A DNA stretch of 58,790 nt, filler included, from Sphacelaria rigidula (GCA_964200075.2; 10 parts of 10 records of this genome joined end to end with filler, not necessarily neighbours in it), one strand, 5' to 3'. Shown: positions 1-58,790, counted from the whole stretch's first letter. Program-made: numbers and translations. The notes: a model not told the origin generated them from the letters alone.

Positions 1-2049
1 AAAAAAAAAAAAAAAAAAAGAAGGAAAGGGTCATTCTCCGCATTAAAAAATGGATATACCCAGGTCTGCTCGCCTGCGAGTAACTTCCATACAATCGATT
101 TATTTATTTTTGCATCATGCAGTAGAGGAAATCTATGCACAAGCGAACCCCCACAGGTCTATCACCTACCGGGCAAACACTGGCTTGAGTTGGGGCGTCA
201 AATGACAGGTACAATGGTGAGTGACTCGATCAGCTCCCACCCGTCCATCTATCGGAAGTTGTTTTTCTTCTGCATTTGTTTTCTTTTTGTAGTAGCGTCC
301 CAGAGCTCTTCTGTGAGTACCGCGAACCATACCATTGTCGGTACCGCACCACAACACGATTATAGATGCGAACTTGAGCACAACACGGCACATGTAGCAA
401 GACACCCGGGAGCCCGTCCAGCAACACAGGTAATATCATCCAGTTCAGGTACGGGCCGAGACTGGGAACAGAACCGGGAGGGTATCGTAGCAACATGTTC
501 TGGCAGTTCTACCCTCAAGCTCTACTGCCAAGATTTTTCAATCATATCAAAAATAAAAAGGGGGGCGATGAAAAACAGTTCCCCACTGTTGCATCTCGTG
601 CAACAACAGCTTTACGATCACGAGCACTGAAACTCTGGAGAAGAGCACATGTGATAACCACAATACATGCTGAATTTCCACTCATCCGCAATGCTCTTGG
701 GTTTTTTCCCGTGACGACCCCTGCGTCCGGTTTCACACCTTACCGGCGCTCTCGCTGCCCGTACACCATAGGGTTTCATCCTTGCGGTGACAGTTTAGCT
801 TTTGAGAACTGTGATATCGTATTTTATGCTCAACTTTGCTAATCATATATTTGATCGTGTTTGTGTTTGTCGCCCATGCGTTTTCGCTTGTACTGCATCA
901 CCGGATATCATTTTTGCGGTGACCGTTTTTGTTGTGGGAAATACACGATTTTAGTGGGTTTCGCATATTTTGTATTTTGGGATGATATTCGCAGTGCATA
1001 TTCTACACACGTACCATTCCTCGCTTACTGATGTCTCTACTTATTGCATTGGATAATGGAGCCCTTTTCGTACCCTTATTTACATCGCAAGTTATGTGTC
1101 GAATTCAGTGCTCGACACGGAACGAGTCGATACGCGACAGGAGTAACAAGACCAGGGCATGCTCTTATATTCATGTACTCAGTGCTCCCAACTTGTGCTG
1201 ATCTTACACTTTACTACCTTCGTCCCACACCCTTGTCCTAGGTATAAGTGTCATCACGAGAGAAACGGTGCTAAATGCGATGGCGACCGTTCATCCCCCA
1301 CCAGGCCACGCCGGGACGCGGACGCACGGTACATCGAGGACGGTATGTGTCCGCGTTGAATACAATTCAGTGGTTTTCTCGGTTGGGTGATTGCTGTACG
1401 TCTTTTGTTTGCATAACAGGACTGACTGTTAGGTGTGACTGAACATCGCGTTTCTTATCTCATACTGCCAAGGGCTATGATAATCGCTTTCGTAACAGTC
1501 GCTCCCGCCAATAGTCCATGTTGCGTGCCACGCTTCACCCTGGTGTTGCAGTGTTTATATCGAGCGTGCATGCTTCTGTGTTTCATTTATTTTATTGTGT
1601 TGTTTTCGATGTACCTTCACACTCACGAATGACAATCGTCTTTTCTTGAACTGTGTGGTATATCAAGACCGTATCGTCACTCTATCGTGACGACTCATCG
1701 TGGAAATACTGGTATCCGGCACAATATCTTGTTACATTACGATGAATTCATATGTTCTTTTAATGTAAAGTTATCCCAGATCTATTCATCGATTCATTCT
1801 TCTAGTTGCCATCTTACAGCTCATGCGTTTGGGTTCTTGGGAGGTATGTTATCCTTTGGCTGCACTGTTCACAAGATTTGAGAACGATCTGCCCCATAGC
1901 ATTTCATGTCTGCAAGTGTTGAACCAGATATAGTCGCTTATTGCAGTAATTTGTCAGGAGTGTTGAACACCTTAGGGTTGTGCTCCGAATTCGTTTAGTT
2001 TCATATCCAAAACCCCCAATGCTATCAGCACTTCCCCCCCATTTATCCA

Positions 2050-3330
2050 GTGCAGTTGTTAAAATTTAGTGGTAAGAAAGAAAAACGAAAGGAGAGGAAA
2101 GAAACAACAGTAACCAACTTAACCGAACACGAGCTGCTCTATTCAACGATACGGAGAGGAAAGACTCCAAGAACGCTTTTCAGAGTGCTACGCCAGGAAC
2201 GATCATTGTCTGTTGTGGGTACCGATGATGAACATATGTCAACTTCAGTTATCCAGCGACAACTGATGTGTGACTTGACAGCACTGGTACACACTGAATA
2301 CGCGCACACTGAATTAGCACACACCATGCTATTTTTGCAGCGTCATTTCTGCTCGACCACTACGAAGGAAGACTACCGCGAGTACGCTCGATCATACGGT
2401 TGCAGACGCTGGGAAAATGCCGGTCTCAACTTCTAACGATGCCAAAGAGTTGCCTTTTGTAGCCCTGATTGATATTGGAGATTGACTTCCAGGACACTCA
2501 CTACATACATACATCCGGTATTCGATGCACACCACAGGTTATCGACTGGGCACCAAAACCCTTTTGCCTGCCCCCGCCCGGCAAAAGAGTCGATAACGGT
2601 GGCCCGCATCCTACCATTGATCCTGTGTGAAACGTTCGTGATGTCTAAACTAATTTACAGCCAAAAAAGGGGGAGCCCGCAGCAGCATGAGTGAGGTAGT
2701 TATGTAGATGGAACACTTTTTACGATAGCCCCCCCCCCCCAAAACCAGCTAAAAATGTCACGAAGAAAATGGCCATACAGCGCCTGATGTTTGGGTTCAG
2801 GCTGCATGGAGGCCCTCATACTGGCGACATTGGCTAGAACGAACCCAAGCATGGGAATTCCCAGCTTCTCGTTGTGCTCGGCGTTTCCCATTTCGATTTA
2901 CGTAAAGATTTTGCCTCTCATAACCATGCACTTTTCGGGGGGGGGGCTATCGTAGAAAGTATCATGACTTGAGTTATCAATGGACTACCGACCCGCAAAT
3001 CACCCAGGAGGTCAAGGTACCGTTGAGAGGGCAGGGGCATGGATGCATGATACATTGTCCGACAAGTGGGACGGGTACGTAGACCCAACGTGGTGGACCA
3101 AACGTACACTTCCAGATCCATCCGTCCCTTCCAACATGCCCCCATTTCAAATACTCTTTGGAAGTACTCTCCCGGCTGCCGTAGACACTCTTGTATGACA
3201 AATGAGTGGCACTGACACCGCGTTAGGTCTAGAGAATTTCGTTAAGCAAACATGAAAACGTGAACGAGACCAGGTTAAGGTAGTCCTAGAAGCCAAACAG
3301 GGAAACAAGCAAAAGGCCCGACAGAGACGG
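2050..3330 (+). mobile_element. Degenerate Ty3/Gypsy LTR-retrotransposon integrase remnant, interrupted by a MITE
   Basis: Broken ORFs give an HHCC-like zinc-binding segment (LVHTEYAHTELAHTMLFLQRHF...DYREYARSYGCRRW), a core segment (PFACPRPAKESITVARIL..LCETF) and the late-core motif DYRPANHPGGQGTVER...WDGYV....WTKRT...MPPFQILFG. Multiple stops and frameshifts. Confidence 0.75.
2708..2965. mobile_element. MITE, ~260 bp, inserted in the Gypsy integrase
   Basis: Terminal inverted repeats ACACTTTTTACGATAGCCCCCC / GGGGGGCTATCGTAGAAAGTAT. Integrase-like sequence resumes on both sides. The same right end recurs at 23557-23632. Confidence 0.75.
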
Positions 3331-4587
3331 AGTGCAAGCATCATAAGACACGCCTCGGGAACGTCGGCAATAGAGTAGAGACAGGTGAGCTATATGATTA
3401 CTTTGATCCATACAAGCGCGTGAGATACCCGAACAACGAGTGGTTGGAATTTAGCAGGGGGAAATCGCATAAAATTAGCAGTTTAGAGTGAGTGGTATCC
3501 AGTACATACCGACAACTGCAAACTCTAGGTAGCAGAAGCCAGGCCACCAGACGCGCACCCCCCCCCCGAGTGAGTAATTTACAGGTGAAGAACCCCATGC
3601 AGGATGAACAAGTGTGAAACTTTTACTGAGGCCCGGAGATGCAGTAGGAGGTGAGAAGGTTACCCGGTTCCATTGGTGCAGCCGAAACGGGTAGCAGCAA
3701 AATCTAGGTGCAGCCGAATCCAGGTGCAGCCGAAACGAGCCTCTATCCCGTGCTTTCTCGATGAAAAGCCATAGAGGAGTGTGTATGGAGTTACCCCTTT
3801 CATGTAAACTCGACAGGTTATACCTGGTAAACCACCTGGCAAATCTTTCGAGGGGGGATGTTACAGGGTGGATGATGACCCTGAATAGAAGGCTATAGGG
3901 TGACGCGGTTGCGGGTCTGCCGAACCATTCTTCAGCCCAATGACGATTGATAAAATATAAAGACGCTATCCACCCGCAAAGCGCACACGAGGTCAAAAAG
4001 GAAGAGAGACCAAACATTCGAATCCGAGGGCAAATATGACATATCGTCTCACGATAACTGAACTGCACTGTACCACTGCTGAACACTGAATGCTACATCA
4101 CCCACCCTTCACAAAGGATAATCTACATGCTATACGCAACGCTCATTACGTGCCGATCTTCTGCAAGCTAATCGACGCGACAAGCAAGAGGTATGCATGG
4201 TCTTGGTGTGAAGTAGCGAGTTTGCATTATATTACTGTAGCCATTGTACACTGTAATACGGGGTCCTAGGATGCCTTGCATGGACAAAGCACCCTTCGAC
4301 TAGGCTACCTTGCTCGCCTGACCAATGCATACTTTTCTTGTGCGACAGTATGCGCTCACTCAACCGAAACACACGGAATAGTGGCCGTAGAGATGGAAAC
4401 AGCATAACCAATACCACACCCGGCCGGCTGTGATCAACTACCTCTTACACGATGACGAGATATATTTGTAAGACAGCCGTATCACCGCATGCCGCCGCTG
4501 CTGTACATCATGTGTCCACTGCTGTCCACTGGAAACTACCAAAGGTTGCTTAGGCTAAGATACCACACCCTCAGGAGCGATTTTCAA

Positions 4588-4725
4588 AGCTCAATTACTT
4601 TATCCCGACGAGATGATGGCAACGCCGCCCAATTCAGCCCTGGCATCGCTTCTAGTAGCTCGATTACTTTCTCTCGACGAGATGATGGCAAAGCCGCCCA
4701 ATTCAGCCCTGGCATTGCTTCCACT
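4588..4725. repeat. 69-bp tandem duplication
   Basis: AGCTC(A/G)ATTACTTT..CGACGAGATGATGGCAA(C/A)GCCGCCCAATTCAGCCCTGGCAT at 4588 and 4657. Confidence 0.9.
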
Positions 4726-5789
4726 GAGGAGTAAATGAGCTTTCAAATCTGTCTTGGGTATGTGGTATCTTATGCGACCTACAATAGTGAGTGAGGGTGT
4801 CAGTGTGCCAGTGTACTGCTCGGTCTTGTACTCTGCGGCCATACCAAAACAGTGTTAAAGAATACGGTAGTCGTGGAGACTGTTGTACTCCTCTTGGCAG
4901 GTGACTGCAGAGGTTGGCGCAGGCAGCTTTATGCTGACCTCGTCTCAGGAGTGAACACTGCAGGTGTCTGAACACGAATGTATACTTATTGTTCCTCATC
5001 CATGTAGCAGATCCCAAACAAACAGCTAAAACGTCCCACACGGGGACAATCTCAAGAAGAGAAGTGAAGAGGAGCGATGAAGAGTGAGACCATGTGGGAT
5101 GGTCACAACAAAGGTCGCTACGCTATTTTGCTACCTTCTCGAAGATTCAATCGGTGTTCCTGTCTTAAGCATCGTTCTCGAGAACTCTCACTGTCGTATG
5201 CTCCGCCAAATCTAGAAAACTTATCCAACCGCCAAATCTATTCATCCGGTGAGTGCTTGACTGACTTGCGAAGACTAGTCAATGATATCTTTCGAGAACA
5301 ACCTGCACACCACAGGATTCTCAAAGGCTGTACAACAACTCTAACCGTTTCCTATTGCCCCGCATAATGTCCCGCCTGTTACTCAGTGAACAAGCCTCCG
5401 TATTTCAGTCTGAAGCTACTGAACATTGACTCACATATGTTATGCAACATGAAATTCTTGACACCCCCCCTCAATGGAAGTACAATTGTAGCACTCAGGA
5501 AAGATAAAGAAATCCGGACTGATGAATACTTCTAGGCCAACTTATGGAAACGTATGCTTCCATTTCTGCACATTCCCCACAATTTACACTACTTGGATTT
5601 TCAACTCAACACTTTCTACAGGCTAGGCCGCCTAAGACGCGGGCAGGGATGTGAACACGCGATTTAACAGCTGATTTTCAGGTTGTTTTCTATAAAATTT
5701 TGACACGATGTAGAGGATGTATAACAGTGTTTTCGTGAGATTGAGAGTAGATGATACGATTGAGAGTGAAAAGCGATCAATCAGTGAAC

Positions 5790-5889
5790 NNNNNNNNNNN
5801 NNNNNNNNNNNNNNNNNNNNNNNNNNNNNNNNNTTAATTAATTAANNNNNNNNNNNNNNNNNNNNNNNNNNNNNNNNNNNNNNNNNNNN
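5790..5889. other. Artificial contig linker. Identical linkers at 11679-11778, 17568-17667, 23457-23556, 29346-29445, 35235-35334, 41124-41223, 47013-47112 and 52902-53001
   Basis: 44 N + TTAATTAATTAA (stops in all six frames) + 44 N, recurring every 5,889 bp. All ten intervening segments are 5,789 bp. Internal 10-N gaps at 10964-10973, 42617-42626 and 48480-48489. Confidence 0.99.
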
Positions 5890-5962
5890 AAAGGAATGAG
5901 TGCTGACTTGATATATATACAGAAAATAGTATGAGCGACCCCCCCCCCCCTCAGAAGGTCGA

Positions 5963-6029
5963 TCTCGAAAGGGATGCGTGGTCAATGGTCAAATGACTAA
6001 GGCAAGCAACAAATGAGTACGCCCCCCCC
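5963..6029 (+). mobile_element. 5'-truncated LINE 3' end with poly(C) tail and target-site duplication
   Basis: TCTCGAAAGGGATGCGTGGTCAATGGTCAAATGACTAAGGCAAGCAACAAATGAGTACG-C8, flanked by C(n)TCAGAAGGTCGA on both sides (5951-5962 and 6030-6041). Matches the 3' end of the long LINE at 37155-37227. Confidence 0.92.
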
Positions 6030-7317
6030 TCAGAAGGTCGAAATTAAAAAATGGGAGTGTGGGTCCAGGACTATTTTTGTTGGGCCCTCCTGTCGTACAC
6101 GTCATTTTTTTATGGGCCGCCATGTACTACTACCTGTCAGCAATAAGAACCGCTTTTACATTCATACGTTGACTGCATGTATTCTGCACGTGATAGTAGG
6201 GTATGATGTGACCTGCAGTCGTGAGCCGATCTGACCATGTACCCGGGTGCCTTCACCTGTATGAGGGAAGGCTCGGAGCAATGTTGGGCTTGATCATGTT
6301 GTGTGCATGGATTGAGACCGTGCAATCCCGTTATCCAATTCAGGCCGTCTGATTTGCACCACCTATTATATGTTACTCTTTGCTGACCCACCAAACCCTC
6401 AAGCCTTTTGCCTTCTCGGCGAATTTCGGTTTGCTTGGGTCGAGTTTCTGGTGTAGGAGCTACACGTCACCAATGCTAGAGTCAGCCCATATTGATTGCG
6501 AGAATTCGAGCGATACAAGAACTTGAGTGTCAAAATTGTCATTGAACACTCAGCTTGTCCTTTTACTTACGATGCTGTTTTTGAGACATGGGCAGTGGAA
6601 AGTCCTGATCCACAATCTAACTTAGCGCAAGGTGTGGATTGCCCCTCCCTGCCACCCATCCCGCGAGGTACTGGTTGGGTGAAACAACCTCTCCTGTCGG
6701 GTCTTTATGTTAGGAGGTTTGGAGTATGACGAGAACGCTTCGCAAAGTGTAAAGCGTGAGGCAAAGTTGTACTGCACTGTACAAGGAATTCTTGGTGTAC
6801 AGTATAGAGTACAGCACAGTGCCTGTTTACAGGGCAGTGAAGTTTGACCTCCAGCCTTGGCGGCGTCAATCGAGACGTACGGAGAACAGTACAGTACGTG
6901 TCCCTCCACAATCCTCCAGAATCGGTAAAGAAGAACTCGTTTCACCAGGTCAAATCCAACAGTCTGCATCTCGGACCACTCAGTCCTGCTCCAAAATTCA
7001 GAGTAGGTACATCATATGTCTCGCATTTCAAGGTACAGCGTGGTGCGGTGTTCTTCGTGTAAATATATTTTGTTGTCGAGCATTTGTATCGAAACTAGTA
7101 CCCCTGAACCTCCGATAGCTGCTGCTCTCTACTTGGGATTCGGCCGCGTATAGCGGGATTTCTTTGCCAAACCATTCATGACAACCGGTAAGGTCACTTT
7201 GGCTGTCAACCTGAGACATCCCGCCCTCCGAGTGTTGTACTGTGCTTCAAAGGTATGCAACAAATGAGTACGCCCCTTCCCCTCCCCCTCTCGCCCCCTC
7301 GTTTCGTATTCCATCAG

Positions 7318-7632
7318 GTGTCCCTATTTTTGTTCGGTTTCAAGCTCACCATCATGTTCGTGGTCGGGAGCTACTTTGTGATTCACGCCACCTTCCTATA
7401 CTCCACCAAGCCCAAACCCGCGGACGGCGCGGTCGCCGCCCCTTCCGGAGGAGGCACATCGTCGTCAGCGGGCGGAACCGCACCGGCGATCAGCGGTACG
7501 AATATGAGCGGTGGCGGTAGTGCGGATGTGGAGATGCCTGAGAAGGAATCGCTACTCCGAGCGGACGTGTTTGACCCGGAATCGCCGAGGATGGGTCCCC
7601 GAAAGGCTAGTGGGGTTTCTACGGACACTTGA
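7318..7632 (+). CDS. Terminal exon of a nucleotide-sugar transporter (SLC35A / CMP-sialic acid / UDP-galactose transporter-like)
   Basis: C-rich tract plus CATCAG| acceptor. Translation VSLFLFGFKLTIMFVVGSYFVIHATFLYS fits the last transmembrane pair of SLC35A-type proteins, followed by a disordered tail and TGA. Confidence 0.75.
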   Translation: MSLFLFGFKLTIMFVVGSYFVIHATFLYSTKPKPADGAVAAPSGGGTSSSAGGTAPAISGTNMSGGGSADVEMPEKESLLRADVFDPESPRMGPRKASGVSTDT

Positions 7633-8020
7633 CAAAAAAAGTGGGTGTGATGTGGGTAACAAACAGCCTTGCCCTAAAGGCCCCCTCACACATGCGGCAT
7701 GACGCCAGCCCTCCTCAATGTTTCTTGGAATATTCTGATGGAACAGGCGTTGCGTCACCTCGGGTCATTGTCCGCTCACGTCACCGGAGTATCGTTATAC
7801 TCCGAGGAGAGGCGCAGCCCACCGGTCTGTCCCTCCTGCCCACTTATAATTATTCACCTGCGTACACCTGTACCTCCACCCACATAGCATCGAGCAGATA
7901 CCCTCAGCCTTATGGTTTACCCATGAGACCCTCGAGACTGTTCGCTCCGCACCTTGCGATGTTAGGGTCAGTGGTGGTTTAAAACGAGACGGGAGGCAGA
8001 TGCCCTCATGGTATCATGTA

Positions 8021-8225
8021 CTGTAGGGATGGACATACAGGGGCATGCTGCTCCCCGATTCATCGAGCATTGCCGTCAGGAATCTCCACAAGATTCGTCG
8101 GCAGCCCTTGGTTGTCTATCGTGTACGGTAGAGATGGATATACCGGGGCATGCTGTTCTCCGATTAGTCGAGCATTGATGGGATGAATCTCCGCAAGATT
8201 CATCGGCGGTATTTGGTTGTCTACT
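8021..8225. repeat. Diverged ~105-bp tandem duplication
   Basis: GGGCATGCTG.TC.CCGATT..TCGAGCATTG...GAATCTCC.CAAGATTC.TCGGC at 8041 and 8146. Confidence 0.8.
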
Positions 8226-10855
8226 GATGGATTTATATGTCGTCGTTTGCAGCAGACGAAACGCTCGCCGTGGACGACATCATCTGACCACAAAATATGG
8301 TCGACCTATCTTGGGTAATGCCTTGTCAGTTCATGGTTTTTAGCGAGTCAGAAAACTTCTTGCCATTTTCGATATTTTTCCCGTCTTGTTGGTTCTCTGC
8401 AGCATTCCAGGGCTCGTTCTGCCCTATTGAATAACACTAAATAAATATTGTGGTGATTTTATCGAGCGCGCGAGAGAGAGACAAGGAGGTGGTTATAGCA
8501 TAGCGTTTCCTAGAGAAGGATATCAGCCCAATCTCCTTTGCGCGAGATTGTTGTTCTTGTTTTCTTTCCCCCCTTTGGCACGGTAAGGGAGACAAAGCAC
8601 CATTTTCCAGAATTTCTGGTTGTCTCCTGGTTCGCCGAATGTACCTTCACATGGTCGCGAATCGTCCTGTGTGGCTCGGTGGATGGAGCAGCACCTTGGG
8701 TTGTTCGCGATCGCTGCGCCGGAGGCCAAAGGCGCCAAGGGAGATGCAAGAGTGTGGTTGGCAGAGACGGGCGGGATGGATGTGGATGATGTCAGGCGTA
8801 GCCCCCCGGATGTGCGTTGTTGAGGGGTTGCCGCCGCAAGGACGTGACCAGCGTTTCCTAAAGTATGACGGAGGGAATTTGGTGTACGTAGTATACCTGG
8901 GCGAGAGCAGTGGAGAAATCAAGGATCTGGTGTTATGCATATTTTGATGTGGCTTGACGGTGGGCTAGGAGTACCCGTGGCTGAGGGTTTGTGAATGATA
9001 GGGTATCTAAGCGTATACCACTTTTGTGTCTTTTTTTGAGGTTTTGCGCTCTACCGTCCTGTCGTTCTCCCTCGGCCAGTTGCTTTTCGCAGCGTTCGAG
9101 TCGGCGGTGTATTGTGTATCGGAGACACTCGTCATTTATCTGGAGGTGCCGCGCTTGACCTCTTTGGATGTGAAATTTGTTGCGGAACGATGTTTATGCT
9201 CAACTCGGTTGTGTCTTGCCGAGAATCTGTCGGATAATTGTGCTCTTGGGGCACACCGCACGTGCACAGTTGGGTGGGTTGTTTGGTTATGTACATTGTT
9301 GATGATGTCGGTGCATGTATGTCGGGTACAATTATGATTTTGCTGGTTTACTCCGATCTTTTCTATTTAGCTGCGACGTGTGACCAATGACTGTGTGTGA
9401 TGAGTGACTCCTGTTTTCTCGATTTACCTTTTATTTTGCGCGTGGATCAGATTTGCCGGCGTGAGCTCAAAACACACACTGTACCTACCGTAAGCTGTAT
9501 ACAGTAACATCAACCCGGTGTCGGGTTGATGAATATAACCTTTTGTCTCGAAACACCAAACCCGTCAACCAGTCAGTGCCGAAATTATTTGCATCAAAGC
9601 GTATGGGCAGTACTCCAAGTCAAGTCATGATGAATTGTTTCAAGACTTTTTGACCAAATGAATAAGCAAAGTATCATCGTGAACGTGTTTGCGATTCACG
9701 AAAAACTGCTACAATTCCCCGTTGTCGCGTAGGGACCATGGCGGTCACTCGCTGGCGCATCTGAAACACGCTAAATAAAAATCGTACTTATACACGTTGC
9801 ACGTGACACATTTGAAAAACGTGACTTCGGGTCATTTGACGCTGCGAAAGGTTTGATTTTTTGGACGGGACAGATGTTTCCAAACGTGATGTAGCGTATT
9901 GTCTTTCGAATGAAGCTCAACGTAGCGTTTTACTCCCCAGATGTGACGAAAACAGCCACTTTTTACATCATATGTAATGTGGAAATTTCCAAGAGACACT
10001 GCTTCAAGGAACACACGTTACATCACGTTACGTTACATTCGTCCCGTCTGAAATGTCAAACCTGACGTAGCGTTGAATGACCCGAAGGCACCTTGTTTCA
10101 AGTGTGTGGCGTGTGTATCTATGATAAAAACGAGGGATCCGTGTGCTTACCGTACGGCTGAAAATGTCCTCACGACGCCTGTCCCGAGCGAGGATGCCCT
10201 CAAAAGGTCTCGTGGTGTGATATCTCATTTATTATTTGCAAAATTGCTTCCATCTTTTTTATTTGGGTTCCAGATCCTGGTGTTCACTTTACTCTCAATT
10301 CAGGGAAACATTGTCTGGGAGTTTCGTATCCTTGGAAAAGTACGTTCATGGGCCGGTGTGGGGTACTGAGATCCACAACTTGTTTAAAAAATCAGATGAT
10401 CAATCAGTGAACAGACCGATGACGGGGGATCCTAAGCAAACGAGGAGCGATACTTTTTTATGGGAACGAGCTGAGGTCGGTGTTTTTAAACGCGATATTG
10501 GTAACTGGTACCGAGCAAACAGACACGTTTAAACCGTTCAAAGGTATAATAATTGGAACCAGTTGCAATACTGTGAACAATAACTTCGACCTCACTTGGT
10601 TACAAAAATACAAGAAATTAATCCAGTTGCCATTTTTCAGGATCCTGGTGAGTCTAGGCGCGAAGTTGTAGAATGAAAATAAAAACGACTCGATTCTGTG
10701 TTCGGCAAAATCGATCTTTAGTGCAGGAGCGGGAAGAATTTTCCCAAACATTTGTAGTGGTTGCAGCATCTGAAGCCAATTCAGAACATATTGACCTGCG
10801 CGATTACCTGTGTGATGAGTCAGGTGAGGCAGTTCAGTGTGGGAGAAGGAGTAAG

Positions 10856-11098
10856 GAGTGATGCTACGGTAGGGGTGCAGAAATGATTTCTGAGATTGGA
10901 ATTGTAAGGAGCCCCTTCTCTCATCCAAAACACGACTTATAAAAATATGCGAGAGTACGCCAGNNNNNNNNNNATATCCCGAATAAATCTGTAAAGGGGG
11001 ATGCCCTGACCCGTATTCTTGTGCGTCTAGCATCGTTAGGAGCCCCTGAACCAGACAAAATTTTGCGAAAAAATTGCACCCCTACCGTAGCATTGCTC
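10856..11098. mobile_element. MITE with GAG...CTC termini and 4-bp TSD (Sola-like), copy A
   Basis: 24-bp TIR GAGTGATGCTACGGTAGGGGTGCA / TGCACCCCTACCGTAGCATTGCTC, flanked by TAAG on both sides. An inverted homologue lies at 14498-14762. Confidence 0.85.
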
Positions 11099-11274
11099 TA
11101 AGGTACAAGGGCAAGTGCATCCACGGTGCAGTGACAAACATGGTGTGTTGATTGAAGTCGAGGTTTACGAGATCCGGGAGCCGGTTGTGGTGCGACTAGC
11201 AGTTGGTGACGGCATCGCGAATCGTTTTTGTCTTACTTTTTTTGTTTGCAAGATAAATCCACTTGCCATTTCTA

Positions 11275-11573
11275 ACAATGTCTCCGTGAGATTGAGAGTA
11301 GAGGATACGATTGAGAGTGAAAAGCGGTCAATGAGTGAATTAATCGTTTCAGTTCCGAAATGCCCCCCCACGAGGCCCGGTATGATTTCTGTAGTAGCTT
11401 GCCACTGAGGCCCTTGATATCCCTGAGTCGGATATCGATGTGTAGCTGTAAGCACACGCTGGTGATAGAGCCAAAGAGGAGCACACATGGAACGAAATAT
11501 TGGCTAGGTTAAAGCGAATTACCAAAGCCCACTTTCAATCAGTGCTCTACTCTCAATCTCACTAAAACATTGT
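11275..11573. mobile_element. MITE with ~30-bp TIRs and TA flanks
   Basis: TA-ACAATGTCTCCGTGAGATTGAGAGTAGAG / CTCTACTCTCAATCTCACTAAAACATTGT-TA. The same left end recurs at 5722-5789. Confidence 0.7.
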
Positions 11574-11778
11574 TATTTCAGGATTTTGGTGCGTCTAGTC
11601 GCAAAAACAGCCAATCATCTATGTTGAGGATGGTGCTTTTGATTGAGGATGAGAACCCGGAGGATTAAAATCTTCGTANNNNNNNNNNNNNNNNNNNNNN
11701 NNNNNNNNNNNNNNNNNNNNNNTTAATTAATTAANNNNNNNNNNNNNNNNNNNNNNNNNNNNNNNNNNNNNNNNNNNN

Positions 11779-11846
11779 TGTCTCGAAAGGGATGCGTGGT
11801 CAATGGTCAAACGACTCAGGCAAGCAACAAATGAGTACGCCCCCCC
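11779..11846 (+). mobile_element. LINE 3'-end fragment with C-tail
   Basis: Same ...GCAAGCAACAAATGAGTACGCCCCCC terminus, at a contig start. Confidence 0.9.
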
Positions 11847-12653
11847 GCGCCCTCTGGGAACCCCCGGATGTCCGTGGACTGCAAGCCGGTGAATCTTCTC
11901 CGAGGCGACGCTCGTAGTCAAACGATTAAGACTATGCTCGCTGCTATAATAAGAATGTCTTTACCCTGATGATCAAAAGGTCAACCAAAGCTCTTGTTTT
12001 CAATATCATTCAGTGGCCCACCTGGTGTTCAATGGATACGGTGTGGTGACCAATGAGTTGACCTGCTCTAGCCAAGCAATCGGGGGCAGGAAATGTAAAA
12101 TCATTGCCTCACACGTTGGTTGGTCTCTCGCGGGAACCACCTGGCCACGCTTTCCCCGTCGCACCACTCCGTCAGCAACTCTCGACGGGTATGTGAAGAT
12201 CTGATTCGGAGCACACCCGAATCCTAAGCGTGAGTCTTGCGGTTGCACAGACAGGCACCGACGATAACGTTTCATGCTTTCCAGGCGGATCCAGGGTACG
12301 TGGGAAGAAATCGCAATACCCTGCACGACCCAATGAAGGACGGAGCATGATGTACTGCACCTGATACTGCACTCGTACCGTGCATGTCAACTCTCTGTCC
12401 TGGCAAAGGATCGCTGTTGATGGCTTCATTTCCTCACGTCTTTGCACTATACTACGTCCCTTCACTAGACCGACTCTTCACTCCCCCGTCGAACCGTCAT
12501 CCTTCATACGTGACACGCCTTAATACGAAGTCGTTTCGATCGCTCCTTGACCGCTTATTATTAAAGACGTACATTTTTTTGTGTGTGAACTACATTAACG
12601 TCACGTTTCACTAATTCCTCCCTCCCTACCTACCTCCGCGCTCTCTCGTGCAG

Positions 12654-13118
12654 GCGGCAATACAGCGATACTTGCGCAAGAGGGCGCGGCGGCCTTACGT
12701 TAAGGCGGCGCGCGAGCAAGATCCGGCGCGCGAGCTCCAGAACAAGTCGCGAGAAAGACCGAGGGAAAACGGCAAGTTCAAAAAGGCGAGGCCCGACTTC
12801 GTGTCAATCACCGCCGTCCAGTCGCCCAACGACGGCGGTCGGACGGTCAGCGCCGAAGTCCCTGTTGTCCCAATTGTCTCCAACGCTGCTGCTGCGGGCG
12901 GCGGCGGTGGTGGCAGCGATGGCGGCGGTTGTAGTGGAGGGGGTGGCGCGGGTGGGTTGGGCCAAAAGGAACGGCCGTTGAATCATGCCGGGGCCGAACG
13001 GAGTGAAGGGGTCAAGGCGGAGAAAGAGCTGCGGGAAGAGCCGCGACAGCAGCAAAAAGAGAAGGGAAATAAGAAGCAAAAGCAGAAGCAGAAGAGGGAT
13101 GCTCCTAATTCCAAGTAG
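12654..13118 (+). CDS. Terminal exon of a protein with a divergent CCT (CONSTANS/CO-like/TOC1) motif
   Basis: CTAAT branch-like motif, pyrimidine tract and TGCAG| acceptor. AAIQRYLRKRARRPYVK...RPRENGKFKK aligns with the CCT consensus RYxxKRxxRxFxK...RPRxxGxF. Gly-rich and basic tail to TAG. Confidence 0.7.
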   Translation, partial: AAIQRYLRKRARRPYVKAAREQDPARELQNKSRERPRENGKFKKARPDFVSITAVQSPNDGGRTVSAEVPVVPIVSNAAAAGGGGGGSDGGGCSGGGGAGGLGQKERPLNHAGAERSEGVKAEKELREEPRQQQKEKGNKKQKQKQKRDAPNSK

Positions 13119-14497
13119 CTTTGGAGCGAATTTGCCTGTGTACTGTCCTGTGAAATGAAAGTAGAGATTATACCGGTTGTCGGTAATGGACGAATGTATT
13201 TTGTTTCCTTTCCTGTGATGTTTCTGTTGCTGTCCGCTGTTTTTTTTATTCGTTTGTTGTGCACCTGGCAGGCATGTCACATACGTGTGGAAGCTGTATA
13301 CTGTGTACGTTTCTTCTGGGTCAAATTTGTTTGACTGGGTTGTGCTGGTTGGCTGAGTGGAATTTTCGTTCGGTGCTGATTTTTAGTTCCCATGCGTTGA
13401 CTTGGTTGGTTGGGATTTGCTTTACATTGGTTGTTATGTTTGGTGTGGTTGTTGTGGTGCTTATTTCGCCGCGGAGGGAGACGTAGTATTTCTGACAGAG
13501 ATGTATGTATATACAGTACATTTTCTGCTCTCACAATTTTGCTGTGTTTTTTATGATGTATGTTTTCTGTACGATAGACGCTGTGTATGTAGAGCTTTTA
13601 CTTTTTATTTTCTTCCAATGACGTCGAAATCACTCCGCCCGCCTCTATTTTCATGATAACTCTAGAGGGCGCTCGGCTTGTCGCTGCTGTGTACGTCGAC
13701 ATTGTTGCGTATACGTTGATCGATTGATTGATAATCGGACATTCACCGATCCCCTATGGATCTAGCCGTGCTCACATGATAGACCTACCCGGAATGCATA
13801 CGCTGTCGTTTCTCGCGCTACCCGGATGTGCCCGCTCTTCTGTCTGTCTGGCGTGTATTTTTAGTGACTGTATTTTTTGTATTTTTTCGTCTACTCCCTT
13901 GCGGGGGTTGGATATCCTTTGCTCACTCCGTGGCGTTGCTGCTCGCGCAGCACATGGCATCTTTGCAGTTGATGATTCATCATGCGGGTTAGTCAGTAGT
14001 GGTAGAGATTGCTGTTGCGGTTGGACGAACAAGATGATACGTGGAGAAGGACGAAATGCGGGGCGTGGTCACCATGGGCCTGCGCAACGGGAATCTGGTT
14101 GGCTCACTATACACCTATATAGTATGCAGAGTAGTAGCGTATCTGGTCGTGTATTTCTCTTGTGTCGTGGTATATGCGTCCGAAGAGGTCCGCACTCTTT
14201 ATAGCGCTTGTTCCCGCGGCTAACTGTACGTCGGGCGTACCAAGTTGAGTCAGTGTTGTCCTTTCACTTTTTTTTAGCTACAGTAGATATATTCCCTTGC
14301 GTTTATTTCAGTGCCACTTACACGCTTGGATCACCGCCCACGAAATATGTAGCCTTCTTGAAAGAAGGCTGCTGGCCAGTAGGTCGTGGTGTATGGCAGA
14401 TATGTTGAAAATAGATGGAAAAACAACATGCTCATACAATACGAAAGATACACATCCCGATCGAAGCCGCCCCGCCGCCTCGTTTGTCATGACAATG

Positions 14498-14762
14498 GAG
14501 CAATGCTACGGTAGAGGTGCACTTTTTGCGCAAGATCTTGTCTGGTTCAGGGGCTCCTAACGATTCTAGATGCACAAGAATATGGGTCAGGACATCCCCA
14601 TTTGCAAATTCATTTATTATTCTGGATATCCCTAGCACATTGAAATAGTAATCCTGGCGTACTCTCACTTATTTAATAAAACTCTTGTTTCGGATAAGAT
14701 AAAGGGCTCCCAACAATTCTAACCTGAGGGAGCATTTTTGCACCCCTACCGTAGTATTACTC
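14498..14762. mobile_element. MITE with GAG...CTC termini and 4-bp TSD (Sola-like), copy B
   Basis: GAGCAATGCTACGGTAGAGGTGCA / TGCACCCCTACCGTAGTATTACTC, flanked by AATG on both sides. Internal sequence is the reverse complement of copy A. Confidence 0.85.
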
Positions 14763-15208
14763 AATGGTACGAGCAGGACCAGCTGACAGTGATTTTTGAA
14801 TGTTTCCGGGCCCGGCTGTGGGTAGTTCAAGGGGTTAGGCGCGGAATTTTTGACACGACATTTTGATCAACACGCGCAACATTTTTAGGGATGCCTTGAA
14901 GAAAAAACAAACAGAAAGTTGGAGCGATTTGAAGTTTCAGCAAAAACTGGAAAAGGGCTACAACTCCGTGAAAAAATAAGAAATATGGCGGCATCCCCAG
15001 CACTGTTGTGCGTACTCGCGTGCCGGAGATCCTGGTAAAAGCTCGGCCAAATATACCTCAACTTGGGCGCCGCATCGCACTTTTCCTGTGACACAGCCGT
15101 GCCCCTTTAGTCCAAGCGATACCGGAGACTTCAGTTATGGAGGTCACGAGGTCAATCCCGATAAATTCTCTTGTTTTTCGTTCCGTCGTTGAGGTTACAT
15201 GTTACGTA

Positions 15209-15757
15209 CAGTAGTGGGCGGTCTAACTATTCATTTTGTGGCATTTTGTGCTTTTTTCGTAATTGACGATTTTCTTGGGCTCTATTTGCTTGCCACGGCT
15301 TATCACTTTGGACATCTGAAGACATCGGTATCCGCTCCACGTTCCAATATTTTTTTCTATCTTTACTCAATATTGAGTGACTTACGGGCTGATCGGTCAT
15401 CGGGGGTTCTGCCACGTTTCAGCCCAGATTCTTACTCTTCGATATTTCCATTCGATCGAGCCTGCCCCCATCATATTTGTGGAGAAATGTGCAGGTTCAT
15501 TTTTTTGAAATTCCACCTAATCATTGCCCTAGAGCCGCAAAACTGTGTTTCACGGGTAATAACACCCTCCTGATAAACGGGGTATTTACTCGTATCGCCC
15601 GATAACACCAACGGACACTGACTTGGTCAGTGTGTTTAGAGGATGATCTATATTTTGTACCAAAATCTACCGATGCTAGCAACTTCGACTTCTATCAAAG
15701 TGTAGTACGCGAGGAAAATCCCAAAACATCCCTGAATAATTAGACCGCCAACTACTG
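15209..15757. mobile_element. Tc1/mariner-type non-autonomous element, 549 bp, TA TSD
   Basis: TA-CAGTAGTGGGCGGTCTAACTATTCA ... TGAATAATTAGACCGCCAACTACTG-TA. An inverted homologue lies at 47860-48411. Confidence 0.88.
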
Positions 15758-16250
15758 TAGTATATATATATATATACATATATATTCTTAGTTCAGCGGC
15801 GGCGCCGCGCGTTACCGGGTTGGTCTCCAGTTTGCAGCGATATGCGCAAGTCGGGCTGATTCGGTAAACTTGATAAGTTATGGTGTGACATGCAAATGCG
15901 AGATTTACTGCTGGCTCAGCTCGTACATGGAAAGCATCGCGTCGGACCGATGAAGAATGATTTCCAGCGGATGGATCCGTTTTTTTTCCTTTCTGCAAAA
16001 CACCTGATAATTTCTACCGTTGAAAAGGAAGAGGACGTGAGAGGTGAAAGTAAATAATTGATTCGACACGAGTCAGCGCGAGGCAGGAGGATGATGGCGG
16101 CGACGACGATGACGATGGCGATGGCGATGACGGCGGCGTTAGTGCCCAACTTTCGCGGTTGTTTCGTCCTATTTCTATTCGTTTGTACCATGCTCTATTG
16201 GTGAGAACCAGGGAAATAAATAGCAGAAAATAAACAAAAAATTGCACATT

Positions 16251-16685
16251 AAACACGGGATTTTACAAATTGGAGATGGATCTTTGGTTGGGGATGAAAA
16301 CCCGTAGAATAAAAATCTTCGTATCCACACCAAATATTCGAAGTATGCCTCCCTTTCTTCACTTGCTGGTAGCTATTTACAACTACTACACGACATTCAA
16401 ATTTGGATTTCGGCAACCGAAATGTTGGGGTCCTAGGTGAAAAACCGATTTTGGGGGATTTTAGGTGTCCGATCGGACGCCCAGTTTGTTTTTTATCACG
16501 TTGGACCCCGATATTTCGGTTATTGAAATCCAACTTTGTATGGCGTGTTGTAGTTGTCAATAGCTACCAGCAAGTGAAGAAAGGGAAGCATATTTCGAAG
16601 ATTCGGTGTGGATACGAAGATTTTAATTCTACAGGTTTTCATCCCCAACCAAACATCCATCCCCAATTTGTAAAATCCTGTGTTA
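16251..16685. mobile_element. Foldback element, ~435 bp, with ~190-bp inverted arms
   Basis: AACACGGGATTTTACAAATTGG... / ...CCAATTTGTAAAATCCTGTGTT, with arms complementary almost to the centre. Related sequence at 27680-28062 and short pieces at ~11645-11678 and ~35200-35234. Confidence 0.88.
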
Positions 16686-17287
16686 CATAAGGCTGCGTCT
16701 CTCACGACTGCCATTTTTTGGCGATTCGTCGCCAATTCAGGTCCTGAACGGGGGCTTGGCGGACTGTGCCACCCCGCAAAGACGTGCTGCATTCTCCGAG
16801 AAGATTCCAGCTCACGTTGCCGTTCTTTCGTACCCCCAGCTTGACTTACATGCAGACTAGCATTTCTCATACAATCCAGAAGGTCTTTTGGGCGAATATC
16901 AAAAACGTGTACATAAGTCAGACATAATAGTTATATGATGAATCGTTAATCCGGCCAGAAGTCAACTGGGGCGTACGAAAAATCGGCAAAGTGCGCCGAA
17001 ATCCTCTCAGAGAGTGAATCAAGTCTTGTCCGGCGTCGCACAATTTAAGGCAGCATAATCCGCCAAGCCCCGTTTTGGCGCCAAAATAAGCGCAGGACAG
17101 CCAAAATGGGTTATTTCCAGAGCTTATTGTCATACCCATACGAGGCGTCGTGATGAATACACGCACCACTCGACCTCTGACTAAAACTATAGTAGGACAC
17201 TCGTCACTTGTCGATACCATGCATCAATGGTCATCATCCATCATCCGTCATCATAATTGTGACTACCTATCACCATCGTAATCACAG

Positions 17288-17464
17288 TCATCGACCACTA
17301 CTATCTTCCGACGCAGCGCCCCGAATGGCATCAGCGACAGCCAATGCCTGCGACACGCTCATGACGTTATGCACCCGTACGATGTTAGCCCCTCGTTCCG
17401 CTGAGGCGCAGCATGCCCCCACCGTGCCCCAATCTCGGCGGGAAGCTTCTTTTTCGCCGGTCAG
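17288..17464 (-). CDS. folP: Terminal exon of dihydropteroate synthase, probably part of a HPPK-DHPS fusion
   Basis: CTGCAG| acceptor. LTGEKEASRRDWGTVGACCASAERGANIVRVHNVMSVSQALAVADAI carries the DHPS C-terminal signature GAxIVRVH(D/N)V and RDxGT. Confidence 0.9.
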   Translation of the reverse strand: MTGEKEASRRDWGTVGACCASAERGANIVRVHNVMSVSQALAVADAIRGAASEDSSGR

Positions 17465-17511
17465 CTGCAGGATGGGAACATGGGACAGGGGGGACACAAT
17501 TTTGGTATGTT

Positions 17512-17567
17512 GCCGGGGAGGGGGGTGTACTCATGATCATGTATGCCATAGTCATCAGACCATTGAC
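17512..17567 (-). mobile_element. 3' end of a second, related LINE subfamily with C-tail. Other copies at 38757-38800, 39411-39500 and 43036-43105
   Basis: Reverse complement GTCAATGGTCTGATGACTATGGCATACATGATCATGAGTACACCCCCC aligns with the main family's GTCAATGGTCAAACGACTAAGGCAAGCAACAAATGAGTACGCCCC. Confidence 0.75.
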
Positions 17568-17667
17568 NNNNNNNNNNNNNNNNNNNNNNNNNNNNNNNNN
17601 NNNNNNNNNNNTTAATTAATTAANNNNNNNNNNNNNNNNNNNNNNNNNNNNNNNNNNNNNNNNNNNN

Positions 17668-17820
17668 TTTCTTCCATACAGTACACAAAAACCCTTTACA
17701 TATCTTATCCCCGCCCTGTTTCGCCGTCTCTCTGGCCACCATCTATCTCCTAGTCTAGCCATCGTTTTCTCCCGAGTGTCTAATGCATCGAAATATTTCA
17801 TGCCACCTTCGTTCACGTCC
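17668..17820 (-). mobile_element. 5'-truncated LINE fragment
   Basis: NEGGMKYFDALDTREKTMARLGDRWW matches the C-terminus of the LINE at 36950-37100. It is bounded by a G-run. Confidence 0.88.
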
Positions 17821-17989
17821 GGGGGGGGGGGTTATCTTCCATCACCGAACGTACCTCTTCTGAAGTGCGCGTCATTCTATTCCTTCTAAAATGTTTGCAA
17901 CAGCGACACTGTACAATACATCAAATACAGTCTCAGCCAGCCGACAATATCAAGAATTCAATAAAAATACTGACTACATACATGCATGC

Positions 17990-18152
17990 GTCCCCCGTTG
18001 GTCTCTCTAACTGGTGGGTCTCCCGAACTGCTACACCAACGAAGGGTCAGTCATGGTGGAAGGTTAAGGGTTCGAATCCCGACAGATTCCGTCGCTCTGA
18101 GCTGCCTCTGTTTTTCGTGGTCTAAAAGCGTGAGTAACTTCGTGACTAGTAA
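17990..18152 (+). mobile_element. tRNA-derived SINE-like repeat. Related copies at ~49850-50000, ~50020-50160 and ~57708-57865
   Basis: Pol III B-box GGTTCGAATCCC (also at ~57764), with similar downstream GCGTGAGT..GTGA.TAG-like tails. No complete cloverleaf. Confidence 0.5.
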
Positions 18153-18948
18153 TAGGTCTCATGAACGAAGCAATGTTTTTCACTTGTTTCACTTCACTTT
18201 TTCGTCAAAATTGGAATGTTGCTGATGCTAGAATTTTCGGAGAAACCCGTTGTCAGTCTTGAAAATATTGATTTTTATTGTCTGACCTACTGTAATAATC
18301 CTGTGGGAACTAGACCCCCAGAAAGTGCTGATTTTTGTTCTTGTGAATCGGCACCATTTTCAGTCATTTCCAAGGGAGAATGATGTCGATTCACAAAGAT
18401 TCACAGAGATTCACACAACAAAAATCAGCACTTTAGCTCGCAAAGGGTTCAAGACAGCTACTTTCAACAATGATGGACATTCTTTTTTCCTCGCAAAAAT
18501 TCGGATGTTTCGGGGGGAAAGTAGACTCGTGAATGACACTCTTACACGAAAACTTCGAGGACAATTGGCGCGAAAGTGCTAGTCCAATGAGCGAAAGTGC
18601 TAGTCCAAGGTACTCGAGGAGGGATGGATAGTGATTAATCCCTTCACCCCTTGAGACAGCGAAATGAGTACGCCCCCCCCTTGAGACAGCGGACTCACTC
18701 GTCTCGAGCAAGGGGAAGGGGAAGGGGAAGGGGAGAAGTTAAGGAAATTTGATCTCACTTTCATTGATTCTTAAATTATTGCCATCATCATCATTATCAT
18801 TATAATGATTATTGAGTTATGGTTGTTGACTATTAGTCAGTATAATGATGAGATGGTGACGATGATTATGACTGTGATGATTGTGAGTATCGTTTTATGA
18901 TTCTATGATTACCATTACCATAAAAAGCGAAAGAAAGGGAGAACTCGC

Positions 18949-19408
18949 CTGGGCTGCTGCTCTCGCTGCTTCTGCTTTCGCTGCTTCTGCTTTCGCTACT
19001 TCTGCTTTCGCGGCTTCTGCTCTCGCTGCTTCTGCTTTCGCTGCTTCTGCTTTCGCTGCTTCTGCTCTCGCTGCTTCTGCTCTCGCTGCTTCTGCTCTCG
19101 CTGCTTCTGCTTTCGCGGCTTCTGCTCTCGCTGCTTCTGCTTTCGCGGCTTCTGCTTTCGCTGCTTCTGCTTTCGCGGCTTCTGCTTTCGCAGCTTCTGC
19201 TTTTGCTGCCTTTGCTTTCGCGGCCTCTGCTTTCGCTGCTTCTGCCTTCGCTGCTGCTGCTTTCGCTGCTGCTGCTTTTGCTGCTTCTGCTTTTGCTCCT
19301 TGGGCCTTTACTTCCGCTTCCGCTCCTGCTTTTGCTTCTAGGGGAGGTGGAGCGGCTGAACCGTTGTCCTTTGCTTTTGCTTCTGCTGGAGTCGAAGCAG
19401 CAGCCCTA
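18949..19408 (-). CDS. Exon 2 of an unknown protein, with 22 AEAA(K/R) pentapeptide repeats (15-bp minisatellite)
   Basis: TGCAG| acceptor in phase 2 matches the phase-2 donor of the exon at 22089-22510. Open frame. Ends at CAG|GCGAGT, a GC-type donor. Confidence 0.7.
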
Positions 19409-19527
19409 CTGCACCAATCATCAATCACCCATCAACGGGTGAGCCACAGGCAAGGGCAAAGACAGGCTAAATTCGCAGAAAAGCGGTATCGGGGCACACC
19501 ATCGGTAATCCAGGCCACGTTTTTGAT

Positions 19528-19668
19528 CTTGTCGAGTTCAATACATTCGAAAAACTCGGTGAGAGCCCAAAATTTTACACATGTCACACATTGGCAAATA
19601 CTTGTCGAGTTCAATACATGGGAAAAACTCAGTGAGAGCCCAAAATTCGACACATGTCACACAATAGC
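19528..19668. repeat. 73-bp tandem duplication, intronic
   Basis: CTTGTCGAGTTCAATACAT..GAAAAACTC.GTGAGAGCCCAAAATT..ACACATGTCACACA at 19528 and 19601. Confidence 0.9.
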
Positions 19669-21276
19669 ATGTAATTAGCAGTGGTGCAGTCCGATTTGGG
19701 CGGGGGGTGCATTGGCGTAGGGGACGAGTAAACACCCGTCCCCGGGGGTGTTTTCCACCGTAAATCCAGGGGGTTTATATCCAGCGTTTAGACCTGTGCC
19801 GTACAAATGGCAATACGTTTGGATGACATCAAGGTGTTTCTAGGATACTTGAATTACGAAAATAATGCAAAGATGAAATATAGTTCCTTACCCGGGATCG
19901 AAGGCAGACTGCATTTGGAGCGGGACAGATTCGCTTGGTAGCGTATCAATGAGATCGTTCCAATTCGCTTGGGAAACGTCAGGGGAGTACTCTAAAACCA
20001 AGTGTTCCTGCCGTCTAACTCGTAGCGCGTTCCAAACCCAATACAGTATCATAGATGATACAGTACTGCACACAGAACACAATGCAGTAGTACGGTACAG
20101 TACAGGCGCCTAACGCACGACACCAGCAGGAGTGTCGCAGCAACGGACAGCGCGTTGTTCGTCTTACGGAAGACCAAACAGTCAACACACCCGTGAAGCT
20201 TTCAACAGTGTGCAGCCAGCACTGCGTGCCGACTTACATTATTTACTGCAGAGACGAAAACAACGACAATATCGCAGCCCATGCAATCCAAACCGTGTTC
20301 GCAATGCGTGAGCATACCACAACAGTACAGACGGTGGAAGCTCCGGCACATGAGAGAGAGCCTGAGTGTTTTGGCTGCGGAACAGTAGTGAAACAGGGCA
20401 TGTCCTATGTTTACTCCTCCGTCTGACTGTGGAGAGGTCGTCAATTCTGGGCCTGTGCCGACTTCGAACACTCGGCCATAGTCGCGCTTCTTTCAATTCA
20501 CTTTGTCTTACCCTCATCTGTGTGTGGGAGGTTTGGCTCGTGATGCGAATTTAATCAAGCAGATTCTGCCTCGGTACATCTTCTTTTTGCTGGATTTAAC
20601 GAATACATCCCACACGGGTGGTTTCTACCGTTTTGGTATGTTACACATGACTGGCGTTGGTTTTAAGCACACGAACTCATCGATAGAACTTGAAAAATAA
20701 TGAAGTATTCGTCCCCGACCCTCCATTTTTCCCCACCTGGGGATGAAATCGTTCCATCCCCTCCCCAAGTAGGATGGGGTTGCCATCTACAGTTTTCACT
20801 AGATACATGGACCTTTGCACACGAATGGTGATGCTCCGCGGGAGGTATCGTGAACATCCTATTCCATCATGATCCATTTTTGCCCCCATGTCCTTTTCCG
20901 GGGATGAAATCAATGCATCTCCTCCCCGAACAATAAAAGCGGGAAGATGGGGCGTGTTATCCGACGTTTGAGGCATTTCCGGCCGGGAAACAATGAATCT
21001 GAACACGTGACCGGTACCAATAGCAAGACTACAATTGTCTCAAACATATTATACCTCCTATTCTTCTTCACGGCACTGCAGACACCCCGGAGACGATAGT
21101 ATCCCATGCCCTCCTTACGTACGCACGTGCTGGGATCACAAGCAAGGGTCTGACGAAGTAATGATTGGGCTTCTACTTATCATGCTAGTACGGTTTTCCC
21201 AAATAGCGACCAATCATTATTTTCAACATGAACGAATTCTTTAAAAACTGTGCTAGCATGATAACTACAAGTCTAG

Positions 21277-21405
21277 TAATGATTCGTCTGGTAATTACTT
21301 GATTTCAGTGTAATTGATTCGTACCGTACGAATCAATCCTGAGGCTTCGTTTTCAGCGTTGCAACCCAGGTACGCGCAGCCCAGGCACATGGAATGGCGC
21401 AAAAA
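21277..21405. repeat. Interspersed repeat shared with 35335-35464 (inverted)
   Basis: TTTTCAGCGTTGCAACCCAGGTACGCGCAGCCCAG..GGAATGGCGCAAAA is the reverse complement of the start of contig 7. Confidence 0.8.
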
Positions 21406-22088
21406 TGCGTGGAGACCTTCTCGACCAGCGGTCACTTTTTTCTCTATTTCCCGTCTTTTTCGAGGAATCAGGCTAGAAAAATCGTGAACTTGGTGATTCG
21501 AACCGGCGACGATTCGTCCGGCCCGTGATCATAACCTACCGTCAGTGCCTATTAAATATGGATGACGATGCACCTGAACCCGTGAGTGATCACTAGAGCA
21601 TATGCATCGTATTTGCTGGTTCGAGGCAACCCCTTCCCCTCTCCCTGACGACAAGCTGAGCATATGTCCTCCTCAAACACCCTTGCCTGGGGGGGAGAGT
21701 GTTATTTGACGTATTGGCCGTTTGCGGGCAGACTACATTACGCTTCTGAACGGATGAAAGGTATCATCGAAACATTGACACCCTCATCATGTACCCTTGA
21801 TGATAGTCAGAGCCCATGGTGAGAAGAAAAAAAAAGAGCGCATGTAGCTAGCTATGTCAGCAATCTCTAAATAAATATACGTTTTTTTTCCTTCTGATCT
21901 ATGAGAGGATTTTTTTTCTTCTTAATTTCACATTTTTCAACAATTTTCCGATTGAGACGCGGCAGGTCACTTCATGGGGAGAGAACTAGTCGATGAGTCA
22001 ATCTGTGGATGACCCAACCAACTAACCAATCAACCATTCCACCCAGGAATTGATCAATCAGTCGTCTCTCGTCATTTCCTGCTCTCAC

Positions 22089-22510
22089 CTGGCTTCTCGT
22101 ACCCGTAGCCCCGCTTTTGCTCTAGCCTCCTCCACGGCTTCTTCCTCTTCTTCCTTCCCGTTCCCGTCGCCCTCTTTTTGTTCCGGTTCGGCCTTTCCAG
22201 TGCCGTTTCGAGTGACCACCTTCTCTTCGCCGCCCCCGACCTCCTGTCCGTTTGCCTCCTTCTTGTTGGAGCTCCTGTCTTTGCTACCTTTGCTGTCTTT
22301 GCTGCCTTTGCTGTTGCTGTCTTTCTTGCCGTTGTTGTTGCTATTGTTGTCGTGCTTGCTGCTATCTTTGTTGCTGATGGCGCTTTTCGCCTTGTTATTC
22401 GCGGAGGCGTTACTGTTGCTCTCTTTACTGCTATTTTCTTCCTTCGCTCTCTCTTCGTTCTCCTTCCGCGCTTCGGCCTGTCGGGGAGGTTCGTTTGAAG
22501 CCCCGCCCAT
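22089..22510 (-). CDS. Probable first exon of the AEAAK-repeat protein (hydrophilic, S/N/K/E-rich)
   Basis: ATG-initiated ORF MGGASNEPPRQ...LRVREA ending at AG|GTGAGA. It splices in frame to 19408. Confidence 0.65.
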
Positions 22511-23098
22511 GTCCCAACATCAAATTTCATTAATTTTTTTAGTAAATACCCTAAACCATCGTTTTCTTCAGACGCGGACGCCTGCGAGAGTCGGGGCTCC
22601 CTCCAGATCTAAAGCGATCTAGATCACTTTCGGAGATGATCTGAGAGTTCCAGATCAGGTCGCGCGCGCTATTATTTTGATTCTAGAGTGGTACACTGAG
22701 GCCAAGTGATTCATAAATCCACATTTGGATCACGTAACGTCATCTGAAGTTGTTCAGATCAGATCCGGACCTGATCTGTTCGGTCTAGATCACTTTTCGG
22801 GTGATCTGCGCGTCATTGGTTTCATCATTTCTTGTTTGTTCATTACTCTTTTTGTGACTGGGCCGAGATTCCGAGTGATGCCGCCACAGCCCCCTCCCTC
22901 CGAACCAGCCCCGAAACTACCGCGAAAAAAATACCCATACGGCGAATGGTAGGTGGTTTCAGACTTCATCAAGCCCCTCATATGTTCGACAATGGTGAAA
23001 ATGACCCCAACCGTATGAGTTCCCAGCTAATCGGTGTGCTCGGATTTGGTCATTTTGGTTCACATGTAGATTTTGCCTCCTCACACTAGCCGTTTGAT

Positions 23099-23178
23099 GG
23101 GGGGGGGGGCGCGTACTCTTTTATTGCCTGCCCTAGTCGTTTGACCATTGACCACGCATCCTTTTTGGGACGGAGCAC
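23099..23178 (-). mobile_element. LINE 3'-end fragment with C-tail
   Basis: G-run followed by CGCGTACTC..TTGCCTGCCCTAGTCGTTTGACCATTGACCACGCATCC. Confidence 0.85.
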
Positions 23179-23632
23179 TTTGGGGGGTAAGCGATCGCGG
23201 CATTACTCTCCTTCAGACCCGCACTCAGTGGTACCGCACTTCATGGGAGGTTCGATCTGGAATTCCACTAAAAATTACCGTGACTATAAACACGCATACA
23301 CGAAATAAATAAAAAATAAAACCCTGAATAAGAAGCCAGTCAACGCCAAAGCAAAAAGCAGACAGCAAGAGGTGGGACAAAACCAAATGAAACCGTTGAA
23401 AAAAAAAAAAAGGAAAAAAAAGTGACGTTTCCCGCCCCCACTAAAAAAAAATAAAANNNNNNNNNNNNNNNNNNNNNNNNNNNNNNNNNNNNNNNNNNNN
23501 TTAATTAATTAANNNNNNNNNNNNNNNNNNNNNNNNNNNNNNNNNNNNNNNNNNNNATTTGGATTTACGTGAATATTTTGCCTCCCAAAACCATGCACTT
23601 TTGGGGGGGGGGGCTATGGTAGAAAGTGTCAT

Positions 23633-26600
23633 TCGAAGCTATCATCGTGGGCCTGGCCTGGGTACGGGAGGCGGAGTCCTGCACCACACAAGCATGGACG
23701 CGCATGATACATGCGGGGAAGCGGGTGCGCTACGACGACCAGTGCTTCAAGCTACCATCGTTCGACTGGACCGGGTAAAAAAGGTCGAGTTCTGCGCCAC
23801 ACCCGCATGGACGCGCATGATCCATGTGGTGAAGACGATGCGCTACAAAGGTCGGTGCTCCGAGCTACCACCGTTCGCATGACCCATCTCGGAAAGGCGT
23901 AATTCTACGCCACATACGCCTGGATGCGCATGATCCATGAGGTGAAACAGGTGCTCTGCAACGATCGAGGCTCCATGTTACCATCGCTCGCCTAGCCCGG
24001 GTACGGGAAACGGAGTTCTGCGCCACACATGCCTGGACGCGCATAATACATGCGGTGAAACGGGTGCGCTATAAAGCTCGGTGCTCCAAGTTACCATCGT
24101 TCGCATGGCTCAAGTACGTGAAGCGAAAATCTGCGCCGCACACAGCCTGGGCGCCCATGGTTCATGCGGTAGACCGTGTGCGCTACAAAGATGGGGGCTC
24201 CGAGCAACCATCGTTCGCGTGACCAAGGTCAGAAAGGCGGAGGTCTGCGCCACACACGACTGCACGCGCATGATCCATGCCGTAAGCCCGGTGCGCTACA
24301 AAGATCAGTGCTCCAAGCAATCATCGTCCGCCTGACCTGGGTCAGGAAGGCGGAGGTCTGAGCCACATACGCCACACGAGCATGATCCATGCGGTGAATC
24401 AGATGTGCAACGAATATCAGTTCTACGAGCCACCATCGTCCGCCCGACCCGTACGGGAAGGCGGAGTTCTGCGCCACACACGCCCTGACGCGCATAATAC
24501 ATGCGATAGGCGGGTGCGCAACAAAGCTCGGGGCTCCAAGCTACCATCGCGCGCTCGGCCCGTGTCGGGAAGGCGGAGTTCTGCGCCACACACGCCTGGA
24601 CGCGCATGATGCATGAGGTGAAACAGGTGCGCTACAGAGATCGGTGCTCCAAGCTACAATCGTTCGCCTGGTCCGGGTACGGGAGGCGGAGTACTGCGCC
24701 ACACACGCCTGGACGCGCATGATTCATGAGGTGAAACAGGTGCGCTACAGAGATCGGTGCTCCAAGCTACAATCGTTCGCCTGGTTCGGGTACGGGAGGC
24801 GGAGTACTGCGCCACACACGCCTGGACGCGCATGATACATGCGGTGAAACGGGTGCGCTACGAAGATTGGTGCTCCAAGCTACCATCATGGGCCTGGCGC
24901 GGGTACGGACGGCGGAGTACTGCGCCACACACGTCTGGACGCGCATGATCCATGCGGTGAAACGAGTGTGCTACGATGATCGGTGCTCCAAGCTACCATC
25001 GTTCGCCTGGCCCGGGTACCAAAGGCGGAGTACTGCGCCACACAAGCATGGACGCGAAAGATCCATGCGGTGAAGCGGGTGCGCTACGATGATCGGTGCT
25101 CCGAACTACCATCGTTCGCCTGGCCCGTGTACCGAAGGCGGAGTACTGCGCCACACAAGCATGGACGCGCATGATCCATGCGGTGAAGCGGGTGCGCTAC
25201 GACGATCGGTGCTCCGAACTACCATCGTTCGACTGGACCGGGTAAGAAAGGCGGAGTACTGCGTCGCACACGCATGGACGCGCATGATCCATGCGGTAAG
25301 CCCGGTGCTCTACAAAGATCAGTGTTACAAGCTACCATTGTTCGGCTGGCTCGGGTACGGGAAACGGAGCACTGCGCCACACACGCCTGGACGAGCATGA
25401 TACACGCGGTGGAACGGGTGCGCTACGAATATCGATGCTCCAAGCTTCACTTGTTCGTCTGGCCCCGGTACGAAAGGCGGAGTTCTGCGCAACATACGCC
25501 TGGACACGCATGATCCGTGCGATGAACCCGGTGCGCTACGAAGATCGGTGCTCCGAACTACCATCGTTTGGCTGGCCCGGGTACGTAAGGCGGAGTTCTG
25601 CGCCACACACGCATGGACGCGCATGATCTGTGCGGTAACCCTGGTTGTGCAGCAAACATTGGTGCTCCAAGTTAGCATCGTCCGCCTGGCCCGGGTCAGG
25701 AAGTCGGAGTTCTACGCCACAAACACCTGGCTGCGCATGATTCATATGATATACCGGGTGCGCTACAAAGATCGGTAACATCGGTGCTCCAAGCTAGTAT
25801 GGGCCCCCTGGTCCGGGTACGGAAGTCGGAGTTCTGCGCCACACACGCCTGGCTGCGCATGATCCATGCGTCTAATCGGGTGCGCTACAAAGATCGGTGC
25901 TCCAAGCGACCATCATCCGCGCAAATCGGGTCACGATGGTGGAGTTCTGTGCCACACACACATGGACGCGCATAATCCATGCGTCTCATTGAGTGCGCAA
26001 CAAAGATCGGTTCTCCAAACTACCATGGTTCGCCTGCCCCGGGTACAGAAGGCGGAGGTCTGCGGCACACAAGGCTGGATACGCATGATCCATGCGGTGA
26101 ACCCGGTGCGCTACAAAGATCGGTGCTCCGAGCCACCATCGTTCGCCTGGCCCGGGTACGTGAGGAGGAAGTCTGTGCCACACACACCTGCTCGCTCATG
26201 ATCTATGCGTCTAACCGGGTGCGCTACAAACATGGGTGCTCGAAGCTACCATCGTTCGCATGGTCCGGGTACGGAAGTCGGAGGTCTGCGCCACACACGC
26301 CATACGCGCATGATCCATGCGATATACGGGGTGCGCAACAAAGATCGGTGCTCGAAGCGACCATCGTCCGCGCAGATCGAGTCACGACGGTGGAGTTCTG
26401 TGCCACACACGCCTGGACGCGCATGATGCATGCGTCTAATCGGGTGCGCTACAAAGATCGGTGCTCCAAGCTACCATGGTTCGCCTGCCCCGGGTACAGA
26501 AGGCGGAGTTCTTCGCCACACACGCCTGGACGCGCATGATCCATGCGGTGAACCCGGTGCGCTACAAAGATCGGTGCCCCGAGCCACAACCGTTCGCCTG

Positions 26601-27680
26601 GCCCGGGTATGTAAGGCGGAGTTCTGCGCCACACACGCCTGCACGCGCATGATCCATGCGTCTAACCGGGTGCGCTACAAACATGGGTGCTCGAAGCTAC
26701 CATCGTTCGCATGGCCCGGGTACGGAAGTCGGAGGTCTGCGCCACACACGCCTGGCTGCGCATGATCCGTGCGGTAAACCGGTTGTGCAGCAAAGATCGG
26801 TGCTCCAGGCTACCATCGGCCGCCTGGCCCGGGTACGGAAGTCGGAGTACTGCGCCACACACGCCTGGATGCGCATGATGCATGCGGTGAAACGGGTGTG
26901 CTTCAAAGGTGGGTGCCCCAAGCTACCATCGTTCGGCTGGACCGGGTAGGGAAGGCGGAGTTCTGTGCTCCATACGCCTGGATGCGCATGATCCATGTGG
27001 TACACCAGGTGTGCTGCAAGCATCGGTGCTCCAAGCTACTATCGTTCGGCTCGACCGAGTCGGCAGGCGGAGGTTCGCACCGCACATGCCGAGATGCTCG
27101 AGATCCATGTCGTGAACGAGGTTTGCGGCGAGGATCGGTGATTCAAGCTACCATCACTCGCCTGACCCGGGTACGGAAGGCGGCGTTCTGCGCCACACAC
27201 GCCTGGACGCGCAAGATTCGTCTGGAAAACAAGTGTGCTGCATGTATCGGTGCTCCAAGCTACCATCGTCCAGCTCGACCGGGACGGGAGGGCGGACTTC
27301 TGCGCCACACACGCCTGGACGCGCAAGATCCATGCGGTCAACAAGATGTGCTGCAAAGATGGATGATGAAAACGTACCATCGTTTTGCTCGACCAGGACG
27401 GCAGGGTGTAGTTTTGAGCCACAGACGCCTAGACGTGAAACATCCATGTGTGAGACTATCAGCTGTAAGCATCGGTGCACCGAGCTACCATCGTTCGCTT
27501 GGCCCGGGTTGGGAAGGCGGAGTTCTGCGCCACACACGCCTGGACGCGCATGGTCCATGCGGAAAACCGGGTGTGCTGCAAAGATCGGTGCTCCAAGCTA
27601 CCATCGTTCGACTGGCCCGTGTACCGAAGGCGGAGTTCTGCGCCACACACGCCTGGATGCGCAAGATCCATGGGGTATAC
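23633..27680. repeat. Satellite array of ~36 copies of a 113-bp GC-rich monomer
   Basis: Unit approximately GCTACCATCGTTCGCCTGGCCCGGGTACGGAAGGCGGAGTTCTGCGCCACACACGCCTGGACGCGCATGATCCATGCGGTGAAACGGGTGCGCTACAAAGATCGGTGCTCCAA. Period 113 (e.g. 24644 and 24757). Confidence 0.97.
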
Positions 27681-28062
27681 CGGGAGAATTGAATTCTTCG
27701 TGTCCACACCAAATCTCCGAATTATGGTTCCATGTTTACACTTGCTGGTAGCTATTGACAACTACTACACGCCATACAAATTTGGATTTCGATCACCGAA
27801 ATGTTGGGGTCCCAGATGAAAAACCCATTTTGGGATCCAATCGGATCACCTATATTCCCCAGAGTTGTTTCTTCACCTAGGATCCCAACATATCGGTTAT
27901 CAGAATCCAAATTTGCATGACGTGTAGTAATTATCAATAGCTACCAGAAGGTAGAGGAATGGAAATATATTTCGGAGATTTGTTGGGGGTACGAAGATTT
28001 TAATTCTCCGGGTTCTCATCCTCGATAAAAACTCCCTCCCCGATTTGTAAAATCCCGTGTTT
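27680..28062. mobile_element. Foldback element, left end truncated, same family as 16251-16685
   Basis: CACTTGCTGGTAGCTATTGACAACTACTACACG... inverted arms. Right terminus ATTTGTAAAATCCCGTGTT. Confidence 0.85.
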
Positions 28063-28190
28063 AGAGGCTGGTTCACGGCGTACCACCTAGAACAAGTGTC
28101 ATCGGCTAACCTTCACGCCGCTTCTTGGAGTCAGGCTCCAAAAATGTGCACGCACGTCCTATGGGTCATTTCGAAACTAGAATTTATTGC

Positions 28191-28558
28191 TGTGACTGAC
28201 TGTACCCAGCTGATGCGTATATGGAAAAGTGTTCGGGTTGTGGAAGAACAGGGGATGAAATTAATCATGAAGCTTTGTTTATAGCCCCAAAACGATTACC
28301 AAACGCTGATAGAAGACGCTTTGCTCGGCTTCCCTAAAGCGGAAGGAAAACGATGTCACAGATTCTTCGAACATCTCGGCAAATCATGTATAGGAAATTG
28401 TGGTTAAGAGAATGAAAGTGCTGGAAACATTTTATGAAGGTGAAAACGGCGGATTTGATTAATGGAAAAGTGTCTGTGCTTCACGGGTTTTGGGGGGGCG
28501 TGAAGAGTTATTTTCAACACTTTCGCATGTGCACATCAGCTGGGTACAGTCGGTCACA
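28191..28558. mobile_element. MITE-like element with ~40-bp inverted repeats
   Basis: TGTGACTGACTGTACCCAGCTGATG / CATCAGCTGGGTACAGTCGGTCACA. No clear TSD. Confidence 0.6.
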
Positions 28559-28739
28559 ATGAAAGGTAAGTCTTCATAGGGGGGAACAACAGCGCTCGGC
28601 TGGCTGCTACTGCGCTCTATAGACTTCTGCCACTCAAGATCAGATCGCCATGTGAACTCCCCCCATCACAGGCACATGGACTTCAGCAGTTTTAGTTATT
28701 TATGTATTAACCCTCAGCATAGTACAGGAGAACAGGACC

Positions 28740-29345
28740 ATAGCCTCTCTCCACCAGAGTAGCAAAACCAAGCCTACTCGTCATGGACGTCACCTATCAC
28801 AGAGTCCGGCAATCAGACACGCAACTCCACCTACATCATGTTCCTAATCTTAGGTAACAATGATGGCTAGAGTCTACAGCACCCCCAAAGCTCTCTACTA
28901 CCAACAAGTGGTTACATCAGAGCTTGACAAACTCAGACATCATTGGCGCCTGATAGTACCGTCGTTTTCCGCAAAGAATAGCAATCTCTTCCGCTGCTTT
29001 CGACAACAGCTCCATACAAGCTTGCCCCACTTCCGAACAACTCGCAGGAGATCCCAAGAAAATATCGTCCATCCTGAACATGCAATCACGCTACTTGCAC
29101 CACTTCGAGTTACAAAGCGGTAGCTAGGGCCAAATTCTCAAATCTTCGCCCAAAACAAGTATCTTGACTCTTCATCGGCACGAAACCGGAAATGCCAGCG
29201 AACGTCAAATTCCACAGCATTCGTGACTCATCGTCCCTCTCATCCGAGACAACGTTCTTCTCAACACACAATGTACTATTTGTACGTTCAATACCTGCGC
29301 AACGGAGTGCAGCAGTCAAATGATACACCATCCTCACTGTGGAAG
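28740..29345 (-). pseudogene. Possible highly decayed tyrosine-recombinase gene of a DIRS/Ngaro-like retroelement
   Basis: Manual minus-strand translation across frameshifts gives YFLGISCELF, ACLIAGL and DE*AWFCYSGGERL, in the order expected for the YR box I and HSxRxGGAT motifs. The catalytic residues are lost. Confidence 0.3.
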
Positions 29346-30051
29346 NNNNNNNNNNNNNNNNNNNNNNNNNNNNNNNNNNNNNNNNNNNNTTAATTAATTA
29401 ANNNNNNNNNNNNNNNNNNNNNNNNNNNNNNNNNNNNNNNNNNNNGTCGGTGCCTCCTGGCGAGTGGCTGGAGGGGGGAGTGGCCCCCGGCGAGATGTAG
29501 GCGCAGAACGCCGGCGCCCCCCCCCCCCCCTGAGATTTGAAACTTACCCCAGGACGGCATGGTGCATATTGCAGATTAATACTCGAACCCACGGTTCAAC
29601 CCTGACTTGTGAAGGGAGGCGTGATGGTACTTGACAGACACGCGCTTCTGGGGAATTCAACTCCTGATAATATATGAAGACAGTCTCTACGCGATCACCC
29701 GTGTCGTCTTCCACCTCACCGTCAAAAGCACCCTTCGAAGTGTCAAAATATCGTGTTTTTTCAAGGGCTCGTTGTGCGGAAATACTCTGTGCGAGTGTTT
29801 TTACTTATTTCATGCCTCAGTCACCGTAGAAGGCCTAATTTTATTTCCTTACCTCGTGGACCCTGAAAAATTGGTACGCGCGGCAGTTGATACCCCGGTA
29901 TGTACTTTGGGGTACACTCGATGTCGAAGGTACCCGGGGACACCGGACGAGAAGTGTCTTACCCTGAGATAGAGCACAGTACCCTCACCTTGTTTGATTT
30001 ACGACCCTGTCTTGTTGCCTACCCCTTGCCCCCATGCACCCGCGTCCTTAG

Positions 30052-30217
30052 ATATCAACGCGATGTTTCTGGGGATTTAGACTATGACGATGATGTCAGC
30101 GATATCACGGATATGTCGACATCCCGTCACGACTTCATGTCCATTGGATCAGCTACATCCTGGCGGCAAGCACCACCGGCCATCAATCGGGGTCGAGGTC
30201 GGAGCGGGCGGGACTGA
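30052..30217 (+). CDS. Probable terminal exon of an unknown protein
   Basis: C-rich tract plus CCTTAG| acceptor. YQRDVSGDLDYDDDVSDITDMSTSRHDFMSIGSATSW...GRD*. Confidence 0.5.
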
Positions 30218-30799
30218 TGGGCATGTTGGTCGTTTCAAGGGCGGCGCATGCTCATTCTGGCGGTGGGACGCATCGAGGCGCATCGTCGAGAGAGTTTGAC
30301 GACCAGCGCACAGAGTGTACGGGGCTGCAACGAGGACGTGGTGTACAGTAGATCCGGCACACGTACTGTACTGATGTTGGGTTTTATGTTGCGGTTATTT
30401 ACTGAGTGCAGATTGCGTGATACAGCGTCTATCGTGATTTTGCCGTTGCAGCGTTGCGTGGCAGCCGTCCGTCCGTCCGTCCGTCTTTCTTATTTCTCTT
30501 TCGGTTGAGAAAGGAAAACCGAAGCACGCTAAGACTTGCGACGTGAAGTGACGGGGATGGGTGGGACCGCGTGCATCGCACAGTACTGTAGTACGTACAT
30601 GGTAGTATTTATAGAGGATAACGTAATTAGATATGTATAACATTTTTCGACAGCGGTTCGTGGCGCCCTCAAAAGTGTGAGGCGTATCACCGCTACTCCG
30701 GTGGGCCGTACAGACCGGGAGGAGAAACTGTAGATTGCGGGAGATAACACCCCCTTCCCCCCGTTTCCCCCCATTTCCCCCCCTCCTACCCACCCACCC

Positions 30800-30948
30800 A
30801 CACGCGCACGATGATGAGAGGTGTTTTCAGCATCGATGTGCTCGAAGACGATAGTCCTTGTCATGTTTGAGTCTTGCGTGTCGTGGATATCGTCAGGCTC
30901 GAGATCATTTTCGTGCACGGGGTCTGCTGGCCCGTGCAAGACCCCATC
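30800..30948 (-). CDS. Possible internal exon of an unknown protein
   Basis: AACCAG| acceptor. DGVLHGPADPVHENDLEPDDIHDTQDSNMTRTIVFEHIDAENTSHHR. GTGGGT donor-like sites follow, exact boundary uncertain. Confidence 0.35.
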
Positions 30949-31445
30949 CTGGTTGAGGAGACACGAGGTTTTAGTTTGCATTCGCGTTACGTTATGAGCG
31001 ATGTCGCGGCACATGGCCGCGCATGCGAGAGAGCTAGCTAGCTGGCACCAGCGTGAACCGTTTCGTTCGCACCTAGCATGTGATGATTGTATGTAATATG
31101 TTTGAACATAAGTCGTCAACTTCTGCGCTTTTGTTGTTGTTCGGGCGGATCGGGGAGGGGAGAGGAGAGGAAAGCTGGGCCCTCTCTGGTGATGAATGAT
31201 GCTGTGGGAGTTTTTCGTTGCGGATTTGCCGCCGTCTGCAATGTAGCCAGAGTGCGTTCCGTTTTTGTTGTTTTGAATTTGGAATTCAGACGTATATTCA
31301 TATTACTTTATACACACCATGGTGAAGAGAGTTTCTTCGGTATTGGCTTTCTCGCTCAACTTCTTGGGTTGAATTTGTTCATGTTTTTTTTCCCCGGCTC
31401 GGGAAAATCATAGCGACAGGGAGGGAAGGGAAGGGAAGGAAGCCC

Positions 31446-32480
31446 GGACGTTTTGGTATGCCACTCGGAACAAGAGTGGTTTTTGCTCGCGGCAATAGCT
31501 AGAGTAGTTCTCTCAGGGCAAGTTATTCCAAAACAAGTAACGTGAATTAAGATACTGAAACGCGGACTAGTCGAAAACATACGCGTGCATGTGTGAGCGA
31601 TGAGCACCCCACTATTTTCCCTGTATTTTTGTTTTTCTCGTTTTTGTTTGTTCGTTGTCTATTCTTTCGTTTTTTTCACATTTCCTTCTTTTTTCATTTT
31701 TACAAAACTAGTTGGGGGGATTGTTGGTCGATCGAGTGACAAAGGCTGTGAATGGCGTTTCGGTGTGTGCGATGTGGAACACTTGCGGCACTGTAGCTAC
31801 ATCTGTAATAGAGAGATGCATCCACCATCACTGCGAACGTAATAGTGTTGTAAGGTCTAGCATCTCTGGGCGTGCAATTTCTGTTGATTGCTTTATTATT
31901 TTGTGACACGTGGAATGGCTTACTAGAAATGGAGTACACACGCACACACCCATGTTGCTGTGCTAACTCTTCCGACGTTTTCGTATGTCGCTCGGAACAA
32001 GAGTGGTTTTTGATCACGGCAATAGCTGGAGTGGTTTTTCAGGGAAAGTTGTTCCAAAACAAGTAATGTAAAATTATGATATTGAAACGCGGACTAGTTG
32101 AAAACGTATGCGTGCATGTGTGAGCGATGGGCACCACTATTTTCCCTGTGTCATTTTTTTTGTCGTTTTTTTTTGTCGTTTTTTTCTTCCTTCTCCTTCA
32201 CTCTTTTGTTTTTGACAGAAGTAGTTGGGGGGATTGTTGGTCGATCGAGTGACAAAGGCTGTGATTGGCGTTTCGGTGTGTGCGATGTGGCACACTTGCG
32301 GCACTGTAGCTACATCTGTAGTAAAGGAATGCATCCACCATCACTGCGAACATAATAGTGTTGTAAGGTCAAGTTTCTCTGGCCTTGGAATTGCTGTTGA
32401 TTGCATTATTGTTTTGTGAGACGTGGAATGGTTTACTAGAAATGGAGTACTCACGCAGACACACCCATGTGGTTCCAACT
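31446..32480. repeat. Tandem duplication of a ~520-bp unit
   Basis: GACGTTTT.GTATG.C.CTCGGAACAAGAGTGGTTTTTG at 31447 and 31974. The two copies are colinear through TTACTAGAAATGGAGTAC. Confidence 0.93.
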
Positions 32481-35400
32481 GTTTTTATCGTCCCCATTTT
32501 GTTCTATTTCGTTGGGGTTCAAAGCACTGTTCGCGAGGTGCCGCATTTTCAGGCGAGGTTATGTAGTTTTGATTGCACGTTGGTTTTGGTTCGTATGCGT
32601 GCGATATCAAGTTGGTCGTACCCGTCTTAGTCGTAAGAAAAATTGATGCCGTAACGGTGAAAAAAGCTGCGTTTTCTTGGCGCCTTACCATACCGGGGGG
32701 GTCGTATCTAGCGCTGCGTATGTGTGTACCAAACTGAGATAGCATAGCATGTGCTCGTATCGGGGGGGACGGTGTGTACAGCATGGGAATCGCTGTCATA
32801 AACCGTATGGTGGACGTGTCTACTCGTGAGTGAAAGCAGGTAAAAAAGCGGTATGTAGTACATGTACAGTACCACGGTCAGCACATGGTGCACACGAAGA
32901 TTAAACTCGACGGTGTCAGGGTCGGCGATCCCGTTTTAGGTCAAAGTTAGAGAGATAGATGAAGGGAGTCGATGGCTGCTCTCGCCCCCCGCACTGCGAC
33001 AGGAAAACACGTATTGTGCGTATTTCAGCATTGAAATCTACTTGCTTGAAAATAACAGACAGAAAAGGTCATCATGTATGGCGATAAAAATGTTGTGTCT
33101 ATCTATATCAATGTACGGGGTAGTGGAGGTGCTCCATGGGTGTGGTTTTCCCCTCCTCTTCTACGAGTGATGACTACAGCGGGCATGGGATACTCATATG
33201 CGAGGTTTTGATACAGCGCGACTCCATATCCCGTTTCGAACCATCGCAATTTCATGTGATGCTACACTGATAGTTTCATTGACTATTTACAGTATGCGAA
33301 GTGCATATTAACAGGGGATCCGCAAAATGGGAACGGGTTATTTCATGGTAACGAGTTTTGTTTTTGGGGAATGGAAAACAAATATAGGGCTCAGGATTGT
33401 TGGAAATGGGCCCCCTTTACGGCGCGGAGAGACTGGAAAGGCTCCCCAAGGGTTCAAGAACCGAGCCCACATGTTGTGGAACCATTTTGGACAAGAAATG
33501 CGGTTCATTTGCCCCCGGACAAACGCCCATGATATTCAGGCCTAGAATTGTTTCCCGTCTCGCCTAAGGAATGATGACATACTGTTCCTGAGATTTGAGA
33601 ACACTCAACAGCTCCTTTCGGGGCGTTTCGAGATGTTACGTGCGCACTTCTTCTGTTGTGGTCATTGAGAAAATTGTTGAGTTTGACGAGAGTTTGAAAT
33701 GGTTTCCGAACTATCTTGAGGGCACGTTGCGAGAGTCCCGAGCAGTTGTTTGGGGCCTTTCGGGCTCTCGAATATGGGACATATTCCTCCTCCGTTCCAT
33801 GTCAGCGTAGGGCATATAGCTTTCCGAACATTTCTGAGCACCGTTTCTTTTTGCGTCCCCATGAAAATAATTCATTCCCATCTTGTTCTCCACATGTGTC
33901 GGACATGCCCCGGCGTCTTTTCGTTGCGTTGCTGTCGCGGAGTAGACCGAACACGACCCGACATCATAGAACCGGAGCGGGCACGAAGCTGAGTGTTTGA
34001 GGAACCAAAGCAGGCAAACTTGCGCATCCGCTCGCGATGAGTACACAGCACGATGAAACTTCACGATGGATCGTTGAAGAGACGAGGACGAAGCAGTAGC
34101 AATTTCTCGCAACGCTGGGACTGATGAACATATTCACGACTGTTTGTACCGGTGTAATATACCAGCAGAAGCACCGGGCACCCACACTGGAGCAGCAGCA
34201 GCATAGCACAGTGTCCACAGCACAAGCACCACGTGTATGCTCATGTGTTGTGACCTAAAACAACAGCACTGTTATGCCTGTGAGTGAAGGCCTTACCGAC
34301 CTAAAATCCGTTGCCCACAAAAAGTAAAATGAACGCGGACGGATATTGAAGACGTACTGAAGACGTCATAGACTGGTCGAGCCTCTGCCGAACCTCTGCC
34401 GAACATAACACACCCTCCATCCCAAGCTATCTAGGTTTAGTATGCGACATCGGTAAATTTTTTATCGCTACTATCCCGAGACAGGAAGCAAACCGGCCTC
34501 TGGAACTTCACAGCCCCCCGCACACACACTAGACGTAGTGAGTTTGACAAGCGGAGTTTTCAATTCACCACAGCGGATCCGAAAAGCTTCAGAACGTTGC
34601 AGGAAACGCGTTTTTTTGTAGTACATCTTGTGTTCGGTGCAGCGGTTTGCAAAGTGCTGCGTCCTCCGCGGCACGCGTACGTGAACCTCTCGTCAAGTTC
34701 ACTAGTTCTGGTGTGTCGGAAGCGCACGCATCAAACCGCAGACCATTTCTGCACGTCGTTGCCGAGGAAGTAGCGTTGAAAGATAAGCACAACATCAGAC
34801 TGCAACAAGAAGGGCACAGCAGCAGCTTTTATCCTCCTGTTGTTGTATCCCTGCGTGTACAGGTGTACAGCAACATCAGTCACAGGTGTGTTGTAGAATG
34901 CAACATAGCAGTAGCACATTTCGTATGAGCGCCGTCGTCATTCCGAGTGATGCGTATACTTATGATGATGATACTGATTGGCTCATTCAGGTTTCATTTA
35001 TTCTACATTCAACTGACTGTAGTGTTGGTCGGTCCAATTTCTCGGTATATAGTGCCCCAAATCGGGCCCCATTCACGGGCATGACTATTCGTATCCCCAC
35101 CGGGATGCAACAGTTTCGCCAGATTACCAGAGTAGTTTGTTTTCTTTATTTTCGGTGGGCCTTCAAACAGCCAATCATCTATGTTGAGGATGGTGCTTTT
35201 GAATGAGGATGAGAACCCGGAGGAATAAAATCTTNNNNNNNNNNNNNNNNNNNNNNNNNNNNNNNNNNNNNNNNNNNNTTAATTAATTAANNNNNNNNNN
35301 NNNNNNNNNNNNNNNNNNNNNNNNNNNNNNNNNNACTTTTGCGCCATTCCACTTGTCTGGGCTGCGTGTACCTGGGTGGCAACGCTGAAAACAAAGCCGA

Positions 35401-35704
35401 GGGATTGATTCGTACGATTCGAATCAAATATACTAAAACCAAGTAATTTTCAGACGAATCATTATTTGTCCGACCCTTGAAAGAGTTACTTCTTTTTCTG
35501 TTATCGCCACTTCTAGGGGGGGGGGGGCATGTTGTGAGACCATGTCGAAAGCAAGTGTATGAAGCATGAGGCTGTCGGACAAGCCATACGTACCACTGTG
35601 ACTTCATGAACCCGTTTTCACCTTGCGCTATCACCATGAGACAGTGATGCAGACCATGGTTTCATGTCACTACACTCCTACCGATTCATCACTCGATGAT
35701 CTAC

Positions 35705-37227
35705 AGACGAGGGAATACCGAAATATTTTGATATTTTACAAGGAATTGCACAAGGACGTACGTTATTACCCACTTTATTGAAGGTATTTTTTGATGACCT
35801 CATATTAGCGATAGAAGCAGAAAATCAAGGGGTCATAGTGCGTGAGGATAAGATTTCAGGTTTGATGTTCGCGGATGATTTTGTGGGTATTTCAGGAACA
35901 GCAGAATGATTGCAGGAACAAACGGAGGAGGCGCTAGAATACACTGGGGCACGGAGAGTGACAGCGAACGTCAACAAATGCGCGATGCTCATCTGTAACG
36001 ACGATAAGAAAAATCCGGTAAAGTTCAAATGGAAGTGGGGAGAAGAGGAACTGACTATCGTAGACCAGTATACATACCTTAGTGTAGAGATCTCAAGAAA
36101 CCGTTCTTGGGATGCACACATAAAAAAAGGAATAGAAAAGGGTGAGGCACAGATAGGAAGGATGGATGTGATCCTCAGAGACTCGCATACAGACACTAGG
36201 ATCAAGACATGTATCCTGATGAACGTGATTGTACCAAAGGTGGAATATGCAGGAGAAGAATGGGAGGGGAACGTGAAGTTGATGGAAGAAGTTGGAAACA
36301 GTACAGGTGGCAGCAGCCAAGAGAGTACTTGGATACTCTAAGACGACGATTAAATACAGTTTTGAGAGCAGAGTTGGGAACGTACTCACTTGAAACAGAG
36401 ACATGAGGAAATTGAGGTGGCCATATAGCGTTAAGAACATGCAGAGAATGAGATTGCCATATAGTTGACAGGGCTGTATGGAAGAAAAAACGAAAGGGAA
36501 GGCTGGGATAAGGTGGGATACAGAAGTCGAAAAAGTATGGAAGAAGATATCAATAGGAGGAAATCAAGACGAAATACTGTCCATAGGTGAAGGCGCGGGG
36601 TACAAGGCAAAGGTAGGAGATATGATAGAAATAAGGGGAAAAGGAGCGCTTAGACGCAAAGTAGACGAGGAAGAACGCCTGAAGATATACGGGGGGTTGA
36701 GAGAGGGGGTAGGGATGAGAACATATCTGCATCGCCCAATGGACGCGGCGAAAAATCTGAAACTGCGATTTCGGGTGGGGGACCTGGACCTGCCAGAAAG
36801 AAGAGATAGTTTTACCAGTAGTCGAGTGGAGGAGGAAGTAGGTGCATGGAATTACCCCTGTGGCAAAGCAATAGAGAGCAGAACTAATATAGTGGCAGAA
36901 TGTGATCAATACAAGGAGGAACGGGACGTGCTAGAGGGGGAAATGCGGGACTTGAAAAAAGGTGGGATGAAATCTTTTGATGCGTTAGACAGTAGGGAGA
37001 AAACGATGGCTATACTAGGAGGCAGATGGTAGCCACAAATGGCGGAACAGGACGGGGATAAGATATGTGAAAGGATTTTGTGCAATGTATGGAAGAAACG
37101 TAATGAGCGCTGGAGGGTTGGAGGTCGCTCCATTAGGAATAGGAACGGTGCTTCGTCTCGAAAGGGATGCGTGGTCAATGGTCAAACGACTAAGGCAAGC
37201 AACAAATGAGTAAACCCCACCCCCCCT
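35705..37227 (+). mobile_element. Non-LTR retrotransposon (LINE), 5'-truncated and degenerate: RT C-terminal half, CCHC-like domain and C-tailed 3' end
   Basis: QGIAQG..L.PTL, GLMFADDFVGIS, NVNKC and YTYL motifs. YPCGKAIESRTNIVAEC zinc-knuckle-like segment. Ends AACAAATGAGTAAACCCCACCCCCC. Confidence 0.93.
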
Positions 37228-37490
37228 CTCGTGAAGCGAGGAAGTAGGTGTATGGTGTATATGTGCGTTGAACAACGGTTACATCGGCGAAGGATATTTT
37301 TTGGTATACTACACATCACCTCAGCACGGAAACGGGTATCATCTTGGGCACTGGGCTTGGAAAGAGCTCTTGGTTGTATGGTGCGGGTACAGAGCGGCAA
37401 CAGAATTATCTTGTGCACGATGACGGGCACGTGCAAGATTTTCTCGTCCATAGAGTGAATTCAACGGAACCAAAAACGGGAGGGTACTTC

Positions 37491-37601
37491 CTAGGATTCA
37501 CCACTACCACCCAGGACCCCAAGATCGGTATGGTAGCCCTTTGCGAGTATACCATAGACGAGTCGAGCGTATCTTCCCGCGATGTTCTCCTTAGCTACGG
37601 A
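37491..37601 (-). CDS. Probable terminal exon of the unknown gene with exon 38084-38616
   Basis: AAGCAG| phase-0 acceptor matches the upstream phase-0 donor. SVAKENIAGRYARLVYGILAKGYHTDLGVLGGSGES*. Confidence 0.45.
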   Translation of the reverse strand, partial: SVAKENIAGRYARLVYGILAKGYHTDLGVLGGSGES

Positions 37602-38083
37602 CTGCTTGGTATTTGTTTGTTGACATGCGAGATACCCGCGCGACACGTGTGGAGGGTGCGCACAACACGAACACGCCTCCATACAAACCTGCCACTGTAA
37701 ACGTAAAATTTACTGCGTGGATTTTACTTTCATTCGCAGGCTCAAAAGAGTGCGTCACAACCAGCAGCACCGCGAGAAATGTTCGGTAGGCATGCAGACA
37801 GGACTTGAGGGAGCAAACCAACTGCCATTGCGCAGCACCGAGTCAGCAGTCAGCGCTGCAATCACGTCAAATAATAAGTAAACACACACACACACTGAGC
37901 CTAGGAACAACATGGGTCTGCGTCGAATAAACGAAAGGCAAGAGGAGAGGAAAAAAAGAGGAAGTAAACGTGTCTCTCCATTCGGCTGTAAAATAAAAAA
38001 CGAAAATGAAGAAAAATACAGAAAAATACAGAAAAAAGAAAGAAAGAAGAAAGAAGAAAGAAGAAGAAGGGAGAAATAATTAC

Positions 38084-38616
38084 CTCTCCGTCTGACCTCC
38101 ATCTAATTTCCTCCTCCTCTGCAGAGCTAATGTCTCCCACATCCCAAGGGTCAGGAAATGGCGGCCGCAGCAGCTGCTGCTGCTGTGCTACTACTACTCG
38201 AGTCGACTCATGCCGGTCACCCTCTCCACCCCCCGCGACGCCGCCGTCGCCGAGTTCGACATCAAATTTACCACCGCGCCGCCGTGGGGTCGACAGCTGA
38301 CCCCTCCTGCTGTTGCTAGAACACGCAAAATCGCTCCGCTCTGCTCCCTCGAGCTCTATCGACCTATGTACACAGCGGCGGCGGCGGCGGCAACTGCAGC
38401 TGTCACTAGTGCCGCCATTGCGATCACCGCTTGAACAGGTTGATCTGCTGGAGCCCACGCTTCTCGACAGAGGGCTGGGTGGTGTCATCGCCTCCGTGTT
38501 GGTGGATTGGTCCATGGAGTACCGTTGTTTTTGGTACGGGGTTTCCCATCGTATTCCGTCGTCGGACCGCACCCCCTCCTGTCCCTCGAGATATTGATCA
38601 TCCATACGTCCGCTCT
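38084..38616 (-). CDS. Internal exon of an unknown, largely disordered protein
   Basis: CTCAG| acceptor, open GC-rich frame (SGRMDDQYLEG...EIRWRSDGE) and GAG|GTAATT donor. Confidence 0.65.
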
Positions 38617-40384
38617 CTGAGATTGATTGCGGGTAACAAGTGGGGTGATCGAGGAAGAGACCGGGTGCATCCATGCAAGCAACCGGGGAATAAGCCAGAA
38701 AAGCAGGGCGGAACGAGAGGGGGGCGGAGGAGATGGGAACGCGTACTGTAGCCGATTGGGGGTGTACTCACGATCATGCATGCCACAGTCAAAAGATCAT
38801 TGTAGCTGGTGGGGGGGGGTGGGAGGAAATGTATAGAATAAAAACAAGAACTCGAGGGCCTTGTTGAGAGAAGACAAAAAAAAACTGTGATTCATGAATT
38901 TATGGACTGCTCCTTCAGAGGGATGCTCCTTCCGTGCGAGAGCTGCCTGAGCACAGTGATCCGTAGTGAGCGACGGCAATTCTTCGTGCCAAGTACCTAC
39001 CTTGTGCTTAGGTGAAGTGAACGGACGGATGCAAGAGTGGGAAAGATAAAAATATAATTGGGCAAGGAGTGACTGCTTACGACTGCACCAAGGGGCGCAA
39101 AACGCCTTGTAGTAATACCACATTACCTACCGTTACTCACGTTTTTTTCAATATATATATATATATGTTTCATTTTTTATAGGGTAAAATAGAATGCACG
39201 GAACGCACACAGACACAAGACACAGGTACACATAGTTGGTGCATCAAAATATCCCATTAGACGTACCGACTAGAGAGAGAGAGTCGGGGTCCTTCGATGT
39301 TCCCCCGCGCCCTCTCGAGGACACCTGGCCGGAAAAGCAGTCGAAGCAGATCCAAACAGACAACGGTGAACGCGATGAACAAGAACGATATACGAGCCAA
39401 TTTTTACATCAGGAGGGGGGGGAGGGGGTGTACTCGTATGACTCTGCATGAAGTAGTCATGAGACAATTGACACCGCATCCCTCGAGAGCCGGGACGGAG
39501 CACGGCGGGTTTTCACCGGACCAGGCTCGCTATCACCAAGCGCGAAGCATGAGAAGGGGGGAAGGGCGGGCTCCCGCAATAATTTATTTCCCAAGCTACT
39601 TCGATCCAGATCCTCACCGTGGGCGTGCGACCACTCGTCTGTATCTCGTACCTGCGCTGTGTCCTGCTGCCTCTGCGTCCCTTCTCAGGTAAAGTTCATG
39701 AGTTATTGAGAGTGCTTCAGAAGAGGTCACAGCACTTCGGTAGGAGACTGCTTTGTGTAAAGTACGAATCTGCCACCTAAGATACTGAATCATCTGCTAG
39801 ACCTGTGCTTTGTGGCGGAGAGGGATGCTGCGGCTGCAGTGTCGATACACTACAAAGTAATCTATCGGCAAACTGCTTCCCCTATCATGGTGTTTCTCAA
39901 TCGTGTAGCCTCACTCTTGCTCCTCTACAAAACTGCAGGCCATACGACTGCGACAAGTTTGATTACGGACCTCAAGGTATAAGCTGCCACCCACGGTGAA
40001 TTTCACAAGAACAGGTGAGGCAGTGGAACTGTCCAGTGGTACAAAACGTATTTGATACTTCAAACACGCACACACACACACGCGCGCGCGCGCGCGTGCG
40101 ATGCACAAGCACTATTTCTGAGACTTCATCAACCCCTCCCTCATGAGACTGTGATTGGATCATGACCCTTGTTGTCTCTCACTTCACTACTCCCGTGCTT
40201 AACCCTTATCTTATAGGAGGGGGGGAAAGGTGTGTGTGTGTACCCACTATCATGGATGCCATAGTTACGTGACCATCGACCTCGCATCCCTACAAAGCCG
40301 GGACGGGACGGGGCGGCGAATTGAAAACCAGCGTAGGACTGGAATCCGACACGGAAAAGTACAAGGGGTAAAGTGAAACTCCCA

Positions 40385-40945
40385 AGCTTGTGTTCTGTAG
40401 GGTACGGTTTTCTGTATACCCGGGGTATTTTGCCGGGTATTCGCCGTACCCGACAATTATGTAAACTCTGTAAGATTTCCATACCGGTACCCGACAGTTC
40501 TGAAATCTCTGTAAGACTTTCATATCCTTACCCGATAGTTCTGTAATCTCTTCAAGACTTTCGTACCGTTACCGGGGGGCACGGATATGCTCTTGATAAG
40601 ATACCTGATTGCGGGTACGATCTTCTGTGCACCTCCATACCCTCACCCGAGGGTTCCGTGAGTTCTGTACAGAACGTTTACCCGTACCCGGAGCGCGGGT
40701 ATGCTCTTCAAGAGATATCCGATTGCCGGTGCCGGTTTTCTGTAAGACTCCCATACCGGTACTGGTACTCCACAAGTTCTAAAATTTCTGTAAGACTTTC
40801 ATCCAGTATCGGTACCCTACGGTTTTGTGAGCTCTGTAAGCCTCCCCTACCCCTACCCGCGGTTTGGTTCTATTGTACTCTTATAGATATACCCGATTGC
40901 AGGTATGAGCACAGGTATGTACCTCGGGGAGGTACGGATATAGGT
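40385..40945. repeat. Degenerate repeat block built from TACCCG/GGTAC and TCTGTAAGA motifs
   Basis: Dense irregular recurrence of CTCTGTAAGACTTTC and TACCCG(T)ACC. Probably TE subterminal repeats. Confidence 0.7.
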
Positions 40946-41223
40946 TCAATCCCAACACAACCTCATGACATCACCTCCCATCGATCAACCCAAGGGGCCT
41001 TACAGACTGACTGGAATACGTTATTCACCGCCCCCAATTCCCGAAAACCTCATTCTGGTCGACGGGTGGGGGGGGGGGGGGAGGGGCACCCCCATTTATG
41101 GAGGGGGGGAGTCCCCCGGGCCGNNNNNNNNNNNNNNNNNNNNNNNNNNNNNNNNNNNNNNNNNNNNTTAATTAATTAANNNNNNNNNNNNNNNNNNNNN
41201 NNNNNNNNNNNNNNNNNNNNNNN

Positions 41224-41687
41224 GTCGTCCCATCTACTCTGGATGCCGGTCTACACCTTTCGGTTTATGTGGGCGCACCAGCCGGGGTCACACAGGAGAA
41301 AGGACTACACAGTGTGAGGGGTTCAGCAGTCCCTTTCCCTCGTCGATCGTCAAGTCGAATTTTTGTGTACCCACGACATACCCACGACAGTCGCTCTCCA
41401 CTGTTGGGCACGTTGTGAGAAAAAATCCCAGATCGCTGCGAGATTTGAAGCCGCGACCCAACAGTCAGAAAGTTTCACACCTGAGATAATATATGGTCAA
41501 TAGATGAAAATAGACGAGAAGTGTACTGCAAAAAGTGTAGGCCTATTGCAACTATTGCCGGCCGACAATAGTCGCAATAGGCCTATACTCTATGCAGTAC
41601 GTTTCTTGTCTATTGCATCCATTGACCATATATTGTCCGAGGTGTGGAAGGTTTCGAGGTTACCAACTGAGCCACCGGGGCGACCGG
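41224..41687 (-). mobile_element. tRNA-derived SINE, copy 1, interrupted by a hairpin MITE
   Basis: Minus-strand 5' end CCGGTCGCCCCGGTGGCTCAGTTGGTAAC (A box TGGCTCAGTTGG). Body colinear with the copy at 41957-42292. Confidence 0.75.
41476..41646. mobile_element. 171-bp fully palindromic MITE with 8-bp TSD (hAT-like)
   Basis: CACACCT...AATATATGGTCAAT...AGGCCTATTGC.ACTATTG|CCGGCCGA|CAATAGTCGCAATAGGCCT...ATTGACCATATATT...AGGTGTG. TSD GAAAGTTT / GAAGGTTT. Confidence 0.88.
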
Positions 41688-41956
41688 AAATTACCATGCT
41701 CAAATATCAACAAGAGCTGTCAAAATATTTCTAGGGACAATGCTGTGAGTGCTGCACAGATATCGGAACGGTTCTTGAATGTGAACACAACAGCAATGCA
41801 CGCTGGTGATCGAAGTGGTACATCCGAACAACCCTTGAGCTGGAGCAAAAGGTTCGACTCCCAAACAGGGACAGTGCTATGCGTTTTTTTTCTTCTCAGG
41901 GGCCTTCGGTTCCCGCCATTGAACACGTCAGGGTGTAAGGGTGCCATGTGCGTGTG

Positions 41957-42292
41957 ACATCACCTCATCTGTTCTGGACGCCAGTCTACACTCCCCGGCA
42001 TATGAAGGCACATCAGCCCGGGTCTCACACAGGAGGAAGGTCAACACAGAAGTTGAATATTATTATTTCATTCGTAGTATCCTACTATCCTTCTGTCGCG
42101 AGCAGGGTTCAGCGGTTCCTTTCCCCCGTTGACCGTGGAGTCGAACGTTGTCTGCCTTCGACATGGTCGCTCTCCACTGTTGGGCATGATGAGAGAAAAA
42201 ATCGAGAACCGACATGACTTCATCGACATTCGAACCCACGTCCCGACCGTCAAAAGGCTTTCACGTTACCATCTGAGCCCCCACGGCAACCG
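41957..42292 (-). mobile_element. tRNA-derived SINE, copy 2
   Basis: Minus-strand GGCTCAGATGGTAAC (A box) and GGGTTCGAATG (B box). Shares CGCTCTCCACTGTTGGGCA and CACACAGGAG with copy 1. Confidence 0.75.
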
Positions 42293-44036
42293 TTTTTCAT
42301 GACGTCAGTAGTACAGTGAACGTTACTGATATTCGTCGCGGTGTGGGAATGCTGATCCAATTCGCGGCATCTCAAACTGTCAGGCGCACCCCTGGGGGAG
42401 AGTCGGGTTAGTTGATGCTTCGAGACTGCGGATTCGTCCCGTGGGAGGAGAAACGTCGAAGAAAGGAGGGAAAATGAAAATAAAAATAAATAAACACGAA
42501 TTTAGTTCAGATGAAAGCTGGGGGGGGGGGGGGGGGGGGATTACCCTTAAAAAAGGGAGGGGGATACCCTTGAAGAAGTACAAGGGGGAAGAGAAGGTGT
42601 ATGCCGGGAGGTAGCCNNNNNNNNNNGGAGAGGGAAGAAAGAAAAGAAAAAGAAAAAAAAAAAAAAAAAAAAGAAAAAAAGGGTTGGTGGTGGGGGAGGG
42701 GGGGGGGGGGGGGGGGGGGGGGGAATACTCTCTAATAAGGGAGTGAGAACACGCTTGACATGCTCAAGGGGGTACATGATGTCTATGCCGAGAAGCAGCC
42801 CATGTATGAAATTTCTGGGGCATATTCAATGTATAAATTGCGGTACATGTGCTCCGGGACGAGAGGGCTCGGTCTCACAATCCTCGAGGGCACCTGCCAC
42901 AAAACCTCGTCTCACCCGACAAAAGAAAATGTACAAAACAGACTACCACAAACGGAATGCGCTACGCTAAGGAATAAAACAATCTTCGACTCGTGATTAA
43001 TAATAGTCGATAACAGTAACAAAATTTGCTCACGGAGGGGTGGGGGTACTCGTGATTTTGCATGCCATAGTCATAAGACCACTGACCTCGCATAAGACGT
43101 GCGACGGCGATATTCCCGGTGTGGGGGCCAAAAACTGGGTCAAATGTTCCAAAACTGAAAAATCTAGTCAAAAACAAGAACCAACCGCAAGAAACCGTCT
43201 CGCAAACATCAAATTGGCGAACCACGCAGAGCATTAATATTGGTCGTGCCTTTTTGGGGGGAGGGGGCAGGCGTACAGTTTCCAGTTCATTCTCGCCGTT
43301 CAACTTCCGCAATTGATAGCAGAGCAAGTGTCTCAAACATTCGGGCGGGCTACCGAGAGCATGAAGTGTAGACGATTTCATTGGCAAAACGCGTACTGCG
43401 TACAGTACGAATATTCTGTCATTTGCATCAGAGAATACATTCTACATTGTGCGCAGGACACAGCTTTACTAATGCAATCTGAGTATTGTCCAGGGTGTAA
43501 AATCTGCACCCCCTTGGGTTTTTGCCACTCTTGAGTCATACCAGTGTTTGTGTCTCGCTGCTGTAGATGCAGAGCTAACGGATTGAGAGTTCCTGCCCAT
43601 GGACCGAGGTCCCGAGCTAGCTGAGTCGTAACCTGACTCAACGGAGATGCCTTTTGTACAACTCCCTCATACGAAGCCCCGGCGGGGGGAGCCTGCCCTA
43701 GCGTTTCCAAGTATCTGTATCGGCTCTGAGCCTGGCGTTTCCCCCATTCCCCACGGTTCTCTTCCATTCCATTCCATTATATTCTGTTATTTTTCGGTTT
43801 TCCTTTTCGCTCGAGTTTCTTTAGCGAGCATTTCCGCTTACTTGCTAAACTTGGGCACCTCGACCTCATGAAAAGCAACGTTAGGATTCGTAGAGGATCA
43901 CGTAAAGCGCGGCAATCGATTGATCCATCACTCAACCAGAAGAGCGAATTCAGGGTACAACACGCCCATCAAGAGCGATGTAACTCTTCTCCCCACTCCA
44001 GAAAAACCAAGCACCACTTCGGCTGGCTGCACCCAC

Positions 44037-44756
44037 CTCTTCCTCTTCCTCAGATCCTTCCTCCTCGTATCTCCCGCCGCGCCGGGCACGTCGCCCAGCA
44101 CCACCGGCCTCTTCTCCCCCGCCCCCGCCTCGCCCCTCGTCCTCATTCCTACCCTTGTCCCTGTTCTTTGCTGAACCACCCTTGCCACCCCGGCCACCAT
44201 CCAATTCCAGCTCTTCCTCCTCGCTGCTACCTTCACTATCGTCGTCGTCGTCGTCGTCACTATCGCTACCGTCCAAGCTCTCGGCAAGGACAGAGTCGGT
44301 GTCGATATCTTCGTCCGTCGCGCACCTCAGCCGAATTCTTCTCCCCTTCTTCTTTTTCTTCGCCCGTTCCCCCTCCTCGTCCACCCACTCCTCGCCCTCA
44401 CTTTCACTACCTCCAGCATCCTCACCACCAGCATCCTCACCACCATCATCATCACCACCACCTTCCTCGCCAACGCTGCTATCCCCGCCGGATTCTGCAC
44501 CACTACCGGATTGCGCATCATCGGCGGATTTGCCGCCGTCGGCGGCCGACTTTTTCCCCCCTCGCCGCCGCCGGCCCGGTTTCGCCCCACTCCGTCCTCG
44601 GGACCCTCGATCGCCGGTTGGGCCGTCGCTGTCGCTGCTGTCAGATCCCGAAGAACCCGAATCCATGAGCATGTCTCTGTAGTTGACCCTCGGACGTCGT
44701 TGCGCTCGCGACGACGTCGGTGCTGCGGCTGCTGCTGTTGCTTCTCCTGCTGCTTC
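44037..44756 (-). CDS. Internal exon of a large acidic/basic low-complexity protein, probably nuclear
   Basis: GACAG| phase-0 acceptor. EAAGEATAAAAAPTSSRAQRRPRVNYRDMLMDSGSS...EEEEE with GAG|GTGGGT donor. In frame with the upstream exon. Confidence 0.7.
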
Positions 44757-45395
44757 CTGTCGGCATTATTGGAGGATGGCGTGGTGGGGCATGGCGTCGC
44801 ATGGTATGGGAGCGCGGATGATGCCAAAGGAGCGACGAAACATTGAACACACTACGACTGACTCTTGTCTACAAGATCATGGTGATAGTTGGGACGGGAT
44901 CGCGGTGCAAGCTTGAAAAAACATCAAGAGACCCATGTGCAAAAAAAAGGCCTCCAAAAATCACGATCTACCGTAATTCTGTCCGTCAGCCCCCCACGCG
45001 AAGTATGGAACGACTTTTGAGGTAAGGATACGTTTGCGGTCTAAATGTTTTTCAAATATGATGACACAGTGGTTGTAACACCGGAAGAAGAGAGAGGGAG
45101 AGGCGAAAAAAGAAAAATAAGTGTCCCGCTCCATCCGCATTACCGCACCCCTACCGCGCTCCCTTATGAAGCTTTCGCTGTAACCTTCGTATATTTTCTC
45201 CCCCTTCACCCCCCCCTCCCAAAGCAGCTGCCATCGCCTTCGTGAAAGTCTAGTCTAAACTGAAAACACCGCCGCGTGGTCACTCCATCACTCAATTCGT
45301 CGGCACGCTGGAAAGATCAGAGGTGGACAAGATTACAGCATGCGCCACGTACCATCAAACTACCGGCCGTCCCCGCCGACCCCGCCGTCACACAC

Positions 45396-46809
45396 CTCAT
45401 CAGACTCCCCCTCAACAGTATCCGTTTTCCTCCTGCGGACCTTAGAGGGCTTCCCCGTTTGGCTCTTCCTCCGGTTATCGGTGTTCCTCCCTTCCGGCGT
45501 ACGCTCCTCTCCTCGGTCATCCTCCACTCCCTCCTTCTCCGCCTTGTCCTCTTCCCCGTTCTCCTCCGCCGGCTTCCCCGTAGGCGTCGCGACCGTTTTC
45601 TTCTTTCGGGCCCGCTTGCGACGACCCCGTTTCTTCTTCGTGTCTGGTCCACTGCCCTCCACTCCTTCTTCACCCGTATCATCACGGACAAGGTTATCTC
45701 CTCCTCCCTTGCTCTCTTTACTTGCGTCTTCGGTATTCTCACTACGGTTATCATTAACATCATTATCGTCTGCACGGAGATCAACCACACCGCCGTCTCC
45801 CCTGGGGGATGACTCTTTCTTCTTCTTCTTCTTTTTCTTCTTTTTCTTCCTCTTGGTCTTGTCATCCGTCGCCTCGGCTACTTTCGGGGGAGCTGCCGTT
45901 GCCTTGCTAACTCTTGCGGATCGCCTCAAGACAACATCAGCGGCAGCACCCGCGGTATCCGCCGAAGGTGCCTCCCCATCTCCAGCCGCGACGCCAGCGT
46001 CTTCCTCGCTACCCGTATCCGAAGCGTCGGCGACAACACCTGGAACACGTGACTCCTCTCTCATCCCCTCCGATGATGCAGCCTTCTCCTTTCTCTTCTC
46101 TTTTTTCTTCGTCTTCTCCTTTTTCTTTTTCTGGTCCTTCCCGTCGGATTCAGAAGCATCTTCCTTCTTCTCGTCAGTGTTTTCATCCTTCCTCTTCTCC
46201 TTCTTTTTCTTCTTCTTTTTCTTCTTCTTCTTGCCCTCCTGTTGTTCCGAACGTCCTTCACCACCGTCCCTGCTCCCTGCCTTCTTCGACCTCGTGGCTA
46301 CAGCAGAACCCGCGCCGGGCTGAGCGGGCCCCGGAGCAGACACCACACTCATATCTTCAGAGCTGCTGCTGCTATCGCTCCCGCCAACATCACCACCATC
46401 ACTATTACCCGTAGAAGAAGACTCTACAACAACTGTATCAGTCTTGCCTTTCTTTTGTTTCCCCTTCGCACTACCAATACCGAATGATGCGCCAATTGTG
46501 AGCTGGATGGAAGACGGATTTCTCCTTCGTTGTGTACCGCTCCCTGTAAGGGTGGTTGCGTTGCGTCTCGACAGGCTGGTCACCCTGCCGTGTGCCGTAC
46601 CGCTCGACTGTTGCCAAGGGCTGCTCGTCGGGGGCCCGCGGCCGCGGCCGCCGTCGCCACGGGTGGGCTTACTTTTAGGTTCCGGGATGGTGGTGGCATT
46701 CTGGTCTGTGAGATCATCCCCTTCCCCTTCGGATTCGACGATGAAGTCGGCCATTTCGTCGTCATCGTCATCGTCATCGCCATCGTTCCCTTTTTTGTCG
46801 CCTGAGCGA
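45396..46809 (-). CDS. Large internal exon of the same protein (poly-K, D/E-rich, MADFIVE motif)
   Basis: 1.4-kb open frame. Acceptor at 46809 or 46801. GAG|GTGTGT phase-0 donor. Poly-Lys tracts resemble nuclear/nucleolar signals. Confidence 0.7.
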
Positions 46810-46929
46810 CTGGCGTCAGCCGTGAGAGTTTTTTGCAATAACGAGGGCAAACCGCCAAGCAAAAAAAAAGGAAAAGGGAAACACATCAAACATACACAAA
46901 CACATGCACGCACACACACGGGCGAAGGA

Positions 46930-47012
46930 GGGGGGGGGGGGCGTACTCATTTGTTGCTTGCCTTAGTCGTTTGACCATTGGCCACGCATCCCTTTCGAAA
47001 AGGAGCACCGTT
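46930..47012 (-). mobile_element. LINE 3'-end fragment with C-tail
   Basis: G-run followed by CGTACTCATTTGTTGCTTGCCTTAGTCGTTTGACCATTG. Confidence 0.9.
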
Positions 47013-47112
47013 NNNNNNNNNNNNNNNNNNNNNNNNNNNNNNNNNNNNNNNNNNNNTTAATTAATTAANNNNNNNNNNNNNNNNNNNNNNNNNNNNNNNN
47101 NNNNNNNNNNNN

Positions 47113-48835
47113 AGTTTCATATTTTTCGCAGCGTCCATGGGGCTATGCAAACATGCTCTCATCCCTATCCCCTCTCGCAACCACCCGTATATCTTCAGGT
47201 GTTTTTCCTCGTCTACGTTGCGTCTGAGCGCTCCTTTCCTCCTTATTTCTATCATAACTCTTACTTTTGTCCTTAACCTATGGACAGTATTTTGTCTTGG
47301 CTTCCGCCCATCTCCTTTCACACTTTCTCGATCTCTCTACCCCACCTTATTCCAGTCTGCCCTTTCGTACTTTTCCTCCATACAGCCTTATCAACTATAG
47401 CTGGCAATCTCTTTCTCTGCATGTTCTTTAAGCTACATTGCCATCGCAATTTCCACATGTCTCTGTTCGTTTTAAGTGAGTACATTCCCAACCCTGCTCT
47501 CAAAACTGTATTACTTGTCGTTTTCGAGCATCCAAGTATTTTCTCAGCTGCTGCCACCTGTACTGTTTCCCACTTCTCCACCAACTTCACGTTCCCCTCC
47601 CATACTTTTCCTGCATATTCCAGCTTTGGTACGATCACGCTCATCAGGATACATCTCTTGATCCTGGTGTATGGGTGCGGGTCTCTGAGGATCACGTCTA
47701 TTCTGCTTATCTGTGCCCCACCCATTTTCTATTGCTTTGTTAGTGTGTGCACCCCAATAGCAGTATTTCCAGATCTCTACGCCAAGGTATGTATACTGGT
47801 CTACGATCGGCAGTTCCTCTGCTCCCCACTTCCATTTGAACTCTACCGGTTTTTTCTCACAGTAGTGGGCGATCTAACTATTTCGGGGTGTTCTGGGGGT
47901 TTTCCTCACGTACTACTCTTTAATAGAACTTGAAATTGCTAGCGTCGGTAGACTTCGGTACAACAAAGTAGATCATCCTCGAAACACAGCGCCCAAGCCA
48001 GTGTTAGTTGGTGTTATCGGGCGAAACGAGTAAATACCCCGTTCATGAGGAGGGTGTTATTGACCGTGAAACACAGTTTTTCGGCCCCAGTACAACGAGT
48101 GGGCGGAATTTCGAAAAAATTTAACTGCAAATTCCTTTACAAATATGATCGGGACGGGCTCGATTCACCGAAATTGCAGAAGAGTCAGTATCTGGGCTGA
48201 AACTTGGCAGGACCCCCGATGACCGGTCAGCCCGTAAGTCATTCAATATTGAGTACCGATGATTTTTTCTTCTTGGAATGTGGAGCGGATGAAAACATCT
48301 TCAGATGCCCGATGTGACAAGCGGTGGCAAGCGAAAAGAGCCCAAGAAAATCGCCAATTACAAAAAAATCACAACATGCCAAAAAACGATTAGTTAAACC
48401 GCCCAATAATATATCTTTTTTACAGAGGAGCACCGCGCATTTGTTGACGTTCGGTGTCACTCTCCATTTCCTAGTGTATNNNNNNNNNNCGCCTTGTCTA
48501 TCTGTGTCTGTCACCCTTGTGCTGTTCCTGAAATCCCCACAAAGTCATCCGCGAACATCAATCCTGATACCACATCTTTACCCACCTTGACCCCTTGCTT
48601 TGCTGCTTCTATTGCTATTATCAGGTCATTGATAAATACCTTGAATCGTGTTACGGTTTGACCTAAATCCTGCTTGCCCCTCGCTGATTTTTTGTTTTCC
48701 TCTTTTAGCATCGTTCTTACTCTATCTTTCAGAATCCTACAGAATGCTTTCCCTGCCGTACTCAGTAGCGTTATCCCTCTATAATTTCCTGGGTCAGCCT
48801 TGTCTTTTTTTTTAATGGACTCCTCCTTTTCTCCA
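47113..48835 (-). mobile_element. Degenerate LINE fragment (RT region) interrupted by a mariner-type MITE
   Basis: ADPGNYRGITLLS, SGLMFADDFVGISGT and VPKLEYAG..WEGN. Colinear with 35705-37227. Confidence 0.92.
47860..48411. mobile_element. Tc1/mariner-type MITE, inverted homologue of 15209-15757
   Basis: CAGTAGTGGGCGATCTAACTATT ... TAGTTAAACCGCCCAATAATA. LINE sequence is continuous across it. Confidence 0.88.
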
Positions 48836-48976
48836 CCTCTTGGGTGTGTACTCGTTTCCCCACATCCAGTTGTACAGCATAACCATCGTGGTCATCATTC
48901 CTTCTCCCCCGTACTTCAGAAAATCATTCAATTTCTCGTCTGCCCCTGCTGTCGGACCGTTGATGATACGATACAG

Positions 48977-49217
48977 GTGTCAATGGTCGGACCACAATTT
49001 CATGGATACGCCGTGCGGGATCATGGACCAGTTCGTGTCCGCTCTTGCCCAAAAAAACGCCACCCTCCTCGTGGACTGCCGGAGCAATTCCTTTGAAGCG
49101 GTGCCCCTCGACGACCCCGACGTGGCGTTTGTTGTCGCCAATACCGGCATAAGGCACAAGAATTCAGACGGGGCGTACGCAGAGAGGGTACGGCAGTGCC
49201 GGGAGGCAGTGCAAGCG
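48977..49217 (+). CDS. galK: Galactokinase (GHMP kinase) internal exon
   Basis: ATACAG| acceptor and GCG|GTGAGA donor. CQWSDHNFMDTPCGIMDQFVSA...LLVDCRS...ANTG..H....AY.ER..QC contains the galactokinase PCGIMDQ and DCRS motifs. Confidence 0.9.
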
Positions 49218-50834
49218 GTGAGACGGCGTGGGTGTTGCTTGGCCTCCACCAGTATTATTGTTGTGTCTCGGGTTTGAAGAAACAAAAGATCGTAGCTGCC
49301 TGTTAACGGGCCTTGATAACGGGGCAATTTTCTCGACTTTTTTTCCGAAAAGTAGAATGACTGAAAACAAAACCTTACGCTAGATGTTTCTGGAGAAATC
49401 TGTAACGACTCTTGAAGTGACCTATAGCCTGACCTGGATCAGAAATCTGCCCTCACGTTTTTCGGAGATGAACATTTTTTTCCGAAAAATTCGGAGATCG
49501 CGGAGGAGGTGGGGGGAAACAGACTCGTAAATGAGACTCCTACCTTGCCTAAATAAAGGGGCCAAGTTGTTTTCAGGATGTGGGGTAACTGCCTCAGTAA
49601 GCGTGATTAATTGTAGCGATGGAACGGTACGGGAGAGGAGGGAGTTTCGTCGATGACGTAAGCAGACGTATTTTACATTAAGGACGTACATATCGCAAGG
49701 CAACGATAGGGAACACTATACTTCACAAGTAAGAAGTTGTTTGTTCCGGGCGTTCTCAGCTCGCGTGGCTTGTTCAGCTGCTACATGCCAAGACGGGGTG
49801 CACTGGTGCAGTAGCTCCAGCGCTCTCTTTCGCAGCATCGCGGGCGCCGCGCCTCGGTTGTCTCATCATTCGACTGTAACCGTTAGGGTGGAAAGAACGT
49901 GGGTTCAGTTCCCGCCAGATTCGGTTGGGTTTTTGTTCGAAGTCTCTGATTTCCTCCGCCAATAGCGTGAGTTACGTACGTGTGTTGACAAAAGTACTTG
50001 ACTGAGTTTTCGACTGTCATCATCAGGGCGGAGAGACTGCGGGTTCGATTCGCGATCCGTTGGGTTTTCTCTTGGAAGTACAGTACCTGATTTCAACCGT
50101 CGAAACAGCGAGTACGTGAGTAGACAAGAAGTAGTTAACCGAGTGTGTTTGTACGAGAGTTAACGTGGTGTGGGAGTGATTGTCATGATCCAAAACCACG
50201 GCACTAAAATGTAGGGCGTGTACCCGGCAGAGATGGGTTGATCCCTTGAGACTCTCTGTAGTAGACTCGTAGACCACGGACTCGTCCCGAAGAAGGAAAG
50301 GGGTTCAAAGTGCGATAAAGGAAAATACAAGGGGGAGAAAGAAGGGCAGCTCACCTTTTCCTCGACGTAAGTGATTACACATGGGAAAGTCATGATGTTT
50401 ACCTTGTGCGGCATTGATGATGGGGTGTAGTGTGGCTGCTCGCACTTCAAGAAAGGATAGTGGAAAACCCACGGTTTTTTAGATATGTGCATGCAGCAAA
50501 ATATATGGGCCTTTGCGAGGAATATCGTCGGAGACCTTTGTCCTTTTTCTTTTCTCGAATATGCTATCATATGGCCATTAGTATGCAGGTTCTGCGTAGG
50601 ATTTTTGCTCAAGGCCGATTTGCTTTTTTCGGATTCATGTACTGTTACAAATGGAAGCGAACCTGCCTTTTTTGAGCACATTTTTTTGTCCATTTAGTCG
50701 AGATTTTTGGCAGATATACTTCTTTTTTTTTGTCGCCAGACCTTGGAAGCTTTGGAAAGGTGACGAAGATGCACCCCCTCGTTTCTTGTGCCGTTGCCAT
50801 TGCGTGTGTTGCTGTTCTGCTTATTGACTTGAAG

Positions 50835-50921
50835 ATAAAAAAGCGGCACCCTTCTGTGGAACATTTGCGGGATGCTCGCCCGGACTGGGTCAAGGAAATC
50901 GAAGGCGAAGTGGACGCGAAG
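50835..50921 (+). CDS. galK: Galactokinase, next exon
   Basis: TTGAAG| phase-0 acceptor and AAG|GTGAGA donor. IKKRHPSVEHLRDARPDWVKEIEGEVDAK has the LRD motif expected next in galactokinases. Confidence 0.75.
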
Positions 50922-51585
50922 GTGAGAAGAACCACGGTTGATTTGAGCTTTTTGTTCTGTACGTCCGTTTTCTTAGACATCCTTTGGACAATAGCGCATT
51001 AAAAAAATTGATTTTCAATCCTTTTTTTCAGGGGGATAGTTGCCTTGCTCTTTTTTTTTTTCCGGAGAGGGGAAAAAAACTTGAAAACACTGATTATGCA
51101 AACTTTCGACAGAAGAAAAAAAGTTGACTGATCATTTTTTTTATCATGTAATTTGGAGTACAAGACCTACGTTTTGGTCAGTTTGACATATCTAGGATTG
51201 ATGAAGATTTCTTGTAATCTATTATAGCTCATCACCGCTTGGATGCAGTCAGACATATTTTCAAAGCTGAGCAATATAGTCCCGTGAATATCATCGATAG
51301 GACTTAGAACACATTTGTGAACTCAGGCGTGAATCTAGTTGTTGTGTTTTCCCCCATTTTTTTGCCGGGAATGGCGCTAGACACACGGCACATACGCCGT
51401 GAACGAAAATCCGAAACCGGTTCGAGGACTTCGGAAACAAAAAAAAAACTGTTTCACGGATCGATCTTTTCCGAAATTTCCAATTATTTTGCTTCTTCAG
51501 TTCACTCCCATTTCTGAATTTCATGGAGAGCACGTTTGTTTAACGTTCCTGAGCTTCGGTAATTTCCGGCCCCCCTAAGCAAAGT

Positions 51586-51658
51586 GTTCCGTCTCGAAAG
51601 GGATGCGTGGCCAATGGTCAAACGACTAAGGCAAGCAACAAATGAGTACGCCCCCCCC
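51586..51658 (+). mobile_element. 5'-truncated LINE 3' end with C-tail and TSD
   Basis: Flanked by C(n)TAAGCAAAGT on both sides (51576-51585 and 51659-51668). Confidence 0.92.
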
Positions 51659-52779
51659 TAAGCAAAGTCCATGAGAGGTTGTTGCCCATGGTCCGCATTT
51701 TGCTAGCTGTCTGGTTCCCAACGAGAGACCCCCTATCTCAAGGACTAGCAACCTGTGCGTGCTCCACACTATTACAGCACATCCACGAACCCAGACCCGA
51801 CGACTAGAGCACCGACACGGCGCCCACGATAGCCAGCCTTCCCGTTAGAGGTTACAGCAGTGTCGGCCTCTTGACCGGCTCTCGATTTTGAGTAGTTTTA
51901 CCCGTTTTCATCATGATGGCAACAATCGAAAAGAATTATCCGCTTTTTGCGTGACTCGAGACAAGGGCGGGGGCGTTTATGGTAGGATAGGGTAAAGTTA
52001 GGAGTGCAACACGGAAAGCGATGTCCCTGTTTCACCTTGCGGATGATACCGTGGTTTCTTTGTAATGTAGCTCTGGTGATGCCCCACCACTCCGTTTTCT
52101 GTGTATGTTTTGCTCTTCTTCTGGATCCTTTTTTCTTCTCTCTTTTCCTTCCTACCCCTCCCCCCCCCCCCCCCCCCCCTCCCCCCCCTCTTCTCTTTTT
52201 TTTTTTTTCTTTTTTTTTTCTTTTTTTTCTTTCTCCCCCTCCCCTTTTTCTTCTTCTTTTTCCTTCCTTCCCCCCCCCCCCCCCCCTCCTTCCTTTTTTT
52301 TTCTTCCTCTTATTTCTTGTCTCACCTCGAGCTGTATCGGTGCTTGTGTCCCGCTTATGCAGAGCTAGTCAGCGAGATTTCCCGCTGTAATAGTCCAGTC
52401 CCCAGATAGCCTAGAATAGTTAGAGTCTCAATCCACTGCCACAGCCTTGCTTTTGTTCGCCTTCCTTTTTCCAACTTGTGCCATGGGCCTGTTCGCTTTT
52501 TACGCGGATTCGGAACTACTACTCGTACTCGTGTAATCATGTTTTCCTTTGTCTTTGTTCTTTTCCCTTCTTCTGTATTTTTTTTTCTTCAGTTTATTGT
52601 GTTCGTCGTTCTCTTCTTTTTCATTTTCGCCCTTTTTCTGGAGTACAGTACTTTTTACCGTGCCTACGTCTGTCGCATGGCTATGCCTAGATTGCTGGCG
52701 GACCAGGTAATGTGCACCAGTCAGTCACATCAATCAAATGATCAAGTATCAATTCACGTGCGTTCTTTCGTGTTTTTAT

Positions 52780-52901
52780 CGTCTCGAAAGGGATGAGTGG
52801 TCCATGGTCAAACGACCAGGGTAAGCAACAAGTGAGTACCCCCCCCCCCCAAAGTGTGGAAGGAGATTGGCGGAAACCAAGACGAAATGCTGTCCATAGA
52901 A
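52780..52901 (+). mobile_element. LINE 3' end with C-tail, followed directly by internal LINE sequence
   Basis: ...GCAACAAGTGAGTAC-C(n), then AAAGTGTGGAAGGAGATTGGCGGAAACCAAGACGAAAT, which matches 36530-36585. Confidence 0.85.
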
Positions 52902-53001
52902 NNNNNNNNNNNNNNNNNNNNNNNNNNNNNNNNNNNNNNNNNNNNTTAATTAATTAANNNNNNNNNNNNNNNNNNNNNNNNNNNNNNNNNNNNNNNNNNN
53001 N

Positions 53002-54460
53002 ATTTGTTGCTTGCCTTAGTCATTTGACCATTGACCACGCATCCCTTTCGAGACGGAGGGGGGGGGGGGGGGGATACGGTCACGGGATTGATGTTCGCAG
53101 ATGATTGTTGTGGAATATCAGAAACACCAGAGGGATTGCAGAAACAAATGGAGGAAGCACTAGAATACACTGGGAAATGGATAGTGGCAGCGAACGCAAA
53201 CAAGTGCGCGGTACTTGTGGGTAACGAGGACAAGGAGAACCCGACAAAGTTCAAATAAAAGCGAGGAGACGAGGAATTGCCAATTGTAGACCAGTATACA
53301 TACCTTGGCGTAGAGATGTCAATAATCTGTCCTTAGGATGAACACATGAATAAATCAATAGGAAAGGGTAAGACACAGATAGTCAAGATGGACGTGATCC
53401 TAAGAGACTTGCACCTCGATACTAGGATTAAGATATGTATCCTGATGAGTGTGATTGTACCGAACAGCAATATGCAGCAGAAGCACGTAAAGGGAACGCG
53501 AATTGAAGCAGCTGGAAACAGTACAGATGACAGAAGCTAAGAAAATCCTTGGATGCTCAAAAACGACAAGTAATACAGTATTGAGAGCAGAATTGGGAAT
53601 GTATCCCCTTGAAACAAATAGGGACACGATAAAAATTGAAATTGCAAACTAACGTAAGGAACATGCTGAGGACGAGACTTACAGCCGTAGCTGATATGGC
53701 TGTGCCAAAGAAAACGACGAAAGGGCAGACTGGAGTGGGGTGGGATAGCGTAGTGGAGAAAGTATGGAAGTACGTAGGAGGGAACCAAGACGGGATAATG
53801 TCCATAGGTGAATGCGGGGGGTGCGAGACTAAAGTAAGAGATATGATGGAAATACGGGAAAAAGAAACGCTGAGACGGGAAGTAGACGAGGAAGAGCACC
53901 TGAAGATATGCGGGGGGTTGAGAGGCGGGATACTGTAGATATGAAAAAATATCTACACGGCCCAATGGACCCCGCGAAACATTGAAAGCGCCATTTCGGG
54001 TGGGGCACCTGGACCTGCCGGAAAGAAGAAAGAGGTGTACCAGCAATCGGGTGGAGGAGGAAGGAGATGCGCAGATTTTACCCCTGTGGCAAACCAATTA
54101 ACCAGTAGAAGCCATATAGCGGTAGATTGTGAACTATATAAGAGGGAACAGGACGTGCTGGAGAGGGAAATATGGGAAGTAAACGATGATACAATGACAT
54201 CGTGTGGTACATTAGACAGTAGCGGGAAAACGATGGCTAGGAGATAGATGATGGCAGAGACAGAGACGGCGAGATAGGAAGAGGATAGGATCTTCGAGAA
54301 TTTTGTGCAATGCATGGAAGAAACATCATGAACGCCCAAATATTGGAGGTACCTCTATTAGGATAAGCAGCGGTGCCCCGTCTCGGAAGGGATGATTGGT
54401 TAATGATCAAATACCTAAGACAAGCAACACATGAGTAAGCCCCGCCCCACCCCCTCCCTC
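53002..54460 (+). mobile_element. Degenerate LINE (53072-54460, +) with an opposite-strand LINE 3' fragment (53002-53057) joined at a G-run
   Basis: DTVTGLMFADD, NANKC and SHIAVDCELYK. Ends CAAGCAACACATGAGTAAGCCCCGCCCC. Confidence 0.92.
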
Positions 54461-54892
54461 ATTGCTCGATTTCGACGCGTCCGCCAGCTTCTCCGGCGCC
54501 AACGTCAACAGCTGTTAACAACGTCACGCCCTCAGAGTGCTCTTGAAAGACGCGACCACAAGTGGGAAAAGCGGTGAGGTGACGCACCTGTTTTTGTGGT
54601 TGGCATGCTGGAATGTGTTGTGTATGCGGCCTATACGCCCTCCGTCAAGGCAAAGGTGCCAACATCAAGTTTCGCCGACGTTCGTTTCGCTTCACCCTTG
54701 TGGTGCCGCAGGGTTGACTGCACGCTTCCGCGCATGTGCTCGCATACAGCCATCATAGCAATGAACGAAGTCACGCTGTATTTCACCCCCCCGATGAATG
54801 AGCAATTTCGCAAAGCATCGCCTGCAGCGCATGTGCGACGGGCTCCCGATTTCCCGGAGTTTTGTCACGCTGTGTTACTTTCCACCATGCAG

Positions 54893-57128
54893 GTCGAGGA
54901 GGCAAGAACACGATAGGCATGCAGAGAGCATGGAAGCTCTGGAGTTCAGCAAAGAGGTAAGTGAGTCTTGAAGCTGACACGAATCCTGAAGTGGTGGAGG
55001 GAACTGCGTGGATGTGTTTGTTTTGTGCAACATGTCGACCAAGGCTTGGGCCATATTGCTTGTCGACGCAATGACCATCTTCATCCCACGCTGGCCGAAA
55101 ATACAATACCATCCTTGGTGTTCTGTTGCGTTCAGTAATGAGGTGACGGAAAAAATGGCATATTTTCCCGCCTGCCTGCTTCTCTCGGGGTGGGCAATGG
55201 ACACTGTCTGCAGGTAGAGACTGAAAGCTTGAGACAAAAGTGTCAGCGGCTAGCGCAGCTGGAACTGAGGAGTCGAGAGATCGCCGAGGCAAAGCTGGAA
55301 CAATGCCGGCGAAATAAAGCCCGAGAGGTGAGGCGACAGGAATATAAGATTTTTTTTCTGGTTGAACGCGAACCGGCTCAAGCTCCAACATGCGCCTAGA
55401 TACCAGTGGGTTTGGATTGATTTGCCGTGGAAACTGGGTTTTTGCGGGTGTAGGCATCTGTGATTGACATCCTTGTGTGTCAATTGAATGGAAGGTCAGT
55501 ATCATCGTACTGAGGCTCTTGCGCGGCTTCGTGTATCATCTATATTGTGTCAAGGTATTCTCAACTCCTTCACGAGCGAAGTATACGCCAGCTTTATCAT
55601 GGTATGAGATCTTTCCTTGCTCATGATTGTATACGCCGGTTACCGTCACGCGACAACAGCATCTTATGTAACGAGATACGACCAATGCTTGGTATTTGAT
55701 ACGTCCTTGACGCCTGTAGCGCTTGGACGCCACCCCGCCATCCCCCGGCAGGTTCGCCAGTTGTCGGTTGAACTCCTGCTTCTCTACGACCATGCGCTAT
55801 CCCTGTGCAACTCGCCGCAAGAGGCTACCAGCCCAACGACCAGTACCAACGACGACCTTCACCCGAGCTGCCATACGCATGATCCAGCTACATCACCGCT
55901 GTCGCCTAATTCAGCGTCATTGTTTCAGCTGCATCACTTTCCCCGTCTTGCGAAACTACTCAGCGTTAGACGGGAAGATCCCGAGCGACTCATTGAGGCG
56001 CTATCGAAGCCAGTGATCTCCGCTAACGGCGGGCGAGTTGTGAAACGCTGGGCGCGACCAAAGTCGGCGGGAGCAGCGTCATCATCACAATGGAAACGCC
56101 TTACACCTAGTCCATCCACACCCACACTGAACGGCCCGGGTCGTATTCAAATTTTGATGAAAAATGATATTAAAATAGGAAATAGCACACGGCAAGGTCG
56201 AGGCAGGTCTTTGCGACCCACGAGTGCCCCTGGGAGACGGCGGGCTCCGGCGTGCGGCGGCAGGGAACGCGAAAGTGATGCGGTTGGTTCTGGAGGGCGC
56301 CAGGGCGGAGGTAAAGGTGGCAGTGAAGGTAGAATAGAACGTGTGGAGCGTGGGGCGGGTGTGGTTGAGTGGACGGTTGAGGACGAGGCATCTAGGGGCA
56401 CGCGCGACCTCTCCAGCCGGGAGTTGACATGTCTCGTCGAGCGACTTCGGAAGCGGTTGGATCGGGTCGAGAGTGAGCACAGCCGGGACCATAAAGAGGT
56501 ACGCTGACTGAACACGCGTGGTAATACATTCGTACGGCGCATTTCATGAGGGTGATCATACTTAATGAGAATATCGTCCCGGACTACGGCAGCAAAACTG
56601 ATCTGCCTTGGAGGTTGCCGATCTTCAGGAACGATCGCGACCGCCGGTCGCCTGGACCGTTCCACGCTACCGACGATGTAAGGTTCATTTTGTAACAGCT
56701 GAATCATCCCAAAGTTGCTCCACCCCGTCTCCCGCCGCCGCCGACTCCCCCAACACCCTTAGCACAAAGGTACGCGTAGCCGAGGCCAAGCGAAGCCTTG
56801 CACAAACCGTGCGGGCGGGAGGGAATTCTGCGATGTTTGTGGCGGTGGCGTGCAGGCTGTGATGAGGGAGCAGACGCGAAGATACAATGATCTCAGGGTA
56901 GCATATCAGTCTTTGTCGCGACGGTTGGAGGGGAAGGGCGAGACCAAGAGGACGGTTGGCGGCAAGGGGAGTGACGGGCGCTTGAGACAAACAAAGTTTG
57001 ATCTGCGAAAACGGAAAGTCGATTTACGGGACCCGACTGTCCGGGCGGGAGATACGCCTGAAGCTCACGTCAATAATAGGCCCTGTGGTGGAGCGGGGCT
57101 TCTGATTCGTAGCATTGGGGCACAGTAG
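54893..57128 (+). CDS. 3' part of an unknown coiled-coil protein. Exons 54893-54956, 55214-55327, 55752-56498 and 56856-57128, with a possible mini-exon at ~56770-56808
   Basis: All junctions are canonical CAG|...GAG|GT and phase-compatible: SRRQEHDRHAESMEALEFSKE / VETESLRQKCQRLAQLE...KARE / VRQLSVELLLLYDHA...RDHKE / AVMREQTRRYNDLRVAYQSL...AQ*. Heptad-like E/L/R/K composition. Confidence 0.8.
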
Positions 57129-58790
57129 AGTTTTGGTTTGCGTTTTTTGGGTCAGAATGACGTACGATAGGGCTAGGCGATTCTAGAGGATTCTCATGGG
57201 ACAGTGTATGTATAATACCGGGTCGTCTTTGGACACAGATCCAACCCGCTACCAAAGAACATGAAAGTGGGCAAAGTTTCAATGCCTCTTTTGTCACCTA
57301 TGGGTTGTGTAGGAGAGAGGATGCGGTTTGCAAGCGAGCCCCGTTTTGTTTTTAATAAATATTTTAGTAAAACAACAAAGCTTTAAATTGCCATCTACCT
57401 CATTTTCAGAACAGGCCAACTTACTGTTTCTCGACATAAAACCAGCAGTTTCTCGTCAAGACTACGCATTAGAATATTATACACACTTCAGGCGACAGCT
57501 GCACGATTTACACGGTGCTTCACTTGAAATGTCGCCAATCTCCCAAATTTCTGTTTCTGGTAACCGACGAAGCTCCCGTGATTTTGCCTTGTGAGGTTCC
57601 GACCCGTGCAAGTATAGCATGAATTTGGAGCAGGCATTGGGTAGGAGCGAAACTATTTTCGAAGGCACGACCAAATCTTCGGTGATTGATGCCGCCATTC
57701 CGGTTTCCCGCGCCCCGGTCGTCCGACTGGTGCAACTGCAACCAGTTAGGGCGCGGACTTGAGGGTTCGAATCCCGACGTATGTGGGCCCAGCTATCCTC
57801 TTTCTGAGAAGTATCCGATTTTCGTCGTTGGGAACGCGAGAGAGTGAGTTGCAAAAGTACATAATTTACGAGCGTCAACACGATGCGGAAGTCCTGATCC
57901 TATACGCGATAGGAGAAGTATGAGGAGATCCAAAAACATGCGGCGCATGCCCGGGGAAGTATGGAGTGTTCCCTCGAGACTACGGACTCCTCCCCGTGAA
58001 GGACCCGGCTTGAACCTAAGAAGGAAAATATGAACGGGTTTGCCTTTATTTTGATTCCATGATTTCTGCGATCCTAACCGAAATGAACTCGGTGATCAAC
58101 CCACAAAACGCCAGTTTCCTCAGTTAAACGTCTCGTGTGAAGTGGGGGCCTTATTCCGTTCAGAGGAAAAACCTCTGTGAGCTTTTGCAAGCGACCATCA
58201 TGAACATTGACGACTGATACCTATTTGTCAACGAGCAAATCTGACAAGCTGTTCGCCGGATTGAGAGTCTAGCATTTGATTGTGAGTGAGCTTTTCAGCC
58301 CCTTTTCACTCATGAAAACGAAGTGAAAATGATGCCGGTTTCACAGACGGGCATTTAGCGCCGGAGGTGCCCATTTATGGAATCGACATCATCTTCACTT
58401 GAAAATTTACTGCGTGACCGTGGTTACCAAACCTGGGGGTCAAAGGGCTTACAAGTCGAAGAGTTAGTTGTTGGATAGATAACCCGGAATCAAACAAATG
58501 TCAGCATACGATTCTTTGGAACCGCGGCAGGTTACTACCCTACACTCGCGTCCGGGTTGATACCCGACACCCGCATTCAGCGTAGCAATTGGAAACATAT
58601 TTTGAGAATGCATGCCATCATGCGGGACGTATAATGGGAACCTGCGCGATATACAACAAACAGCACATTGACCCTTTCGGGACCGGACCCTCACTAACAC
58701 AGGGTTGACCCTGTGTTGGTAGAATAATGAAAAATAAGAGTTCGAGCGACCTGCCCAATCACGGCGAGGCGAAATTTATCGACCAGACCC

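Follow-up and report, generated by a model that had tools for sequence, protein, structure and literature searches.

L1 retrotransposons carry a poly(A) tail, nick their target at a T-tract and leave target-site duplications (TSDs) that start with A. Simple-repeat tails are known from other LINEs, among them the I factor, which ends in (TAA)n, and UnaL2. Homopolymer-C tails are unusual among LINEs.

In brown algae, elements with such tails are listed in the Ectocarpus transposon library (Genome Biol 2025;26:320, PMC12477816). In its Supplementary Material 3, RTEX-1_Ec32 (5867 bp) is annotated as 'single EN-RT ORF; (C)n 3'', with a 'C-rich' TSD and RTEX-4_NV as best blastp match, and RTEX-2_Ec32 is annotated as '(C)n termini/TSD'. 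The best blastp matches published there for (C)n-tailed LINEs are RTEX-4_NV and RTEX-1_BF. The same source lists RTE-1/2_Ec32 with '(CAA)n 3'' and CRE-1_Ec32 with '(CA)n 3'', and describes the non-autonomous elements RTEX-N1 and RTEX-N2 as having about 60 bp of 3' end in common and as elements that 'can be present in tandem'. RTE-X is given as the most abundant LINE group of the Ectocarpus genome, with 16,418 copies (PMC12477816). The terms 'C-rich' and 'insertion preference' are absent from the main text of that article, where the trait is annotated and its mechanism is not discussed. A further brown-algal RTEX element, RTEX-1 of Saccharina japonica, was reported to be recently active (Nat Commun 2015;6:6986, PMC4421812); the passages of that article dealing with the element do not mention its tail or target, and its likeness to the present family is one of description.

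The first-pass annotation of the DNA analysed here had proposed a LINE family that ends in poly(C) and inserts at C-runs, and had added that it knew of no described family with this behaviour. The latter statement has to be withdrawn, as RTEX-1_Ec32 and RTEX-2_Ec32 are listed in the supplementary library of PMC12477816 with a (C)n 3' end and a C-rich TSD. The combination of (C)n tail and C-rich target is thus already on record in Ectocarpus, the LINE described below is a further member, and the remaining question is mechanistic. A literature search on poly-C-tailed retrotransposons yielded nothing relevant beyond the Ectocarpus library, and a fuller description may exist; among the literature on LINEs, no analysis of a self-targeting mechanism involving (C)n tails was found.

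The window, meaning the whole stretch of DNA analysed (58,790 nt), consists of ten 5789-nt pieces joined by N44-TTAATTAATTAA-N44 spacers. The LINE copies therefore lie on distinct pieces, in agreement with the earlier claim that they come from independent contigs. Public-run data were used as contigs throughout (X1, X3, X5 and X6), so that all counts given are numbers of contigs and not depth or expression, and none of the runs listed as containing the stretch is recorded as RNA; X1, X3 and X5 are three public runs from two studies, and the best-matching run may be the window's own sample. When the LINE 3' end was searched for in further collections, two loci (L001 and L002) were found in public metagenome contigs and two (L003 and L004) in contigs of prokaryote genomes, while the scan of viral contigs gave 0 matches. 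L004 was dropped as a chance 20-mer match in a bacterial-looking contig. L003 is an algal LINE contig inside a bin labelled bacterial; this bin was searched and a single copy was found. An Rfam scan of the whole window returned 0 families. Among 31 window ORFs of at least 150 aa, Pfam detected no transposable-element domain, which is explained by every LINE copy being degenerate or short.

Three copies with clean TSDs were present in the window exactly as the first-pass annotation had claimed. Their components are as follows:

5939–5950, plus strand: upstream target sequence of copy 1, C12
5951–5962, plus strand: upstream TSD of copy 1, TCAGAAGGTCGA
5963–6021, plus strand: element of copy 1, the final 59 nt of the LINE, coding for ...SRKGCVVNGQMTKASNK, with the stop TGA at 6014–6016, then GTACG
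6022–6029, plus strand: tail of copy 1, C8
6030–6041, plus strand: downstream TSD of copy 1, TCAGAAGGTCGA
18647–18691, plus strand: whole structure of copy 2, with C4 at 18647–18650 and TSD TTGAGACAGCG at 18651–18661
18662–18672, plus strand: element of copy 2, AAATGAGTACG, 11 nt, followed by C8 at 18673–18680 and TSD TTGAGACAGCG at 18681–18691
51570–51668, plus strand: whole structure of copy 3, with C6 at 51570–51575 and TSD TAAGCAAAGT at 51576–51585
51586–51650, plus strand: element of copy 3, 65 nt, followed by C8 at 51651–51658 and TSD TAAGCAAAGT at 51659–51668

The TSDs of all three copies were perfect and 10–12 nt long. The upstream C-run measured 12, 4 and 6 nt in copies 1, 2 and 3, respectively, while the element's own tail was 8 nt every time; the downstream run is therefore set by the element and is not simply a duplicate of the upstream one. 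Both the upstream C6 and the C8 tail of copy 3 were covered without gaps by contigs of X1, X3 and X5. All three runs carried the copy 3 insertion, and no joint skipping it was seen among the 15 joints listed of 390. The C12 target of copy 1 is itself preceded by ATGAGCGA; the sequence ahead of it, within 5890–5950, reads ...AATAGTATGAGCGA and resembles the family end ATGAGTACG, so that this target run may have originated as the tail of a related, older element.

The claim that the family is a LINE was borne out by the presence, in window copies, of the FADD box of a reverse transcriptase and of a tail domain of CCHC type, and by the combination of APE endonuclease and reverse transcriptase in full-length relatives. 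The FADD box lies in 35700–35909. The Pfam domain RVT_1 was weak in 53028–53258 (E 0.0028) and strong in the full-length relatives P0003 and P0004 (E 1e-31 to 2e-33), in each of which a single ORF encodes Exo_endo_phos, the APE endonuclease, ahead of RVT_1. The endonuclease domain, PF03372, was detected with E 3e-12 in P0003 and 8e-15 in P0004, and is known from these relatives, the window copies stopping short of that 5' region. The endonuclease region of P0003 retains the ExoIII-type motifs SWNV, QES, GDFN and TDH, and gave a weak ExoIII match in a PDB search (E 0.061); the reverse transcriptase matched L1 ORF2p (E 6.6e-21) and R2 (E 8.8e-20) in PDB. In the long window copies, which are interrupted by stops and frameshifts, a CX1CX8HX4C motif lies at the C-terminus. 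When 35700–36338 was translated with its one TGA as X, it showed 65% identity to proteins of 1328–1360 aa, and Ectocarpus proteins were matched too, as its nearest named relatives; the DNA was accordingly assigned to a brown alga, Ectocarpus itself or one of its relatives. By self-BLAST, 35705–37226 and 53063–54456 were 76% identical over 1.4 kb. The young window copies agreed with the C-terminus of P0003 in 17/17 terminal residues (tblastn). A non-LTR element is further indicated by the type of reverse transcriptase, by the N-terminal APE domain of P0003 and P0004, and, across the window copies, by constant 3' ends, variable 5' truncation and TSDs of variable sequence. Besides the three copies with clean TSDs, the following were recognised:

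35705–37226, plus strand: longest window copy, from about P0003 residue 861 to the 3' end; degenerate (stops, frameshifts); tail CCCCACCCCCCC
53063–54456, plus strand: another long and degenerate copy, starting near P0003 residue 908 and reaching the 3' end; tail C-rich, degenerate
47113–48976, minus strand: LINE body, about P0003 residues 679–1213; cut by the piece start and split by a 554-bp putative MITE at 47858–48411
53002–53073, minus strand: short copy, truncated where the piece starts, with C16 directly at its 5' end (53058–53073, minus-strand reading)
46930–47012, minus strand: 3' end copy of 71 nt with C12 tail; cut by the piece end
11780–11846, plus strand: 3' end copy with C7 tail; cut by the piece start
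23099–23187, minus strand: older copy of 67 nt with 88% identity to the reference; tail C, G, C11; C6 lies 3 nt upstream of the 5' end
17668–17831, minus strand: internal LINE fragment; its 5' end at 17820 adjoins C11 (17821–17831)
52780–52901, plus strand: head-to-tail composite of a 61-nt 3' fragment, C10–12 and a second LINE copy starting at reference position 841
7250–7296, plus strand: 3' end copy of about 23 nt with degenerate C-rich tail; no TSD recognised
38759–38819, minus strand: B-subfamily 3' end ...GTGAGTACA followed by C5; degenerate TSD starting with a C-run, C9 upstream
17520–17567, minus strand: B-type 3' end ATGAGTACA followed by C6; cut by the piece end
39415–39520, minus strand: B-type 3' end ACGAGTACA followed by CCCCCTCCCCCCCC
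43020–43086, minus strand: B-type 3' end ACGAGTAC followed by CCCCCACCCCTCC

The 3' ends of the family were located by the motif ATGAGTACRCCCC, which with at most one mismatch occurred 11 times in the window against 0.07 expected, a number reached in 0/100 shuffles; further 3' ends were obtained by self-BLAST and by BLAST with the natural intact copy L002 as reference. In all cases (14/14), the 3' end was followed by a C-run, the first run measuring 4–12 C, with a tail of C, G, C11 at 23112; an A-run followed in 0/14. The outside copies L001–L003 likewise ended in a C-run (3/3), with lengths of 8, 10 and 13. These counts agree with the earlier claim of about a dozen copies ending in a C-run and never in poly(A), and, with 0/17 A-runs over the 14 window and 3 outside ends, the poly(A) tail of the L1 clade was not found. 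Among young copies, run lengths were 8, 7, 8, 12, 8, 8, 10 and 13; the tail of young copies comprises about 8 C, and the ORF ends within 5 nt of the element end. In the public-run contigs, ends diverging past the 8th C numbered 848 (X1), 436 (X3), 763 (X5) and 66 (X6), and the consensus beyond this position remained C-majority for 12–19 positions with an agreement of 0.40–0.46, which indicates many other copies with longer or C-rich continuations.

In the full-length relatives, the ORFs end in ...NGQMTKASNK, corresponding to ...AAC AAA TGA in the DNA. Since the stop TGA sits within the ATGAGTACG motif, the 3' UTR amounts merely to GTACG and the C-run. Judged by its sequence, the family is a LINE with a near-absent 3' UTR and an oligo(C) end. 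Read-through in the Ectocarpus protein P0006 yields ...EEYVPP, which agrees with GAGTAC followed by a C-run. Relatives P0011–P0047, about 40% identical overall, still share the terminal peptide ...GCVVNG..AMAA, and the B subfamily of the window keeps GTCAATGGTC...ATGAGTACA despite a one-base difference in reading frame. What is conserved in the last ~40 nt may be a cis signal and not the encoded peptide. Folding of the terminal 75 and 121 nt gave z = 0.03 and 0.01 relative to shuffles, with no indication of a stable 3' stem-loop; a hammerhead-like reading of CTGATGA/GAAA was considered by eye only and dropped.

C-runs were also enriched at the other side of the copies. A run of at least 4 C was found within 20 nt upstream of 8/11 visible 5' junctions, compared to 5.8% of 196,059 random windows (binomial 1.9e-8), and a run of at least 6 C upstream of 7/11, compared to 1.0%. 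The 11 placed junctions exclude 35705, 48976 and 39520, whose 5' borders are uncertain. The three junctions lacking an upstream C-run were 52780, 7250 and 53074, the last of which adjoins a G-run. Three of the eight C-run junctions (17820, 53057 and 52851) adjoin the run directly, with no unique TSD part, and in 153 X5 contigs a C-run and TGC stand immediately before 51588. TSDs were callable in the window in three clean cases and one degenerate case (38759–38819), and TSD calling at 7250, 35705, 53063 and 39429 found none. As the C-run precedes the unique part of the TSD, which in a scheme of target-primed reverse transcription (TPRT) marks it as original target DNA, the sites had C-runs before insertion. 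The claim of a pre-insertion C-tract is thereby supported by 3/3 clean TSDs together with the 8/11 junctions against background.

Head-to-tail arrangements were observed as well. A backward joint from 51658 to 51588 ('goes back 71') was present in 46 (X1), 17 (X3), 45 (X5) and 6 (X6) contigs, indicating head-to-tail arrays of a 3' unit of about 71 nt. The 5' ends of short copies clustered 59–71 nt before the 3' end (5963, 11780, 23178, 46942–47012, 51584, 52780 and 53057). This preferred 5' stop could reflect abortive cDNA, a mini-element or array amplification, and the direct tandem junctions without unique TSD could stem from template jumping or later array amplification instead of repeated insertion. 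The composite at 52780–52901 lacks both a TSD between its two copies and a C-run ahead of its first fragment, and resembles either a chimera formed by template jumping or an insertion onto an existing tail.

The preferred reading, to which a probability of roughly 0.68 was assigned, is that these are 5'-truncated copies of a brown-algal APE-type single-ORF LINE that integrates by oligo(G)-primed TPRT on oligo(C) RNA at C/G runs. Integration by TPRT at such homopolymer runs would begin with the endonuclease nicking the bottom strand in the G-run or at its edge. The exposed oligo(G) 3' end would pair with the oligo(C) tract of the RNA 3' region and thereby prime cDNA synthesis; pairing of a G-tract 3' end with C-tailed RNA, as the first-pass annotation had suggested, is plausible, and the transcript may end in C or be polyadenylated at a point further downstream. 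The top strand would be cut 10–12 nt downstream, giving TSDs of C(n)+N10–12, or alternatively still inside the run, giving copies with C-runs on both sides. The element's own tail would also serve as a target, whereby copies would stack head to tail. The sequences themselves show the identity as a LINE, the C tail, the C-runs at sites before insertion, the TSDs and the tandem junctions; the nick position, the G:C pairing at priming and the making of the RNA 3' end are inferred.

Pairing is dispensed with if endonuclease specificity alone places the nick exactly at the edge of the C/G-run, the primer lacks a terminal G and the C tract is copied wholly from the RNA. The window data fit a nick inside the G-run, with pairing, and a nick exactly at its edge, by specificity and without pairing, alike; a downstream run of 8 whatever the upstream length (12, 4 or 6) is what a fixed RNA tract predicts. 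Edge nicking, however, gives no reason for tail and target being the same homopolymer. A TSD made of C only requires a primer ending in G, and copies flanked by C-runs on both sides favour such a primer; C-only TSDs are implied by the three 5' ends adjoining a C-run together with the 153 X5 contigs, and the Ectocarpus annotation '(C)n termini/TSD' in the supplementary library of PMC12477816 says likewise. Nicking at the edge without pairing was thus regarded as unlikely. Poor odds were also given to an untemplated origin of the C tract or of its extension, by slippage of the reverse transcriptase on a short tract or by a terminal-transferase activity that adds G to primer or cDNA. The spread of tail lengths among intact or young copies, 7 to 13 C, would suit such an origin, as would the C-majority consensus running 12–19 positions past the 8th C in the run contigs, but extended C-rich sequence of this kind may represent target runs or tails stacked on one another. 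Moreover, a tail of exactly C8 is found in each of the three youngest insertions with flanking TSDs, and in L001 too, which fits an inherited templated tract.

It is very improbable that the element has no tail at all, ends at GTACG and owes each downstream C-run to duplicated target. Targets do carry C-runs, but the upstream and downstream runs differ in 3/3 clean cases (12 vs 8, 4 vs 8 and 6 vs 8) beside perfect TSDs of 10–12 nt, and a C-run stands at 17/17 3' ends. A sequencing or assembly artefact, e.g., poly-G/poly-C read tails fused to a repeat, might be suspected from the position of several copies at piece ends (11780, 17567, 47012 and 53002); its likelihood was considered negligible, as the runs are internal, bracketed by perfect TSDs and covered without a break by contigs from three runs belonging to two studies, C-runs also occur in three unrelated public assemblies, and the trait was independently reported for Ectocarpus in the library of PMC12477816.

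Compared to the Ectocarpus elements, the published RTEX descriptors (single EN-RT ORF, seen here in the relatives, (C)n tail, C-rich TSD and tandem occurrence) all recur, the likeness being one of description and not of consensus alignment. As for RTEX-1_Ec32 and RTEX-2_Ec32, the terminal peptide ...NGQMT(K/T)ASNK is common to the Ectocarpus relatives, and P0004 shows 92% identity to the LINE portion of an Ectocarpus protein. In contrast, the young window copies match P0003, which is 74% identical to the Ectocarpus-like P0004, and the window family may represent another subfamily or the element of another brown alga. Names of database protein matches were uninformative for clade; membership of the RTE-X clade is suggested indirectly by the published naming of the Ectocarpus relatives, the identity of P0004 and the published blastp matches.

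With L1, the family shares a homopolymer RNA tail complementary to the nicked 3' end, as oligo(G) priming would have it, TSDs that start with the tail base, and an APE and reverse transcriptase architecture. It differs from L1 in having C in place of A, a single ORF and a 3' UTR of 5 nt. Its tail is also short, at about 8 C, and is probably templated by the genome instead of being synthesised by poly(A) polymerase. RTE-1/2_Ec32, CRE-1_Ec32, the I factor and UnaL2 resemble it in having a simple-repeat tail other than poly(A), which is probably the initiation site, and a very short 3' UTR; unlike in these elements, the tail repeat of the window LINE has a unit of one nucleotide, and its target carries this homopolymer as well.

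Tail and target are here the same non-A homopolymer, which makes the family a clean natural test of LINE target choice set jointly by endonuclease preference and primer–template pairing. The points left for mechanism are how specific the endonuclease is for G-runs, what part the C tract plays, self-targeting, and why 5' ends cluster. The LINE is very abundant, its distinct 3' junction contigs numbering in the hundreds in each run, and for this reason it probably shapes the content of C/G-runs and tandem repeats in brown-alga genomes. A wider proposal, tentative and somewhat doubtful, is that a homopolymer-(G/C)-specific LINE may use its own oligo(C) tail as preferred landing site, that 3'-unit arrays would be built head to tail, and long C-runs and satellites seeded in brown-alga genomes, by repeated self-targeting and/or by template jumps from end to end onto C tails, along with abortive cDNAs ~60–71 nt long, and that the last ~12 codons (...GCVVNG..) would be conserved as a cis signal for the reverse transcriptase.

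Several other repeats were noted in the window. The element of 554 bp inside a LINE copy (47858–48411) has terminal inverted repeats CAGTAGTGGGCG..., a second copy of this type lies at 15212–15758 with TA on both sides, and the element resembles a MITE of the Tc1/mariner type. In the public-run contigs, it is missing from other LINE copies (joints from 47857 to 48412). A 15-nt tandem repeat occupies 18953–19301 (23 units at 90% match), and the Pentapeptide_4 match in the ORF at this position was rejected as a spurious product of the repeat. The window holds 68 C/G runs of at least 6 nt, several-fold above the prediction from base composition. C20 and C26, at 42520–42539 and 42698–42723 (minus strand), are preceded by the similar sequences ...CCCTTTTTTAAGGGTAAT and ...CCCTTATTAGAGAGTATT. 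A 113-nt satellite extends over 23636–27684 (35.8 units at 77% match) and is also present at 2727–2965, 22888–23110 and 23557–23632. Its end runs into ...CTTTCTACCATAG and C11 (23603–23613, minus strand), and related units at 2729 and 2937 end in ...CTTTCTACGATAG and C10–12. This satellite may constitute a second, unrelated-looking repeat family ending in a C-run, possibly a non-autonomous partner.
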